A stretch of 64,000 nt of DNA, from the NCBI GenBank assembly GCA_030602715.1, contig JAUVZD010000001.1, positions 124,403 to 188,402 of the forward strand. The letters are read 5' to 3'. Origin of the DNA: Candidatus Coatesbacteria bacterium (GTDB lineage Bacteria > RBG-13-66-14 > B26-G2 > JAUVZD01). Positions 1 to 64,000 of the stretch are shown one piece after another. Every line of letters starts with the position of its first letter. Position 1 is the stretch's first letter. The translations under genes were made by a program, and so were the position numbers. The notes under the pieces were generated by a model, which was not told the origin of the DNA, made no database searches, and was given only the letters and a program-made list of their open reading frames with translations.

Positions 1-900
1 ATCATCCTTGCCAGCCCCCAGATGGTCATAAACCTCTGGCGAGAGGGAACTCCCTTCTATGCCGGCAACGTCCGAACCGTCTGGTTTGCCCTGCAAGGAA
101 CCAGTGACTGGAGCATCCTCTTTGAGCATGAGGGTCAGGAGAGCATAGTCAATTTGCTCTCAGAAAATCCCACAGGGATTGTGATTCTTTGGCTTAAGAA
201 CCTGTGCGCCTTACTGATGACTCCGCTTATACAGGTCCCCCTCTTTGTCTTCGGTTGGGCTGGGCTTGTTTATCTCTGGTTCAAGAGAAAGGGATGGCAT
301 CTAGGGCTGGCTTCTGCTATACTTGTGGTATACTGTGTCCTGACCCTTCTCTTCAACTATGGGGGGAAATACTTCCTCGCCTTGAGCCCGTATATGGCTG
401 TCGGAGCCCTGAGCCTGATGCGGGAGGTAATTCCCGGCAGGGTGGGGAAAGGACCGAGACCGCCCCTCTTGGTGCCGGTAGTGGTAATGTTCATCGTATC
501 TGCTTTGGCGATATCGTTCTACAGCGTTAAGAACGATAGCCATTATCGTTGGGAGAAGGAGGCTATCTTTGAGGTTGCAGACACGCTCAGCGAGGAGGGC
601 ATAACCGACCCCAAGGCGGTGCTCTCCACCAACTACGATCTTTATCTTGTTGAGGCGGATTCCACTGATAAGCAGTTTGCCATGGTCCCCTTTGATATTT
701 CTACAGTTGAGGATTTGACCTCATATATCAATAAAGAGGGGTATGGTTATCTTATCGCTTATCACCGTGGCTGGACTGAGGGCTACTGGCGGGGACTGAC
801 CGCTCAACTGATAGAGCCTAGAAATATGCCGAATAATTACCAACCCATTTACACCAAAGAGGGCGTCCAGAGAATCGTAGTCTATCGTGTAGTCAGGTGA
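1..900 (+). CDS. Partial (5'-truncated) polytopic membrane protein, possibly a GT-C/ArnT-like glycosyltransferase C-terminal part
   Basis: Frame is open from position 1; several hydrophobic helices, a KYFLALSPY motif reminiscent of the GT-C RY..P motif, then a soluble C-terminal domain. Confidence 0.5.
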   Translation: MILASPQMVINLWREGTPFYAGNVRTVWFALQGTSDWSILFEHEGQESIVNLLSENPTGIVILWLKNLCALLMTPLIQVPLFVFGWAGLVYLWFKRKGWHLGLASAILVVYCVLTLLFNYGGKYFLALSPYMAVGALSLMREVIPGRVGKGPRPPLLVPVVVMFIVSALAISFYSVKNDSHYRWEKEAIFEVADTLSEEGITDPKAVLSTNYDLYLVEADSTDKQFAMVPFDISTVEDLTSYINKEGYGYLIAYHRGWTEGYWRGLTAQLIEPRNMPNNYQPIYTKEGVQRIVVYRVVR

Positions 901-965
901 AGTTTCGGGCGTATTATATAGGGGGAGCGGAAAATGAATAAACCGGAAAAACAGAGGATTTAAAA

Positions 966-2027
966 ATGACATCAAGAGAAAAGCTGACAGAAGAGGTACT
1001 TCCTCCGGCATTGGTGAGTTTTGGAATAACCAGGGAGTGTGACCTGGACTGCCCGCACTGTTATAGCGACTCTGGAGAGAAAGACCCCCGGGAGCTGACA
1101 ACAGAAGAGGCGAAGAGGGTTATCAATGATATTGCAGATTTGGGAACGAAGATTATTATATTGGACGGTGGAGAACCGACTTTAAGAAAGGACCTGATAG
1201 AGTTAATTCAACATTCAGGTGATAACGGTCTGGTGACGGTGATGGGGTCACACGGCGGACCACTGACCAAGGAGATGGCGAGAGACCTTAAGTCTGCAGG
1301 ATGTAAAGGCGTGGCGATCAGCCTTGACGGGGCGGTGGCAAAAACTCACGATGAATGGAGAGGAATGGAGGGCGCCTGGAAAGGGGCTGTTGAAGGTGCA
1401 AGGAACTGTGCTGAAGTGGGCTTGGAATTCCAGATTGCCCCTCTGCTCCACAGAAAGAATTCAGGGGAGTTGTCCGGTATCATAGATTATGCCAAGGAGT
1501 TAGGTGCGGGAGCGGTTGAAATTTTTGATTATGTCCCTGCGGGAAGAGGAAAGGGACATTTTGAGCATGAGCTGGATACGGAGCAGAGGAAGATGGTGAT
1601 AGATGAAGTTATAAAGTTGCAAAGAGCGGACGACCTGGTCTATAGAGTAATCGCCTTACCGCAATACTGGGTGGTGGTGGAAAAGGAGGTGCGGGAGGAT
1701 GAGATTCTTATGAAATTCACCAGGAGTTGCTGCGCTGCTGGCACAAGGTATATCACCATCCTGCCGAATGGGGATGTAATTCCCTGTATGGTCCTCCAGA
1801 TAGTGGTGGGCAATGTGCACCAGGATAGTTTAAAGACCATCTGGTATGAGTCGCCCGTATTGAGAGACTTAAGGAACAGGGACCTTTTGAAGGGTAAGTG
1901 CGGAATATGCAAATATAAGTCGGTGTGCGCTGGGGCAAGGTGTAAGGCTTATGAGAAGACCGGTGATATGCTGGCTGAGGATCCGACATGTTGGTTTACA
2001 GAGGATGAGATAAGCACAGGAGATTGA
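966..2027 (+). CDS. Radical SAM/SPASM domain protein (NirJ/AhbC/AhbD-like)
   Basis: CDLDCPHC (CxxxCxxC), GGEP, SLDG, and C-terminal SPASM cysteines (CCAAG...PC...CGICKYKSVC...DPTC). Confidence 0.9.
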   Translation: MTSREKLTEEVLPPALVSFGITRECDLDCPHCYSDSGEKDPRELTTEEAKRVINDIADLGTKIIILDGGEPTLRKDLIELIQHSGDNGLVTVMGSHGGPLTKEMARDLKSAGCKGVAISLDGAVAKTHDEWRGMEGAWKGAVEGARNCAEVGLEFQIAPLLHRKNSGELSGIIDYAKELGAGAVEIFDYVPAGRGKGHFEHELDTEQRKMVIDEVIKLQRADDLVYRVIALPQYWVVVEKEVREDEILMKFTRSCCAAGTRYITILPNGDVIPCMVLQIVVGNVHQDSLKTIWYESPVLRDLRNRDLLKGKCGICKYKSVCAGARCKAYEKTGDMLAEDPTCWFTEDEISTGD

Positions 2028-2290
2028 GAATGTCAGGGTTGAGGACGATGAAATGGGATGATACCGCATGGAGTGCCTTGAAGGATGCCATTACGCCGAT
2101 GCCCCCATTGGTAAGGAAGAAGGCGCTATTAAAAATTATAGAGGCAAGCGAGGAGAATGCCAGAGATAGAACTTCCCGGGTGGTTGAAGGGGAGGATCTG
2201 GTCAAGGCGGCAAAGGAGAAAGTGCCAGAGGGTGTGCAAAAGATTTGCTTGCAGTCGTTGGCGGAACATGGAATTGTTGATGAGTCCTGA
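2024..2290 (+). CDS. Small helical protein, PCP_red/DUF2621-like
   Basis: WDDTA...PMPPLVRKKA...EENAR...V...DLVKA pattern resembles the BchB C-terminal PCP_red domain; abuts the rSAM stop; start could be 2030 or 2048. Confidence 0.6.
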   Translation: MRMSGLRTMKWDDTAWSALKDAITPMPPLVRKKALLKIIEASEENARDRTSRVVEGEDLVKAAKEKVPEGVQKICLQSLAEHGIVDES

Positions 2291-2451
2291 GGGTATAATT
2301 ATAGTTCACGAAGATGATTGAACGATAAATAACGATATAGTCCGAGAAAACGATAACAGCGGATGAAAGTTAAATCAAGGATTTCCGAAAATTGCTTTCG
2401 GCGGCTTCTTTTTTCAGTGAACCGGTCAAACGGTAGGGAGGGTGCGCAATC

Positions 2452-3435
2452 TTGACGGGGATGGAGAAATTTGAGCGGATTAAGGAGTATGTGGCTGAGG
2501 ACCTGGAGCGGACCGAGAATACCATATTCCAGCTACTCAGGACGGAGAACCGCACCTTAGTCCATAGCACAACTCACCTGGTCAAGGCGGGTGGAAAGCG
2601 CATTCGTCCTCTGTTGGTGCTCCTCTGTGGTCGCATCTATGGCGAACTGGGCGAGCGATTATATAACCTTGCCGCCTGTGTGGAGCTCATCCATCTAGCG
2701 ACCCTTATGCACGATGATGTGGTGGACAGCGCCAGCCTGCGGCGAGGCTCACCCTCGGTAAACTCCCTTTGGGGAAACAAGATATCGGTGCTCACCGGCG
2801 ATTTTATATATTCCCGGGTCTTTCTCTCTCTGGTAAATTTGGTCGGCAGTATGGAGGCAATGCGCTCTTTATCCAGAGCAACCCAGATAATGAGTGTGGG
2901 GGAGATTATGCAGGTGGAGAACACCGGTAATATTGACCTGAGTGAGCGCGATTATTTCCAGGTGGTGGAGCGAAAGACCGCCGTTTTCCTCTCCGCCTGC
3001 TGTGAGTCGGCTGCCCAACTGGCTGGCGCCGGCAATAAAGATACCGCCAAGTTACGGGACTATGGGACAAATCTGGGCTACGCCTTTCAGATAGTGGACG
3101 ATACATTGGACTTCACGTCCGAAAACGAGCAGTTCGGCAAAGCATCCTTCAAAGACCTTGGAGAGGGCAAGGTGACCCTGCCTATAATCCATCTGCTCAG
3201 CCACTCCGATGGGAATGTGAAAGAAGCGGTTAAAAATGTGATGTATGGGCTGGGGGAGAAGGCAATGGACTCCATCCGTTCTGCCCTTCACCAGGCCGGT
3301 TCTCTCTCCTATGCTCAAAATGTAGCTGAGGATTATAGCCGTCGGGCTGTCGCCAGTTTAGAGGGATTCAAAAACGACGGTGCGGTGAACTCCTTGATTG
3401 AGCTTTCGCACTGGCTGGTGAAAAGGGAGTGGTGA
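2452..3435 (+). CDS. Polyprenyl diphosphate synthase (IspB/HepT family)
   Basis: GGKRIRP, ELIHLATLMHDDVVD..RRG, KTA, FQIVDD, DLGEGKVTLP motifs; TTG start with GGAGGG RBS. Confidence 0.93.
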   Translation: MTGMEKFERIKEYVAEDLERTENTIFQLLRTENRTLVHSTTHLVKAGGKRIRPLLVLLCGRIYGELGERLYNLAACVELIHLATLMHDDVVDSASLRRGSPSVNSLWGNKISVLTGDFIYSRVFLSLVNLVGSMEAMRSLSRATQIMSVGEIMQVENTGNIDLSERDYFQVVERKTAVFLSACCESAAQLAGAGNKDTAKLRDYGTNLGYAFQIVDDTLDFTSENEQFGKASFKDLGEGKVTLPIIHLLSHSDGNVKEAVKNVMYGLGEKAMDSIRSALHQAGSLSYAQNVAEDYSRRAVASLEGFKNDGAVNSLIELSHWLVKREW

Positions 3436-3489
3436 GGTTATCGGCCTGCTCCCTCATCCATCTTGAGGTAGAGGAGGAATAAAAGCCGG

Positions 3490-5142
3490 ATGAAAAGGGT
3501 GATTGACTTTCTTGGCTCAATGTCCTTCGGCTTGATTCTCCTGTTGGTGATAGCTTTTGTCTCCGCAATAGGAGCCTTCATTCCCCAGGAGAGAGGGGAA
3601 AGTTTCTATGTGGAGAAATACGGAACCCAGACCGCAGGATTATTGCATGCTCTGGGTTTTACCAATATCTATAAAAGCTTCTATTTTGTGGGGTTGTTGA
3701 TAATCCTATCGCTCAGCTTACTGACCTGTGTCCTCAAGCGAACACGTTTCATTATCAACCTCTTCCGCACACCCCGGGGCTTTCCAAATAAGAAGACTAT
3801 CTCGGCGATGAGCGAGGGGGCAACAATAGAGGGAGTGCACCTGGCTTTCGCCTCCGAGGTGCTTAGAAGACATCGCTATTCGGTAATAATGATGAGGAAG
3901 AAAGATGGCGGACATATCATAGCAAATCGGGGAAGGGTCGGTCGGGTGGGGTCTTTGGTGGTGCACATCTCTTTTGTGGTCATAGTCCTGGGAGGGATAA
4001 TCGGCGGATGCTTGGGGCACAAGCACTTGCTCATAATCTTTGAGGGTGAAGGGGTCTATCTGCCTGAGGAATTGGGGCATGAGCTCATCCTATATGCCGA
4101 CAAGGTGGAGGAGATTCGTGACCCCAACAGCGGTATGATAGAGGATTACATCACCACCGCCCGCTTGCTGAGAGGTGGTGAGCTGGCGGCGGAAGCCAAG
4201 ATAGAGGTCAACCACCCTATGGAGTATAAGGGGATAAACATATTCCAGGAACATATGGGGGTTGAGACCGGCGTAGCCCTTTTCATTCAGCCGCAAGATG
4301 AGGGTTTGGAGGAGGGAGAGAGAAGCCCCCTGCTCAATATGGAAGTAATTTTGCGGGATAAAAGCTACCGGGTCGCTCTTTATGAGGGGGAGACGGAGCC
4401 GATAGATGGCGGTTATGAGCTCACCATTGACCGCTACTACAGCCACTTTATCCTGGTTGGGAAGACCCCCAGCAACGACAATCCCCAGCCAAATCCGGCG
4501 GTGAGCTATACCATGATAAGGAATGGGGAGGTATTGGAGAGGGGTTACTCCTTTGAGGCATTTGCGGGCTTTCACATAGACCATGCTGATATGGGAGGGG
4601 ATATTCCGGTCCATTTTATCGGAACTTTATCAAGTGAGGAGGCAGCACAAGAGAATCTACACTTTTTCGCTCTGGATACCGAGTTTCCCTTTCCGGGAAG
4701 CGGGGAGCGAGCGGTCTTGCATCTTATTTCCAGGGACAAAGTGGAGATGGAGGAAGGAAACTTACCACCCGGTTCATCCACAAATGCGGAGGAGATGTTA
4801 GTTTTGGAGGTAGGAGGGGAACAGCATCCCCTCCCCCTGAGAGAGGATGTCTTGGTGGAAATTGATGATGAATCTTATCGGGTCTCTTTTGAAGGACCGA
4901 GAGAGGCAATCTTCACCGGTCTGACCGTAGTTTACGACCCCGGTCTATGGTTCTTCTTCGTGGGCGGTGCTCTGCTCAGCTTGGGGACGGTCTTGGTGGT
5001 GCTGGTAAATCATAAGCAGGTGAAGGCGCTTGTGGAGGAAAAACTGTTATATATCGGCGCTGGCTCACACCGCGCCAAGGACCTCTTTTCCGGGGAGTTT
5101 CAGAAGTTATGCAAGGAGATAACCGGGGGTAGAGAATGGTGA
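3490..5142 (+). CDS. ccsB: Cytochrome c biogenesis protein CcsB/ResB
   Basis: N-terminal TMs with IPQ motif, conserved TM His (LVVHISF), EVNHP, C-terminal DPG plus TM. Confidence 0.88.
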   Translation: MKRVIDFLGSMSFGLILLLVIAFVSAIGAFIPQERGESFYVEKYGTQTAGLLHALGFTNIYKSFYFVGLLIILSLSLLTCVLKRTRFIINLFRTPRGFPNKKTISAMSEGATIEGVHLAFASEVLRRHRYSVIMMRKKDGGHIIANRGRVGRVGSLVVHISFVVIVLGGIIGGCLGHKHLLIIFEGEGVYLPEELGHELILYADKVEEIRDPNSGMIEDYITTARLLRGGELAAEAKIEVNHPMEYKGINIFQEHMGVETGVALFIQPQDEGLEEGERSPLLNMEVILRDKSYRVALYEGETEPIDGGYELTIDRYYSHFILVGKTPSNDNPQPNPAVSYTMIRNGEVLERGYSFEAFAGFHIDHADMGGDIPVHFIGTLSSEEAAQENLHFFALDTEFPFPGSGERAVLHLISRDKVEMEEGNLPPGSSTNAEEMLVLEVGGEQHPLPLREDVLVEIDDESYRVSFEGPREAIFTGLTVVYDPGLWFFFVGGALLSLGTVLVVLVNHKQVKALVEEKLLYIGAGSHRAKDLFSGEFQKLCKEITGGREW

Positions 5143-6662
5143 AACGGAGAGTTGGGTCAATCATTTTGCTATTGTCGGTCCTTTTTTTGATGTTTCCCTC
5201 TTCATCTATGGCTGGTAAGGTGAAGTTTGAGGAGGGTTATGAGTTTATAAAGAATAATGTGGACAAGGATGCGCTTCTCGGCAAACCAATCAAGGTCACC
5301 CGTGTTGAAACCCTGAGCACCTTTGCCGGTAGTCTTTATCTGCTGTTGAAAGATAAGGGAAACCCCAAAGACGGCGACCTCTTTGAGGACAGAGTTGCTA
5401 CTATATTTCTCATCGCCCTGGACGATGAGTATCGCTTGCAGGCGAAGATAGCCTTTCTGAAAAAGGACCTGGAGTTGGGGATTGCCGAGGAGAGGTGGGT
5501 AAGTTACCTTGAGTTTCAAAATGTCATCATCCCCAAAGTCACGGGTAAACTCCAGACCGCTACCTCCAGCAACGCCGGGATGCGGGCGGATGAGATGGCT
5601 TATCGCATTCTGGAGCAGTTGGGTATGTGGGCTCCGCTGGAGAACTGGTTCATAATCCCATCGGATGTTGTGGGGAAGGATGAGTGGTTCTCCATAAGCG
5701 AAAGCGGCGATTCCCAGATAAAAACACTATTCACTCAGGTAAAGGATGCTTATGAGAGCAGAGACGGGCCGGGGCTAAATAAAGCTCTCCTGGCTATATT
5801 TGACCGCGCCGAGGAGCTTGGCGGCGAAAATTATCCCTCCACAGCTAAGCTGAAACTGGAACTGTTAAACAATCGCTTCCCGGCTATGACCGGTGCTTTT
5901 TATCTGTATCTTGTGGCTTCCCTACTGCTCTTCGTCTGGCTTGTCACCAGGCTGAAGTTGGTGGACCGCATAGCGGTCATCATGGCACTGGCTGGCTTCT
6001 GCTTGCAGACCTGGAGCCTGGTGGTCCGTTCCATCATCAGCGGTCATCTGCCCACCACCGGAATGTATGAATACCTGGCACTGATGTCCTGGACGATAGT
6101 ATTGTTATTTCTATTCTTCCAGTTCACTTTCCGCTATACCTTCCTCGGGGCGATAGCACTGCCCATAGCCTTTTTGCTCATCGTTCTAGCCTCCCTATTT
6201 CCCCGGGACATTCAGACCCAGTTGATTCCCGCTCTGCAAAGCTGGTGGCTTACCATCCATGTAGTACTGGCTTCACTCGGTGAAGCGGCTTTCGCCGTGG
6301 GTTTTGCCGCAGCCTTGCTCTATTTGATAAAGGGGCGTCGCCCGGAGGGCAAACTGCCCAGCCGGGAACGACTGGACCAGATCTCCTATCGGGCTATCGG
6401 CTTGGGCTATCCCTTATTTACCATAGGCGCTCTGGTGGCCGGCGCCATATGGGCTCAGCAAGCCTGGGGCACCTGGTGGAGCTGGGACCCCAAAGAGACC
6501 TCATCGTTGGTGGTCTGGCTGGTGGCTTCCGCCTATCTTCACGCACGGTTACTGCGGGGTTGGAGGGGAAAGAAAGCCGCCGTCCTAGCCATAGCCATAT
6601 TTGTACTTTCCCTGTTTACATTGTTCTCCAACCTCATCTTCGGTGGACTTCATTCTTATTGA
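5136..6662 (+). CDS. ccsA: Cytochrome c biogenesis protein CcsA/ResC with N-terminal exported domain
   Basis: WWD domain (WAQQAWGTWWSWDPKE), LQSWWLTIHV, YLH, terminal GLHSY. Confidence 0.93.
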   Translation: MVKRRVGSIILLLSVLFLMFPSSSMAGKVKFEEGYEFIKNNVDKDALLGKPIKVTRVETLSTFAGSLYLLLKDKGNPKDGDLFEDRVATIFLIALDDEYRLQAKIAFLKKDLELGIAEERWVSYLEFQNVIIPKVTGKLQTATSSNAGMRADEMAYRILEQLGMWAPLENWFIIPSDVVGKDEWFSISESGDSQIKTLFTQVKDAYESRDGPGLNKALLAIFDRAEELGGENYPSTAKLKLELLNNRFPAMTGAFYLYLVASLLLFVWLVTRLKLVDRIAVIMALAGFCLQTWSLVVRSIISGHLPTTGMYEYLALMSWTIVLLFLFFQFTFRYTFLGAIALPIAFLLIVLASLFPRDIQTQLIPALQSWWLTIHVVLASLGEAAFAVGFAAALLYLIKGRRPEGKLPSRERLDQISYRAIGLGYPLFTIGALVAGAIWAQQAWGTWWSWDPKETSSLVVWLVASAYLHARLLRGWRGKKAAVLAIAIFVLSLFTLFSNLIFGGLHSY

Positions 6663-6695
6663 ACTTGACCTTTCATCAAAATATGCGGAGGAATT

Positions 6696-8303
6696 GTGAG
6701 CGAAGAATTTAATAAACTGGTGGATGAATATCTTGAATTTTCCCACAGGGACAGCCCCTTAAGTGCCTCTTTTATGGGGCTTGAAGAATTTGATGGGGAA
6801 TGGGGCGATTTCTCCCCCGAAGGCATGAAAGCCAGCTTGGCGAAATACAGGGAGTTTAAGGACCGTTTTCTCGCTATGGAGGACCTATCGGTTGATGATG
6901 AGATTGACCGCCGTATAATCATCTCCCAGATAAGAAATTCGGAGATATCTCTGGATGATTATGATTTTTTCAGCCGCTTTCCATCGGCGGGAATGCAGAT
7001 TGCCAGCAGTGGTATTTTCATCCTCTTGAGCCGTGCGGAGAAACTGAACGCTCAGAAGTGTGAGGCGATTCTCTCCCGCCTTGATGGTGTCCCGGAGCTA
7101 CTATCTTCGGTCTCAAAACATACTAATGTGGTCTGCTCAATTAATCGTGAGGTGGCGTTGGAGGCGGCAGAAGGAACCAGGCAATTTTTTTCCTCTCTGC
7201 CTTCAATAATGGAGAAGGAGGGTTATGATGCAAAGAACCCGGCTAAGGAGGCTCTTACGGCGGTGGAAGGATACATCTCCTTCTTGAAGGACCTGCCTGA
7301 GGTTGGGGATAATTATGCCACCGGCAAGGAGATATTCTCAGCCATGCTCTCTGACGTTCATCTTCTCCCCACGAGCGTGGAGGAGATTGAGGAGATGGGG
7401 ATTGAGCTTCTGGATTCGTCTAGAAAACGACAGAAAGAGCTGGCACAGAAGATTGACCCCACCAAAGAGACAAACGAGGTAATAGCTGACTTAAAGAGCC
7501 ATCATCCAACTGTTGAGGAGTTATCCAATACTTATAAACGATACATGGAGTCAGCCCGCCAGTTTATAATTGACCATGGACTGATAGATTTGCCCGACGG
7601 TGAGCGATTGGATATGATTTCCACCCCGCCCTTTCATCGGGGAATAATTCCCTACGCCGCCTATTTACCACCGGTGGTCTACGGCTCCCAACAGGTGGGA
7701 AAGTTCATGGTCACGCCGGTGGAAGAGGAGGATGCGGAAAAGAGGGAGGAGATACTGAGGGGACATTGCACCTATCGCCTTCCCGGCGTCTCCCTCCACG
7801 AGGGCTACCCCGGTCACCACTTGCAGATGAGCTGGGCCACACGGACGGAGAGGTCAGTGCGTAAGGAGACCTATAATAATATCTTCATTGAGGGTTGGGC
7901 GCTATACTGCGAGCAGATGATGACCGAGGAGGGATTCATCTCCACACCACGGGAGAAACTGTTTCTGGCAAACGACCTAGTATGGAGGGGAGCACGGGTG
8001 ATAGTGGATATAGGAATCCATTGTAAAGAAAAGGGGTATGATTGGGCGGTGGAGTTTATGATGAAAGAAGCCGGTCTGGAGAAGCCCCACGCAGAGACGG
8101 AATGCAAACGCTATATCTCCACTCCAACCCAGCCTTTGAGTTACGCTGTGGGAAGGAGGATAATCCTGCACCTGAGGGAGCAGATAAAGAGGAAGCTGGG
8201 CGAAAAATTCTCACTAAAGGATTTTCACAACCGCCTGATGGGCTATGGCTCTTTACACGCACCGCTTATCGCAGAAGAGGTAGAGAAAAGCTATGCTTTT
8301 TGA
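6696..8303 (+). CDS. DUF885 family protein (metallopeptidase-like)
   Basis: HEGYPGHHLQ, EGWALY.E, R..R...D.G.H, RY...P.Q.LSY..G motifs. Confidence 0.88.
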   Translation: MSEEFNKLVDEYLEFSHRDSPLSASFMGLEEFDGEWGDFSPEGMKASLAKYREFKDRFLAMEDLSVDDEIDRRIIISQIRNSEISLDDYDFFSRFPSAGMQIASSGIFILLSRAEKLNAQKCEAILSRLDGVPELLSSVSKHTNVVCSINREVALEAAEGTRQFFSSLPSIMEKEGYDAKNPAKEALTAVEGYISFLKDLPEVGDNYATGKEIFSAMLSDVHLLPTSVEEIEEMGIELLDSSRKRQKELAQKIDPTKETNEVIADLKSHHPTVEELSNTYKRYMESARQFIIDHGLIDLPDGERLDMISTPPFHRGIIPYAAYLPPVVYGSQQVGKFMVTPVEEEDAEKREEILRGHCTYRLPGVSLHEGYPGHHLQMSWATRTERSVRKETYNNIFIEGWALYCEQMMTEEGFISTPREKLFLANDLVWRGARVIVDIGIHCKEKGYDWAVEFMMKEAGLEKPHAETECKRYISTPTQPLSYAVGRRIILHLREQIKRKLGEKFSLKDFHNRLMGYGSLHAPLIAEEVEKSYAF

Positions 8304-9033
8304 GGAGTTGAGCTGGCAGGAGGTGGCGAAGAAAATTGAGGAGGCGGCACGGATAATTCTACCCATCGGCAGCACCGAACAGCACGGTGAACACCTGCCG
8401 GTGGGAACCGATGCTTGTATCACCGGTGCAATTGCCAAGGAGGTGGGGGAGAGGACCGGAACCTTGGTCGCTCCTGTGTTGAGCTACGGAATTAACCTGG
8501 AGGGTGAAGCCCATTTCCCCGGTGCTATCTCCCTGAGCTTTGAGGCTCTTAGGGGTGTGGTCAATTCCATCAGTAAATCTTTTGTATCCTGGGGGGTCAA
8601 AGATATATTTATAATTACCGCCCACGGCTGTGCCAGCGAAAACACCTCCTTTGCCCATCAGGAGGCAATCAAAGCCGGTCTATTGTCCATTGAGCAAGAG
8701 GGTTCCGCCCGAACCCATATTATCTATCCATACTGGGAGAGTTTTAATGATATACTGGAGAGGGATGAGGGAATGGAACATGGCGGGGAGGGGGAGACCT
8801 CTCTTATGTTATATTTAGCAGAGGGATTGGTGGATATGGCTTCTACTGTTGACCGACCGGAAGCAGAGCAGTTCACCTTCCGGGCTTTCCCGGAGGGGGT
8901 GTCGCAACCGGGTGACCTTCCCCAAGGTGGAAGTGAGGGTTTTCCCAGCGCTGCAAGTGCTGAGAAAGGGAAACTTTTATTTGAGCGGGTGGTAACATCA
9001 GCGCAGAGGTATATCCTGAGCTGTTCAAAATAG
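8293..9033 (+). CDS. Creatininase/creatinine amidohydrolase family protein
   Basis: LPIGSTEQHGEHLPVGTD, AHG, HGGEGETS, ASAEKG motifs. Confidence 0.88.
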   Translation: MLFEELSWQEVAKKIEEAARIILPIGSTEQHGEHLPVGTDACITGAIAKEVGERTGTLVAPVLSYGINLEGEAHFPGAISLSFEALRGVVNSISKSFVSWGVKDIFIITAHGCASENTSFAHQEAIKAGLLSIEQEGSARTHIIYPYWESFNDILERDEGMEHGGEGETSLMLYLAEGLVDMASTVDRPEAEQFTFRAFPEGVSQPGDLPQGGSEGFPSAASAEKGKLLFERVVTSAQRYILSCSK

Positions 9034-9102
9034 AGCATAGAGATGGGATAAAAACTAACCGAGTTTGGCTTGGGTCTGGTTAAAGACTGGGGCGATGTGG
9101 CA

Positions 9103-10050
9103 ATGAGTGAGACGGATGAGAGAGAGATTGAAGCCTTGCTGGCGGATATCGCTTCCCTGAAGGAGAAGCGCCGGGCGGTCTTTTTGGTGCACAACTATCA
9201 ACTGGAGGAGATTCAGGAGATAGCCGACTACCTGGGGGATTCGCTGGGTTTGGGTCAGCAGGCGCAGAAGAGCGATGCCCAGGTAATCGTCCTCTGCGGT
9301 GTGGAGTTTATGGCTGAGACCGCAAAACTGCTCAACCCGGAAAAGACCGTCCTGCTCCCCGAGGAGCACGCCGGGTGTCCTATGGCGGACATGATCACCG
9401 AGGAGGAGCTGGTGGCTCTGAAGGAGGAACATCCCCGGGCAAAGGTGGTCGCCTATGTCAACACCACCGTCGCCACCAAAGCCCACACCGATATCTGCTG
9501 TACCTCATCTAACGCCACAAAAGTAGTGGGCACACTCGGTGAGGACCAGCAGATAATATTTATTCCGGATAAATACCTGGGGGCTTATGTGGAGAAGGAG
9601 ACCGGGCGAAGTATGATTTTATGGAACGGCTTCTGCCCCACTCACGCCAGACTGCTTGTGGAGGATATACTGATAGCAAAAAGGGAGCACCCCCGGGCGA
9701 AGGTGATGGCTCATCCGGAGTGCCGACCGGAGGTTCTGGATATGGCGGATGCTGTCCGCTCCACAGGCGGGATGATTCGCTATGTCTCCGAGGTTGACGA
9801 TAAGGAGTTTATCGTGGGCACGGAGATAGGCATGGTCACCACCTTACGCAGGCGCTACCCGGAGCGAAAGTTCTACTCCGCAGCTTCGGAGAAATTGATA
9901 TGCCCCAATATGAAGATGACCACCCTGCGCAGTGTGAAGCGAGCTCTGGAGGAGATGACCAACGAGATAATAATCCCCGAAAGATATATCGCTCCTGCAA
10001 GGAAGGCTATTGAGAGGATGGTGGCTGTAGGTCGGGGGGAGAGTGGTTGA
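9103..10050 (+). CDS. nadA: Quinolinate synthase
   Basis: HNYQ, GDSL, CGVEFMAE, AGCPMAD, YVNT, CTSSN, FCPTH, HPEC, CPNMK; ATG 9103 preferred over TTG 9070. Confidence 0.96.
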   Translation: MSETDEREIEALLADIASLKEKRRAVFLVHNYQLEEIQEIADYLGDSLGLGQQAQKSDAQVIVLCGVEFMAETAKLLNPEKTVLLPEEHAGCPMADMITEEELVALKEEHPRAKVVAYVNTTVATKAHTDICCTSSNATKVVGTLGEDQQIIFIPDKYLGAYVEKETGRSMILWNGFCPTHARLLVEDILIAKREHPRAKVMAHPECRPEVLDMADAVRSTGGMIRYVSEVDDKEFIVGTEIGMVTTLRRRYPERKFYSAASEKLICPNMKMTTLRSVKRALEEMTNEIIIPERYIAPARKAIERMVAVGRGESG

Positions 10051-10882
10051 TATGCATAAGGAAGAGGTATTGAAGGTAGTCAGGCTTGCTCTGGAAGAGG
10101 ATATCGGCGGCGGGGATATCACTACCGAGCTGGTTATAGATGAAGTCGGCAAGAGCAGGGCTGAGATAATGTGCAAGGATGAAGGACGGATAGTCGTATG
10201 CGGGCATCTACCCGCCCGGCTGACATTTGCCGAGCTGGATGCGGACTGCTCATATGAGGAGCTAATCCCCGATGGGGAAGAGGCGATGAACGGTCAGGTG
10301 GTCGCACGACTTTCGGGGAAGACCAAGGGACTACTTTCTGCAGAGCGTGTGGCGTTGAACTTCATCTGCCATCTGAGTGGAGTTGCCACCCAAGCCGCCC
10401 AGTTTGCGAAAAAGACTGAGCTTGTCATCCGGGATACCCGCAAGACCATCCCCGGGCTCCGTATCCTGCAGAAGTATGCGGTGCGTTGTGGGGGCTTGGA
10501 AAATCACCGTATGGGCTTGTTTGACGGGGTGATGATAAAGGATAATCACATCCGGGCGACCGGCTCCATCGCAGAGGCGGTGCGCCGTGCCCGCAAGGGA
10601 GAACCACCGAAAGTGGAGATAGAGGTGGAAGCCCAAACTATAGATCAGGTGGAGGAGGCATTAGGCGCCGGGGTGGACATAATAATGCTGGATAATATGA
10701 CCGTGGAACAGATTCGTGAAGCTGTAGCCCTAATTGAGGGACGAGCCCAGGTGGAGGTTTCAGGTGGTATAGACCTGGATAATGTAGGGGAATATGAGGG
10801 GCTGGGGATAAATTTTATCTCCATTGGGGCGCTCACCCATTCGGTGCGCGCCGCCAATCTCAGTTTGGAGTTTGTGGAATAA
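10043..10882 (+). CDS. nadC: Nicotinate-nucleotide diphosphorylase (quinolinate phosphoribosyltransferase)
   Basis: ED...GDITT, ERVALN, DTRKT.PGLR, NHRMGL.D..MIKDNH, LDNM, SGG, GALTHS. Confidence 0.96.
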   Translation: MVDMHKEEVLKVVRLALEEDIGGGDITTELVIDEVGKSRAEIMCKDEGRIVVCGHLPARLTFAELDADCSYEELIPDGEEAMNGQVVARLSGKTKGLLSAERVALNFICHLSGVATQAAQFAKKTELVIRDTRKTIPGLRILQKYAVRCGGLENHRMGLFDGVMIKDNHIRATGSIAEAVRRARKGEPPKVEIEVEAQTIDQVEEALGAGVDIIMLDNMTVEQIREAVALIEGRAQVEVSGGIDLDNVGEYEGLGINFISIGALTHSVRAANLSLEFVE

Positions 10883-10911
10883 GCTTTCCCGGTTTTATAA
10901 ACTAACAATAA

Positions 10912-10938
10912 CCCCCCCCCGCCGATGGCGGGGGGGGG
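10912..10938. repeat. GC-rich palindrome C9-GCC-GAT-GGC-G9 between convergent genes (REP-like or terminator)
   Basis: Perfect 12-bp stem with 3-nt loop; core matches the palindromes at 27138-27191 and 39163-39179. Confidence 0.7.
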
Positions 10939-10963
10939 CTTACTCATCTTTCAACTATTCTCG

Positions 10964-12967
10964 CTACCCCTCTCCCTGCGCCTCCCATAGGAGCTCGGCG
11001 ATGTCCTTGACCGCCACCTGACCCACCATATCCTTTGCCTTCAGAGCGTCCTCAAACATAGTCATACAGAAACCGCAGGCGGTAACCACCGTCTGAGGGT
11101 CTTTCCCCATAAGCTCCTCCATGCGCATCTCGTTTATCCGCTTGCCGATTTCCTCCTCCAACCACATGCGCCCCCCGCCACCCCCACAGCAGAAGCTCTT
11201 GCGGTGGTGCTGGAGAGCTTCATCAAGCACTACACCAGGTATTGCTTCTAGTATCTTCCTCGGTTCGGCGTAGATGTCGTTGTAGCGCCCCAGGTAGCAG
11301 GAGTCGTGATAGATGACCCTGCCGGGTTTGCCTCCATTATTGCAGGGGGTCAGCTTTCCATCTAATAGCAAGTCCGCCAGAAGCTCGCTGTGATGGAAGA
11401 CCGCATATCTGCCGCCGAAGCGTGGATACTCGTTCTTGATGGTGTTGTAGCCATGGGGGCAGATGGTGACGATTCTGCGAACATCATATGCATTGAAGGT
11501 CTCAATATTCTCCAGCATCAGCATATAGGAGAGATATTCGTTTCCAGCCCGGCGGGCGTTGTCCCCACAGCATTTCTCCTCCCCTCCCAAAATGCCCAGC
11601 TTGATTCCCGCCCGCTGACAGAGGCGAACGAAGTCGCAAGCAACCCTCTTAGCCCTCTCGTCAAAACTACCCATACAACCCACATAGAAGAGATAGTCCA
11701 CATCGGCATCCTCGGCAAGGGTCTTGACGCCCAACTCCTCAGCCCACTTGCCACGCTCCGCCCAGCCCAAGCCCCAGGGATTGGAGTTGGTCTCCATATT
11801 TTTGAAGGTGAGTTGAAGCTCCTTGGGGAAGGCGCTCTGCATAAGCACCTGCTCCCGGCGCACCTCCACAATCTTGGGGAGGTGTTCAATTAGAATAGGG
11901 CACTGCTCCATGCAGGCTCGGCAGGTGGTGCAAGCCCAAAGCTCCTCCGGCTCTATGCTCGTGGGGATAATTAGGGCATCATCTGGAGGTCCCTCATCCC
12001 CCGCCTTGGCTATCTTCGCTCCCCATCTGTGGAGATTATCGCGCAGGTCTATAATAATATTCTTGGGGGAGAGGGGCTTCTCGCTGGCATGAGCCGGGCA
12101 GGCGTCCTCACAGCGCCCACAACGGGTGCATGCCTCCAAATCCAGCAGGTCCTTCCAGGTAAGTTGATTGACGGTCGCCGCCCCGAAGGTCTCCGCCTGC
12201 TCCAGGTCCTCGGTTGGGGGAAGCTCCCCCTTGGGCAAGGAGGAGCGGAAGAAGACGGATGCGGGGGAGGTGAAGATGTGGCGGAGTTTGGAGAAGGGGA
12301 TGTAGGCAATGAAGGCGAAGGAGAGAGCCATATGCACCCACCACATTATCTGATGGAGGGTCAGTATAGAGCTTTTTCCCAATCCCTCAAAGATGGGAGC
12401 AATTGTCCAGCCGACTGTGGACCAGACCTCAAAGGGGGGCTTGAGGACGGCTATGCGCAGGGCTTCCACAATGAAGCCGGTGATCACGACCAAAGCGATG
12501 AGGCTCAAGATGACCCCATCCTCCCACATCCGGTCCAGATATTTTGGACGCAGAATATACCTGCGGACGGCGGCGATGATTATCCCCACCAGGACAGCGA
12601 AGCCTAATATGTCCAGGAGAAATGATAGGATGAGATAGAACCAACCTTTGATTTCAAAGAGGTGGAAGAGAACATGCAGGGCTTCCAGCATGGTGCCCAC
12701 CAGGAGGACCAGGAAGCCGAAGAAGACCATCCCGTGAGCGATGCCGATTAGCGGTGATTTAAACACCCGCCATTGACCAAGAACATAGAGTAGTTTATCC
12801 TTAAGGCGACTACCTAGATGGTCAAGTCTATTATCCGGCTTGCCGAGGGCTATCAGGCGGAATATGCGGATGAATCCCCAGATAAAGAGCGCTATGGGGA
12901 TTATTACCAGAATATAGACCAGGTTGTGATAGGGTATGTTCCAGTAGATGATACGGGTTGGTTCCAT
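10964..12967 (-). CDS. Membrane-bound Fe-S oxidoreductase, FadF/HdrF-like (NarI-like TM + 2x4Fe-4S + 2 CCG domains)
   Basis: N-terminal TMs with His (WWVH, KLRH), CTRCGRCEDACP, CTTCRACMEQCP, EKCCG, YHDSCYLGR, CCGGGGG. Confidence 0.92.
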   Translation of the reverse strand: MEPTRIIYWNIPYHNLVYILVIIPIALFIWGFIRIFRLIALGKPDNRLDHLGSRLKDKLLYVLGQWRVFKSPLIGIAHGMVFFGFLVLLVGTMLEALHVLFHLFEIKGWFYLILSFLLDILGFAVLVGIIIAAVRRYILRPKYLDRMWEDGVILSLIALVVITGFIVEALRIAVLKPPFEVWSTVGWTIAPIFEGLGKSSILTLHQIMWWVHMALSFAFIAYIPFSKLRHIFTSPASVFFRSSLPKGELPPTEDLEQAETFGAATVNQLTWKDLLDLEACTRCGRCEDACPAHASEKPLSPKNIIIDLRDNLHRWGAKIAKAGDEGPPDDALIIPTSIEPEELWACTTCRACMEQCPILIEHLPKIVEVRREQVLMQSAFPKELQLTFKNMETNSNPWGLGWAERGKWAEELGVKTLAEDADVDYLFYVGCMGSFDERAKRVACDFVRLCQRAGIKLGILGGEEKCCGDNARRAGNEYLSYMLMLENIETFNAYDVRRIVTICPHGYNTIKNEYPRFGGRYAVFHHSELLADLLLDGKLTPCNNGGKPGRVIYHDSCYLGRYNDIYAEPRKILEAIPGVVLDEALQHHRKSFCCGGGGGRMWLEEEIGKRINEMRMEELMGKDPQTVVTACGFCMTMFEDALKAKDMVGQVAVKDIAELLWEAQGEG

Positions 12968-12995
12968 ATCTACACCTCGTAATGGCTGGTTGGGA

Positions 12996-13979
12996 TCAGC
13001 CCATCTCCTTTCTCAATTCCTCGGTGAGGACGGGGACTATTTTAAAGAGGTCGCCCACGACTCCCAGGTCGGCGATCTTGAAGATGTCCGCATCCGGGTT
13101 GTTATTGATAGCCACGATGCACTTGGATGTGGACATGCCGGCGCGGTGCTGGATTGCCCCGGAGATGCCGCAGGCGATATACAGGTTGGGTGAGACGGTC
13201 TTTCCGGTCTGACCTACCTGATGGGGTTGGGAGATAAAATCCTCATCCACTGCGGCTCGGGAGGCTCCGACTGCGGCTCCCAGGACTTTAGCCAGCTCAC
13301 GAATAATCTGAAAATTCTCCGCATTTCTCATACCCCGTCCACCGGAGACGATGATGTCTGCTTCCGTCAAATTGACCTCGGCATCACCAACGATGGTCTC
13401 CAAAATTTTGGTCTTTATCACATCCTCGCCGAAATCCGCAGAAATCCTCTCCACATCTGCCTTCCTGGATTCATCGGGGGTGGGGGAGGGGAAGACATTG
13501 GGGCGGATGGTGGCAATCTGGGGCTCACCACTGGTCTCCACCTGGGCGATTATCTTGCCGGCATACATCGGTCGGGTGAAGATAATTCTTTGATTATCGG
13601 TCATTTCCAGGCCGGTGCAGTCGCTTGCCGAGCCAACTCCCAGCTTGGCTGCCACTTTGGGGGCGAGGTCCTTTCCTCGGGCTGTAGCTGGGAAGAAGAT
13701 AGCCAGTGGCTTGTATTCACTGGCAAGGTCGGCAATTATTGTGGCGTATACTTCTGTGGAGTAGTCCTTAACTACATCATCGGCGCAGAGGATGATGTGG
13801 TCGGCGCCAGTGTGGCCCAATTTTGCTGTATTACTCTCCTCTATGGGACCGATAGCCAGTGCGGTTACATCACCGCCGGTTTTGTATGCTAATTTTCTGG
13901 CCAAGCCCAGGAGCTCAAAGGCTACTTTTCTGAACTCGGAGCCGGAAAGCTCTGCAAAGACCCAAAAGTTCCTTGCCAT
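12996..13979 (-). CDS. etfA: Electron transfer flavoprotein alpha subunit
   Basis: VSGGRG, GASRAAVD, QVGQTGKTV.P.LYIACGISGAIQH.AGM; GGAGG RBS before ATG 13979. Confidence 0.96.
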   Translation of the reverse strand: MARNFWVFAELSGSEFRKVAFELLGLARKLAYKTGGDVTALAIGPIEESNTAKLGHTGADHIILCADDVVKDYSTEVYATIIADLASEYKPLAIFFPATARGKDLAPKVAAKLGVGSASDCTGLEMTDNQRIIFTRPMYAGKIIAQVETSGEPQIATIRPNVFPSPTPDESRKADVERISADFGEDVIKTKILETIVGDAEVNLTEADIIVSGGRGMRNAENFQIIRELAKVLGAAVGASRAAVDEDFISQPHQVGQTGKTVSPNLYIACGISGAIQHRAGMSTSKCIVAINNNPDADIFKIADLGVVGDLFKIVPVLTEELRKEMG

Positions 13980-14135
13980 GCAAACCTCCAAATCTATAAA
14001 TACTTAAGAATCTACTTTTAATGTAAAGCTTTGCAAAACACAAAATTTGCAGACCTTTAATATTTTACTTTGAATGTAAAACTTCAATAATATTTTGGTT
14101 GAAATTATTTATAATATTATAGCTAGAATTAACTC

Positions 14136-14930
14136 CTAAAGTAATTTCCTGGACTTTAACTCTTCAACTAACACTTTAACTACATCATCTACCTCGCCCT
14201 CCAGCTTCTTTCCCGCCTCTCTGGACGGGGGAAGTCCAAGCGATCTGACTTTTACCTTGGGGCTGGCGAGACCAGCGCTTTCCACATCCAGACCGATGTC
14301 AGCCAGGCTTTTTCGTGGGATTTCAGCCTTTTTTGCCTGCATCTTACCACGAATTGAGGGATAGCGAGGCTCGTTTAAGCCCCTGGAGCAGGTTATCACC
14401 GCCGGAAGAACCATCTCTACAACCTCATGGGAGCCGTCAACCTCTCTTCTGGCTTTGCACTTCATATCCTGAGAATCTATCTCCAGACCAACGACGAACA
14501 TCGCCTGGGGAAGTCCCAGCAACTCCGCCAAAATGGCTGGAACCTGGGCGAAATCATCGTCAACCGCCTGGCGACCGCAGAGGATGAGGTCGTGAGGTAG
14601 GGAGGAGATGAATTTGGAGAGGATTGTAGCCACCGCAAAGGGGTCGGCGCTCTCAATACCCTCATCAGTTATGTGCACCGCGGTATCTACGCCCAGAGCT
14701 AAGGCGTCCCGCAGAGCGGATTCAGACCTAGAGGGACCGACTGTGACCGCGGTGACCTTTCCCTCTCCCAGCCGTTCTCTGATGAGCAGTCCCTCCTCAA
14801 CTGCGTATTCGTCGTAGGGATTGAGGATGAAGGTGATTCCCTCCTCCAATATTCTGGAGTTATCCACGGAATCCACCTGGATGATAGCCTCGGTATCCGG
14901 CACTTGCTTGACACAGACGATTATGTTCAT
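14136..14930 (-). CDS. etfB: Electron transfer flavoprotein beta subunit
   Basis: VCVKQVPD, NPYDEYAVEE, G.QAVDDD, NEPRYPS. Confidence 0.96.
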   Translation of the reverse strand: MNIIVCVKQVPDTEAIIQVDSVDNSRILEEGITFILNPYDEYAVEEGLLIRERLGEGKVTAVTVGPSRSESALRDALALGVDTAVHITDEGIESADPFAVATILSKFISSLPHDLILCGRQAVDDDFAQVPAILAELLGLPQAMFVVGLEIDSQDMKCKARREVDGSHEVVEMVLPAVITCSRGLNEPRYPSIRGKMQAKKAEIPRKSLADIGLDVESAGLASPKVKVRSLGLPPSREAGKKLEGEVDDVVKVLVEELKSRKLL

Positions 14931-14953
14931 TCGCTCACCTCTTGTTCTCTTGA

Positions 14954-16069
14954 CTAAATTATCTGAATGACATCCCGGAGAATGTCGTAAAGAATGGAGA
15001 TGTCCTCTAACATTATATATTCATCCTTTGAGTGGGGATTGTGGAAGGCGACTCCCAGATTCAGGCAGGGGATCCCCCGGCTGTTCAGTATGCTGGCATC
15101 ACTCCCTCCGCCGGAACTCCGGCAGGAGGGCGCAAGTCCGTGGTCGGAGATTACCCTGCTCATCAGTTTAACCAAAGGAGTATCTTCGGATATTTGATAT
15201 CCGGGAAATGACTCCTCAACCTGGATATGGGCTACTCCTCCCATCTGGTCGGCGGCATCCCTGAAGGAGGCTTTTATCTCCCCGACTGTCCTATCCAGCT
15301 CCGCCTTCTCCAGGGAGCGGGCTTCGCCCTCTATCTCCACCTCCTCCATTACTATATTGGTGGCATGACCCCCCGCTATCCTCCCAAAGTTGGAGGTGGT
15401 GATAGGGGAGAGGCGACCCAAGGGCGCCTTCAACACCCCTTTGGCGGCGATGGTCAGGGCACTTATGCCCTTCTCCGGCTCTATTCCGGCGTGTGCCGGT
15501 CGTCCTTTCAATTTTAACTTTAGATTTACTGCGTAAGGTGCGGAGGTTATCATTGAACCTATCGGTCCGTTGCTGTCCAGAACCAGACCATATTTTGCCC
15601 TAAGGCGGGATATGTCCAAAGCTTTTGAGCCGAGCAGATTCTTCTCCTCCCCGACGGTGAAGACGAACTCAATGTTTCCGAAGTCCTGCGGTCTTTTTTC
15701 CACCTCGGAAAGGAGAAGCAACATCATAGCCACGCCGGCCTTATCATCAGCTCCCAAAACGGTGTCGCTTTGGGAATAGATTCGTCCATCGTCGTCTATT
15801 TTGGGGATTATGCCGTGGCAGGGTTGCGCCGTATCCATGTGGCTTAGGAGCGCCAACGGTGCATGGGCGTCGTTATTTACGGAAAATGTAACTATCAGAT
15901 TGCCACATTCCCCCCCGAAGCTCTCTCCCGCATCGTCAATCATAATGGATACATTTGACAGTCCGCTGATGTAGGTGGTTATGTAATCGGCAACCCCACC
16001 TTCTTTCCCGGTGGGGGAATATATTTGCACCAATTCAAAAAAGAGCTTCAGCAACCTATCCCTGTCCAT
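14954..16069 (-). CDS. M20 family metallopeptidase (peptidase T-like)
   Basis: SHMDT, LGADDKAG, GEE, AHAG..PEKGI, GGGSD, H...E. Confidence 0.9.
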   Translation of the reverse strand: MDRDRLLKLFFELVQIYSPTGKEGGVADYITTYISGLSNVSIMIDDAGESFGGECGNLIVTFSVNNDAHAPLALLSHMDTAQPCHGIIPKIDDDGRIYSQSDTVLGADDKAGVAMMLLLLSEVEKRPQDFGNIEFVFTVGEEKNLLGSKALDISRLRAKYGLVLDSNGPIGSMITSAPYAVNLKLKLKGRPAHAGIEPEKGISALTIAAKGVLKAPLGRLSPITTSNFGRIAGGHATNIVMEEVEIEGEARSLEKAELDRTVGEIKASFRDAADQMGGVAHIQVEESFPGYQISEDTPLVKLMSRVISDHGLAPSCRSSGGGSDASILNSRGIPCLNLGVAFHNPHSKDEYIMLEDISILYDILRDVIQII

Positions 16070-16088
16070 ATCTCATCCTGATTTGATA

Positions 16089-16117
16089 ACTGTAACATTT
16101 CTCCCATCTAAAGTCAA
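16089..16117 (-). promoter_or_regulatory. Putative sigma70 promoter for the peptidase-etfBA-fadF operon
   Basis: TTGACT-N17-TACAGT on the minus strand. Confidence 0.5.
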
Positions 16118-16145
16118 TTCAGAAAGTGTTTGGAACCCATGTGTG

Positions 16146-16174
16146 TTGACTATCTGGGGAGGAAATGCTAGAAT
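16146..16174 (+). promoter_or_regulatory. Putative sigma70 promoter (extended -10)
   Basis: TTGACT-N17-TAGAAT with TG upstream of the -10 box. Confidence 0.6.
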
Positions 16175-16214
16175 AACTAAAGATGGGATTTTTCTTTCAG
16201 GGTAGGGGGGAGCG

Positions 16215-16988
16215 ATGAAAACGACCATTGTATCGTTTATACTGGGGCTGTTCTTTCTTTCAGCGCTCGGTTCAGTTCCTCTTGCCCAAGAGACCGAAGG
16301 GACGGTTGGAGGTGGCGAGACGAACGGGGATAATGATGGGGCTGTCGCAGAGGAGCTTTCGGAAGGTGAGGCGTCCGCCGTTCGCAGGACATTAGCACAG
16401 GAGATAGGCTCAGAAGCAGAGGAGCAGGGTTATGAGGAAGGGGTGGTCTATTGCCCCATCTGTGGTCGTGTTAATGGTATCTACTCCCGATACTGCAGTT
16501 ATTGCGGTGCCATGCTTCTTGGTCAGGACAGTGAGGATAAGTTCTTTCGTTATTGCATATACTGCGGCACCAAGAACTCTCCGGAGGCAAAAAAGTGCCA
16601 GGTATGTGGTTTCTCCTTCGTTAAACCGCACGAGCTGACCGCCATCGCTGAAATTGTCTGGCGGAGAAGCTACGAATATGCTGTGAAAGGTAAGACCGGG
16701 GAGAAGCAGGCTATCGTCTTCAGTCCCGTATTTATAGCTGGGGGTCTGGCGGTCACTCTGGCGATACAGCCGCAACCAGAAGCCCATATTCTGGGCATAT
16801 TCCGATTTATGGGAATGTGTGCTACCATGGTGGGGACGGTTCGCATGGTGGTAGCCGGAATGCAATATCGCAATTATTCAAAGTATCTGAAGGAGTTGGA
16901 GGAGGAGGGAATTGAGCAGGGGTATATAGACCGCTCCACACAGGAGGTCAGAGCTAGCGCCCCACCCGCAGAGGCAATCCTTGAGTAA
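16215..16988 (+). CDS. Signal-peptide-bearing double zinc-ribbon membrane protein
   Basis: Signal peptide (..VPLA/QE), acidic linker, CPIC..CSYC and CIYC..CQVC, two C-terminal hydrophobic helices. Confidence 0.7.
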   Translation: MKTTIVSFILGLFFLSALGSVPLAQETEGTVGGGETNGDNDGAVAEELSEGEASAVRRTLAQEIGSEAEEQGYEEGVVYCPICGRVNGIYSRYCSYCGAMLLGQDSEDKFFRYCIYCGTKNSPEAKKCQVCGFSFVKPHELTAIAEIVWRRSYEYAVKGKTGEKQAIVFSPVFIAGGLAVTLAIQPQPEAHILGIFRFMGMCATMVGTVRMVVAGMQYRNYSKYLKELEEEGIEQGYIDRSTQEVRASAPPAEAILE

Positions 16989-17114
16989 CGCCCTCACAGC
17001 GGTAAACGAGGTATTCCAACTGCAGGCGGGCGTCCTCCCTGCCTTTGTTGGGCAGGGGCTTTTGCTTATGCGATCCAATTCTTTAAATAGACTTGATGTA
17101 AACCTGGACTAGCG

Positions 17115-17918
17115 GTGGTGATGGGAGCCAGATACGGACAGCATTTTTTAAGAAGCGCCAAGAAGCTGCACTGGATTATTTCCCGGGTAGAACCCTCGGG
17201 CGGTGATGATATTATTGAGGTCGGTTGTGGGCGTGGAGAAATGACCTCTTATCTGGTAAAAGAGGCGGGAACGGTATTGGGGGTGGAGATTGAACCGGTT
17301 CTATTTGCATCCCTGAATGAGAGGTTCGGCTCTCTGGAAAATGTGCGCTTGGTGAATGCTGACTTCTTGAAGTGGCAGGGACCGAACGATGATAAGACCT
17401 ACCGCCTGGTGGGGAACCTGCCCTTTTATGCCGCAACGGCGATAATAGACCAGGTGGTGGGGGACAAGGTGGCTTGGAGCGACGCCCATTTCCTCATCCA
17501 GCGAGAGGTGGCTTTGCGCATCTGTTCCCCGCCGGGAAGAAGACAGCGGGGATGGTTCAGCCTGTGGGTGCAGTCCAAAGCCGATGCTACAATCCTGGGT
17601 GATATTTCTCCCAAAGCCTTCTGGCCTAGACCCAGAGTCAACTCATCACTGCTTCGCCTGGAAAGGTTTGAAGAGCCGATGATTGCGATGGAGGACAGGG
17701 AGGGATGGAGGCGATTCTTACATGCCTGCTTCGCCCAGAAGCGGAAGACCCTGCTCAATAACTTATGTAGTGCCTTCGGAGAGAAGTTCACCAAGGAGCA
17801 GTTGAAGGGGATGATTGGCAATTTAGCGATTGATGAGCTGGTCAGGGCTGAGGCTCTGGAGCTGGGTCTTATGTTGGATCTGTTTAATGGATTCGTTCGG
17901 GAGGGAGCGTGGTTATGA
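17115..17918 (+). CDS. rsmA: 16S rRNA m6,2A1518/1519 dimethyltransferase
   Basis: YGQHFL, EVGCGRG, VEIE, GNLPFY, Q.EVA.R, F.P.P.V.S, F.Q.RKTL.N. Confidence 0.93.
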
Positions 17919-18376
17919 AGTGTCCTTTCTGCGGTGATGATAACGACCGGGTGATAGATACCCGACCCAGTGAGGGAGGGGAGGCGGTGCGCAGGCGGAG
18001 GGAGTGTCTTAATTGTGGTCGGCGCTTCACCACCTACGAACGGTTGGAGACCCTGCCGATAATGGTGCGCAAAAGGGATGGGAGCGTCCAGCCCTTTGAC
18101 CGCCAGAAGATTTTGGCTGGAATACTGAAGGCTTGCGAGAAGCGCCCGGTCAGCCTGGAGGACATGGAGAAGCTGGTAAACGACATTGAGCAGGACCTTT
18201 ACGGAAAACTGGAGCGGGAGGTGGATTCCACATACATCGGTGAGAAGGTGATAATGGCCCTGGAGAAGCTGGATGAGGTGGCTTATGTGCGCTTTGCATC
18301 GGTCTATCGCCAGTTCAAGGACATTAACCAGTTTATGAGAGAGCTGAAAAATATCCTTGATAAGCAGGAGAAATAG
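17915..18376 (+). CDS. nrdR: Transcriptional repressor NrdR
   Basis: [26 protein letters not shown] cone, [10 protein letters not shown]; ATGA overlap with rsmA. Confidence 0.97.
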
Positions 18377-18494
18377 GGCACAAAAATAAGAGGTGTTTTT
18401 AAATAATTTGCACTTGACCGGGAACGATATGTATGTTACTTAATGTTCATAAATTATCCGAAGTCATTAACCTTGGAAAAGAAAGGAGAGAATT

Positions 18495-18959
18495 ATGAGG
18501 AAGTTACTCTTCGTACTCTTGGCATTATCGCTCATACTGCCTGCAAGCGCAACAGCGATGAAGATTCATCCCGGAGTCGGTCTGGGATTTAGCGCTGACG
18601 GTGGGACCGTATTTTTAGTGGGGGGAAGCATGGGCTTTGAGGTTCATCCCATGTTCAGAATGGTATTTGAGGGTGGATACGGTCGGGGTGGAAATGCTAA
18701 TCATTTCTGGGCGGGTGGAGGAACCGATATATTCTTCCTCCCCAACAAGAAGTTGATCGCTCAACCCTATGCTTATGGTTCCGGTGGTTATAGGCATTCC
18801 CCCAATCAGAATGGTGGTTATGTCCGTTTTGGAGGCGGTGTTGAGTTTAACCTGAAAGCCCCGGTTATACCATACGCCGAAATTGGAGGGATAATCTATT
18901 TTGGTGGTGGAACACAAGGTGCATTCAACCTCATGGGCGGAATTCGTTTTAACATGTAA
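18495..18959 (+). CDS. Small outer-membrane beta-barrel protein
   Basis: Signal peptide (ASATA), Gly/aromatic alternating strands, C-terminal GGIRF; strong RBS and its own terminator. Confidence 0.75.
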   Translation: MRKLLFVLLALSLILPASATAMKIHPGVGLGFSADGGTVFLVGGSMGFEVHPMFRMVFEGGYGRGGNANHFWAGGGTDIFFLPNKKLIAQPYAYGSGGYRHSPNQNGGYVRFGGGVEFNLKAPVIPYAEIGGIIYFGGGTQGAFNLMGGIRFNM

Positions 18960-18974
18960 TTGTCTTTAAATCGT

Positions 18975-19010
18975 ATAAAAAACGCTGCCCTTCCAGGCAG
19001 CGTTTTTTAT
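18975..19010. terminator. Bidirectional intrinsic terminator
   Basis: ATAAAAAACGCTGCC-cttcca-GGCAGCGTTTTTTAT between convergent genes. Confidence 0.88.
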
Positions 19011-19033
19011 TGTTGGTTGGCTTTAATCTACCA

Positions 19034-20719
19034 TCATATCCTCCCGGACCTTATTATATTTATCACCAGCCATATCCCCAAAACGCCGGCGAAGAGGAAG
19101 CCCAATATCCCAATAATGGGATAACCGAAAAGCAGGGGCTTTATCTTGGTGGTCATAATCATGGAGGAGCCGATGATGAGGGCGGCGATGATGAAGGAGA
19201 AGGAGATGCGCCGACTGGCTGTGTCCAGGACCCGGATCAATCCCTCCAGGTTGCGATGCTCAAACTCTATCCTCATCTTTCCCTGCTGAACCTTCCGCAA
19301 TATGTTTCCCAGAGTCTCCGGCAGATTTACCATCAGTCTGCTGAAATCCTGGATGGAATAGATGGTTCGTTTGAGGATGTTTTTTGGGGAGAAGCGTTTG
19401 CGGAAGAGCTCCCGGGCATAGGGCTTGGCAAGCTCTATTATGTCCACATCGGGATAGATTTTGCGGGTGATGGATTCTATGTTGGCGACGGACTTGATAA
19501 GCAGGACAAGCTCTGGGGGAAGGATGACATTGTTCCTGCGGGCGACGGTGTTGACTTCGTTGGCTATATCAGCCATATTGATGAAGCGTAAGGGAACACC
19601 ATAATACCGACCTACCAGCATGTTGAGGTCTCTCTTGAATTTACGCATGTCCAGCTCATCGGAGAAGGTGCCTATGGAGATATACTCCTGAGCAGCCCGG
19701 TTGAAATCCTGGTGGGTAAGTGCCAGCAGGATATTGACCAGCTGGTCCACCAACCCCTCATCAAGCCTTCCCATCTGCCCCCAGTCAATTATTGCTACCT
19801 CTCCTGCTGGTGTGACGAGGATATTTCCCGGATGGGGGTCGGAGTGGAAGAAGCCGTGTTCAAATATCTGCTTCATGAAACATTTAATAATGGTGGTGGC
19901 GATTTTCTCCCGGTCTATCTCCTCATCGGGATTTTCAATAAAATATTTGATGCTCTTACCACTGATGAATTCCACCACCAATATTCTCTTGGTGGTGTAA
20001 TCCCAGAAGATGCGGGGAACGATTAACCCCTCAAATTCAGCCAACATCTCCGCCAATCTGGTGGTATTGCTCGCCTCCAGAGAGAAGTCCAGCTCTCTGG
20101 ATACAGAGAAGGATAGCTCCTCAATCAGACCCACCGGGTTATACATGCGCAGTTCGGGTATTCGCCGCTCAACCATCCGGGCAAGGTCAAGCAGGATTTC
20201 CAGGTCGGCACGAACCTGAGGCTCTATCTTCGGTCTCTGCACCTTAACCACAACTTCCTCTCCCGACTTCAACCTCGCTTTATGCACCTGAGCCAGGGAA
20301 GCGCTGGAGAAGGGCTTATCGGTGAAAGAGGCGAAGATTTCCTGCGGAGGTTGACCCAATTCGGTTTTGATTATCTCAAGAACTTGATGGTAGGGGAAGG
20401 GAGCGGCTTCATCCAGTAACTTGGTGAACTCCTGGGTGAACTCTGCAGGAATGAGGTCGGGTCGGGTGCTCAGCAGTTGTCCGAACTTGACGAAGGTGGG
20501 ACCGAGGTCCTCCAAAACCATCCGCAATCTTCGGGGAAGGGTAATCGGTTCCGGAGGAGTGGGCTCATGAACGGTCTTGATGCGTCCGCCTAAAGTTATA
20601 AAGTATTTCAACCCCAAAGCTTCCAGGAGATGACCGAAACCATGTTTTGCCAGGATGTTTGCAATCTCCCGGAAGCGATGCATATGGCGGAATCGTTGTT
20701 TGAGTTTGATGATACGCAT
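19034..20719 (-). CDS. AarF/ABC1/UbiB family atypical kinase
   Basis: LGPTFVKFGQ.LSTR.D, ASLAQVH.A, VKVQRP, FFHSDPHPGN, IDWG; C-terminal TMs. Confidence 0.93.
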   Translation of the reverse strand: MRIIKLKQRFRHMHRFREIANILAKHGFGHLLEALGLKYFITLGGRIKTVHEPTPPEPITLPRRLRMVLEDLGPTFVKFGQLLSTRPDLIPAEFTQEFTKLLDEAAPFPYHQVLEIIKTELGQPPQEIFASFTDKPFSSASLAQVHKARLKSGEEVVVKVQRPKIEPQVRADLEILLDLARMVERRIPELRMYNPVGLIEELSFSVSRELDFSLEASNTTRLAEMLAEFEGLIVPRIFWDYTTKRILVVEFISGKSIKYFIENPDEEIDREKIATTIIKCFMKQIFEHGFFHSDPHPGNILVTPAGEVAIIDWGQMGRLDEGLVDQLVNILLALTHQDFNRAAQEYISIGTFSDELDMRKFKRDLNMLVGRYYGVPLRFINMADIANEVNTVARRNNVILPPELVLLIKSVANIESITRKIYPDVDIIELAKPYARELFRKRFSPKNILKRTIYSIQDFSRLMVNLPETLGNILRKVQQGKMRIEFEHRNLEGLIRVLDTASRRISFSFIIAALIIGSSMIMTTKIKPLLFGYPIIGILGFLFAGVLGIWLVINIIRSGRI

Positions 20720-20810
20720 ATTTCTAACTATAGCGGAATCTCAGTTTAAGGTGAGCAAATCAAAAGGGGGCAGACACCCCCCAAGCGTTTTGACAGACTG
20801 TAACCAAGAG

Positions 20811-20966
20811 CTATTTGTTTTTCTCTTCATCAACCTTAAATTCAACCAACACTTTACCTTTCTCTACCACCTGAAAACCATTCGCCGAAGAGACCACCCT
20901 GCGGTCCTTCCCCGGGTTTCGCTTTAGCCATTTTGCCGCCTGGCTATATGCCTCATCGTAATCCAT
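20811..20966 (-). CDS. Small hypothetical protein (51 aa), not in the ORF track
   Basis: MDYDEAYSQAAKWLKRNPGKDRRVVSSANGFQVVEKGKVLVEFKVDEEKNK*; GAGGT RBS; starts 4 nt after the HU stop; followed by a hairpin plus U-tract at about 20762-20782. Confidence 0.65.
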   Translation of the reverse strand: MDYDEAYSQAAKWLKRNPGKDRRVVSSANGFQVVEKGKVLVEFKVDEEKNK

Positions 20967-20970
20967 ATCG

Positions 20971-21255
20971 CTACCTCTGTTTTGAGTTGACCATCTCTTT
21001 GAGTCTCTTGCTGGGGGTGAATTTTACACGAAAGCAATCAGGAAGCGCGATCTGCTTATTTTTTTTAATGTCCCTGGCAATCTTTGCCTCAGCTCGTATT
21101 CTTTTAAATGTGCCGAAGCCACGAACCTCAATCTTCTCCTTATTGAGCAGACCTTTCTTAATCTCATCAAGCAGGAGATTTAACATATTCAATGCTTCCT
21201 TCTGGGAAATGCCGACCTTTAAGGCTACTTTACTGGCGATCTCCCTCTTGGTCAT
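20971..21255 (-). CDS. HU/IHF family DNA-binding protein
   Basis: MTKREIA, EKIEVRGFGTF, F.PSK.LKE. Confidence 0.9.
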   Translation of the reverse strand: MTKREIASKVALKVGISQKEALNMLNLLLDEIKKGLLNKEKIEVRGFGTFKRIRAEAKIARDIKKNKQIALPDCFRVKFTPSKRLKEMVNSKQR

Positions 21256-21332
21256 ATCAATGCCCTTATGGTGATGGAAATAGAAGATGTGGATTCAAGA
21301 GATACGAATTATATTTGTGGCACATAATACCA

Positions 21333-21355
21333 TACTTGTTTTCCGAAAACAAGTA
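21333..21355. promoter_or_regulatory. Perfect 23-bp palindrome over the putative HU promoter
   Basis: TACTTGTTTTC-C-GAAAACAAGTA overlapping TTGTTT-N17-TATTAT (minus strand, 21324-21352). Confidence 0.5.
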
Positions 21356-21380
21356 ATTTTCCAGAGCCATCCATCTCCTC

Positions 21381-22100
21381 CTACGAGTCGCTGATGATCA
21401 GAACCCGGAAGCGATATAAATTCGTCCCGGGAGCCCTCCAACCGTTCAGTCCCAGACCCGCCTTCATACTGGCTATGGAGATGAACTCCTCCTTGCTCAT
21501 GGATTCCTCTAACGCCACCTGAGGCAGGAGAATACCCCGATTGTTACCCCGAATGACCAGTATCCCATCTACGCCCAACTCCATATCATCTAAACTGTAG
21601 AGCTCCTCCATCGGGGAGAGGAGGGATATCTCCATAGAAATATCGACAACTTCACTCTTTTCTACCGGGGGAAAACGGTTATCGTGAAAGGCGGCGAGCA
21701 GAGTGCAATCGGTCACCTCCTGGAATAGGTCACCCTGGGGGGTAATGTGCCCGATGCATCCTCGCAACTCCCCCTCCTTCTTGAGGGTCACAAAGACGCC
21801 GTATTTCTGTAGTGGGTTCTCCTCGTTCCCTTCGGGTATTTCCACCTTCTTCTGGGTGAAGGAGGCTTCCAGTGTCTTATGCGCCATCTCCATCAACTTT
21901 TTCTGGTCATTCTTGGAGAGCTGTGGCGTCTGGGGAATGGGGGAGAGAACCTTCTCTTGGAGGGGTTTTCCCTCTTCCTCTTTTGGTTCCGTCTCTCTGG
22001 AGGCACAGGAGAGGAGGAATAACAATACCAGTGAAATCCCCAGAATGATGACAAAAATGTTTGCATTCATACGGATAGCTTTGGACATAGTCTTTCCCAT
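21381..22100 (-). CDS. AMMECR1-domain protein (AmmeMemoRadiSam protein A-like) with lipoprotein signal
   Basis: GVFVTL, LRGCIG, D.RFPPV, EISLLS, G.LLPQV, KAGL; N-terminal hydrophobic stretch ending LLSC. Confidence 0.88.
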   Translation of the reverse strand: MGKTMSKAIRMNANIFVIILGISLVLLFLLSCASRETEPKEEEGKPLQEKVLSPIPQTPQLSKNDQKKLMEMAHKTLEASFTQKKVEIPEGNEENPLQKYGVFVTLKKEGELRGCIGHITPQGDLFQEVTDCTLLAAFHDNRFPPVEKSEVVDISMEISLLSPMEELYSLDDMELGVDGILVIRGNNRGILLPQVALEESMSKEEFISIASMKAGLGLNGWRAPGTNLYRFRVLIISDS

Positions 22101-22121
22101 TCTCCGGTTTTCAAAATTGGT

Positions 22122-23378
22122 CTAACTGTTCAGGACCGGCACCATGGTGGACGCATCGTAGAGCACCGAGACTCGGGCGTCTCCGCCCAGTATCTCCAGG
22201 GCATCGTCCAATGACTTCTGTGCATCCTCAATGGGAGTGATATATATCTTGCGCAGGACCTGTGGCGCAAGCTCGCTCTTCACCCAGAGCGAAGAGCTCT
22301 TATAGAGGTCAAGGAAGCGAGCGGTTTTGTGGAATCCCAACTTGTAGCCATACTTCAGCTCCAGACGGATCTCGTCCAGGGTCTTTCCCGAAGAAAGGAG
22401 CTCGTAGAAGTTGGCCGGTCCTATGCCGTCGTGGCAGGGGGAATAAAGCATCAGGATTCCCCCCGGCTTGAGGATACGTCTGGCGTGCTCCATAGCCTTC
22501 TGCGATTGATAGAGGTCTATGTCTAAAGGGGGGACAGCCACTGCGATCACCAAATCCGCCTTCTGGGAGGCAGGCAGGGAAAAAACCTCGCCTGCCCTCT
22601 CAGCTGCCTCAAGAAGCGATTTACGAATATCGCCGTGGGAGATGTGATAAATAGAGCCGTCCCGATTGAGAACCGCCTGTATAGAATATATCCGCCAGCG
22701 AGAGAACAAATCCAGACAGGAATCCATCTCCTCGTGCACCGGGTTACCGGCGAGCTTCATAGGGGCGGCTTCTCTGCTCATTGCCAGGGAATGGTTGGCT
22801 TCCACCGCATCGTAGTTGGCGATGCCCGGCATCAATCCCTTGCGTCCCCCAGTGAAGCCGGCAAAGTAGTGGGGCTCAACCGAGCCTATCACCAGCACCG
22901 AATCCACCCGCTCAAGGGCTTTATTAAGGGCTAGTTCTTTACCACTAACGGTTTTGCCCACCGAGAACATGGTATGGTCCTCTTTAGCCTGATGCATTAT
23001 GACTCTGGATTTCACCCTGGGAAGGTTCCTTCCGAAGATAACCTCAAGCTCCTGCGGAGTTGACGCACGATGGGTCCCGGTGGCTATTATGAAAGAGCTT
23101 TTTTCCCAGGGGATATATTTTTCAATGGATTCCAATATGTCTGCGGTGGGTGTGGGGCGCGCATGGTCGTTTACTATGATGAGAACATCATCGGCCGAAG
23201 CTAAAAAGTCGGGCAGTGAGGCGCCCTCTGTGCCATGCTCCCATCCCCAGTCTGCAGGGTCCCGGGGGAAAGGCGAGGGTATGGGCTCTGCCTTGAGCAG
23301 CTCCCCCAGATTCTTCTCCGGAATCTTCAGGGTAATTTTACCCTTATTATAGGGAATTTCTACCACTGTTCTCTTCAT
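22122..23378 (-). CDS. larA: Nickel-pincer-dependent lactate racemase family protein (LarA)
   Basis: VND.ARPTPT, ATGTHR, EPHYFAGFTGGRK, GNPVH.EM, DLYQSQKA, GFHK. Confidence 0.88.
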   Translation of the reverse strand: MKRTVVEIPYNKGKITLKIPEKNLGELLKAEPIPSPFPRDPADWGWEHGTEGASLPDFLASADDVLIIVNDHARPTPTADILESIEKYIPWEKSSFIIATGTHRASTPQELEVIFGRNLPRVKSRVIMHQAKEDHTMFSVGKTVSGKELALNKALERVDSVLVIGSVEPHYFAGFTGGRKGLMPGIANYDAVEANHSLAMSREAAPMKLAGNPVHEEMDSCLDLFSRWRIYSIQAVLNRDGSIYHISHGDIRKSLLEAAERAGEVFSLPASQKADLVIAVAVPPLDIDLYQSQKAMEHARRILKPGGILMLYSPCHDGIGPANFYELLSSGKTLDEIRLELKYGYKLGFHKTARFLDLYKSSSLWVKSELAPQVLRKIYITPIEDAQKSLDDALEILGGDARVSVLYDASTMVPVLNS

Positions 23379-23434
23379 GGCGTTGACCGCTGTTGTGAAC
23401 GCTGGCGGTAGAATACCTCCGCTTGTGCAGGGGC

Positions 23435-23827
23435 TTATTCGTCCAAATCCACCTCTCCAGGCGTCTCTTCTGTGGGGATGGGGACCTCATCGGGTGGTGG
23501 TCCGATAAATTGGAATCGCTCAACCACCACCTTCAACTTGGAGCGCCGGTCGCCTTCCGCTGTCTCCCATTGGTCCAGCTTGAGCCGACCCTCTATGAAA
23601 ATTGGTCGCCCCTTGTTTAGATATTGGGCTATGGTTTCGGCTTGCTTCGCCCAGGCGTCGCAGTCCACGAAGGTGGTCTCCTCCTGTAGTTCTTCGCCTG
23701 CGCCACGAAAGCGTCGGTTGATGGCTAGACCGAAAGAGGTAACTGCGGTTCCATTGGGGGTATAACGTAACTCTGGTTCTCGGGTAAGCCTTCCCAATAA
23801 CAATACTTTATTGAAATCAGCGGACAT
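23435..23827 (-). CDS. ssb: Single-stranded DNA-binding protein
   Basis: NKVLLLGRLTREPELRYT, KG..IFIEGRL, acidic C-terminal tail. Confidence 0.95.
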   Translation of the reverse strand: MSADFNKVLLLGRLTREPELRYTPNGTAVTSFGLAINRRFRGAGEELQEETTFVDCDAWAKQAETIAQYLNKGRPIFIEGRLKLDQWETAEGDRRSKLKVVVERFQFIGPPPDEVPIPTEETPGEVDLDE

Positions 23828-23934
23828 TAGCTTTATCTCTCCTTCCTGTTTTGAATTATGTTATCTGCGTGGTTTCATAATAATTTAATGGGAGGCTGAA
23901 ATCAAGCGAAAAAGCAATTTGGTAAAGAAATCGG

Positions 23935-23963
23935 TTGACTTTGATATACCCTTCAGTTATAAT
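23935..23963 (+). promoter_or_regulatory. Near-consensus sigma70 promoter
   Basis: TTGACT-N17-TATAAT. Confidence 0.75.
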
Positions 23964-24004
23964 TTGAACAAGTTTACTCTCAGGTAGATAGCCGGAAGAG
24001 GACC

Positions 24005-24517
24005 ATGTCGCTGATTAATGACACAGTATTGGTGCTGAACTTCTCATATGAACCGCTCAATGTGACCAGCGTCAAAAGGGCGCTTATTTTGTTATTCCTG
24101 GAGAAGGCAGAACTGGTTGAGAACGGCAGGGGGGAGTATATCTCCAGCCCCACCCGCCGGTTTCCCAAGCCCAGTGTGGTGCGTCTCCTGAGATATATCC
24201 ACCCGCGCCTTAAGTCGGTGCGTTTCACCCGCAGTAATATCATCAAACGCGACAGTGGGATGTGCCAGTATTGTGGGGGGAACGGCAAGGAGCTGACCAT
24301 AGATCATGTGATTCCCCTCTCCATGGGTGGAGAGGACTCCTGGGGCAACTGCGTAGCATGCTGTAAGGAATGTAATAACAAAAAGGGCAACCGAACCCCG
24401 AGAACGGCTAGTATGACTTTGGTGCGCAAGCCCAAAGAACCCACTCCGCTATATTTTCTGTCCGTTCGTTCAAGTAACCGCAAGAGGGAGTGGCGGAAAT
24501 ACCTGTTTATGTCCTAA
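24005..24517 (+). CDS. HNH endonuclease (McrA-like standalone)
   Basis: LVLN.SYEPL, RD...CQYCG, TIDHVIP.S.GG, W.N.V.CC..CN.KK. Confidence 0.92.
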   Translation: MSLINDTVLVLNFSYEPLNVTSVKRALILLFLEKAELVENGRGEYISSPTRRFPKPSVVRLLRYIHPRLKSVRFTRSNIIKRDSGMCQYCGGNGKELTIDHVIPLSMGGEDSWGNCVACCKECNNKKGNRTPRTASMTLVRKPKEPTPLYFLSVRSSNRKREWRKYLFMS

Positions 24518-24534
24518 TTCCGTGGAGGGAAAGG

Positions 24535-25053
24535 ATGAGAAGAGCTACTCTAACTATAATTGCCGTGACGGTCGCCGGAATGGTCCTTTTTGCCGGTTGT
24601 CAGCACTACACATTTACCCCCAACCTGCCTGCCTATATCAAGAAGATTGCGGTGCCGATATTTGGCAATTTGACATTTAAGTATGGGCTGGAGAGCGACC
24701 TTACTCGCATAATCATAGACGAGTTTATCACCGACGGTCACCTGGAGATAGTCAGCGAGGCTGACGCAGATGCCGTCTTGCGGGGAACCATCTCCTATTA
24801 CAAGCTGGAGCCGATCAGCTTTGACGCCAGCGAGGTGGTGACGGAGTATCATTTGACCGTCTCACTCCGGCTGGAGTTTGAAGACATGACCAGCAAGGAG
24901 GTCCTCTGGGAAGAGCCAAATATATATGAATATGTAAACTACTTCCCCCTAGGAACCGGGGGCATACCGGAGACGGAGCAGGATGCCTTTGAGCGTCTGG
25001 CGGAGGTTCTGGCTCAGGATGTGGTTCGCCGCACGGTGGAGGGCTGGTGGTAG
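24535..25053 (+). CDS. lptE: LPS assembly lipoprotein LptE family
   Basis: Lipobox FAGC, IAVP.F.N.T, ADAVL.G.I; lies directly upstream of holA. Confidence 0.8.
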   Translation: MRRATLTIIAVTVAGMVLFAGCQHYTFTPNLPAYIKKIAVPIFGNLTFKYGLESDLTRIIIDEFITDGHLEIVSEADADAVLRGTISYYKLEPISFDASEVVTEYHLTVSLRLEFEDMTSKEVLWEEPNIYEYVNYFPLGTGGIPETEQDAFERLAEVLAQDVVRRTVEGWW

Positions 25054-26093
25054 CGCTCAAGGCTATAGAGGATATAAAGACCGGGAAAATTGCCCCGGTC
25101 TTCCTCCTTAGCGGGGAGGAGACCTATCTCATAGACCAGGCGGTCGCCTATTTCAAGGAACACATATTGAATGGCAGTGAATTTGACCTGCATCAGCTCT
25201 CCGCATCCGAGGTGGAGGTGAGCGAGCTTTCCAGCAACTTGCGCACGCCTCCATTTCTTGCCAAAAAGAGATTGATAATAATCTCTTCAGCCGACAAGCA
25301 AGAAACCGATAAACTGGACGAAGAAGCATGGGGTTTAGTAAGTGAGCAGGCGGACGAGAGGGAGGGTTACTCCTGTCTGCTTCTGGTGGCTCCGTCCTTT
25401 GATAAGCGGCGAAAGGCTATTGCCAAGCTGAGCAAGATGGGCTTGCACATTCATTGCCCCCGTCTCTCACCGCAACAGTTGGAGGATTGGGTGATCAAGG
25501 ATGTCAAGCGATATGGAAAGAGGATAGAGCCCAAAGCCAGTCTGCTTTTGATAGATGCCTGTGAAAACAGCCTGGCTAAGATGGCTGGGGAACTTGTCAA
25601 ACTCAGCCTGTATGTGGGGGAGAGGGAAGAGATAGGGGAGGAGGACGTGCTTGAGGTGGTGGAAGCCTCCCACCTGGCTTTGTTGGTGTTTGACCTGAAT
25701 AAGTATATTAATCTGCGAAAAATTTCAATGGCCATGAAACTTATAAGGGCTCTCTTTTTTCTGAAAGCTCAATATTTCCGCGGGGACCCGGCACCGCCAA
25801 TAATCAGCATAATGGGGCAGCACATCAAAAAGTTGCTTCTGGCGAAGGAATTGGGCAGGGCAACAGCAAAAGGGATTTTAGCATCAAAGCTCGCTGTTCC
25901 TCCATATTATGTTAACGACTATATAAGCGGTGCCGAAAATTACACCCTTGCGGAATTGAAGAGGGCTTTGAGCTTACTGGTGAGGTTGGACTATCTCTCC
26001 AAGATCGGTCGGGTTGAGGCTGAATATGGTTTGATGTTGTGGATAACGGAATTATTCCTGACCGATACTCGGTTAAAAGTGGGTACTTTATAA
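25047..26093 (+). CDS. holA: DNA polymerase III delta subunit
   Basis: PVFLL.GEE.YL, PF...KRL, EL.KL.LY, D...K.G; lptE-holA synteny. Confidence 0.88.
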   Translation: MVALKAIEDIKTGKIAPVFLLSGEETYLIDQAVAYFKEHILNGSEFDLHQLSASEVEVSELSSNLRTPPFLAKKRLIIISSADKQETDKLDEEAWGLVSEQADEREGYSCLLLVAPSFDKRRKAIAKLSKMGLHIHCPRLSPQQLEDWVIKDVKRYGKRIEPKASLLLIDACENSLAKMAGELVKLSLYVGEREEIGEEDVLEVVEASHLALLVFDLNKYINLRKISMAMKLIRALFFLKAQYFRGDPAPPIISIMGQHIKKLLLAKELGRATAKGILASKLAVPPYYVNDYISGAENYTLAELKRALSLLVRLDYLSKIGRVEAEYGLMLWITELFLTDTRLKVGTL

Positions 26094-26126
26094 AAGCTAT
26101 GGAGAAAAACTGTCTATTAAGGAGGG

Positions 26127-27122
26127 ATGAGAATGATTGAGGGAAATATCGGACGAGGTGGCATTCTATTAATACTTATAATTGCGTTATCGTTCTTCGG
26201 CTGTGCCAAGAAGGAGGCGGAGCGGGAGACCGCCGCTGTGGAAGAAGGGTATGCCGAGTATGAGTATGAGGAGGTCATGCCCGCTGAGAAGATGAAAGAA
26301 ATTGAAGCCCCCGCTGCTGATTATGCGGATGAAGGTGTAGTCAGTGGGGTAGAGGATGTAACTATTGAAACCTTCGCCGGTGAGGTCACCGACGAGGATA
26401 TCGGAATAGAGCAGATCAAGGTCAGCAGAAAGGTCATCAAGACCGGGAATGTGACCATTGAGGTGGGTAGTGTAGATGAGTCGTTGCAGGAACTGAACAA
26501 GATATTGGAGAAATACCAGGCTGATATTGACAATCGTATGGTGGTGGGAGCGGGGAAGTATCAGGGAATGTATGCGGTTACATCGGTGCGGGTTGCCCCG
26601 GAACATTTTGAGGAACTGGTTGAGGATGTTAAGGAGTTGGGGGAGCTTAAGGACGAGAACATTTCTGCCCAGGATGTGACCAAACAACATGTGGACTTGA
26701 TGGCCCGGCTCAAAAACGCCAGAATGGTGAGGGAACGCTATCAGAGTATGTTGGATAAAGCGGTAACTGTAGGTGAGATGATAACCATAGAACATGAGCT
26801 GGAGCGGGTCAGTGAGAAGATAGAGATGTTGCAGGCGGAGCTGGACAGTCTGATGGATTTGGAGAGGCGCTCCACTCTGACCATAACCCTGCAGGAGCCG
26901 ACAAGCTTCTTTGAACCCTTCGCCGGCTTTGGACAGGGAATGATGGAGACATTCAGGTGGGTGGTACAGATATTGATCTACAGCTTACGTGTCTTAATTA
27001 TCTTGATTCCTTTCGTCATAATCTTCATAATTGTCTTCCTGATTATAAAGTTGATAATCAGGCTGGTGCGCTTGCTGGGCAAGCCCAGGGGTAAGCCGGC
27101 GGAGAAGAAGGGAGAGGTCTGA
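26127..27122 (+). CDS. DUF4349 domain lipoprotein
   Basis: Lipobox FFGC, RKVIK.G, DVT.Q.VD..ARL.N, coiled coil, C-terminal TMs. Confidence 0.82.
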   Translation: MRMIEGNIGRGGILLILIIALSFFGCAKKEAERETAAVEEGYAEYEYEEVMPAEKMKEIEAPAADYADEGVVSGVEDVTIETFAGEVTDEDIGIEQIKVSRKVIKTGNVTIEVGSVDESLQELNKILEKYQADIDNRMVVGAGKYQGMYAVTSVRVAPEHFEELVEDVKELGELKDENISAQDVTKQHVDLMARLKNARMVRERYQSMLDKAVTVGEMITIEHELERVSEKIEMLQAELDSLMDLERRSTLTITLQEPTSFFEPFAGFGQGMMETFRWVVQILIYSLRVLIILIPFVIIFIIVFLIIKLIIRLVRLLGKPRGKPAEKKGEV

Positions 27123-27126
27123 TACA

Positions 27127-27519
27127 ATGGCTAAGGCTGGCACCCCGCCAAGGCGGGGTAGGGATGGCACCCCGCCAAGGCGGGGTAGGGAGAAAAGCAT
27201 AACCAAGGCGATATTGGCAAAGCGCATAGCCGAAAGGTGTGATTTTAGTCAGAGGAGGTCGGCGCAGGCAATTCAAAGTATCCTTGATGAGATTGTTGAG
27301 GCGATGGCGGAAAGTGCTAAGGAAGCTGAACGCAAAGGAAACGATAGGGGCAGGACAAATGTTGAATTCAGGGGTTTCGGTAGCTTTAAGGTAAGGCGGC
27401 GCAGACCACGAATAGCCAAGAATCCACGAACAGCAAAGGATGTATCGGTTCCTGCTAAGTGGATACCTTATTTTAAGGTATCAAAGGAGTTTCGTGAATT
27501 GATTGCAAAATCAAAATAG
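27127..27519 (+). CDS. HU/IHF-beta-like DNA-binding protein with N-terminal repeat insertion
   Basis: ITK..LA, VEFRGFGSF, R.AKNP.T, PYFK.SKE. Confidence 0.9.
   Translation: MAKAGTPPRRGRDGTPPRRGREKSITKAILAKRIAERCDFSQRRSAQAIQSILDEIVEAMAESAKEAERKGNDRGRTNVEFRGFGSFKVRRRRPRIAKNPRTAKDVSVPAKWIPYFKVSKEFRELIAKSK
27138..27191. repeat. Exact 2 x 27-bp tandem repeat, each unit containing a palindrome
   Basis: TGGCACCCCGCCAAGGCGGGGTAGGGA at 27138-27164 and 27165-27191. Confidence 0.95.
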
Positions 27520-27541
27520 AGCGGAAAGGATAAAATGAAAC

Positions 27542-27634
27542 ATGGGAAGTTCTCGTAAGCAGAAGAGGCGCAAGATAGCAACGCACAAAAGGAAGAAGCG
27601 TTCCCGGGCTAATAGGCACAAGAAGAAGAAATAG
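27542..27634 (+). CDS. Small basic ribosomal protein bS22-like (AURKAIP1/COX24 domain), not in the ORF track
   Basis: MGSSRKQKRRKIATHKRKKRSRANRHKKKK*; matches the K.ATHKRKK..R.NRHKKK pattern; AAAGGA RBS upstream, hairpin downstream. Confidence 0.82.
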   Translation: MGSSRKQKRRKIATHKRKKRSRANRHKKKK

Positions 27635-27640
27635 CTGAGG

Positions 27641-27667
27641 GCACCGGTGGGAGGAAGCCGGTGCTTT
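27641..27667 (+). terminator. Putative intrinsic terminator after the bS22-like gene
   Basis: GCACCGG-N10-CCGGTGC-TTT. Confidence 0.5.
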
Positions 27668-27749
27668 CAAGTTGAGCAATACTAATTTAACATAATAGTT
27701 CTTATCGGCTATTATCACTTCACTTTCTCACCATTATCTTTCAAATATA

Positions 27750-27780
27750 AAAGACTCGGGGGCTATTGAAGCCCCCGAAA
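27750..27780 (-). terminator. Intrinsic terminator after the DUF4870 genes
   Basis: TCGGGGGCT-tcaat-AGCCCCCGA-gtcTTTT on the minus strand. Confidence 0.7.
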
Positions 27781-27804
27781 TTTACATGCTGGCTTTAGCT
27801 CTCT

Positions 27805-28239
27805 TTAGACCGGATAGCCTTCCTTGTTGACGAAGCGACCTAAGATGGGCATACGCCAGTATTTTCCGCCTGCCGCCTTGATGATGCCTATTATAGCCAT
27901 TATGCCGAAGAAAATCCAACCAATCCACAAGATTAAGATAAAGATCCAGTAGAGTGCGTACCAGATGCCTCCTGGGCCACCACCCATTAAGGCGCTCTCA
28001 AAAGCAGCTCTCCAAGCCATTGATAAGAAGACACCGCTGAGGATTCCGAAGAGAATCCACCAGGCGACCCACACGATGCAAAGTACCATCCCCTGGCGGG
28101 CGTGGAACTGGCTGAACTTGTTGTCCTTGCTGGCAAACATAGGGACAAGGAATAAGATGCCGAGATATGACAACCAAGCCAGTCCCTTCCCTGCTTCAAT
28201 GTCGGCGTCAGTGCCGGCGGGTTTTTTCTCTTCTTCCAT
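27805..28239 (-). CDS. DUF4870-like membrane protein
   Basis: LAWLSYL, F..FHARQG, GII.A..G.YW.MP.LG. Confidence 0.8.
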   Translation of the reverse strand: MEEEKKPAGTDADIEAGKGLAWLSYLGILFLVPMFASKDNKFSQFHARQGMVLCIVWVAWWILFGILSGVFLSMAWRAAFESALMGGGPGGIWYALYWIFILILWIGWIFFGIMAIIGIIKAAGGKYWRMPILGRFVNKEGYPV

Positions 28240-28255
28240 CTACTCTTCCTCCTTT

Positions 28256-28663
28256 TCAGTTATGTTGCTGTTTGGGGGGAATTCTGAATATCATCTTGTT
28301 TTTAACTATCTCATCAAAAACTTCTCGCTCCCAGCCTATAATCGGCACCCGCCACAGGCGCCCTCTGGCGGCGTTAATTGCGGCGATTATGTTTATAGGC
28401 AGAAAGAGAATCATCAATAAATACGGTGCGTGGAGAATATAGGCATTCCCCATCCCGTAATGACCGACTAGTATGTCCACGAGTATAAATATAAGCACCT
28501 CGGTAACCAATAATGTAACCGCTTGTTCAAAGTGGACTTTTATAAACTCCCTGCGGCGAAGCCCGAGCACCAGCAGACAGAGCGGTCCTAAATAGCATAT
28601 CGCCGAAAAAAACCTCTCATTCGCTCCCAGATTCTCTCGGTCTTTATATCCCTTAAAACCCAT
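28256..28663 (-). CDS. DUF4870-like membrane protein (paralog)
   Basis: SAICYL, F..VH..QA, A.RG..W..P.IG. Confidence 0.65.
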   Translation of the reverse strand: MGFKGYKDRENLGANERFFSAICYLGPLCLLVLGLRRREFIKVHFEQAVTLLVTEVLIFILVDILVGHYGMGNAYILHAPYLLMILFLPINIIAAINAARGRLWRVPIIGWEREVFDEIVKNKMIFRIPPKQQHN

Positions 28664-28672
28664 CTGTTTGCT

Positions 28673-29374
28673 TTATCCCCCGAGATACGTTATTAGCTCC
28701 TCGGCGTCTTCCACAAAAGTCGATTGGGGATATTCTATGGCTATCTGGCTGTAAGTATCCACCGCCTTCTCCGTCTCATCCATTCTAACATAACATTTAG
28801 CCATCTGCATTAGCATTCCGGGAATGAGAGGATGACCGGCGTGCTCCGCACAGGTTTGATTATATATTTCCACCGCCTCTTCCAGCTTCCCCATGGCCCG
28901 ATAACAGTCCGCCTGTCCCCACAATGAGACGATGGTTAAAAGTTCCTTATCGGACCTGTGGTGACATTCCTCAAATCTCTCCAGAGCCTTTTTATATTCT
29001 CCCTCTTCAAAATAAGCTACCCCTAAAAAGTAAAGCGCCATAGCGGGATAGACCGTGCCATTATACTTACCATCAAGTAGAGAATACTTCTTCTCCATCG
29101 CCGAGATGTCCCTCAACTCCACCCCCGCACTACCCTCCGGGGCTTTCCGGGGTTTCATATACTCATCTACAAAGTCGCTGTATTCCAGTGAGGCTTCCAG
29201 TTTTACCTGGTGGCGGTGATAGAAAAACCAGCCCAGAGCGACGCCCACGATTATAACTGATATAACCGATATAATTATGATTTTAGCGTGAGCTTGGATG
29301 AACTCGCCAATACGCTCAACCAATTCAGATAACTTGCTCTCTTCCCTCTTTCTTTTTCCCTTATCCCTGATCAT
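28673..29374 (-). CDS. Membrane-anchored TPR protein (YfgM-like)
   Basis: Basic N-terminus, single TM, TPR helices (ALYFLG..YF..GEY..A). Confidence 0.8.
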   Translation of the reverse strand: MIRDKGKRKREESKLSELVERIGEFIQAHAKIIIISVISVIIVGVALGWFFYHRHQVKLEASLEYSDFVDEYMKPRKAPEGSAGVELRDISAMEKKYSLLDGKYNGTVYPAMALYFLGVAYFEEGEYKKALERFEECHHRSDKELLTIVSLWGQADCYRAMGKLEEAVEIYNQTCAEHAGHPLIPGMLMQMAKCYVRMDETEKAVDTYSQIAIEYPQSTFVEDAEELITYLGG

Positions 29375-29470
29375 AAGCTGGTCTTATTGCCTGCTCCCCG
29401 GTGAGCAATAATGTATTCTATTTTTAATGCCCTTCTTTATGTAAGACCTAAAGCAATATTATGTGCTAAA

Positions 29471-29499
29471 ATGCTACCACAGGGGTGGGATATTGTCAA
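29471..29499 (-). promoter_or_regulatory. Putative sigma70 promoter for the TPR-DUF4870 genes
   Basis: TTGACA-N17-TAGCAT on the minus strand. Confidence 0.55.
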
Positions 29500-29545
29500 G
29501 GAATTATATTTGACAATCTTTCCATTTCCCCAACAAAAAAATATA

Positions 29546-31414
29546 TTATCCTTCTTTAGGCTTACCATGAAGATAGTCGTATATTCTCCTTCCCAGACTC
29601 TTCCCTATTCCCTCCACTGAAGCCAACTCCTTCACGCTTGCCCGCATCAGTTCCTTTCGTCCGGGAAAATTTCTGAGCAGGTTGATGCGCCTTACCTCTC
29701 CGATGCCCGCTATCTCATCCAGAATGGATTGTGCCACCTTGCGACTCTTAATCTGATAACTTCTGGCAAAACGGTGCGCTTCATCCCTCACCCGGGAGAG
29801 CAAGGATAAACCCCTATCCCCTATCTCAATATTCACCACTTCATCTCCGATATAAGCAAAAAACTTATCTCGCTTTCCTTTGGCTAACGAAGCCATGAGG
29901 CAGTCACCGAAATCCACCCCGGCGGAATCTGCCGCCCGCTTAGCCGACCTGAGCTGACCTTTGCCGCCGTCTATTACCAGGAGCTGTGGAGGTTGGTGGC
30001 TTCCCACCCGGAAGCGCCGGGAGACCACCTCGGCTATCATGGCGTAGTCGTCCCGTTTTCTCTCTGTCTGGATTTTATAACGACGATAGAGTTTCTTGTA
30101 GGGCTTCCCCAGGCGGAAGTGGACCACCGAACCCACCGAACCAACCCCGCCCAGAGTGGAGATGTCTATGCCCTCAATATCCGCCACAGTCTCATCCAGG
30201 GAGAGCGCCTGCTGTATCTCCACGAGCGCTGTGTCGGCGCCCTGCTCCTGCTCACGCTTCATCTCCTCGGCGAGGACCAGTTCAGCGTTGCGCTCGGCAA
30301 GAGCCACCAGACGTCTTTTGCGCCCCCTCTGGGGTCGTTTGAGCAGGACTTTGCGACCAGCCCTTCGGGAGATGTGGCTCTGCAGGGCTTGGTGATACTC
30401 TATCTCCTGGGGGAGGTTTATGACCCGGGGGTATCTCGCCGGGCGGGAATATCTTTCCATCATAAAATGGGAGAGGAGCTCGTCCGGGGAGATTTCGCCT
30501 TCAGCGGATAGAAAATAGCTTTCCCGGTCAATCATCTTCCCCGCCACCATACTGAGCAGAACCACCACCGCATTTTGACCCTTGATGGCACAGCCCAGGA
30601 AATCCTCAAAACCGGTGCCGAACTCAGCCATCTGTTCCTCCAGGATGCGTTCCAATGAGGTGATGGTGTCCCGGATACGAGCAGCGGATTCAAAGTCCTG
30701 GTCGGCGCTGGTCCGCTTCATCTTCTGCTTGAGTTGTTGCAAAAACCTCTTCCCCCCACCCTCCAGGAATTGCCGCAATTTTCTCACATTGCCGGCATAC
30801 TCTTCCTCGTTTATCCCCCCCTGGCAGGGAGCCATACAGCGATTGATGTGAAAGTTCAGGCAGGGACCCCTCTTTCTTCCTTTGCCGAACCGTTGACGGC
30901 AGGTGCGGATTTTAAAAATTCCCCGAAGCAGATGGAGGGTGCCTCGCAAAGCATCGGCGTCAACATACGGACCTAGATATACGCTTCCATCGGAGACCAG
31001 CTTTCTGGTGAGATATATGCGGGGGAAACTGTCGGAGGTTATCTTGACGAAGGGGTATTTTTTGTCGTCTCGCAGGTTTATGTTATAGCGGGGGCGGTGT
31101 TCCTTGATGAAGTTGTTCTCCAGCACCAGTGCTTCGGCGTCGCTGTTGGTGACGATGAATTCCACATACGCCGTCCGCGCCAGCACCACCCTGGTCTTAA
31201 CATCCTTTCCCCCTCTGCGGTAGGAGGCGATGCGCTTGCGCAGTGACTTTGCCTTGCCTATGTACAGGGGTTTTTGGTCTCTATCCCGCATAATATATAC
31301 CCCGGGCGCATCGGGGATATCAAAGAAGGCGGAATCTCCGGCTCCAATCTGTAAAACCCCGGAGGACTGCCCCGGGTAACGCTTAAAGAATATCCTGCCC
31401 TCCCTATCTTCCAT
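29546..31414 (-). CDS. uvrC: Excinuclease ABC subunit C
   Basis: GIY-YIG (PGVY..LYIGKAKSL), PRYN..L.DDK.YP, UVR domain, DIS/DDY/DGGKGQ, RDEAHRFA, HhH. Confidence 0.96.
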   Translation of the reverse strand: MEDREGRIFFKRYPGQSSGVLQIGAGDSAFFDIPDAPGVYIMRDRDQKPLYIGKAKSLRKRIASYRRGGKDVKTRVVLARTAYVEFIVTNSDAEALVLENNFIKEHRPRYNINLRDDKKYPFVKITSDSFPRIYLTRKLVSDGSVYLGPYVDADALRGTLHLLRGIFKIRTCRQRFGKGRKRGPCLNFHINRCMAPCQGGINEEEYAGNVRKLRQFLEGGGKRFLQQLKQKMKRTSADQDFESAARIRDTITSLERILEEQMAEFGTGFEDFLGCAIKGQNAVVVLLSMVAGKMIDRESYFLSAEGEISPDELLSHFMMERYSRPARYPRVINLPQEIEYHQALQSHISRRAGRKVLLKRPQRGRKRRLVALAERNAELVLAEEMKREQEQGADTALVEIQQALSLDETVADIEGIDISTLGGVGSVGSVVHFRLGKPYKKLYRRYKIQTERKRDDYAMIAEVVSRRFRVGSHQPPQLLVIDGGKGQLRSAKRAADSAGVDFGDCLMASLAKGKRDKFFAYIGDEVVNIEIGDRGLSLLSRVRDEAHRFARSYQIKSRKVAQSILDEIAGIGEVRRINLLRNFPGRKELMRASVKELASVEGIGKSLGRRIYDYLHGKPKEG

Positions 31415-31416
31415 AA

Positions 31417-32508
31417 TTATTCTTCAAGAAAGACGGTCCTCAACCAGTTGATAGCCCCCGTCGGGCTTTCTTGCAGTAACTGTTGGTCGGCACCGGTTAT
31501 TCCCCTCTCAACTCTATCAACTATTCTGGATAGCCCCGGAGAAAATTCGCTATTTTGAACATTTTCAATGAGTTCCACAATGCGTTTTTTGGCTGAGACT
31601 CCCTTTCCCTCAATGGTGAAGATTGCATCCAGTCCGTATCTTTTTGCCTCCTCTCGGTTGGCAACCGCTTCCTCTTCTGTTGGTAGGGAGATGGGAATGT
31701 CAGCACCAGAAGTGATCGAGCCATCCACCCAGATAAGGATGGAAAGTATCAGTGAGGCGACAGCCAAGGTAGCCGGAAGGTCGGCTTGAGTATCCATCAC
31801 CCTAAACTCAAGGGTGCGCATACCTTTACGATGGCGGACATCCCAATATATGTCCCGCTCCTCCTTTATACCCAGGTGAGCCATCTTTTTGATATATCGC
31901 TCAAGGTCGGTCCATCTTTCCAGGGCAGGGGGAATCCCTACCGTGGGGGTGGGATCGTAGCGGTGCAGGCGGGAGGATTTGTATCCGCTGAAAGCCCCCT
32001 CGTGGAAAGGCGAGTTGACGCTCACCGCCACCACCTCGGGGATGAAAAGCCGAACCAGGTTGACCAGCTTTACCCGTAGTTGATCGTTGGAAACCTGGTA
32101 GTGTACATGCATCCCGAAGTGCACCCCCTCAGCCAGAAGAGCCCCCCCGGAGATCAACCGTCGGTAGCGGGGATTCTCCACCAGGACCGCTTCCTGCCAG
32201 GGGGAGATGGGATGGGTTCCGGATGAGATAAGCCCTAGTCCCAATTTCCCCGCAGAACGGTAAGCGGTGCGGCGCAACTCCCGGAGTTCGTCGTGCATCT
32301 GCTGGTATCTGGTGCATATTGCCGTGCTTACCTCCAGAATGCACTCGTGCAGGTCGGGCTTCATTCTACCGTCGCGCAGAGGGAGGGGTAAAGTTTGCAG
32401 GACATCGTTTATGGAGTTGTCCATCCTTCCGTCAGGCAGGGTAATGAGACAGAACTCCTCTTCAATGCCGAATTTCATGGGGGGTGGGGTTTGGTTTATG
32501 CTTGACAT
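31417..32508 (-). CDS. YbdK/GCS2 family carboxylate-amine ligase (glutamate-cysteine ligase-like)
   Basis: GIEEE, E.ST, GTHP, GMHVH, NSPF, YWDVR, TLEFRVMD. Confidence 0.88.
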   Translation of the reverse strand: MSSINQTPPPMKFGIEEEFCLITLPDGRMDNSINDVLQTLPLPLRDGRMKPDLHECILEVSTAICTRYQQMHDELRELRRTAYRSAGKLGLGLISSGTHPISPWQEAVLVENPRYRRLISGGALLAEGVHFGMHVHYQVSNDQLRVKLVNLVRLFIPEVVAVSVNSPFHEGAFSGYKSSRLHRYDPTPTVGIPPALERWTDLERYIKKMAHLGIKEERDIYWDVRHRKGMRTLEFRVMDTQADLPATLAVASLILSILIWVDGSITSGADIPISLPTEEEAVANREEAKRYGLDAIFTIEGKGVSAKKRIVELIENVQNSEFSPGLSRIVDRVERGITGADQQLLQESPTGAINWLRTVFLEE

Positions 32509-32530
32509 TTTAGTTAGATTTTGTTAGCAT
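32502..32530 (+). promoter_or_regulatory. Putative rpsT promoter
   Basis: TTGACA-N17-TAGCAT. Confidence 0.6.
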
Positions 32531-32568
32531 CCCATCCAATAAAAAACTAAAACTCAGGAGGAGAGAAC

Positions 32569-32844
32569 TTGCCTATTCTGAAATCTTCCAAGAAGAGGAT
32601 GCGCACCTCTGAGAAGCGGCGTCTGCAAAACCAGATGGTTCGCTCTCGGGTCAAGACATATTTAAAGAAAGCTCGCATCGCCGTTGATTCCGGTGACGAG
32701 AAATCTGCAACAGAAGCACTGCAGGAGGCGTATTCCGCACTGGACGCCGCCGCCCGTAAGGGGGTTATCCATCGCAAAACCGCCGCCCGCAAGAAATCAC
32801 GGCTGGCGCGTCATTTCAACCGTCGTCTGTCCTCCAGAGAGTAG
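32569..32844 (+). CDS. rpsT: 30S ribosomal protein S20
   Basis: KS.KKR, N...RS.VKT, D.AA.KGVIH..TAARKKSRL; TTG start with GGAGGAG RBS. Confidence 0.96.
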   Translation: MPILKSSKKRMRTSEKRRLQNQMVRSRVKTYLKKARIAVDSGDEKSATEALQEAYSALDAAARKGVIHRKTAARKKSRLARHFNRRLSSRE

Positions 32845-32867
32845 AGAAGAGAGAGAATGTCCTTGGC

Positions 32868-32894
32868 AAGCCCAGCTTCAAGCTGGGTTTTTTT
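32868..32894 (+). terminator. Intrinsic terminator after rpsT
   Basis: AAGCCCAGCT-tca-AGCTGGGTT followed by a T-run. Confidence 0.85.
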
Positions 32895-33843
32895 ATCTCC
32901 AAACATATTGAATCGTGGGGTTGTCGTCAAAGATGCGGATGCTATCCTTACCGAATATGCCCTCAAGTATGCTTTTGGGTTCCTCAAACCGTATCACACT
33001 GGGCTCCCCTTTTATGCCTATTTCATCCGCCACCGCCCAGATGACATCCTCCAGAGTTCCCAGTTCGTCTACCAATCCGTAATCCAGCGCCTGCCTGCCG
33101 GAGAAGACCCGTCCGTCAGCAAGCTCGTAGACCTTTTCAGTGACCAGAGCCTTCTTATTCTCCGCATCCTTTGGGAGAGAGAGTATTTCACCTATCGCCT
33201 CCAACCGTCCATCAACTACCGCCTCCACAAACTGGTCAAAGACATCGTCTATCATATCCTGCAGGATAGTCTTCTCCTCCTCGGTCATCTCCCGAAATGA
33301 GGAGCCGATGTCCTTATACTCTCCTGTCTTTATCACCGTGAAGCGAAGTCCGATTTTGGAGAATAGTTCCTCCATATTCGGGAAGTTTAGGATAACCCCG
33401 ATACTGCCGGTAATCGTGCCCGGATTGGCGTAGATTTTTTCACAAGCGGAAGCGATGTAGTAACCACCGGAGGCAGCAATTCCACCCAGGGAGGCAAAGA
33501 CGGGCAGGTCATATTCCTCCCGGGTGCGCAGTATCTCCTGATATATCTCCTGGGAAGCGCCTACGGTTCCGCCGGGACTTTCAATGTGCAAGATTATCGC
33601 CCCCACGCTTCCATTTTTACGATGGCGTTTGAGCTGGCTGATTATGTCATCGGATTCATACAAGGTTCCTATTACATCAATGACCGCAATTTTCTTAGCC
33701 GAGACAAAGGGAATGTAGACCCCCTCTCCAATTCCGAAGAACCCCAGTGCCAGTAGCACCAGGATAGTTCCCACAGCTATCATCACGCATACCACTGAGA
33801 TGATTAATATCGGCAGTATGCCGGTCTTTTTCCTCTGGCTCAT
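32893..33843 (-). CDS. sppA: Signal peptide peptidase SppA (36K type)
   Basis: SPGG, AASGGYYIA, TGSIGV, G.YKD, ADGRVFSG.QA...GLVDELG. Confidence 0.93.
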   Translation of the reverse strand: MSQRKKTGILPILIISVVCVMIAVGTILVLLALGFFGIGEGVYIPFVSAKKIAVIDVIGTLYESDDIISQLKRHRKNGSVGAIILHIESPGGTVGASQEIYQEILRTREEYDLPVFASLGGIAASGGYYIASACEKIYANPGTITGSIGVILNFPNMEELFSKIGLRFTVIKTGEYKDIGSSFREMTEEEKTILQDMIDDVFDQFVEAVVDGRLEAIGEILSLPKDAENKKALVTEKVYELADGRVFSGRQALDYGLVDELGTLEDVIWAVADEIGIKGEPSVIRFEEPKSILEGIFGKDSIRIFDDNPTIQYVWR

Positions 33844-34331
33844 ATCTCTCCTTCCACCTCTAATCTTTTGTGAATCTCCCGGTTAAAAGTCTTGAATACC
33901 AATTCATAGTATGGCGCCTTTTGAATATCAAATACGAGGATGCCCTCCATGTTCTCGCCGGCGTGCAGGTCCATAGTCCCCAAAAAATCATTCTGGGCGG
34001 AGCTTACCTCCTCATTACATAAAAATATCCGTTCGTCTTCTGTGTGGATGCTGAAATACTCGGGCTCAATGTGGATACTGTGTGAGCTCTTGTTCTTAAT
34101 AACCGTCCGGCAAACGAGATAGGCAAAGCCTGCAGAGGGTTTATAATCTAATCCCTTGCCGGCGGGAAGGCTTTTATAGATCTTTGCCTTGCTGACGGCG
34201 ACACCCAGATAACGATTGTACTCCATCTCGGTCATCTTCTTGCTTTCGCAAGAGAAGGCGAGGGTTGAAGTTGTCAGGATGATTATAACCATCCTACAAA
34301 TGGAGATATTTATCCTCCTTCCCTCATCCAC
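33840..34331 (-). CDS. DUF4352-like putative lipoprotein
   Basis: LAFSC lipobox; Ig-like V..N, F.I, L..GE..G..VF pattern; start uncertain (GTG 34331 or ATG 34292). Confidence 0.6.
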   Translation of the reverse strand: MDEGRRINISICRMVIIILTTSTLAFSCESKKMTEMEYNRYLGVAVSKAKIYKSLPAGKGLDYKPSAGFAYLVCRTVIKNKSSHSIHIEPEYFSIHTEDERIFLCNEEVSSAQNDFLGTMDLHAGENMEGILVFDIQKAPYYELVFKTFNREIHKRLEVEGEI

Positions 34332-34344
34332 CTTCCAGCGCCGG

Positions 34345-35097
34345 TCAATATCCCCGTATCTCCTGTAATCTGTCTCTGGCATAATCAGCCCACTTGGCGT
34401 TGGTTTCCCGTATATAAGCTTCCTTCCAGGCATGAATGGCACCTGCAATGTCCCCGCTTCGCTCGCAGATAATCGCCTTTGCCCTCCAGGCGGAGGTGTA
34501 ATCCGGGTCTATTTTAATAAGTGTAGAGAGTTTTTCCAACGCCTCTTCTTCCTTTCCCTGCGAGTATAATACCATAGCAACATTGAACAACGCTACCTTG
34601 TGCTGGGGGTCTATCTGGAGAGCCCTCTGGTATTGTTCCTTGGACGCCTCCAGGTAGTCCATCTTCTGGTATAAGACTCCCAGGTTTATGCGGGCGGGAA
34701 GGAAATCCCTTTCCACCTGTAAACAGTTGAGATACTCGCTTATAGCTTCGTTCAAATCTCCGCTATATCGTCCCCCATCCCCCATTTCCCATATCACCGC
34801 AAGGTTGTAATGGACGATTGCCTTGCGCCCAAAATGGAGATTGACCTCATTGAGCTCCTGGCGAGCCCTCTCAAAGTCACCCAGGCGAGCGAGGTCAACT
34901 GCACCATCCAGCCTCTCCTCAAAGATCAGCTCCTTGAGCTCACCTTCTTCAACGCCTGGAGTGATAGGTTCCCCATCCTCCTCGAGGGATGGGGGTTGAG
35001 TCGCCAATACCTGCTCCTGGCTGAGTGAGGGCTGGGGAAAAATTAAAGGGATGCTTAGAAGCGCTAAGCATCCCCATATCTTTACTCGTTCTATCAT
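34345..35097 (-). CDS. Exported TPR protein
   Basis: Signal peptide, repeated NLA/NLG TPR helices with DP turns. Confidence 0.85.
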   Translation of the reverse strand: MIERVKIWGCLALLSIPLIFPQPSLSQEQVLATQPPSLEEDGEPITPGVEEGELKELIFEERLDGAVDLARLGDFERARQELNEVNLHFGRKAIVHYNLAVIWEMGDGGRYSGDLNEAISEYLNCLQVERDFLPARINLGVLYQKMDYLEASKEQYQRALQIDPQHKVALFNVAMVLYSQGKEEEALEKLSTLIKIDPDYTSAWRAKAIICERSGDIAGAIHAWKEAYIRETNAKWADYARDRLQEIRGY

Positions 35098-35555
35098 TCG
35101 GTCAATCCCAGGAGGCTGTCAATACTACTTGAAATTGAGTATTCCCCTTTTCCGCCTTTTTCACTGCTTTTGACCACACTGCCGTCGCCGTCAAGCCAGG
35201 TCAGGCTCACTGTATAAGTGCTTCCGGATTTGGAGATTGAGCCGTAGATTATATTTACGGTATTTGGAAGCTTCTGACCCATCTTCAGCGCATCCTCATG
35301 ACTCACCTTTTCACCCAGGGATACATCCGCCCACTCCATCACCTTCTTGATATAGGGAATGGGCCAGAGTTTGTATCCCATATAGAGCATAGCGGTGCGC
35401 AGGTAGCTGGTAGATACCTCACTCAGGTTTATCTTATCCTTTCCGGCATAAAGATAGAAGATGGCGGTATCTGCGTCAACATCGGTTTCCTGGGCAAATA
35501 CGGCAAGGGGCAGAACGCTTATCACCAGAAGGAAGAGTAAAGATGTTTTTGCCAT
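35094..35555 (-). CDS. Exported protein, CsgG/TolB-N-terminal-like alpha/beta fold
   Basis: Signal peptide (AVFA/QE); A..MG..L...II.GSI.K.G..Y.V.L..LD pattern. Confidence 0.5.
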   Translation of the reverse strand: MAKTSLLFLLVISVLPLAVFAQETDVDADTAIFYLYAGKDKINLSEVSTSYLRTAMLYMGYKLWPIPYIKKVMEWADVSLGEKVSHEDALKMGQKLPNTVNIIYGSISKSGSTYTVSLTWLDGDGSVVKSSEKGGKGEYSISSSIDSLLGLTE

Positions 35556-35571
35556 ACGACCCCCTTTTCGG

Positions 35572-36114
35572 CTACCGCGAGATAAACTCGTGATAGGTTT
35601 TTATTCTGTTTTGCATATTTTTCAGATTGTTGAGAATCAAACTGCTGTCAGTTTTCTGAATCCCCTTAATATAAAGTAGTAAGCGGTCATCCAAATCCTC
35701 ATTAGAGTGGGCGAACTGGGATAGGGTTACCTCGTGGCGGAACATTCTGCGGATACTTCGGGAGTATGAATACATGGTCTCCACTAAATCAACATAAGCC
35801 CTCTCCTCAACACTTATATCAGGGGGAAGGGAGACATTGCTCCCACCCAACGACAGGCGGGCATAGAAGCGGGCGTTCTCCAGGGTCAATACCAGCATCT
35901 CTATCTCTTTATAAAGTTTGCCCTGGTTTTCGGAGACCTCCTTGGGGAAGATGGCTACGATACGGTCCAGGAGTTTGCAGGCGTGCTCAAAATGGGCGTC
36001 CCGCTCTAAGATAAAGAGTTCCCGGTTCCTGAGAATCTTGGAGCTTTCTTCATGACCGGAATCTTTGGTTTTGCGAGCAGGTGGTTTAGAGCGTTTCTTG
36101 ATACTCTGGCTCAT
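35572..36114 (-). CDS. Hypothetical helical protein
   Basis: 180-aa ORF tightly packed in the operon; no motif recognised. Confidence 0.65.
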   Translation of the reverse strand: MSQSIKKRSKPPARKTKDSGHEESSKILRNRELFILERDAHFEHACKLLDRIVAIFPKEVSENQGKLYKEIEMLVLTLENARFYARLSLGGSNVSLPPDISVEERAYVDLVETMYSYSRSIRRMFRHEVTLSQFAHSNEDLDDRLLLYIKGIQKTDSSLILNNLKNMQNRIKTYHEFISR

Positions 36115-37501
36115 AGTTGGTGATGATGGTTCCGGCGATAAAATCGCCTATTCTGCGTCCGTTCTTGGAGAAGAATATTATCAGGATATCTAGCAGTGTT
36201 AAAGGGGGCACCAGGAAGAAGATGTTGCGTATGAAGGAACGGAGTACTCCACAGGAACGACCATTTTTTCTGGAGACATAGATACCGCTTATCTTCTTCC
36301 CCAAGGAACCGTTTCGGGTGAACCCATCACGGAACAAGAAGTAAAATAGGAATATCCCCCCACATATTGAAGCCAGAAGTATTTGGTCCTGATATTGTGT
36401 CTGCGATGGATAGAAGGGATGATAGTTTAGGGCGGAAAGCACCAGTAAGACGACCATGAATGTGCCGGCGATGATTAATGTATCCACAAAGATAGCGAAA
36501 AGACGACGGAGTTTGGTGAGTTGGTTATAAACTCCCACCTTTGCATCAATGGTATCCTCGTCAATCATAGCTGTAGGGATCAGGAAGGCTTTGGAGGGTT
36601 TAACGCCGGAGACATCAATCTTATGAGTCTCTTCCTTACTCAACCAAGCCGGCTTTTTTGCTTTGGCTTCCGCCTCTGCCTCCAACTCCTCGGTGCCCGC
36701 CTCCTCCGGAGGGGCGGTCTCCACGGCTGTGATGGGAGGAGTGAGGTCGGATTCGGAGGTTCTCTCCCCCACTTCCAAACCCTCTATGTCTTCAGTCTCC
36801 TCGAGAGTCAGGTCCAGAGGCGGGACGGCAGGCGGAAGGATATCCGCCTCGGTGGTTGGGGGAGTGGAGGACGGTTCAACAACCGTGGCTGGTGGAGGAA
36901 ATTCTTCCACGGGGGGAGCTGGGATAGAAGGTTTCTCGGCATCAGGCGGTGTTGGTGGTCGCAATTGCTCAAAGAGCTTGCTAATCTCAGCGGAAGCTTC
37001 AATCAATCTCCATTCACTACCGTCATAAAAATATGTCTTTGGGGAGATCTCGCCCCTTGCCGCCAGCTGTTCCAGCTCCTCCCAGCTCAGCGGTCCTTTA
37101 GCTTCACCCCGAATGCTGACGAAATACTTTTCAGCAATCGGTATTTTAGCGAATATGTCCCTCAGAACGGAAATCTGCTCCGCCCTATCCCAGGCGTTGC
37201 TGGTCATATTCCAGACCATATCATCGGGGGATAATTTTCCCTTGCCGGCTAGGTCCTGCAATTCGTCTAACGAAAGCGGACCGAGAACTCTACCGTCTAT
37301 GTTGAGAATATACCCCGCTTTCTTCTTGTCAACGAATGAGCTCTGGAAGAGGGGAAATTCTTCCAGCTTGACCCACCGATTACTGTCCTCATCCCAGACC
37401 AGGTCCTCTCCCTTAACCCTGCCCTGGGAGATGAACTGAGCAACTTGCTCCTCGGTATAAGGTCCGTAGCGTTTGGAACCGATGGTTAAGTAATGGCGCA
37501 T
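36086..37501 (-). CDS. GYF_2 (DUF4339) x3 + Pro/Glu linker + RDD domain membrane protein
   Basis: Three Y....G...GP....L...G.....VW....W repeats; RR..A..VD, SLGK, RN, RR.GD..AGT RDD motifs. Confidence 0.85.
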   Translation of the reverse strand: MRHYLTIGSKRYGPYTEEQVAQFISQGRVKGEDLVWDEDSNRWVKLEEFPLFQSSFVDKKKAGYILNIDGRVLGPLSLDELQDLAGKGKLSPDDMVWNMTSNAWDRAEQISVLRDIFAKIPIAEKYFVSIRGEAKGPLSWEELEQLAARGEISPKTYFYDGSEWRLIEASAEISKLFEQLRPPTPPDAEKPSIPAPPVEEFPPPATVVEPSSTPPTTEADILPPAVPPLDLTLEETEDIEGLEVGERTSESDLTPPITAVETAPPEEAGTEELEAEAEAKAKKPAWLSKEETHKIDVSGVKPSKAFLIPTAMIDEDTIDAKVGVYNQLTKLRRLFAIFVDTLIIAGTFMVVLLVLSALNYHPFYPSQTQYQDQILLASICGGIFLFYFLFRDGFTRNGSLGKKISGIYVSRKNGRSCGVLRSFIRNIFFLVPPLTLLDILIIFFSKNGRRIGDFIAGTIITNYEPEYQETL

Positions 37502-37628
37502 ATTTTCCTCTCTTGTAATACAATCAGGCTTGGAATAAACGTCTATTCTAGTTAATATATTTTACCACATTTTGGTAAAAAAATTCAAGTAATTCTTTGA
37601 ATAATGGGCTCACTCTCCGTTTGTTTAG

Positions 37629-37654
37629 AGCCCCCCAATACAATTTGGGGGGCT
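37629..37654. terminator. Hairpin immediately 3' of tRNA-Arg
   Basis: AGCCCCCCAA-tacaat-TTGGGGGGCT, 10-bp stem; no U-tract. Confidence 0.45.
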
Positions 37655-37660
37655 TGGGTC

Positions 37661-37735
37661 TGCGCCCGAGTGGACTCGAACCACCGGCACGCGGCTTAGG
37701 AAACCGCTGCTCTATCCTAACTGAGCTACGGGCGC
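37661..37735 (-). tRNA. tRNA-Arg(CCT)
   Basis: GCGCCCG acceptor stem, TAGCTCAG D-arm, GCGGT-TTCCTAA-GCCGC anticodon arm, GGTTCGAGTCC T-arm; CCA not encoded. Confidence 0.96.
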
Positions 37736-37742
37736 TCTGTCT

Positions 37743-38264
37743 TTACTCATATTTGATAAGGCTTATGATTTCGTAATCCTCTATCTTCTTGCGTCCCTCC
37801 AGGAATGCCAGCTCAATGACGAAGGCGATGGCTGAGACCACTCCGCCGGCTTTCTCAACCAGGCGGGCGGTAGCCTGTGCGGTTCCTCCGGTAGCCAGCA
37901 GGTCATCAATGATTAAAACCCGTTCCCCCTCATTTATTGCGTCAATGTGCATCTCCACGGAATCTGTGCCGTACTCCAGCTCGTAGCTCTCGGTTATAAT
38001 TTTGTGTGGTAGTTTACCCTGTTTGCGCACAATAGCATGGCCACAGCCCAGCTTATGAGCCAATGCCCCACCGAAGATGAACCCCCGGGATTCTATGGAG
38101 GCAATCTTATCAATCTTTTTCCCGCTCAGCGCCTTCGCAAAATCGTCAATAGATTTGCGGAAAGCCCGGCTGTCAAGCAGGAGGGGGGTGATATCTTTGA
38201 AGCCGATTCCCGGTTTAGGAAAATCCATCACCTCACGAATGTAACTCTCAAGATTGATGCTCAT
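37743..38264 (-). CDS. apt: Adenine phosphoribosyltransferase
   Basis: DFPKPGI.FKDITPLL, ESRGF, RK.GKLP, Y.LEYG, IDDLLATGGT; TAATG overlap with the sigma gene. Confidence 0.96.
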   Translation of the reverse strand: MSINLESYIREVMDFPKPGIGFKDITPLLLDSRAFRKSIDDFAKALSGKKIDKIASIESRGFIFGGALAHKLGCGHAIVRKQGKLPHKIITESYELEYGTDSVEMHIDAINEGERVLIIDDLLATGGTAQATARLVEKAGGVVSAIAFVIELAFLEGRKKIEDYEIISLIKYE

Positions 38265-39301
38265 TATGTGGTATCTCCTTCCTCCAACCAATCTACCAGT
38301 TTCTGTCTCTCCAGGGCAAGTTCACGCATCTTGCGAATGGCTTTCTCCTCCAATTGGCGCACCCGTTCTCGGGTAATTCCCAGCCTCATTCCAATCTCCT
38401 TCAATGTCAGGGTTTCACCTTCAAAGAGCCCGAAGCGCAACTCAATAACACGTTGTTCCTTGGGGGTCAGTTTTTTCAGCAGTTCCAGGAGATATTCGTT
38501 GCGGAGGATCTGGAAGACCGCATCCGAGGGGATCTTGCTGGATTTGTCTTCCACAATATCCATCAGCCTCAACTCGTTGTCGGGGTCCAAGTAGGTGTCC
38601 AAGCTCTGGGTCTGCTTTTCTACGGCAATAACCTGCTTGGCTTTATCAAGGGAAATACCCATCTCCTTGGCTATCTCCTCCAGGGTTGGATTGCGTCCGG
38701 GGATATTGGAGAGTTTCTTTTTGGTGTTGAAGTAGCGATTTATCAGCTCCACCATATGCACCGGTAGGCGGATGGTTCGGGCTTTGCTCGCCAGAGCTCG
38801 GGAAATGGATTGGCGAATCCACCATGAGGCATAGGTGGAGAACATAAACCCCTTACGATAGTCAAACCTTTCCACCGCCTTTATCAATCCCAGATTCCCC
38901 TCCTCAATCAGGTCCATGAAGGAGAGCCCCCGATTCAGATAATTTTTGGCGATGTTTATCACCAGCCGAAGGTTGGAAAGTATCATCGCCTTCTGGGCTT
39001 CAATGTCCCCCTCAAAAGCCTTCTTTGCCAGGATGCGAGCGTCATCCGGTGAAAGAACCGGTATCTGGGACAATTCCTTCAAATATATTCCTAAAGTGGA
39101 ATACCCCCTAATATCACCGTCATCGGCTTTCTTTCTTTCCTTCTTCCGCCTCTTCATCTCCACCCCGCCTATGGCGGGGGAGGATTCCCGTGTCTCTTTT
39201 GTCTCCTTCTTCTCGGTTCTTTTCAGGGTCTGTTTGCTGGTTCCCTTTTTGGCATTGTCTTTGCTTGAGGAGGGTTTCTTTTCTTTCCTCTTCTTGGACA
39301 T
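38264..39301 (-). CDS. rpoS: Group 1/2 sigma-70 factor, RpoS-like
   Basis: YL.E, NLRLV, DLIEEGNLGL (RpoS-type EEGN), FSTYA.WWIRQ, RTIRLPVH, TL.EIG...G.TRERVRQ; no region 1.1; apt neighbour. Confidence 0.75.
   Translation of the reverse strand: MSKKRKEKKPSSSKDNAKKGTSKQTLKRTEKKETKETRESSPAIGGVEMKRRKKERKKADDGDIRGYSTLGIYLKELSQIPVLSPDDARILAKKAFEGDIEAQKAMILSNLRLVINIAKNYLNRGLSFMDLIEEGNLGLIKAVERFDYRKGFMFSTYASWWIRQSISRALASKARTIRLPVHMVELINRYFNTKKKLSNIPGRNPTLEEIAKEMGISLDKAKQVIAVEKQTQSLDTYLDPDNELRLMDIVEDKSSKIPSDAVFQILRNEYLLELLKKLTPKEQRVIELRFGLFEGETLTLKEIGMRLGITRERVRQLEEKAIRKMRELALERQKLVDWLEEGDTT
39163..39179. repeat. Palindrome CCCCGCC-TAT-GGCGGGG inside the sigma factor 5' region
   Basis: 7-bp perfect stem; sense strand CCCCGCCATAGGCGGGGTGGAGA closely matches the HU unit CCCCGCCAAGGCGGGGTAGGGA. 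Confidence 0.65.
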
Positions 39302-39322
39302 CTATAGTTTTTTCACTCTCCG

Positions 39323-39601
39323 TTAAACGCTGGGGTGGACATCAAAATATCTGAACTCACCGATATATTTCCGTTCGTCAACAATCACATCGCTGATTCT
39401 GGCACCGCCGGGTCCTTGGCGGATTTTCTCAATGAAAATGGAGATGTTCTCATCCTCCCCCTCAGCCATTATCTCCACATCACCGCTTCTGCAATTGCGC
39501 ACCCATCCCAACACTCCAAAAGCATCCGCCTGGCGGACGACAAAATACCTGAACCCGACCCCCTGAACCATTCCCTTGATCAACAGATGCACCCTGCGCA
39601 T
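39323..39601 (-). CDS. acyP: Acylphosphatase
   Basis: G.VQGVGFR, GWVRN..G.VE, GP..A. Confidence 0.94.
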   Translation of the reverse strand: MRRVHLLIKGMVQGVGFRYFVVRQADAFGVLGWVRNCRSGDVEIMAEGEDENISIFIEKIRQGPGGARISDVIVDERKYIGEFRYFDVHPSV

Positions 39602-39604
39602 ACC

Positions 39605-40081
39605 CTACTCCCCCGGTTGGGCACCGCCGATGGTTGTGAATGCCCAGTCAACCGCCTCTTTAGGGTTTTCTGCTATGTAGACGCCGGGGATTTCCCAATC
39701 CAGAAGCAGACCGGCGACGGGTCTGCCGATATTCAGCGCCAGGGCAATCTCCGAGAGGGTACCGTATGAGCCGTCAACCGCTATGACCGCCTGACCACAG
39801 GCTACCACCAGAACATTACGAGCCCGATTGAGACCGGTGGGGATGATGATGTTCACATAGGGATTGGCATGATGGTGTTCATAGGTGGGCAGAATACCCA
39901 CCACCATTCCACCGGCTTCCTTTGCGCCGCGGCTGGCTTCCTCCATCACCCCTCCCAGACCACCGCTGAACAACACTCCCCCTCCTTCGGCTATCAGACG
40001 CCCCACCTCAAAGGCTGTTTCCCGGGCGTTCTTCCTAGGCGATGAAGCTCCAACAACGCTTATCTGGGGAGGAGAGGACAT
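39605..40081 (-). CDS. TIGR00725 family LOG-like protein
   Basis: GGLGGVMEEASRGA, GILP, N.YV, TG...ARN, G.YGTLSEIA. Confidence 0.88.
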   Translation of the reverse strand: MSSPPQISVVGASSPRKNARETAFEVGRLIAEGGGVLFSGGLGGVMEEASRGAKEAGGMVVGILPTYEHHHANPYVNIIIPTGLNRARNVLVVACGQAVIAVDGSYGTLSEIALALNIGRPVAGLLLDWEIPGVYIAENPKEAVDWAFTTIGGAQPGE

Positions 40082-40094
40082 ATTTCTCAAGATA

Positions 40095-40130
40095 AAACCC
40101 TGCTTACCAGAATTGCCTGGCTAGCAGGGG
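40095..40130 (-). terminator. Putative terminator after tRNA-Pro(GGG)
   Basis: CCCTGCT.CCAG-loop-CTGG..AGCAGGG-TTTT on the minus strand. Confidence 0.55.
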
Positions 40131-40142
40131 GTGACCAAGGCT

Positions 40143-40217
<75 letters not shown>

Positions 40218-40285
40218 ATGATAAAATGTTTAACGAGTAATTCAAAACATAATATCCTGAATCAACTTTATCAAGCTCAAAAGAA

Positions 40286-40360
<75 letters not shown>

Positions 40361-40370
40361 CCGGAGGATG

Positions 40371-40399
40371 ATGCTATCATATTGATGGTGCAAAGGCAA
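40371..40399 (-). promoter_or_regulatory. Putative tRNA promoter
   Basis: TTGCCT-N17-TAGCAT just upstream of tRNA-Pro(CGG). Confidence 0.55.
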
Positions 40400-40414
40400 G
40401 TAGTTTTCGTTCCG

Positions 40415-40783
40415 TTAATCCAACATAGATAATATATCCTCCAGCTCCCGCTTCAGCTCCTTGAGGTCGGTCATCAGTTTTGGCTTCGTTTTCGGTGACT
40501 TCCCCCTCGCCAACACCTGCCGGGCTCCTTTTATGGTGAATTTTTCCACATATAATAATCTATTTATTTTCCTGAGCAGTGCGATATCCTCGGCGACATA
40601 TTTGCGCCTTCCTCCACGCCCCTTGCGGGGGCTGAGTTGGGGAAACTCCTGCTCCCAATAACGCAGGACATAGTCCCGCACCCCCAGAAGGTCGCTTACC
40701 TCACGGATGGAGAAGAACATCCGCCCATTCTTCGGATTTTTCCCTTTCTCAGCCAGTATTATAAATCTCCTTATGAGAATCAA
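40415..40783 (-). CDS. MerR family transcriptional regulator (tRNA-Pro-linked type)
   Basis: FSIREVS, VLRYWE.EFP.L.P.K..GGRR.Y, LLY...FTIKGA; start uncertain. Confidence 0.9.
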   Translation of the reverse strand: MILIRRFIILAEKGKNPKNGRMFFSIREVSDLLGVRDYVLRYWEQEFPQLSPRKGRGGRRKYVAEDIALLRKINRLLYVEKFTIKGARQVLARGKSPKTKPKLMTDLKELKRELEDILSMLD

Positions 40784-41780
40784 ACTCCGGCTTGGCTTCC
40801 CGGGTCATCAGGTCCCGGATGACCTGTCGGGCGTCCTTGTCCTCGTATAGGGCTTTATAAACTTCATTGGTTATGGGCAGGTCCACTTCATATTTCTGCG
40901 CCAGTAGATAGCCCGCCTTGGTGGTATTAACTCCCTCTGCGACCATGGTCAAGTTTGCCAGTATCTCCGGCAGTTTCATCCCCCGACCCAGACACTCCCC
41001 CACATAGCGATTGCGAGAATGTTTGGACATGCAGGTGGTAACCAGGTCGCCCAGGCCGGATATGCCCATAAAGGTGGACTGCTCGGCTCCCATCTTGACG
41101 CCCAACCGCATCATCTCCATCAAGCCCCGAGCCAGAAGGGCGCCTTTGGTGTTATCCCCGTAGCCCAGCCCATCCACTCCCCCGGCAGCGATGGCGATGA
41201 TATTCTTCAACGAGCCCCCCAACTCCACTCCTATGACATCGGGATTGGTGTAGACCCGCATGTAATGCACCATAAAAGTGTTTTGCACCTCTTTTGCCAC
41301 CTGGTGATTACTTGAGGCGGCAACTATAACCGTGGGAATTCGGCGGGAGACCTCCTCGGCGTGTGAGGGTCCATAGAAGGTGCAGATGCGGTCGCTGTTA
41401 CCCAGAACCTCGGAGACTACCTCGGACATACGCTTTAAGGTGGTGGTCTCTATTCCCTTTGACGCTATGGTGATTATCCTGTCCTGCGGGATATACGGTT
41501 TTGCCATCTCCAGGGTCTGGCGAACGGTATGCGAGGGCACCACAACCAGGACCATGTCCACATCCTCTGTGGCTTCAGCGATGTCGTTGGTCACCAGTAT
41601 CTCATCATCCAGAGTTACACCCGGAAGCACCTTGGAGTGTTCCCTTATGGCAAGAATCTCCTGCACCACTTCAGGAGAATATTCCCAGATTTTTACCTGG
41701 TAACCATTTTCGTGGAGCAAGCGACTTAAAGTAATTCCCCAACTACCTGCACCGTAAACGGCAATTTTAGAGATGGACAT
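40749..41780 (-). CDS. gpsA: NAD(P)H-dependent glycerol-3-phosphate dehydrogenase
   Basis: GAGSWG, SKGIE, GPSHA.EV, GVELGG.LKN, G.GDN, GLGDL..TC.S..SRN, VAEG. Confidence 0.96.
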   Translation of the reverse strand: MSISKIAVYGAGSWGITLSRLLHENGYQVKIWEYSPEVVQEILAIREHSKVLPGVTLDDEILVTNDIAEATEDVDMVLVVVPSHTVRQTLEMAKPYIPQDRIITIASKGIETTTLKRMSEVVSEVLGNSDRICTFYGPSHAEEVSRRIPTVIVAASSNHQVAKEVQNTFMVHYMRVYTNPDVIGVELGGSLKNIIAIAAGGVDGLGYGDNTKGALLARGLMEMMRLGVKMGAEQSTFMGISGLGDLVTTCMSKHSRNRYVGECLGRGMKLPEILANLTMVAEGVNTTKAGYLLAQKYEVDLPITNEVYKALYEDKDARQVIRDLMTREAKPEFDSHKEIYNTG

Positions 41781-41896
41781 AGAACTCTCCCAAACATAAA
41801 GTAAAACTTTAAGGGAATTTTGTGATAATTCCGGCAGGCTGTCAATATAAAATGGTGGTTCTCAGAATATATTTTTTACAATGCAGTTTGTCCGCT

Positions 41897-42535
41897 CTAT
41901 TCACCGGTTGATATTTTCCTTTTAAAGCTGAATCTATTCTCCTCACCTCGCACAAGTCTCTTTATGTTTGACCGATGAGCGATTATCACCAATATTGTCA
42001 GTAGAATTGTGAACCCCAGAAGCCAAAAATTCAATCCGCCTTCAAAGTAGTAGCTATACAGAGAGGAAAAGAGGAGGAAGCTTGAGGTGGCGATCATTGA
42101 GGAAAGGGAGATATATCGCCATATGATGAAGACGATAGCAAACAACATAATAGAGGCTAATGCAGACCAGGGTGAGAGCATCAGACAGGCTCCGAAAGCC
42201 ACTGCCACGCCTTTTCCGCCCTTGAACAGAAGATATACGGGGAATATATGTCCAATAATTACCATGACTGCGGATACTATCTCCGCCAGGTTGATGTCGC
42301 CGGTGATGAAGAAGATTGGCAGAATGGCTACGGAGAGCGAGCCCTTGAGCACATCCATGATGTAGGCGATGGTGCCGGGTAGGGGTCCCGCCACCCGATA
42401 GAGGTTGGTGGAACCGATATTTCCCGAGCCGTGCTTACGTATATCCACCCGACAGAATATGAGCCCTATCAAGAATGAGAAGGGGATAGCCCCAAATAGA
42501 TAGGCGATTAGGGCAATAATTATGAAGTTACTCAT
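41897..42535 (-). CDS. plsY: Glycerol-3-phosphate acyltransferase PlsY
   Basis: YL.G.IPF, DIR.HGSGN.G.TN..R, D.LKG, GH.FP, FKGGKGVA, H.SNI.RL..G.E. Confidence 0.96.
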   Translation of the reverse strand: MSNFIIIALIAYLFGAIPFSFLIGLIFCRVDIRKHGSGNIGSTNLYRVAGPLPGTIAYIMDVLKGSLSVAILPIFFITGDINLAEIVSAVMVIIGHIFPVYLLFKGGKGVAVAFGACLMLSPWSALASIMLFAIVFIIWRYISLSSMIATSSFLLFSSLYSYYFEGGLNFWLLGFTILLTILVIIAHRSNIKRLVRGEENRFSFKRKISTGE

Positions 42536-43859
42536 CTTTCTTTCGCCCCCTGAAGTGCATTCTTATGGGAGTACCGATAAAATCAAACTGCTTGCGGATT
42601 CTATTTTCCAGAAATCTCTGGAAGGAGAAATGTGCCGTTTTGGGGTCGTTGACGAAAAAGGTGAAGGTAGGCGGTTTGATGTTCGTCTGGGAACAATAAT
42701 AAATCTTCAGTTCCTTTCCTCGTAGCGCAAATCCGGCGAACTGGCCGATAAAACGGTTTAGCTGGGGGGTGGGGATCTTACTCTTGCGCTGTTCTTGTAC
42801 TTTGACAGCCACCTGGAGGATATTTCCAACCCGCTGACCGCTCTTTGCCGAGGTGAATACGATCGGTGCATAACTGAGGAACTTCAGGCGATGGTATATC
42901 TCACGTTCATACTGCACCGTGCTCATGGTGTCCTTCTCCACCAGATCCCACTTGTTGACGCAGATGACACAGCCCTTACCCTCCTGCTCTATATAACCGG
43001 CGATCTTGGTGTCCTGGGAGATTATCAGCTGTTGGGCATCAATGACCAATATCGCCACATCACACCGTCTGACGACGGCTAACGCCCCCTTCACTGAGTC
43101 CCGCTCCACCCCTTCCTTATCCTTTGCCACCTTCTTCTTCTTGCGCAGTCCGGCGGTATCCACCAAGAGCAGTCTCTGACCGTGCCACTTGATAACTTCA
43201 TCTATTGGGTCTCGAGTGGTTCCCGGGGCTTCGTGCACCACCGCCCGTTCAGAACCGAGGATATAATTTAATAGCGATGACTTTCCCACATTCGGGCGTC
43301 CGACGATGGCGATTGCGGTGATTTTCTCCTTCTCATCCCTCTCCTCAACTAACTTTGGTTGGGGGAGCATATCCGCCATCGCCCGCCGTAGTTCCCCTGT
43401 TCCACTACGATTCAGGGCGGATATGGGCATCATGGGCGAGAATCCCAGGCTATAGAATTCATCCGCAAGATATAGTTGCCTGGAGGTGTCTATCTTGTTG
43501 ACCACCAATATAGTGGGTATGTTCTGTTTGCGAGTCCACTCCGCCAGCTCCTTATCGGCGCCGGTCAGCCCCTCCTTTCCATCGGTGATGAGCAAAAGAA
43601 GATCCCCTTCAGCGGCGGCTACCTCTAACTGTTTCTGAGCCGCCTCCAATACCCCTTGACCATCCGCCATCCAGCCCCCCACATCCACCATTGTAGCTTC
43701 TCCATCTCCCAGCCTGAAGGTGCCATACAGTCGGTCGCGGGTGGTGTGAGGTGTGGGGCTCACAATACTTTTCTTGCGAGTGAAATGGTTGAAGATGGTG
43801 GATTTGCCCACATTGGGACGACCAATAAGGACTACAATGGGATTTTTGGTGGGGTTCAT
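42528..43859 (-). CDS. der: Ribosome biogenesis GTPase Der/EngA
   Basis: Two GRPNVGKS P-loops, TTRD, NKID/NKWD, KH-like PPTF..F, G.PI; ATG 43859 preferred. Confidence 0.96.
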   Translation of the reverse strand: MNPTKNPIVVLIGRPNVGKSTIFNHFTRKKSIVSPTPHTTRDRLYGTFRLGDGEATMVDVGGWMADGQGVLEAAQKQLEVAAAEGDLLLLITDGKEGLTGADKELAEWTRKQNIPTILVVNKIDTSRQLYLADEFYSLGFSPMMPISALNRSGTGELRRAMADMLPQPKLVEERDEKEKITAIAIVGRPNVGKSSLLNYILGSERAVVHEAPGTTRDPIDEVIKWHGQRLLLVDTAGLRKKKKVAKDKEGVERDSVKGALAVVRRCDVAILVIDAQQLIISQDTKIAGYIEQEGKGCVICVNKWDLVEKDTMSTVQYEREIYHRLKFLSYAPIVFTSAKSGQRVGNILQVAVKVQEQRKSKIPTPQLNRFIGQFAGFALRGKELKIYYCSQTNIKPPTFTFFVNDPKTAHFSFQRFLENRIRKQFDFIGTPIRMHFRGRKKDE

Positions 43860-43864
43860 GGCGA

Positions 43865-43893
43865 AAAATTTTGGGCGGGGATGGCACCGCCCA
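43865..43893 (-). terminator. Hairpin between rpsA and der (partial terminator)
   Basis: TGGGCGG-N8-CCGCCCA followed by AAATTTTT on the minus strand. Confidence 0.45.
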
Positions 43894-43944
43894 GATCTTA
43901 TCAATTTATGCCTTGGTATCGTTGTTAAAGCGGCATCCTAAGAG

Positions 43945-46737
43945 CTATTTATCCTCGCTCTCATCTTCATCTTTTTCTTGAGGCGGCTCCTCTTTCTCCG
44001 CCTCCCCTTCAGCTTCTTTCTCTTCGGATTTCTCTGCTTCTACATCTTCAGCTTTGGGTTTCTCAGCCTTATCTTCCTTAACCACAGGTTTCTCAGCTTT
44101 AAATGGCTCCTCTTTCTCTGGCGAGGGCTCTTCGGCTTTAGCCGGTTCCTCCTCCTCAGCGTCGGGCTTCTCCGTCTCAGCCAGCTCTTCTTTCTCTGGT
44201 GCGGGTTCTTCGGTTTTAGCCGGCTCCTCCTTCTCTGGCGAGGCCTCTTCGGTTTTAGCCGGCTCCTCCTTCTCTGGCGAGGGCTCTTCGGTTTTAGCCG
44301 GTTCCTCCTCCTCAGTGTCGGGCTTCTCCGTCTCAGCCGGCTCCTCTTTCTCTGGCGAGGGCTCTTCGGCTTTAGCCGGTTCCTCCTCCTCAGCGTCGGG
44401 CTTCTCCTTCTTAGCCGGCTCCTCCTCCTCAGCGTCGGGCTTCTCCGTCTCAGCCGGTTCCTCTTTCTCGGGCGAGGGCTCTTCGGTTTTAGCCGGTTCC
44501 TCTTTCTCGGGCGAGGGCTCTTCGGTTTTAGCCGGCTCCTCTTTCTCTGGCGAGGGCTCTTCAGCTTTAGCCGGCTCCTCTTTCTCAGCGTCGGGCTCTT
44601 CGGCTTTAGCCGGTTCCTCCTCCTCAGCGTCGGGCTTCTCCGTCTCAGCCGGTTCCTCTTTCTCTGGCGAAGGTTCTTCGGCTTTAGCCAGCTCCTCTTT
44701 CTCTGGCGAGGGCTCTTCGGCTTTAGCCGGTTCCTCCTCCTCAGCGTCGGGCTCCTCAGCTTTAGCCGGTTCCTCCTCCTCAGCGTCGGGCTTCTCCGTC
44801 TCAGCCGGTTCCTCCTTCTCAGCGTCGGGCTTCTCCGTCTCAGCTGGCTCTTCCTCCTCAGCGTCGGTGTCCTCTGCTTTTACCTCCTCCTTCACGGCTT
44901 CGTCCGAAATTTCCTCCGCTACGGGTGCGGCCTCTTCCTGCTGTGGCTCTTCCTCCATTAGAAGTAAATCGATATCCTCACCCTTCTCCTTCTTCTCCCG
45001 TTCAAATTCCCGGATGGAGAGGCTAATCTTACGCTCTTCGGTGGAGATAGAGATTATCTTCAGGTTTATCCGTTGGTTGACCTTTAAAACCTCGGCAATA
45101 TTATCTATGTGCCGTTCTTCTATCTCCGAGACATGGAGCAGACCCTCTATGCCGAAGGGAATGCGGACGATAGCTCCATAGTTTGCTATCTTGACCACAT
45201 CTCCCTCCACATTCACACCCACCTTCAGATGCTCTTGGACTCTGCTCCAGGGGTCCTCGCTCAACTGCTTCATCCCCAGAGAGACCCGACGGTTTATCTT
45301 GTCTATTCCCAAAACCACCACTTCTACGAGCTGCCCTTTTTTGAATATCTCGGCGGGGTTCTGAACTCTGCTGGTCCAGGAGATATCCGAGATGTGCACC
45401 AAGCCGTCTATTCCCTCCTCCACCTCCACAAAGATTCCAAAATCGGTGATGTTGCGAACCTTACCCTCGAACCGCTTTCCGACCGGATATCTCTCCTCCA
45501 ATGAATCCCAGGGATTGGGCTCCAATTGGCGTAGACCCAGGGAGATTCGTTCATTCTCTTTATCAATGTTGAGAATCATGGCTTCAACGGTGTCGCCTAT
45601 CTCCAATATGTCATTGGGGTGCTTGATACGCTTGGTCCAGGACATCTCCGAGATATGGATTAAACCCTCTATGCCCTTTTCCAGCTCCATAAAAGCCCCG
45701 TAGTCGGTTATGCTGACGATCTTCCCTCTCGCTACATCCCCCACATTAAACTTCTCTCCTATCTTATCCCAGGGATGGGGTGTCAGTTGCTTCAATCCCA
45801 GGGATACCCTTTCCCTCTCATGGTCAAAGCTGAGCACCTTGACTTCAATCTTGTCCCCAATGTTGACCACCTCTGAGGGGTGATTGATTCGTCCCCAGGA
45901 TAGGTCGGTTAAGTGGAGTAAACCATCAAGCCCCCCTATGTCAACGAAGGCACCGAAATCGGTGATGTTCTTGACCTCCCCCTCAACCACCTGCCCTTCT
46001 TTTAAGGTCTCCACCAACTTCTTCTTCATCTCTTCCCGGGCTTCGGCAAGGATGACCTTGTGGGAGAGGACGATATTGCGGCGGCGCTTGTTCAGCTTAA
46101 CCACCTTGAAGTCCATGCTCTTACCGATATGTTGTTCCAGATCTTTGGTGGGGCGCAGAGACACCTGGCTTGCAGGCAGAAACGCCCGCACCCCGATGTC
46201 CACGGCGAGTCCGCCTTTGACCACATCCAGTATCTTGCCGGTGATTACCTGGTCGTTCTCGTAGTAATCCTTTATCTGCTCCCACTTACCGAAGAAATCC
46301 GCCTTCTCCTTGGAAAGCACCACCACACCGTCCTGGTCCTCCTTTTTGTCCAGGTATACTTCCACCTCCTGCCCTACCTCTAAAGCGGATGGGTCGGGAA
46401 ATTCATTGATGTTGATGCTTCCCTCGGACTTGTAGCCCACATCAACAAGGACTTCATCCTCGGTTACAGCCACAATGAAGCCTTTTACAATCTCTCCCTC
46501 CTCTATATCCTTGAGGACATTCTCGTAGTCTGCCATCATAGCTGCGAAGTCCTCCTCGTCCCCTTCGGGCTTTGGGGAGGTCCGGGATGGGTCTAAATCA
46601 TCGGCAGATGGCGGGCTCTTCTCCTCCTGTTCTTTCTCATCTGATCGGTTAATAGACACCTGGTTAGCAGTGTTGCCAGCACTCACCTCCTCTTTGCTTT
46701 CTTCTACTTCTCTTTGCTTCTTTTCTTTTTCAACCAT
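43945..46737 (-). CDS. rpsA: 30S ribosomal protein S1 with long acidic repeat tail
   Basis: Six S1 domains (DVGYKSEG, AFLPASQ, ITDFGAFV..GGLDGLLH, IEGLIHISE.SW...), then about 340 aa rich in Glu/Pro/Lys. Confidence 0.96.
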   Translation of the reverse strand: MVEKEKKQREVEESKEEVSAGNTANQVSINRSDEKEQEEKSPPSADDLDPSRTSPKPEGDEEDFAAMMADYENVLKDIEEGEIVKGFIVAVTEDEVLVDVGYKSEGSININEFPDPSALEVGQEVEVYLDKKEDQDGVVVLSKEKADFFGKWEQIKDYYENDQVITGKILDVVKGGLAVDIGVRAFLPASQVSLRPTKDLEQHIGKSMDFKVVKLNKRRRNIVLSHKVILAEAREEMKKKLVETLKEGQVVEGEVKNITDFGAFVDIGGLDGLLHLTDLSWGRINHPSEVVNIGDKIEVKVLSFDHERERVSLGLKQLTPHPWDKIGEKFNVGDVARGKIVSITDYGAFMELEKGIEGLIHISEMSWTKRIKHPNDILEIGDTVEAMILNIDKENERISLGLRQLEPNPWDSLEERYPVGKRFEGKVRNITDFGIFVEVEEGIDGLVHISDISWTSRVQNPAEIFKKGQLVEVVVLGIDKINRRVSLGMKQLSEDPWSRVQEHLKVGVNVEGDVVKIANYGAIVRIPFGIEGLLHVSEIEERHIDNIAEVLKVNQRINLKIISISTEERKISLSIREFEREKKEKGEDIDLLLMEEEPQQEEAAPVAEEISDEAVKEEVKAEDTDAEEEEPAETEKPDAEKEEPAETEKPDAEEEEPAKAEEPDAEEEEPAKAEEPSPEKEELAKAEEPSPEKEEPAETEKPDAEEEEPAKAEEPDAEKEEPAKAEEPSPEKEEPAKTEEPSPEKEEPAKTEEPSPEKEEPAETEKPDAEEEEPAKKEKPDAEEEEPAKAEEPSPEKEEPAETEKPDTEEEEPAKTEEPSPEKEEPAKTEEASPEKEEPAKTEEPAPEKEELAETEKPDAEEEEPAKAEEPSPEKEEPFKAEKPVVKEDKAEKPKAEDVEAEKSEEKEAEGEAEKEEPPQEKDEDESEDK
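44086..44865 (-). repeat. Coding tandem repeat, 20 x 39 bp (13 aa) in the rpsA tail
   Basis: Units such as DAEEEEPAETEKP and SPEKEEPAKAEEP; 780 bp counted unit by unit. Confidence 0.95.
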
Positions 46738-46799
46738 TGAATTTCGCTTAGCCTCCTTATTTCAAATTTCGGGGAAAGCCCCGAAAAACACAATAAAAG

Positions 46800-46828
46800 A
46801 TTGTATCACAAATAATTGTTTAAGGCAA
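46800..46828 (-). promoter_or_regulatory. Putative internal rpsA promoter
   Basis: TTGCCT-N17-TACAAT; leader contains a TTTCGGGG-CTTT-CCCCGAAA hairpin. Confidence 0.6.
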
Positions 46829-46852
46829 GAAAAAAAAATTACTTCAACGCTA

Positions 46853-47710
46853 CTACCCTTTTTCCTCGCCTTCAGTCATCTTTTTCAATCTCTCCACGGC
46901 CTCATTGAGCACCCAACTGGGGGTAGAAGCGCCGGCGGTTACCCCTACTACCTTGCAGTTCTTGAACCAATCCTCGGAGAGCTCACTAGCCTCCTCAATA
47001 TGATAGGTAATACTGCCGGCACTGCGGCAGATTTCCGCTAAATGGGTGGTATTTGCGCTATTGTGCCCCCCGACCACAATCATCATGTCCACTTTTCTTG
47101 CCATCTCCAGAGCCTCTTGCTGTCTTTTGAAGGTGGCATCGCAGAGGGTGTTGAATACCTTGAGTTCCCGAGCCTTGGGCAAAAGAAGAGAGACGATATG
47201 CTGACACAAATCTAACTGCAGTGTAGTCTGGAGTATTACTCCCAACCGGTTCATTTCCGGCAGCTTTTTCACCATAGACTCATCGTTAATTACTATCGCC
47301 TCATGCTCAGTATAGCCTGTTACCGACTTTATCTCCGGATGGTTGGGGTCACCGATAACTACAACCGAATAACCCTGGTCGTGAAGAAGCTGAGCATATT
47401 CCTGGGCATTCTTCACCAGGGGGCAGGTGGCGTCAACTATATTCAAACCTCTTCGTCGGGCTTCTTCCACCACTTCCGGAGCCAGACCGTGGGAACGGAT
47501 GACCAGAGTCCCGCCGGCGGGGATATCCTCTATGGATTCTGCAACTGCTATGCCCTCCTCAGCCAGCCTCTTCACCTCCTGGGGATTGTGGATAAGGGGT
47601 CCCAGGGAGAAGACCGGCTGAGTGTCCTGCTCGGTAGCCTTCACCGCCTCCTGAAGCGCTCTCTTTACTCCAAAACAGAAACCAGCATATTTGGGCAGGA
47701 TGACTTTCAT
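46853..47710 (-). CDS. ispH: 4-hydroxy-3-methylbut-2-enyl diphosphate reductase
   Basis: AGFCFGVKRA, IHNP, RSHG, DATCP.V, HPE, QTT, NT.C.AT..RQ, S.NT, TAGASTP. Confidence 0.96.
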   Translation of the reverse strand: MKVILPKYAGFCFGVKRALQEAVKATEQDTQPVFSLGPLIHNPQEVKRLAEEGIAVAESIEDIPAGGTLVIRSHGLAPEVVEEARRRGLNIVDATCPLVKNAQEYAQLLHDQGYSVVVIGDPNHPEIKSVTGYTEHEAIVINDESMVKKLPEMNRLGVILQTTLQLDLCQHIVSLLLPKARELKVFNTLCDATFKRQQEALEMARKVDMMIVVGGHNSANTTHLAEICRSAGSITYHIEEASELSEDWFKNCKVVGVTAGASTPSWVLNEAVERLKKMTEGEEKG

Positions 47711-48342
47711 AATTTATTAAGCTCCGCAATTCCAGCCATCATCCTGTCGGCGACCTCCTGATATATCTCTTTACTGGGTGGGGAATTGTATAAGTCATCA
47801 AGTCTTAGCGGCTTCCCGAAGGTAACATGAATGCTCGGCGTCTGGAGAGTCTTGGAACCCCTGGGCAGAATCTCCGTGGCTCCTTCCAGCAGGCAGGGCA
47901 CCACTTTGGATTTTGATTTGTAAGCGATCATTCCCGCCCCCGTCTGTCCTTCCCTTAACTTACCCGGCTTGCCCCGGGTTCCCTCTGGGAAGATGAGAAG
48001 GCACTTATTTCGTTTGAGCAGGGTTAGGGTGTATTTCAAAGCCCACACATCTCCCATCCCCCGCCGCACCGGGAAAGCCCCATAAGCGACGATCAAGGTG
48101 CGGAAGATGGGGTTATAGAATAGTTCCTCCTTTGCCAGAAAGTGCATTGCCCTGGGTTGTGCGTTGGCAATCAAAGGGGGGTCAAAAGTGCTGATATGAT
48201 TGGAGGCTATGATAACCGGTCCGGAGAGAGGGACCTTTCTCCACCCCCGGGACTGGAAATCCAGAAACAGCCAGGTGAAGGGGTAGAAAAAGATGTGGGA
48301 GACATTAAATAGTATTAATCGCAGGATGTGATGGAGTTTCAT
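47707..48342 (-). CDS. plsC: 1-acyl-sn-glycerol-3-phosphate acyltransferase
   Basis: NHISTFDP, FLAK.ELF, FPVRR, FPEGTR. Confidence 0.92.
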   Translation of the reverse strand: MKLHHILRLILFNVSHIFFYPFTWLFLDFQSRGWRKVPLSGPVIIASNHISTFDPPLIANAQPRAMHFLAKEELFYNPIFRTLIVAYGAFPVRRGMGDVWALKYTLTLLKRNKCLLIFPEGTRGKPGKLREGQTGAGMIAYKSKSKVVPCLLEGATEILPRGSKTLQTPSIHVTFGKPLRLDDLYNSPPSKEIYQEVADRMMAGIAELNKL

Positions 48343-48995
48343 CTACCTTTTACCGCCTTCAAAATTTCTTCCACTACTTCCTCTATGCTCAGGTCTGTGG
48401 AATCAATTATCCGGGCGCCCCGGGGAATGACCAATGGAGCGATCTGGCGAGAGGAATCTCGCCGGTCACGTTCTTGAATGTCATCAATGGTGGAAGCCAA
48501 CGATTTCGTAGTGGGCTTGATGTTGTATTGCATTAGGCGCCGTCTAGCCCTCTCCTCAATACCCGCATCCAGGTAAAATTTGAAATCCGCATCCGGGAAT
48601 ACAAAACTTCCTATATCCCGCCCCTCCATCACCAGGTCGTATTTTCGCCCCAGTTCCCTCTGTATGGATACCATATGTTTGCGCACCCGGGGATGGACCG
48701 CCACCGCAGATGAGCCGGCGGTTACCTCAGCCAATCGCAGTCGCTTGCTCACCTCCTCGCCGTTCAAAAAAAGCTCAAAGCCCGAGGGCAGGGGAATATA
48801 GATTATCTCAATCTTTGAAAGTAGCTCGGCTACCTTCCGTGAATCGGATGGGTCCACACTTTTGTCCAGCGCCGCCAGGGCTACCGCACGATACATAGCC
48901 CCGGAATCTATGTGATGTGCACCCAACCTTTTGGCGACCAGCTTGGCGATGGTCGTCTTTCCCGCACCAGCCGGACCGTCAATGGTTATTATCAT
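48339..48995 (-). CDS. cmk: Cytidylate kinase
   Basis: IDGPAGAGK.T, DSGAMYR, EGRDIG..VFPDA, RD..D..R..APL. Confidence 0.96.
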   Translation of the reverse strand: MIITIDGPAGAGKTTIAKLVAKRLGAHHIDSGAMYRAVALAALDKSVDPSDSRKVAELLSKIEIIYIPLPSGFELFLNGEEVSKRLRLAEVTAGSSAVAVHPRVRKHMVSIQRELGRKYDLVMEGRDIGSFVFPDADFKFYLDAGIEERARRRLMQYNIKPTTKSLASTIDDIQERDRRDSSRQIAPLVIPRGARIIDSTDLSIEEVVEEILKAVKGR

Positions 48996-49734
48996 CCCAG
49001 ACCTGGTCACTTTCCAATGCCAGTCGGGCTTCCTCCCGGCTTAGCTCTCTGAACTCCCCCTCGGCAAAATTTTTTAGCTTTAACTTTCCGATGGCGATTC
49101 TCTGCAGGTCCAGGACTTCATATCCCAGGGTGGAGAAGATGCGCCGGACTAAACGCTTCCGCCCCTCAACGACGGCAACCTCCACCAGCCAACCTTCGGA
49201 TGTAGCTTTGGAAGCCCTTATCTTTGCCCGGGCGCCCCTGCCATCACCCAGCTCCACCCCCCGCTCAATCGTCTCCTTATCCTGGGCGGTCAACCTCTTG
49301 GATAACAATACCCGATAAACCTTCACCACCTTCTTGCCGGGGTGGAGCAGTTCCTGAGCGAAGTCTCCGTCGTTGGTCAGCAGTAAGAGACCACGGCTGT
49401 CCTTATCCAGCCGACCCACCGGAAACAGGCGCAGGTTTCGGGGGATGTCAACCCTCTGGGACTTGAGCAAGTCCATCACCGTGGGACGACCGAAGGGGTC
49501 TTTGACCGTGGTTAGATAATTTGGCGGCTTGTTGAGCATAAAGTAATAATGCCTTTCGTCAATAAAGACCCTCTCTCCGTCAAGGCGAACATCGTCGCTT
49601 GCCTCATCAACCCTTACGCCGGGGCTCTCGGCAACTTTGCCGTTCACCGTAACCCGACCGTCAAATATCAACCGGTCGCATTTTCTGCGGGCGGCGACAC
49701 CGGCTCGAGCTAGAAAGAGGTTCAGGCGCATCAT
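48979..49734 (-). CDS. rluB: 23S rRNA pseudouridine synthase (RluB family)
   Basis: S4 domain RL..FLA..G..ARR, NKP, PVGRLD.DS.GLLLLTNDG, EGRKR.VRR. Confidence 0.9.
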   Translation of the reverse strand: MMRLNLFLARAGVAARRKCDRLIFDGRVTVNGKVAESPGVRVDEASDDVRLDGERVFIDERHYYFMLNKPPNYLTTVKDPFGRPTVMDLLKSQRVDIPRNLRLFPVGRLDKDSRGLLLLTNDGDFAQELLHPGKKVVKVYRVLLSKRLTAQDKETIERGVELGDGRGARAKIRASKATSEGWLVEVAVVEGRKRLVRRIFSTLGYEVLDLQRIAIGKLKLKNFAEGEFRELSREEARLALESDQVWDDNNH

Positions 49735-49740
49735 GGAGGC

Positions 49741-50274
49741 TCATCCTTCAGGAAGCTCAAAATCCTCCAACTTGGGAAGTTCCTTGATGCTGGCGAGTCC
49801 AAAATAGTCAAGAAAGCGGGCGGTGGTGCCATACATCAGCGGTCTGCCCAGCACTTTCTTGCGCCCCACAATGCGAATCAGTTTTTTCTCCAGAAGACTG
49901 CGCACCACGCTGTCGGAAGCCACCCCACGAATCTCCTCTATCTGTGCTTTTATAGCCGGCTGGCGGTAGGCGATGATAGCCAGGGTCTCCAGAGCCGCTT
50001 TAGATAGCGAGGTTTTTTTGGTGGTGTCCTTGAGCTTCTTGATATATTCGGCGAACTGGGGCAGAGTAACCAGCTGGTATCCTCCGGCAATTCTCCTGAT
50101 GGTGAAACTGTGCTTGGAGCCGGCATATTCCCCCTTCAACTCCTCCACCGCTCGCCGGATCTGCCGATTCTCCACCCCCTCTATCGCCCGGGCAAAGTCA
50201 TCCAGGGTGAGGGGACCCTCTAGGGCAAAGAGCAATGCCTCTACAACTGTCTTTATCTCCTTTTCGTCTTTCAT
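49741..50274 (-). CDS. scpB: SMC-Scp complex subunit ScpB
   Basis: EALLF, AGGYQL.T, LSKAALETLAIIAYRQP, GRP..YGTT..FLD.FGL. Confidence 0.96.
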   Translation of the reverse strand: MKDEKEIKTVVEALLFALEGPLTLDDFARAIEGVENRQIRRAVEELKGEYAGSKHSFTIRRIAGGYQLVTLPQFAEYIKKLKDTTKKTSLSKAALETLAIIAYRQPAIKAQIEEIRGVASDSVVRSLLEKKLIRIVGRKKVLGRPLMYGTTARFLDYFGLASIKELPKLEDFELPEG

Positions 50275-50993
50275 ATCAGATGAATGCGGACAGTCTTGAA
50301 GTTCTCCTGTTGGTGAATTTTTATGCGGGCTTGCTTGACCAGCTCCAGGATTGCCAGCAGGGTGACGATCAACTCCATCTTATAGTAACTCTTGCTCTCC
50401 AAAAAGAGCTCCACCAACTCGTCCAGCATAAGGTTGCCCTCATTCTTTGCCAGCACCTGAACTATCTCGTCAACCCGTTCGCCCACACTGACCCTGGGTC
50501 GTTCTATCTCCAACGGTTCCAGGTGGCGGTAGCGTGTAAGCAGATTGCGGAAGGTCATAAGCAGACCGTAGATGTCCATAGTTATCTCCAGCCGCTCCAC
50601 CATCTCGCTTTCGCCGTCTGCGTCGGCGGGGCGTCTGTATTCCTCCGCCCGAGCCTGTGCCAGCTCAGAGAGTTGTTCGGAAGCCTCCTTGAAACGTTGA
50701 TATTCCAGAAGTTGACCTACCAGGACGGTGCGGGGATCATATTCTTCGTCTGAGTCCATCTCCTTGCGGGGTAGGAGCATCTGCGACTTTATCTTCAGCA
50801 GGTCGGCAGCCATAACAAAGTAGTCAGCGGCAAGCTCTACATCCAGCTCCTCCATCAGGCGCACATAGTCCAGATACTGCCTGGTGATCTCGGCTATGGG
50901 GATATCATAAATATCAATCTCATCCTTGCGGATGAGAAAGAGCAAGAGATCCAAAGGTCCCTCAAATAGCTCCAATCTGACTGCGTATTTCAT
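50271..50993 (-). CDS. scpA: Segregation and condensation protein ScpA
   Basis: FEGPLDLLL.LI...EIDIYDIPI..IT.QY, KS..LLP, LAILEL. Confidence 0.96.
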   Translation of the reverse strand: MKYAVRLELFEGPLDLLLFLIRKDEIDIYDIPIAEITRQYLDYVRLMEELDVELAADYFVMAADLLKIKSQMLLPRKEMDSDEEYDPRTVLVGQLLEYQRFKEASEQLSELAQARAEEYRRPADADGESEMVERLEITMDIYGLLMTFRNLLTRYRHLEPLEIERPRVSVGERVDEIVQVLAKNEGNLMLDELVELFLESKSYYKMELIVTLLAILELVKQARIKIHQQENFKTVRIHLI

Positions 50994-51967
50994 AGCCTCA
51001 TTGCCGTCATTACCCGCTTCAGGGTAGCGGAAGCTACTTGGCGAGCACGGGCGTCGCCGGTTGCCAGAACATCTTTTACATAATCATGGTCTTCCTCAAG
51101 CTTGGAGCGCTTTGCCTTGATGGGCGCCAGCTCCTCTATTATGGCATCTGCAAGCTCTCCTTTGCACTCCTTGCACCCCAGTTTTGCGGTCTTGCAATCC
51201 GCAGCTATCCCCTCGTTCCTGGCGGAATTGTATATCCGGTGATAGGAGAAGACATTACACTCCTCGGGGTGCCCCACGTCCTCCTTTCGGGGTCGTTTGG
51301 GGTCGGTTATCATCGTAGCCACCATATTGCGAATCTGCTGAGGAGAATCCTTCAGGTAGATGGCGTTGCCATAAGACTTGCTCATCTTGCGGCGGTCGGT
51401 GCCCAACAAGCGTTTGACCGGGGTAAGCAGTGCCTGCGGTTCAATCAACACCGCTCCGTATGTATTATTAAACCGCCTGACTATCTCCCGGGCCATCTCC
51501 AGATGAGGAAGTTGGTCCTCGCCGATGGGCACATAATCGGCGTCATGGATGACGATGTCGGTTGCCATCAGCACCGGATAACCCAACATTCCGTAGCCCA
51601 CAGTCTCCCCCAGACCCAACTCCTTCACCTGCTCCTTATAAATGGGACAGCGCTCCAGCCAACTGACCGATGTAATCATGGAGAGGAGCAGGTGGAGCTG
51701 ATAGTGTTCGGGAATGTGGGATTGCACAAAGAGTGTGGAGCGCTGGGGGTCAATTCCCACGGAGAGCAAGTCAATGGCTACATCCCGGATATAGTCCTGC
51801 AACCGCCCGGTGTCGGAGCGGTCGGTTAGATAGTGCAGGTCGGCGATGAAATATGAGCAGTCATACTCATCCTGCAGTTCAGCCCAGTTGCGCAGTATCC
51901 CCTCCAGATGACCCAGATGCAGGGGACCGGTTGGTCGAGTTCCAGATAGGACTTTCTTCTTAGCCAT
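50990..51967 (-). CDS. trpS: Tryptophan--tRNA ligase
   Basis: SG.RPTG.LHLGH, QS, YPVLMA.DI, VP.G.DQ..HLE, KMSKS. Confidence 0.97.
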   Translation of the reverse strand: MAKKKVLSGTRPTGPLHLGHLEGILRNWAELQDEYDCSYFIADLHYLTDRSDTGRLQDYIRDVAIDLLSVGIDPQRSTLFVQSHIPEHYQLHLLLSMITSVSWLERCPIYKEQVKELGLGETVGYGMLGYPVLMATDIVIHDADYVPIGEDQLPHLEMAREIVRRFNNTYGAVLIEPQALLTPVKRLLGTDRRKMSKSYGNAIYLKDSPQQIRNMVATMITDPKRPRKEDVGHPEECNVFSYHRIYNSARNEGIAADCKTAKLGCKECKGELADAIIEELAPIKAKRSKLEEDHDYVKDVLATGDARARQVASATLKRVMTAMRL

Positions 51968-52021
51968 AGGTCTCCCTTATACACCGGTCCGATAATGGAC
52001 GCTCCGTCTTCCGGGATGTGG

Positions 52022-52582
52022 TCAATTGACAATAATGCTATTCATCATGGAGTGGAAATCTTGCAGGGTTATCTCAAAGTCCCGCTCCATAACGTCTATA
52101 CCGCAGAAGAAATAATAGCGTTGTGTGGAGAATACCACCACAATGCCGTGTTTATCAATGTCACCTTCTGTGCAAGTATATTCCAGCCAGATACCCTTCT
52201 TTCCAGCCACGGTATACTCCGTCATCTCCACCCGTTCATAGTTCTCTTTGGTGGCATAGTAGTTATTCTGCTCCGTCTTCTCCACCAGCTTCTTTATGTC
52301 CCCATAACTCGGTGCTTCGTCCTCGGTATTCTCGTAGAAGGTTATCGCCAGATGAGCCCTGGTGATTCGGTTGTAACCTCCGAATACCATCGGACCGGGC
52401 ATGTCTATATATATCTCCCAATCGTAGCTGGGAACGGAAAAGGTGAATCCCAGGCGCTTATTGACATAGAGGAGCTCGTCAATTCCCTGAGCGTAAGCCC
52501 AGGCGGAGAATATGAAAAGCAAAGAAAGAGAAAGAATTAGAATCCGCACCGGTCTTTCAGCTCTATTATCCGTCGTTTTCAA
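52022..52582 (-). CDS. Exported hypothetical protein (PsbP/Mog1-like pattern)
   Basis: Signal peptide (AWAYA/QG); Y.N...GF.F..P..W start and F..M..S end. Confidence 0.55.
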   Translation of the reverse strand: MKTTDNRAERPVRILILSLSLLFIFSAWAYAQGIDELLYVNKRLGFTFSVPSYDWEIYIDMPGPMVFGGYNRITRAHLAITFYENTEDEAPSYGDIKKLVEKTEQNNYYATKENYERVEMTEYTVAGKKGIWLEYTCTEGDIDKHGIVVVFSTQRYYFFCGIDVMERDFEITLQDFHSMMNSIIVN

Positions 52583-52624
52583 AAATTACCCCTTTCTTGA
52601 ACCGTAGCTCGGTGAGAGAGTTGC

Positions 52625-53365
52625 TTAAAAAGTCCCGCCAAGAAAGATATTGACTAAGGCGAACAAAATGTTGATATTGAAACCGCTGAAGATATAACTC
52701 CCCAAACTGACCGGAGGAATGATGATATATGCAAAGACGCTTACGCCGGTCATCATCCCGATGACGATAAGCCCGATGAGAATCATCGGTCCATAACGAT
52801 ACAGCCAGGAAAACTTCGCCGCCTTATCCGCAGGAAGCATGCCGAATAGTATGTGTGCGCCGTCCAACGGTGGTATGGGCAGTAGGTTGAAGACCGCCAG
52901 TATCAGGTTGAAGAACATGCCATAGACAAGGAGCATAAAAATTATTCTTATAGCCATAGAAGGCATAACCCAAGACGAAGAGAAGAACGCTTGTTGAGCC
53001 CATTCGTTCACCGGGAAAGCCATCCTGATTATTATGCCGAATATGAGGGCGCAGATGATATTCGCTCCCGCCCCGGCGGCGCTGGTTAAGATGATGCCTT
53101 TGCGGGGCTCCCGGAAGTTGGCGGCGTTTATAGGCACCGGCTTAGCCCACCCGAAGTGGGCGATGAAAAGCAGGATGGTGCCGACGGGGTCAAGATGAAC
53201 CAAGGGGTTGAGCGTCAGCCTCCCGGCCAGGCGGGCGGTGGGGTCCCCCATCTTGTTCGCCATCCAGGCGTGGGCGAACTCATGAATGGTCAAACCGAAG
53301 AGTATCCCCGGTGTTAAGACCAACAATTGCTTGAGGATGGAGGCAAAATCCAGGTTCCCAAACAA
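52625..53365 (-). CDS. Site-2 protease (M50 family)
   Basis: HEFAH, GD.TA...GRLTLNPL.H.D, FGWAKPV, FNLLPIPPLDG. Confidence 0.94.
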   Translation of the reverse strand: MFGNLDFASILKQLLVLTPGILFGLTIHEFAHAWMANKMGDPTARLAGRLTLNPLVHLDPVGTILLFIAHFGWAKPVPINAANFREPRKGIILTSAAGAGANIICALIFGIIIRMAFPVNEWAQQAFFSSSWVMPSMAIRIIFMLLVYGMFFNLILAVFNLLPIPPLDGAHILFGMLPADKAAKFSWLYRYGPMILIGLIVIGMMTGVSVFAYIIIPPVSLGSYIFSGFNINILFALVNIFLGGTF

Positions 53366-53449
53366 AGATACCCCTTTCCGGTCATAGAGTGATTGAGGAT
53401 AATAATAACTTAACTTAAACCAAAATCCAAGTGAAAGTTAGCTTGAAAT

Positions 53450-54388
53450 CTATGCCCCCGGATGGTGTTTGTCTATAATCTCTTTCAACCGCTTGTCCTT
53501 TATCCTGGTGTATATCTGGGTTGTTGATGGCTTAACATGTCCCAAAAGCGCCTGCACCGTCTTCAGGTCGGCTCCGCCCTCCATAAGATGGGTGGCGAAG
53601 GAGTGGCGAATCATGTGGGGGTGTATATCTAGATTCAAACTCTGAGCGTATCGCTTGACCATCTGCCAGAAGGCAACCCTGGTGATAGCTCCGCCCTTCT
53701 TACTCAGAAATAGCGGTGCCTGGGGATTGAGGGCATCTTTGGGTCGCAGGCGCAGATAGCTGTTCAGCTTCTTTAACGCCAGCTCCCCCAGAGGCACCAC
53801 CCTCTCCCGTCCCCCTTTTCCGCTCACCCGGATGAAACCTATGCGCATATCCACCTGTCCTATAGTCGCCCCGGTAAGCTCGCTTGCACGCAGTCCCCCG
53901 CTGTAGCAAAGCTCCAGCGCTGCTCCGTCACGATTCAGTTTCATCTCTTTATAAAGGGTAAGCCTATCCGTCTCTTTTAATTCCTCAATTTGTTTATATG
54001 GGGCTTCCAGTAAGGCTTCAATTATCTCCTGTTCCTGGGATTTGGGCAGGCTGGAGGGGAGTTTTATGCTCTCAATTAATTCGCTGGGGTCGTGGTCTAT
54101 TATCCCTTCCCTTTGCAGGAAGCGAAAGAGGATGCGCAGGGAGGAGAGCCTGCGAGCCAGCGTCCTGGGGCTGTCCCCCTCACCGCTTCGCCCCAGGAGA
54201 AATTTGCTGATGTGCTTGCGGGTGATCTCTGCGGGTTTAGTAATCCCCTTCTGGGCACAGTAGTCGGTGAAATATGCCAGGTCTCTTGTATAGGCTTCAA
54301 CAGTCAGTTCGGAGAGTCCCCTCTCCGCCCGCAGATATACGAAAAGTTCAGCAATGGAGCGCTCCAGAGGCGTTTTCAGGGGGGACAT
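53450..54388 (-). CDS. xerD: Tyrosine recombinase XerD
   Basis: ERGLS..T..AY, GLRASE, GKG..ER.VP, HPH..RHSFATH, LGH, TQIYT; housekeeping context. Confidence 0.88.
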   Translation of the reverse strand: MSPLKTPLERSIAELFVYLRAERGLSELTVEAYTRDLAYFTDYCAQKGITKPAEITRKHISKFLLGRSGEGDSPRTLARRLSSLRILFRFLQREGIIDHDPSELIESIKLPSSLPKSQEQEIIEALLEAPYKQIEELKETDRLTLYKEMKLNRDGAALELCYSGGLRASELTGATIGQVDMRIGFIRVSGKGGRERVVPLGELALKKLNSYLRLRPKDALNPQAPLFLSKKGGAITRVAFWQMVKRYAQSLNLDIHPHMIRHSFATHLMEGGADLKTVQALLGHVKPSTTQIYTRIKDKRLKEIIDKHHPGA

Positions 54389-54390
54389 TG

Positions 54391-55719
54391 CTATTTCAGC
54401 ACCTCCAATATTAGCGGAAGTTCCTCCGGCGGCTCATCACCTATCAAGACCGCTTTCTCTACTCTCGTTAAATAGTCGCTTTCACTGCCCCGATTAAAGT
54501 GCAGTTCCACCAATTCCTCGCCGACCTCAACCTCATCGCCTACCTTGGCGCTGAAGACCAAGCCCGCGCTGTGGTCAATCTCATCCTCCATACTCTCCCG
54601 CCCGGCACCCATGCTCCGGGCAAGTTCGCCAATCTGGTAGGCGTCCATCGCTATGATGTAACCGTCTCTTGGTGCCTTAAATGCGGTCTTTTTGCTTGCT
54701 TCTGTAAATTTTTCCGTATCCTCAATAAAGCTCACATCTCCGCCCTGGGCGGAGACCAGAGAGAACAGGCGCTCGTAGCCCCATCCTTTTACCCAAGCCT
54801 CCTCCAATCTCTCTCTGCCCTCAGGCTCCCCCTCAACTATACCGGCAAGTATCAACATCTGGGCGCCGAGGGCTAGGGTAACCTCCACCACATCCGATGG
54901 GCTACCCGGCAGAGCTCTGAGCAGTTTCACCGCCTCACCAAGCTCAAGGGAGTTGCCCACCGCAAAGCCCAGGGGCTGGTCCATATTGGTCAGTAGCGCC
55001 CGGCAGGAGCGACCGGCTCCCTCGGCGATTGCCACCATTGCCTTACCCAATTCCCTTGCCCTTTCCACCTGAGCCATGAAAGCGCCCCTGCCGAATTTGA
55101 CATCCAGCACCAGGGCGTCGTTTTCCACCGCCAGCTTCTTGCCCATAATGGAGGAGGCGATGAGCGGAAGGGAAGCCACGGTGCCGGTAGCGTCCCGCAG
55201 GCGGTAGAGAACCCCGTCGGCGGGGGCAAGCTCCGGTCCCTGGGCGGCGATTAGCCAACCTGCCTGCGCCAGCACCCTCTCCATCTCCTCTACACTCAGT
55301 TGGGTCTTTATCCCGGGTATAGATTCCAGCTTGTCTATGGTTCCGCCGGTGTGACCGAGACCTCTGCCTGCGGTCAGCGGCACAGCCACCCCGCAGGCGG
55401 CTACCAACGGACCCACCAGAAAGCTGACCTTATCCCCCACTCCGCCTGTGCTGTGTTTGTCCACCAAAGGAAGCTTTATATTGGGAAAGGCAATCCTTTT
55501 TCCTGAATCGACTATACCCTCGGTTAGAGCCAACATTTCCCCCTCGCTCAAGCCCCGAAGATAAACCGCCATGAGAAAGGCGCTCACCTGATAGTCCGGC
55601 ACAACCCCTTCGCCAATGCTGTGGATGAAGCGGGAGTAAAATTGCTCCGAAAGTTCCTCGCCGTCCCGCTTGGCGATTATGCCCTCAAGGAATGTCTGTG
55701 GGTTTTGGGGCGTAGCCAT
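54391..55719 (-). CDS. pdp: Pyrimidine-nucleoside/thymidine phosphorylase
   Basis: DKHSTGGVGDK, GRGLGHTGGT.DKLE, LRD.T.TV, SIM.KK, DVK.G.GAF. Confidence 0.94.
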   Translation of the reverse strand: MATPQNPQTFLEGIIAKRDGEELSEQFYSRFIHSIGEGVVPDYQVSAFLMAVYLRGLSEGEMLALTEGIVDSGKRIAFPNIKLPLVDKHSTGGVGDKVSFLVGPLVAACGVAVPLTAGRGLGHTGGTIDKLESIPGIKTQLSVEEMERVLAQAGWLIAAQGPELAPADGVLYRLRDATGTVASLPLIASSIMGKKLAVENDALVLDVKFGRGAFMAQVERARELGKAMVAIAEGAGRSCRALLTNMDQPLGFAVGNSLELGEAVKLLRALPGSPSDVVEVTLALGAQMLILAGIVEGEPEGRERLEEAWVKGWGYERLFSLVSAQGGDVSFIEDTEKFTEASKKTAFKAPRDGYIIAMDAYQIGELARSMGAGRESMEDEIDHSAGLVFSAKVGDEVEVGEELVELHFNRGSESDYLTRVEKAVLIGDEPPEELPLILEVLK

Positions 55720-57395
55720 CAGTTGAGGAAACTCCAGGAGAAGCCCACCCGATAGAGACGGGGATAGCCGGGTAGTTGACCGTAAGGGGTGATTATGCGT
55801 TTATCCAGCAGGTTTTCAATCAGCATAAAGACCTCCACGGAGAGCACCCGCACCGAGAAACGCAGGTCCCAGAGATGGTAGTCGGGAAGGTCCCCATCGC
55901 TCACAGGACTATATTGATGAAACGGATTTGCGCCTGATGAGTTGTAGGTATGCTCCACGCCACCGTAAAGGCTGAATTTGCCCTTTTTGAAGGAGGGATT
56001 GAAAGCGAACATAGAGTATAGGGCGAATTTGGGCTTTTGGGGGGTGGGATTACTCTGGATGGAGAAGGAATTTGCCAGAAGGAAGTTCGCCGGCAGGCGA
56101 AACTGAAGGAAGCCCAAGCCTCCAACGCTATCACTAGCCTCATCGGTATCGTAGAAGCAAGCCAGATAAAACTGACCGCGATTGAGGAAATATAATTTCC
56201 CGCCGGCGAGCAGAGAATAGCCCTTCCGGCTCTCCCCGTCCGATGGGTGGTGATAATTGAAGCCCAGGTTGGTGAAGAGGTTGATATTCTCCGCGGCGAG
56301 AAGCGAGAGACCGGCGGTGGGCGTAATCCGGTAGTTCTTTTGCTCATCAACTTCCAGTTGGAGCCCGGTCAATAGGTTAAACTTCCGGGTCAGGGATACC
56401 CCCAGACTTGAGAGCGCCCTCCCCTCCCAATCGCCGGAGGGGGAGCTGACAGATTGAAGCGAGCTATACCAACCCAACTTTCCGCCTTCAGGGGAATATA
56501 GTCCATCCAGGCGGATAAAGGGGCTGGAGGTTATCTTATTGTCCACGCTCTCCCGATGGTAGGAGAATTCCCCTCCCAGGAGCCAGGACCCCACCTCCCA
56601 TCTGGGCGCCAGCCACAGACGGGTAAGCCCCAACTCCTCCTTGAGCGGTAGATTTCCCCCCCCACCCCTGCTCACACCGGACCAACTGAATCCCCCGAGT
56701 GAGGAGAAGCGGTCAAAATTGAGGTTGCTGGAGAGGGTCATGTTTCCGCCAGAGTAACTGCGATTGGTTTCGTATCCGCGGAACAGGAGCCGGTTTCCGC
56801 TTACGGTGAAGTCGTAGTGCGGAAGGCTGTAGCTGAAGGCGAATTTGTAGCGCTCCAGGTCAAAACTACCGTCGGCTGCCATAATATAAGCGTCAGCCTG
56901 CTCCACTCTCTGGTGGCGGGTTACTATGTTGACCACCTCAGTGCAGTCGGCGTATAGACCGACCAGCGGTCCCTGATAGACCTCCACATAAGCGATATTC
57001 TCCAGAGGGATGGAGTTGAGTTCATACAAGCCTCCTGAGGACGGCTGCAGGTAAAAGCCGTCAATCATAATGACCGGCTGTTTACCACTATAGCCCTCAA
57101 GCTTTCCGTCACATCCGGGAATCTCCTCGGCCCGGATGCCCGGCAAGGTGTCCAGAAAATCCCCCAGGTTGACATATCCGGAGCGGCGAATCCAATCCCC
57201 TTCTATGCGAAAGCAAGGGAAGGGGAGGGTTCGCTCCATGATCCCAGCGGGGTTTAAGCCGGGTATAGCGGGATACCATTCCCCGAAAAAATCCCGGGGT
57301 GGCTTGGGTTCCAGTTGAGGAGAGATGTAGTCCTGACTTAAGGCGGAACCACAGAGCGCCAGGAAAATGATGAGGATGTTTACCGCTTTATTCAA
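55719..57395 (-). CDS. Outer-membrane plug + beta-barrel protein (TonB-dependent receptor-like)
   Basis: Signal peptide; plug motifs (I.RSG...L.D.L..LPG, IDG, I..VEV..GP); ENLLD; C-terminal R.GFSWSF. Confidence 0.65.
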   Translation of the reverse strand: MNKAVNILIIFLALCGSALSQDYISPQLEPKPPRDFFGEWYPAIPGLNPAGIMERTLPFPCFRIEGDWIRRSGYVNLGDFLDTLPGIRAEEIPGCDGKLEGYSGKQPVIMIDGFYLQPSSGGLYELNSIPLENIAYVEVYQGPLVGLYADCTEVVNIVTRHQRVEQADAYIMAADGSFDLERYKFAFSYSLPHYDFTVSGNRLLFRGYETNRSYSGGNMTLSSNLNFDRFSSLGGFSWSGVSRGGGGNLPLKEELGLTRLWLAPRWEVGSWLLGGEFSYHRESVDNKITSSPFIRLDGLYSPEGGKLGWYSSLQSVSSPSGDWEGRALSSLGVSLTRKFNLLTGLQLEVDEQKNYRITPTAGLSLLAAENINLFTNLGFNYHHPSDGESRKGYSLLAGGKLYFLNRGQFYLACFYDTDEASDSVGGLGFLQFRLPANFLLANSFSIQSNPTPQKPKFALYSMFAFNPSFKKGKFSLYGGVEHTYNSSGANPFHQYSPVSDGDLPDYHLWDLRFSVRVLSVEVFMLIENLLDKRIITPYGQLPGYPRLYRVGFSWSFLN

Positions 57396-57424
57396 CTTTT
57401 ATGTCAGCTCCCTAAATTTGTGCA

Positions 57425-57453
57425 AATATAGCACGCAGGCTTATCCATGTCAA
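57425..57453 (-). promoter_or_regulatory. Putative sigma70 promoter
   Basis: TTGACA-N17-TATATT. Confidence 0.6.
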
Positions 57454-57484
57454 AAAGAAAAAGCCCGGCAATGTGCCGAGCTTT
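57454..57484 (-). terminator. Intrinsic terminator after btuB
   Basis: AAAGCTCGGCA-cat-TGCCGGGCTTTTTCTTT on the minus strand. Confidence 0.8.
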
Positions 57485-57527
57485 GTCCAAGGTGGAAGAT
57501 GCACCGATTTTGTTTTGAGGTAGGAAT

Positions 57528-59387
57528 CTAAAATTTGAAACCTCCAGAAATGTAAAACTGTCTTCCGGGCATAGGATAGTCATAGACCTGCTGATACTGC
57601 TGTTCGGTCAGGTTCTCCACCCGAAGCTCACCGAAGAAGGGCGAGAAGTCAACCCGTAGTTTGGCGGAAAGTAAGGTATTTTGGGGAAGCTCAGTGGTCA
57701 CATATTGGAAACTGCTCATATCAAAATATGTGGCGTTCTGTGCAGAGGTGTAGTCCGCCCCCAATCCGATGGTGAGCTGAGACCCTCGTAAGGGTCTGCT
57801 CGTCCACTCAATCTGCGCCCGAATTAGATGGCGGGGATGGTAGTCCAGCCATTCGCCCTCCCCATCGGTCATATCGTTATACGAGTAACTCCCCTCAAAT
57901 GAGAGACCGTATCCCATCTCCCACCAGGTGGATAGTTCTCCGCCCAACGACCTGGCCTCGGCAATATTCTCCGGTGGCCAAGGCCAACCGCTGATCAGGT
58001 CTTCATAGCGCTGATAGTAACCGGTCATGCTCATACCCACTGTGGTCAGAGGACGCAGTTCCACCCCTCCTTCCAACGCCCAGGAGTGCTCCGGGGTCAG
58101 GTTGGGGTTTCCTCCCCCTCCAAAATAGGGGTCCACGGGCCAGTAGAGCTCGGTCATAGTCGGGGCGCGGAAACCCCGGGCATACGCCCCCCGCAGGGAG
58201 AGCCACTCGCTGAGGGCATACCTCGCGCCGATTCGGGGGCTGACCTCTCCCCCCCACTGCTTATGCTTGTCATAGCGCACCCCACCGACCAGTTCCAGGG
58301 GACCATACTTGAACAGGTCCTGAATCAGCAGGGCATAGTTTCTCCCCCACTGTTCTCCGATGTCGGTGCTTATCAGGTAATCGTCGCAAAATTCGCCACT
58401 AAGAAGAACCTGTTGGTAATAAGGTAGGCTGATGTGAAAGTCGGCTATTGCCCCGGTGGTGGTCAGTTGGTGATCGCTCTCCGTCATCCACATTTCGCTC
58501 TTATAGAGGCGCTCACTTTGGCGGCGATAGACGGTAACATCGGCTTGGGCATGGGACCAAAGGGGGAGGCTTGCTCCGCAGTAGAACATCTGCGCCCAAT
58601 CCCATTGCCGGGCGGTTGCATCCTCCATAGAGAGCGGACCGATGACCCCCAACTCGCCGATACCCTTAGTGGTGGCGGCGAAAATCCGCCCGTCTCTCGG
58701 CAGGTGAAAGTCAATCCTGAATGAGCCCCCCATTTTTTCAAGGTCGCTGTTCCCCCTGAAACCGTCATCGTGGTGGGTGGTAAAGGCGCCATTTAAGGAT
58801 AGATATTCCCCGAACCACTTGACATTTGCGGAGGTGGAGTAGTGGTTGTCGCTTCCCAGGGTGGTGGAGAAAGTTCCGTGAGGCAGCCCGTCGCCGTATA
58901 TGTCCAGCGGTAGATTGACCAGATTTATTACTCCCCCCAGAGCGTTGGCACCATAGAGGGCGCTCGCCGGTCCCCTCAGAAGCTCCACCTGGCGAATCCC
59001 TCCCAGGACAACGGTGTTGAGGTCAACATCCCCGCCGAAGGCTGAATTTATGGGGATACCGTCATAAAGCACCAATACCTGATTGGCGGATGAGCCCCGC
59101 ACCGCCAGACTGCCCACCGTGCCGGCGCCGCCGTATCTGCGCAGGTCTATGCCGGTCTCATCCCCCACCACATCGGCTAAGTCCTGGTTGTCCGCTATCT
59201 CCTCCCCGGGGATGATAGCTACATCAAAAGGACTGTCCTGCGGATGGCTGGGCAGACGGGTGTCTATGACGATTAGGGGCTCCATCTGATAGATAATTTC
59301 CTCCTGGTCATACTCGTCGGCATACGACCAACCTGGAATGAGGGACATCATCATTATGAACAAAAGAGCTGAAGTAAGCGACTTCAT
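57528..59387 (-). CDS. btuB: TonB-dependent receptor, BtuB-like
   Basis: Plug (VRGSS.NQVLVL.DG.P.N, VE.LRGP.SALYG..A.GGVIN), FRAP...LY, GNP.L.PE, VENL, PGR, terminal F; in a riboswitch-controlled operon. Confidence 0.85.
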   Translation of the reverse strand: MKSLTSALLFIMMMSLIPGWSYADEYDQEEIIYQMEPLIVIDTRLPSHPQDSPFDVAIIPGEEIADNQDLADVVGDETGIDLRRYGGAGTVGSLAVRGSSANQVLVLYDGIPINSAFGGDVDLNTVVLGGIRQVELLRGPASALYGANALGGVINLVNLPLDIYGDGLPHGTFSTTLGSDNHYSTSANVKWFGEYLSLNGAFTTHHDDGFRGNSDLEKMGGSFRIDFHLPRDGRIFAATTKGIGELGVIGPLSMEDATARQWDWAQMFYCGASLPLWSHAQADVTVYRRQSERLYKSEMWMTESDHQLTTTGAIADFHISLPYYQQVLLSGEFCDDYLISTDIGEQWGRNYALLIQDLFKYGPLELVGGVRYDKHKQWGGEVSPRIGARYALSEWLSLRGAYARGFRAPTMTELYWPVDPYFGGGGNPNLTPEHSWALEGGVELRPLTTVGMSMTGYYQRYEDLISGWPWPPENIAEARSLGGELSTWWEMGYGLSFEGSYSYNDMTDGEGEWLDYHPRHLIRAQIEWTSRPLRGSQLTIGLGADYTSAQNATYFDMSSFQYVTTELPQNTLLSAKLRVDFSPFFGELRVENLTEQQYQQVYDYPMPGRQFYISGGFKF

Positions 59388-60166
59388 ATCCTCCCCTTTC
59401 CCTTTGGAATTAGAACCAACTGTCCTCTATGCCAATCAACATCAACTTCCAATCCGTAAGCTCTGCGGATGTTTTCCGAAGTTATCACCTCCTCCACCGC
59501 ACCGTCGGCATATACCCGTCCGTCGGAGAGGATGATTATGCGGGAGAAGTGGCGAGTGGCGAGCACCAAGTCGTGCATCACCGCTAAAAGACAGCGGGAA
59601 CCGCTTGCCCTCTCCTTCACCAGATGAAGAATCTCCTCCTGATAGCGCAGGTCCAGGTCGGTGGTGGGCTCATCCATCAGTATCAACGGTGCCTGCTGAG
59701 CCAGCGCCCGGGCAAGAAGCGTCCGCTTAAACTCCCCCCCGGAAAGCTCATTCAACCTCCGCTGAGCTAAATCCCCCAGACCACAGCTCTCCATCACCTG
59801 ATGGACTATGCGACGGTCTCGAGCCTCATATCCCCAGAAACCACTCTGAGAGTAACGACCGGATAACACCAGCTCCTCCACACTGAACTCGGCATTCCTG
59901 GGGTTCTGCTGGGGCACCATAGCAACCAGACGGGCGGCTGTCTTGCGGGAGAGCCTGTGCGGTTGGCAGACCCTCCCGTTGAAGGTGAGCTTGATGTTCC
60001 CGCTATCTGGTTTGAGTAGACCGCTGACCAACTTCAGCAGGGTGGATTTCCCGGCACCGTTGGGACCGACGATAGCCACCATTTCGCCCTCGCCGACATC
60101 AAAGGTCACACCGTCTAACACCGGAGAACCGTTATAGCTGAAGCTGACTTTATTCAGTTCTATCAT
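59384..60166 (-). CDS. btuD: ABC transporter ATP-binding protein (cobalamin/siderophore type)
   Basis: GPNGAGKS, VPQ, LSGGE, DEPT..LD, HD. Confidence 0.85.
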   Translation of the reverse strand: MIELNKVSFSYNGSPVLDGVTFDVGEGEMVAIVGPNGAGKSTLLKLVSGLLKPDSGNIKLTFNGRVCQPHRLSRKTAARLVAMVPQQNPRNAEFSVEELVLSGRYSQSGFWGYEARDRRIVHQVMESCGLGDLAQRRLNELSGGEFKRTLLARALAQQAPLILMDEPTTDLDLRYQEEILHLVKERASGSRCLLAVMHDLVLATRHFSRIIILSDGRVYADGAVEEVITSENIRRAYGLEVDVDWHRGQLVLIPKGKGRI

Positions 60167-61215
60167 CCCCGCATCCTCCGAAAATAGATGAAGAGGAAAT
60201 ACGGTGCTCCGATGAAGGCGGTGATGACACCCACCGGCACGATGGGTATCGCCAACCGTTCAAGCAGTAGCCGGCTCACTCCGTCTGCGGAAAGGATGAT
60301 AACCGCACCCATGAGCGCTGATAGTGGAAGCAGGCGACGAGCCCCACTTCCCACCAGCCTGCGGGCGGCATGGGGCACCACGATGCCCACGAAGCCGATC
60401 AGACCGCTTACCGCCACCACCATGGCGCAGGAGAGGGATACGATGGTGAAAATTGCCAGGCGAACCTTCCCCACATCCACCCCGAGGTTCAAGGCTTCCT
60501 CCTCGCCCAGGGATAGAATATCCAGCTCCCGCCCTAAAAAGAGCAGGGCGAAAAAACCCAGCAGGCTGACCAGAAAGATTGCCAGAAGATGTGGGAAGGA
60601 GATGCTGGGATTGGAGATGTCCCCTAAGAGCCAGAGCAGGACCTGATGCTGGTCCCGCAGGGGAGCCAACGCTAGAAGAAATATTATACCTGCGGAGAGA
60701 AAGGAGCTTACGATTATCCCCCCGATAATCAGCGACACGGTGGATGTATTTCCCCGCCGTCTGGCCAAGCTATATACGATGGTCACCGCCCCCATAGCTC
60801 CCAGGAAGGCAAAGACGGAGACCGCGGATACACCCCAGAAACCCTTCCCCAACTGGAGATAGCTTGCCAGGGTGGCACCGAATCCCGCTCCTGCCGATAC
60901 CCCCAACACATATGGGTCTGCTAAGGGGTTCTGGAGCATGTTTTGCAGGGCGGCGCCGCTGAAGCTGAGGGTGAAACCGACGACTAGAGCGATGCCCAGA
61001 CGGAGGGCGCGGTAAGCAAGAATTGACGGCAGAAGCTGTGGATAATCGCCCGCCGGCAAGCCGAGTATAGATAGTAAGGCATTCCACCCCTGGGCGAGGT
61101 TTCCGGTAGGTCCCATAAGCAGATAGAGGACCGCCAGGGGCAGAAGCACCAATATGACGCCCAGATAGGAGACGACCTTCCCCCTATCTCTTAATTGTTC
61201 TCTTCGTCTCTCCAT
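60163..61215 (-). CDS. btuC: FecCD/BtuC family ABC permease
   Basis: QN..QNPLADPY.LG.S.GA, W.LG, LGEEEA..LGV, G.IGFVG..VPH, PVG..TA..G.PYF. Confidence 0.88.
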   Translation of the reverse strand: MERRREQLRDRGKVVSYLGVILVLLPLAVLYLLMGPTGNLAQGWNALLSILGLPAGDYPQLLPSILAYRALRLGIALVVGFTLSFSGAALQNMLQNPLADPYVLGVSAGAGFGATLASYLQLGKGFWGVSAVSVFAFLGAMGAVTIVYSLARRRGNTSTVSLIIGGIIVSSFLSAGIIFLLALAPLRDQHQVLLWLLGDISNPSISFPHLLAIFLVSLLGFFALLFLGRELDILSLGEEEALNLGVDVGKVRLAIFTIVSLSCAMVVAVSGLIGFVGIVVPHAARRLVGSGARRLLPLSALMGAVIILSADGVSRLLLERLAIPIVPVGVITAFIGAPYFLFIYFRRMRG

Positions 61216-62123
61216 TCTGGATATATAGCCTCAAAAAGTGCCCAACCGCCGTCAATGAGGCGGGGGCTCGCCCTTAGGATAATGTCCGGGTCCAGGTCGG
61301 TTATTATGCGCCGGTTAACCACCGCCGAGATTTCCCCAAAGCCACTACGGGCGGAGACCGTTTGGGCGTCCGCCATCTGGTGCAGGACGATTATCACCTG
61401 GGGGTCGGCGGAGATGACCATCTCCGGGTCAATGCGGGAGTATTCCCGGGGCATATCCTCGGCTATGTTTACCGCACCGACCAGCTCAACCAGCTCGTGG
61501 ACGAAGGAGCCCTCGGCGACGGTCATAATCGGGTCCGGCGAAATCTCCACGAACACCCGCCGCCTTCCATATTTGAGAGCCGCTTCCTCTCCGGCACGCT
61601 TAAGTTCGGCGAAACGAGCTTTGAGCTCTCTAGTAAGACCTCCTGCCTCCTCCTGGGTGCCCAGAAGCACTCCCAGCCTTTCTATGTTGGCATAAAGGTC
61701 GGCGATGCTTCGGGCATAGAAACTTGCCGAGGGTATGTTCCAGGAGGTTAGGCGCTCACCGAAGCTCTTCTGCTCCAAGCCGGTGAGAACGGTGAGGTCC
61801 GGCTCAAGAGATGCGATAGATTCAATGCTGGGATTGGAGAAACTACCCACCAGAGGGAGTTGGGAGAGCTGGGGGGGATAGTCACACTCCCGCACCACTC
61901 CCACCAGCACATCCTGTTTGCCCAGGGCGCAGATTATCTCCCCAGCTTCAGGCGAGAGGCAAACCACCCGTTTTGCCGGTTCCTGCAAGCTGACTGAAAT
62001 CCCCCGGTCATCGGTTATGGTGAGAGGAGAGGCTTCCCCCTCAGCCTCTCTCGCTTCTTTTCCGCATGCGACGGCGAGAGCAAGGCAGACAGCAATCATA
62101 AAGGTCTGCAAGTTCCGCTTCAA
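61191..62123 (-). CDS. btuF: Cobalamin-binding periplasmic lipoprotein
   Basis: Lipobox AVAC, DD.G, RVV.L.P, E..I.ALG, CDYP, P.IE.I..L.PDL, R.SPR. Confidence 0.88.
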   Translation of the reverse strand: MKRNLQTFMIAVCLALAVACGKEAREAEGEASPLTITDDRGISVSLQEPAKRVVCLSPEAGEIICALGKQDVLVGVVRECDYPPQLSQLPLVGSFSNPSIESIASLEPDLTVLTGLEQKSFGERLTSWNIPSASFYARSIADLYANIERLGVLLGTQEEAGGLTRELKARFAELKRAGEEAALKYGRRRVFVEISPDPIMTVAEGSFVHELVELVGAVNIAEDMPREYSRIDPEMVISADPQVIIVLHQMADAQTVSARSGFGEISAVVNRRIITDLDPDIILRASPRLIDGGWALFEAIYPEWRDEENN

Positions 62124-62136
62124 TTGTAGCTCCTGG

Positions 62137-62163
62137 AAAAAGCTCCACCCTCATGGGTGGAGC
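62137..62163 (-). terminator. Riboswitch expression-platform terminator
   Basis: GCTCCACCC-atga-GGGTGGAGC-TTTTT just upstream of the btuF RBS. Confidence 0.75.
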
Positions 62164-62219
62164 CCGCTCGGCAAAGCAAAAAGGCAGAATCCTTGCCCAC
62201 GAAGGACCTTCCTTCTAAA

Positions 62220-62366
62220 CCCATCGTCCGGTCTCCTGACTTGGGGGCTACCTACTATCCCATCCTTCCCAGGGTCTTGACCCCAGTGGAGTTTTTGGGA
62301 TTTCGCTCCCCTTCACAGTGGCGGGGCCGTGACGGAATCTCACCGCACTTCCCGGCACCGACGGGT
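62220..62366 (-). ncRNA. Cobalamin riboswitch
   Basis: GGGAAG.GCGGTGAGATTCCG..ACGGCCCCGCCACTGTG, CCACTGG...GGGAAGG, B12 box AAGTCAGGAGACC; upstream of btuF. Confidence 0.93.
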
Positions 62367-62382
62367 AAAGAAATTTTTCCAA

Positions 62383-62411
62383 CTTATATGATAATATCAG
62401 ACGCTTGTCAA
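62383..62411 (-). promoter_or_regulatory. Promoter for the riboswitch-btu operon
   Basis: TTGACA-N17-TATAAG. Confidence 0.65.
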
Positions 62412-62422
62412 GGGAAAACCGC

Positions 62423-63892
62423 TCACATTTTTCGGGCGGCTATTTCATATAATTCAACATATCTTTTTGCCGACTCGTCCCAGGAAAAATCCTGGGCGAA
62501 GCAGTTGTCCGAAAGCTTTTGCCAAAGCTCCCGATTCTGGTGAGCTTTCAGGCATCTGCGCAATGCGGAGAGGAGGGCTTCCCCACTGTATTCGGTGAAG
62601 GTGAAACCGGTGGCTTCCACCTTCGCAATCTCCTCCACATCGGCATCTTCCAGGTTGATGACGGTGTCGGCTAATCCACCTACAGCTCGCACCACCGGCA
62701 CGGTGCCGTAAGCCATGGAGATCATCTGGGAGAGCCCGCAGGGTTCGTAGCGAGAGGGCATGAGGAAGGCATCACAGCCGGCGTAGATGCGGTGGGCTAA
62801 GTCTCTGTCGTAGGAGATGGTGGCTGAACATTGCTTTGGATATTTCCCTGCCAACTTTCGGAATATATCCTCGTAGCGGTCCACTCCGCTCCCCAGCACC
62901 ACCAACTGCGCCCCGGATTCAATGAACTGGGAGGCGATATCGGAGAATATATCAAAGCCCTTCTGCTTGCTGAGGCGAGAGACTACGCCGACCAGAAGTG
63001 GATCATCCCTCTGGGGTAGTGCCACCTCTTCCTGCAGGGCGCGGCGACACTCCGTTTTACCGGCGATATCCTCCCTGCTGAAGTTTTTGGCGATGAAACG
63101 GTCGGTTGCGGGATTCCAGACGCTGTAGTCTATGCCGTTTATCACCCCGTAGAGTTTTTCCGAGATTCGCCGCAAGTCCTTATCCAACCCGAAGCCGAAC
63201 TCCTCGGTCTGAATCTCCTCGGCGTACCGGGGAGAGACGGTGTTTACCACCGGAGCGAGAAAACCCCCCTTTATCATCGCCCAACCATCCCCATCGCCCA
63301 GGAGGTGGTGCTGAAGATATTCCTGTGGAAGACCGGTAGTGGGAAACTTGTCCTTCGGTTGATAACCCTTGTAGCCCAGATTGTGGATGGTAAAGACGGT
63401 GGCGATTCTCCGATAGAAATCCTGACCGCGGTAAAACTCCTGCAGATAGGGCTGAACCAGCCCGGTATGCCAATCGTTTAGGTGCAGTATATCCGGCTGA
63501 AAGCCCCAGTGGGGCAGTCCCTCCAGGAGGGCACGGTTGAACAGGGCGAACCGCTCCAGGTTGTCGGGATACTCCCGGTCGTCCTGGCTGTAGAGTTCGG
63601 GGCGGTCGTAGAAGGGGTCGTAGCCCACCAGAAAGGTGGGAATATCACTTCCCGGCTGGTGGGAAAGATAGAGGTCAACGGAAAGGTTATCCCCTCCGAG
63701 GGGGACGGGGACTCCCTCAGCGACCAGCTCAACTGCTATGCCTTTCTCTCGGATACAGCGGTAGTAGGGTAGTGCTATGGTCACTTCGTGCCCGAGACCG
63801 AGCAGTGCTCTGGGCAGGGAGCCGACCACATCAGCCAGCCCACCTGTCTTGGCGAAGGGGAACACCTCGCTTGAGGATAGAAGGATGCGCAT
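62423..63892 (-). CDS. glgA: Glycogen synthase
   Basis: E..PFAKTGGLADV, H.NDWHT, TIHNL, TVSP.YA.EI, NGID, SRL..QKG, MPSRYEPCGL.Q. Confidence 0.96.
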   Translation of the reverse strand: MRILLSSSEVFPFAKTGGLADVVGSLPRALLGLGHEVTIALPYYRCIREKGIAVELVAEGVPVPLGGDNLSVDLYLSHQPGSDIPTFLVGYDPFYDRPELYSQDDREYPDNLERFALFNRALLEGLPHWGFQPDILHLNDWHTGLVQPYLQEFYRGQDFYRRIATVFTIHNLGYKGYQPKDKFPTTGLPQEYLQHHLLGDGDGWAMIKGGFLAPVVNTVSPRYAEEIQTEEFGFGLDKDLRRISEKLYGVINGIDYSVWNPATDRFIAKNFSREDIAGKTECRRALQEEVALPQRDDPLLVGVVSRLSKQKGFDIFSDIASQFIESGAQLVVLGSGVDRYEDIFRKLAGKYPKQCSATISYDRDLAHRIYAGCDAFLMPSRYEPCGLSQMISMAYGTVPVVRAVGGLADTVINLEDADVEEIAKVEATGFTFTEYSGEALLSALRRCLKAHQNRELWQKLSDNCFAQDFSWDESAKRYVELYEIAARKM

Positions 63893-63910
63893 GGGTGTTC
63901 ACAGAAGGGG

Positions 63911-64000
63911 TTATTGATAATTCTTCAGGATTTCCGCCACCTCTTCCGGAGGGGTGGGGTTGATATAGAAACCGGTTCCCCATTCAAAACCGGCGACTTT
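63911..64000 (-). CDS. galT: Partial (3' end) galactose-1-phosphate uridylyltransferase family protein
   Basis: Reads KVAGFEWGTGFYINPTPPEEVAEILKNYQ*, the typical GalT-family C-terminus; not in the ORF track. Confidence 0.8.
   Translation of the reverse strand, partial: KVAGFEWGTGFYINPTPPEEVAEILKNYQ

Follow-up and report, generated by a model that had tools for sequence, protein, structure and literature searches.

A palindromic hairpin duplicated in frame in an HU/IHF-family gene, and a tRNA-associated GIY-YIG nuclease as the candidate agent of its spread

The window studied here, meaning the whole stretch of 64 kb that was analysed, contains an HU/IHF-family gene in which two identical units of 27 bp follow shortly after the start codon. 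A Pfam search matches PF00216 (Bac_DNA_binding) to residues 26–126 of the 130-aa ORF at 27127–27519. Each unit reads TGGCACCCCGCCAAGGCGGGGTAGGGA, and the pair at 27138–27191 reads MAKAGTPPRRGRDGTPPRRGREKSITKAIL; both units are in frame in the ORF. The first-pass annotation had described this exact doubling after the HU start, together with sister cores in a sigma gene and in an intergenic region, and all three are confirmed. The relevant features are the following, in window coordinates.

26127..27122, plus strand: DUF4349 gene upstream of the HU gene (Pfam and synteny).
27111..27117, plus strand: Shine-Dalgarno-like GGAGAGG, 9 nt before ATG 27127, within the 3' end of the DUF4349 gene (sequence).
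27127..27519, plus strand: gene of the HU/IHF family (130 aa); its N-terminal tail of 24 residues is specific to the lineage (Pfam).
27138..27164, plus strand: first 27-bp unit (hairpin and local flanks), present in some strains only.
27165..27191, plus strand: second 27-bp unit, identical to the first.
27143..27158, no strand: hairpin core CCCCGCC-AA-GGCGGGG, copy 1 in the HU gene.
27170..27185, no strand: hairpin core, copy 2 in the HU gene.
27199..27201, plus strand: ATA codon of Ile25, the homologue of the start Met in syntenic orthologues (MTKADL), with AGGGAG 6 nt upstream (orthologue comparison, sequence).
39163..39179, no strand: hairpin core in a sigma-70 gene (38264–39301, minus strand), in frame and reading PAIGG, in a Lys/Glu-rich N-terminal region.
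10912..10938, no strand: hairpin core (10917–10933) with extended C/G arms, in a terminator-like position between convergent QRPTase and Fe-S/CCG oxidoreductase genes.

A second HU/IHF paralogue of 94 aa, free of hairpins, lies 6 kb from the first on the minus strand (20971–21255). Directly 3' of the HU gene there is a short Lys/Arg-rich ORF (27531–27634, MGSSRKQKRRKIATHKRKKRSRANRHKKK), kept in the close relative L034, which we take to resemble small basic proteins of the AURKAIP1/COX24 type.

The number of units differs among strains. In the assembly run that is the likely source of the window, both units are found in a single contig at depth 87. Run X4, from another study, has two hairpins in one 15.9-kb contig with 3 bases fewer, and run X15 has two units in a contig extending only 22 bases beyond them. 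Runs X8 and X11 have one unit each. The loop of core copy 2 is flipped from AA to TT in X8, and the corresponding peptide is PPWRG in protein P0001. One contig of the fragmented run X2 has a 2-base gap at 27166 that would disrupt the HU frame. These are results for 8 of the 21 runs listed; X10 and X18 did not reach the site. Besides the runs, a scan of 17 metagenome loci gave two close contigs, at 95.6% identity, with one unit each, and the 90% protein cluster of nine members is formed by seven single-unit and two double-unit proteins, the latter (P0007 and P0009) bearing different substitutions. No allele devoid of the hairpin was found among the 17 metagenome loci (two of them close), a protein search for close relatives (2 matches at E 1e-20), the nine cluster members and the 8 of 21 runs. 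Since unit number is either one or two and never zero, the hairpin is fixed in the lineage and its duplication polymorphic; of the 0, 1 or 2 units that the first-pass annotation proposed to look for in HU relatives, the last two exist (seven and two of the nine proteins) and the first is missing among close strains. The length variants of the tail, of 27, 30 and 3 bp, all keep the frame from ATG 27127.

The ancestry of the tail can be traced through gene order. Ten class-level relatives have HU next to DUF4349 in the same order, which identifies the HU orthologues; the spacer between both genes in these ten is roughly 65–120 bp and hairpin-free, and the only genome of the same order has no HU at the DUF4349 locus. 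All ten syntenic orthologues have MTKADL at the position of Ile25, so the ancestral protein started with MTKA and all 15 or 24 residues of the tail are a later addition. This replaces the idea of a clean insertion into an ancestral MAKAKSITK. Removing both units does yield that peptide as a matter of arithmetic; an allele of that kind is absent from those seen, none of the nine cluster members being hairpin-free.

The hairpin itself belongs to a family that extends well beyond the HU gene. CCCCGCC-N2-4-GGCGGGG occurs 4 times in the window, compared with 0 in 100 shuffles, and the 2.3-Mb genome holds 85 copies of this 7-bp-arm core, compared with about 0.5 expected from arm counts, while the arms in reverse order at the same spacings occur 0 times genome-wide. 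One-mismatch hairpins add 29 further cases (3–6 for control words). By a 6-bp-arm definition there are 90 copies; the dominant arm at gap 3 accounts for 63 copies and the next best arm for 7. In 87 of the 90 copies, A is the first loop base of the dispersed core (which has 7-bp arms) on one strand, and the flank composition of the 87 oriented copies reveals no conserved flank beyond the arms. The 27-mer taken in the earlier annotation as the mobile element is found only at the HU site, even if up to 5 mismatches are allowed; therefore, with the core at 85 sites, the dispersed unit is the core of 16–18 bases. The same hairpin is present in 0–7 copies in each of 24 other genomes of the phylum. 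The view that miniature palindromic repeats confined to one lineage have entered genes in frame is thus upheld, genome-wide enrichment included.

Called genes contain 44 of the 90 copies of the 6-bp-arm definition, or 46 with the two HU copies, some of these genes being short and doubtful; per base, the density of hairpins in genes is about one fifth of that in intergenic DNA. Intragenic hairpins are read in all three frames. The supposed preference for protein termini did not hold, as 12 of 36 hairpins lie within 50 aa of a protein end when 9.7 are expected (the two HU copies are outside this count). Intergenic copies have stems extended by about 6 bp, and 16 of 46 are located between convergent genes; T/A runs flank 31 of 44, with no enrichment over the 60% background. 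In four filled/empty paralogue pairs the hairpin replaces 5–16 host bases, with net changes of +6, +12, +12 and 0 bp, and in one pair of ambiguous polarity the empty site bears a half-hairpin. Target-site duplication, the mark of MITEs and IS-derived elements, is not apparent, flanking direct repeats of at least 3 bp being found at 2 of the 85 copies and at 1.5 in shuffled sequence. A local duplication of 16-mers overlaps 10 of the 90 hairpins and 0 of 400 single-arm controls. Presence/absence of a core at an orthologous site was not seen among close strains.

The sigma gene behaves much like the HU gene. In a cluster of 14 members, one of them probably this genome's own protein, the hairpin segment is present once in 11, twice in 2 and three times in 1; three alleles have PAYGG, the reading expected of a flipped loop, and one has PAKGG. 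The peptide is missing from four more distant sigma proteins, in which the region does not align.

Hairpins are concentrated in three settings: the head region of a prophage, DNA-methylase genes and a single paralogue family. The prophage region (G000:C4:151800-168800, L265) encodes a major head protein (phrog_371) and a head maturation protease (phrog_976), and C4:140000-180000 contains 15 hairpin copies, several of them in frame in phage genes; relatives of the protease, whose gene bears three hairpins, were not found in viral contigs. Paralogous DNA methylase or restriction-type genes (C10:135221-138259, C16:90027-92921 and C9:77742-79600) have independent hairpins at several positions, one of which is followed by a 21-bp tandem duplication (GPAPQHA twice). 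About 20 paralogous proteins on C10, C14, C15 and C16 (e.g. C14:41831-43864) share a C-terminal region with a GFNLYRR motif and have nine hairpins at two shared positions (TPPMAG and SPACGG), other members being empty. An array at C4:137000-148000 (L266) comprises about ten genes of 200–260 aa, several followed by hairpin-cored terminator-like stems; the five genes tested gave no Pfam match.

A RAYT/IS200-type or other nuclease gene flanked by the motif had been suggested as the place to look for the agent of spread. The first half of this suggestion found nothing: neither RAYT (PF01797) nor four-helix-bundle genes (PF05635) were found in the genome, rated 100% complete, nor was a reverse transcriptase (PF00078) of the kind that retron- or DGR-like writing would involve. 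The second half led to a stand-alone GIY-YIG gene on another contig (G000:C9:133.1-133.4 kb), with an intact tRNA-Ser on one side and, on the other, two partial tRNA-Ser copies in which hairpin arrays occupy the middle. Within this gene, a one-mismatch hairpin shifts the frame where homologues have the YIG (second catalytic) tyrosine. The broken copy is the sole family member found in this genome, and the protein of another strain is called from the same internal Met; the other GIY-YIG matches in the genome are long proteins (625 and 346 aa) scoring below 18 bits on the family profile. At the locus itself (C9:133040-133640; L033:1366-1970) the hairpin arrays are nested and the nuclease 3' end is also duplicated upstream.

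The family is present in only one of 25 genomes of the phylum. That genome is the present one, which is also the only hairpin-rich one (85 copies versus 0–7), a contrast of one lineage with the rest. Thirty intact homologues all share residues Y5, Y16, R26, H30 and E62. Among the best 80 of 203 homologous loci, mostly from Patescibacteria and also from Bacteroidota, Ignavibacteria and Omnitrophota, a tRNA lies within about 700 bp of the nuclease in 76. The 6-bp-arm hairpin is present at 33 of the 80, compared with 0–1 in 10 shuffles and 3 of 44 HU control loci, and the 5-bp-arm hairpin CCGCC-N2-4-GGCGG at 58 of the 80 (0–5 in 10 shuffles; 8 of 44 control loci), in 57 of these 58 within about 700 bp of the nuclease. 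In the flanks of homologues there are 5' copies of tRNAs with arms overwritten by the hairpin. Genome-wide counts, which cover 50 of the 80 loci (L051–L100), give at most 2 copies of the 6-bp-arm hairpin in 20 of 50 nuclease-bearing genomes. For 121 genomes of one Patescibacteria class the median hairpin density is 26/Mb with the nuclease and 5/Mb without it; the reversed-pattern control is also raised with the nuclease in the same genomes (7.8 vs 4.2), and the correlation between the nuclease and the hairpin/control ratio is weak (rho 0.30), these related genomes not being independent. A profile search at E 1e-10 gathers 5,546 representatives at 50% identity, more distant GIY-YIG proteins included, and NCBIfam and PHROGs have no specific family for the nuclease. 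Long tandem arrays of hairpin units, with periods of 86, 66 and 68 bp, occur beside homologues in other phyla (L119:1870-2840, L092:940-1280 and L087:1060-1270), and several homologue loci have 2–4 nuclease copies in tandem.

Several known systems resemble this pairing of a small enzyme gene with a dispersed hairpin. The closest is the Ssn/NTS-SRM system, represented by SsnA of Neisseria, in which, according to the available text of Chenal et al. (2025, PMC11893778), a single-domain GIY-YIG gene is likewise flanked by a short GC-rich hairpin dispersed in the genome, with a similar stem (CCCGC...GCGGG); the enzyme recognises this hairpin in single-stranded DNA and cleaves next to it. Unlike NTS as described there, the hairpin studied here has no conserved orienting flank, the SRM pattern is found in 0 of the 90 copies and 0 of the 80 homologue loci, and about half of the copies are intragenic, compared with 2% of NTS (PMC11893778). 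The nuclease differs as well, being tied to tRNA genes and without the C-terminal extension of three NTS-flanked proteins. These three, from viral contigs, score 38–48 bits on the family profile, versus 109 for the local gene, and they form a separate branch in a tree built from one in three homologues, a set of 27 rows from which those with truncated N-termini were removed. Judged against these three Ssn-type proteins, the nuclease would fall outside the Ssn (cd10448) clade. The searchable literature, which covers few subscription journals, yielded no description of a tRNA-linked GIY-YIG/hairpin pairing; the supplements of the Ssn paper may list such homologues.

REP/REPIN elements with RAYT, as presented in the available text of Di Nocera et al. 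(2013, PMC3733652), are also short palindromes, dispersed or arrayed, some of them intragenic, that flank a dedicated enzyme gene. In contrast to them, the present hairpin is shorter, replaces host bases in the pairs examined and is accompanied by no Y1/HUH transposase that could be found; a conserved GTAG or CGTC tag is absent from the 87 oriented copies, the GTAG of the HU unit being local. Rickettsia palindromic elements (RPE), described in the same source, add peptides in frame to unrelated proteins, as does the hairpin here. It lies in frame in unrelated intact genes, called genes accounting for 44 of the 90 copies, to which the two in HU are added. RPE-1, of about 150 bp, is far longer than the hairpin, which has 16–18 bp, adds 5–6 residues in any frame and comes with a candidate enzyme. 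The minimal GIY-YIG domain is also found in the stand-alone Slx1-like proteins of prokaryotes, the relation being distant; the available text of PMC1564403 mentions no tRNA or hairpin association for them. The best solved-structure matches of an intact homologue are PDB 1zg2 (E 1.5e-6) and 1ywl (E 6e-4). By the tests run, the cassette seems to work like Ssn/NTS and REP/RAYT while being a member of neither.

On the basis of these sequence comparisons, we think it fairly probable that the small stand-alone GIY-YIG nuclease beside tRNA-Ser has been the spreading agent of the hairpin. The cassette would have entered the genome sideways, and its enzyme, by analogy with Ssn acting on NTS, would bind the hairpin in single-stranded DNA and cut beside it. 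Repair by strand annealing or template switching might then paste the hairpin over other sites and duplicate or flip it locally, selection retaining the frame-preserving events in tolerant loops and tails while frame-breaking ones are lost. The only copy of the nuclease gene found here is broken, so duplications and loop flips of recent date among strains may have arisen without the enzyme; according to the available text of PMC8794818, template switching is able to invert loops by itself. A bolder version, which we put forward only tentatively, is that 78-residue tRNA-lodging nucleases of a clade separate from Ssn are writers that overwrite host DNA with their own 16-base recognition hairpin, using neither transposase nor reverse transcriptase. 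Each copy would then attract in-frame duplications and loop inversions, building new protein tails and loops as in HU and sigma, until a hairpin in the active-site codons of the writer itself ends the burst.

The origin of short palindromic repeats and their entry into genes are settled only in part, RAYT being the agent for REPs and Ssn having been proposed for NTS. In our opinion, this genome is a natural experiment, since the one cassette bearer of the phylum is the one with a repeat burst, and its cassette is now broken by its own repeat. It contributes a contrast of one lineage with the rest of its phylum, a nuclease gene that is broken, and two core proteins with hairpin-centred expansions at strain level. 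Moreover, an enzyme of 78 aa and a substrate of 16 bases can be named and directly tested, and the hairpin-specific nucleases would gain a second clade of GIY-YIG enzymes.

Spread of the hairpin by template switching and gene conversion between paralogues, with no nuclease and with the cassette as merely another collecting site, has several observations in its favour. Loop flips (AA/TT in HU, PAIGG/PAYGG in sigma) and local duplications are what template switching is expected to give (available text of PMC8794818), nine copies occupy two shared positions of one paralogue family, for which inheritance or conversion is possible, and the local nuclease gene is broken. Such a process probably explains the HU duplication itself. 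As an account of the whole family we consider it unlikely, as it leaves unexplained both the dominance of one fixed sequence (63 copies of the top arm versus 7 of the next) and the recurrence of the same hairpin beside the same nuclease family in unrelated phyla.

The hairpin might also be a signal selected by the host, such as a DNA-uptake-like sequence, a terminator core or a protein-binding site, with the nuclease as a domesticated partner that trims incoming single-stranded DNA like SsnA. In favour of this, a ComEC-family gene is present in the genome, intergenic copies have stems extended by about 6 bp and lie between convergent genes in 16 of 46 cases, and transformation by NTS-bearing DNA is restricted by SsnA according to the available text of PMC11893778. 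We hold this to be quite unlikely, however, given that the copies number only 85, reach per base in genes about one fifth of their intergenic density, cluster in a prophage and paralogue arrays and are absent from the rest of the phylum, next to a nuclease that is broken here, and with flanking T/A runs at background (31 of 44 vs 60%).

For the HU gene, this leaves the question of whether its tail is of use. An adaptive tail could act as an AT-hook-like RGR arm that would enter the minor groove of AT-rich DNA, or as a translation-tuning RNA hairpin, possibly with ATA 27199 as the start, which would leave the repeats untranslated. All 10 HU alleles seen have at least one RGR, an AT-hook-like signature of Lsr2 and Bv3F in the available text of PMC8476142. 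As these alleles are about 95% identical, this conservation says little; the RGRP consensus of that source is replaced by RGRD and RGRE in the tail, which has no AT-hook Pfam match, and unit number and loop vary freely. At the RNA level, the two units are predicted to be able to form one long stem (-36.6 kcal/mol) that begins 15 nt past the ATG, although the predicted openness of the ribosome site is similar with one and two units (0.56 vs 0.61). AGGGAG precedes by 6 nt the ATA, which is the homologue of the ancestral start codon, but the 27-, 30- and 3-bp variants keep the frame from ATG 27127. ATA starts are rare. An adaptive role thus seems to us very unlikely. The ribosome site and the frame-keeping length variants favour translation of the tail from ATG 27127, and we think that the tail is most likely a tolerated by-product that replaces the ancestral MTKA start, now ATA; the insert on its own is probably near-neutral.

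Finally, an assembly artefact, which exact tandem units might suggest and against which the best-matching run is not independent evidence because it may be the source of the window, is refuted almost beyond doubt by the two hairpins in one contig of run X4 from another study and by the different substitutions of the double-unit proteins P0007 and P0009. The duplication is therefore real, as the contig at depth 87 spanning both units and the two other public double-unit proteins indicate, and we are highly confident that the HU pair is a strain-variable local tandem duplication around one hairpin copy.
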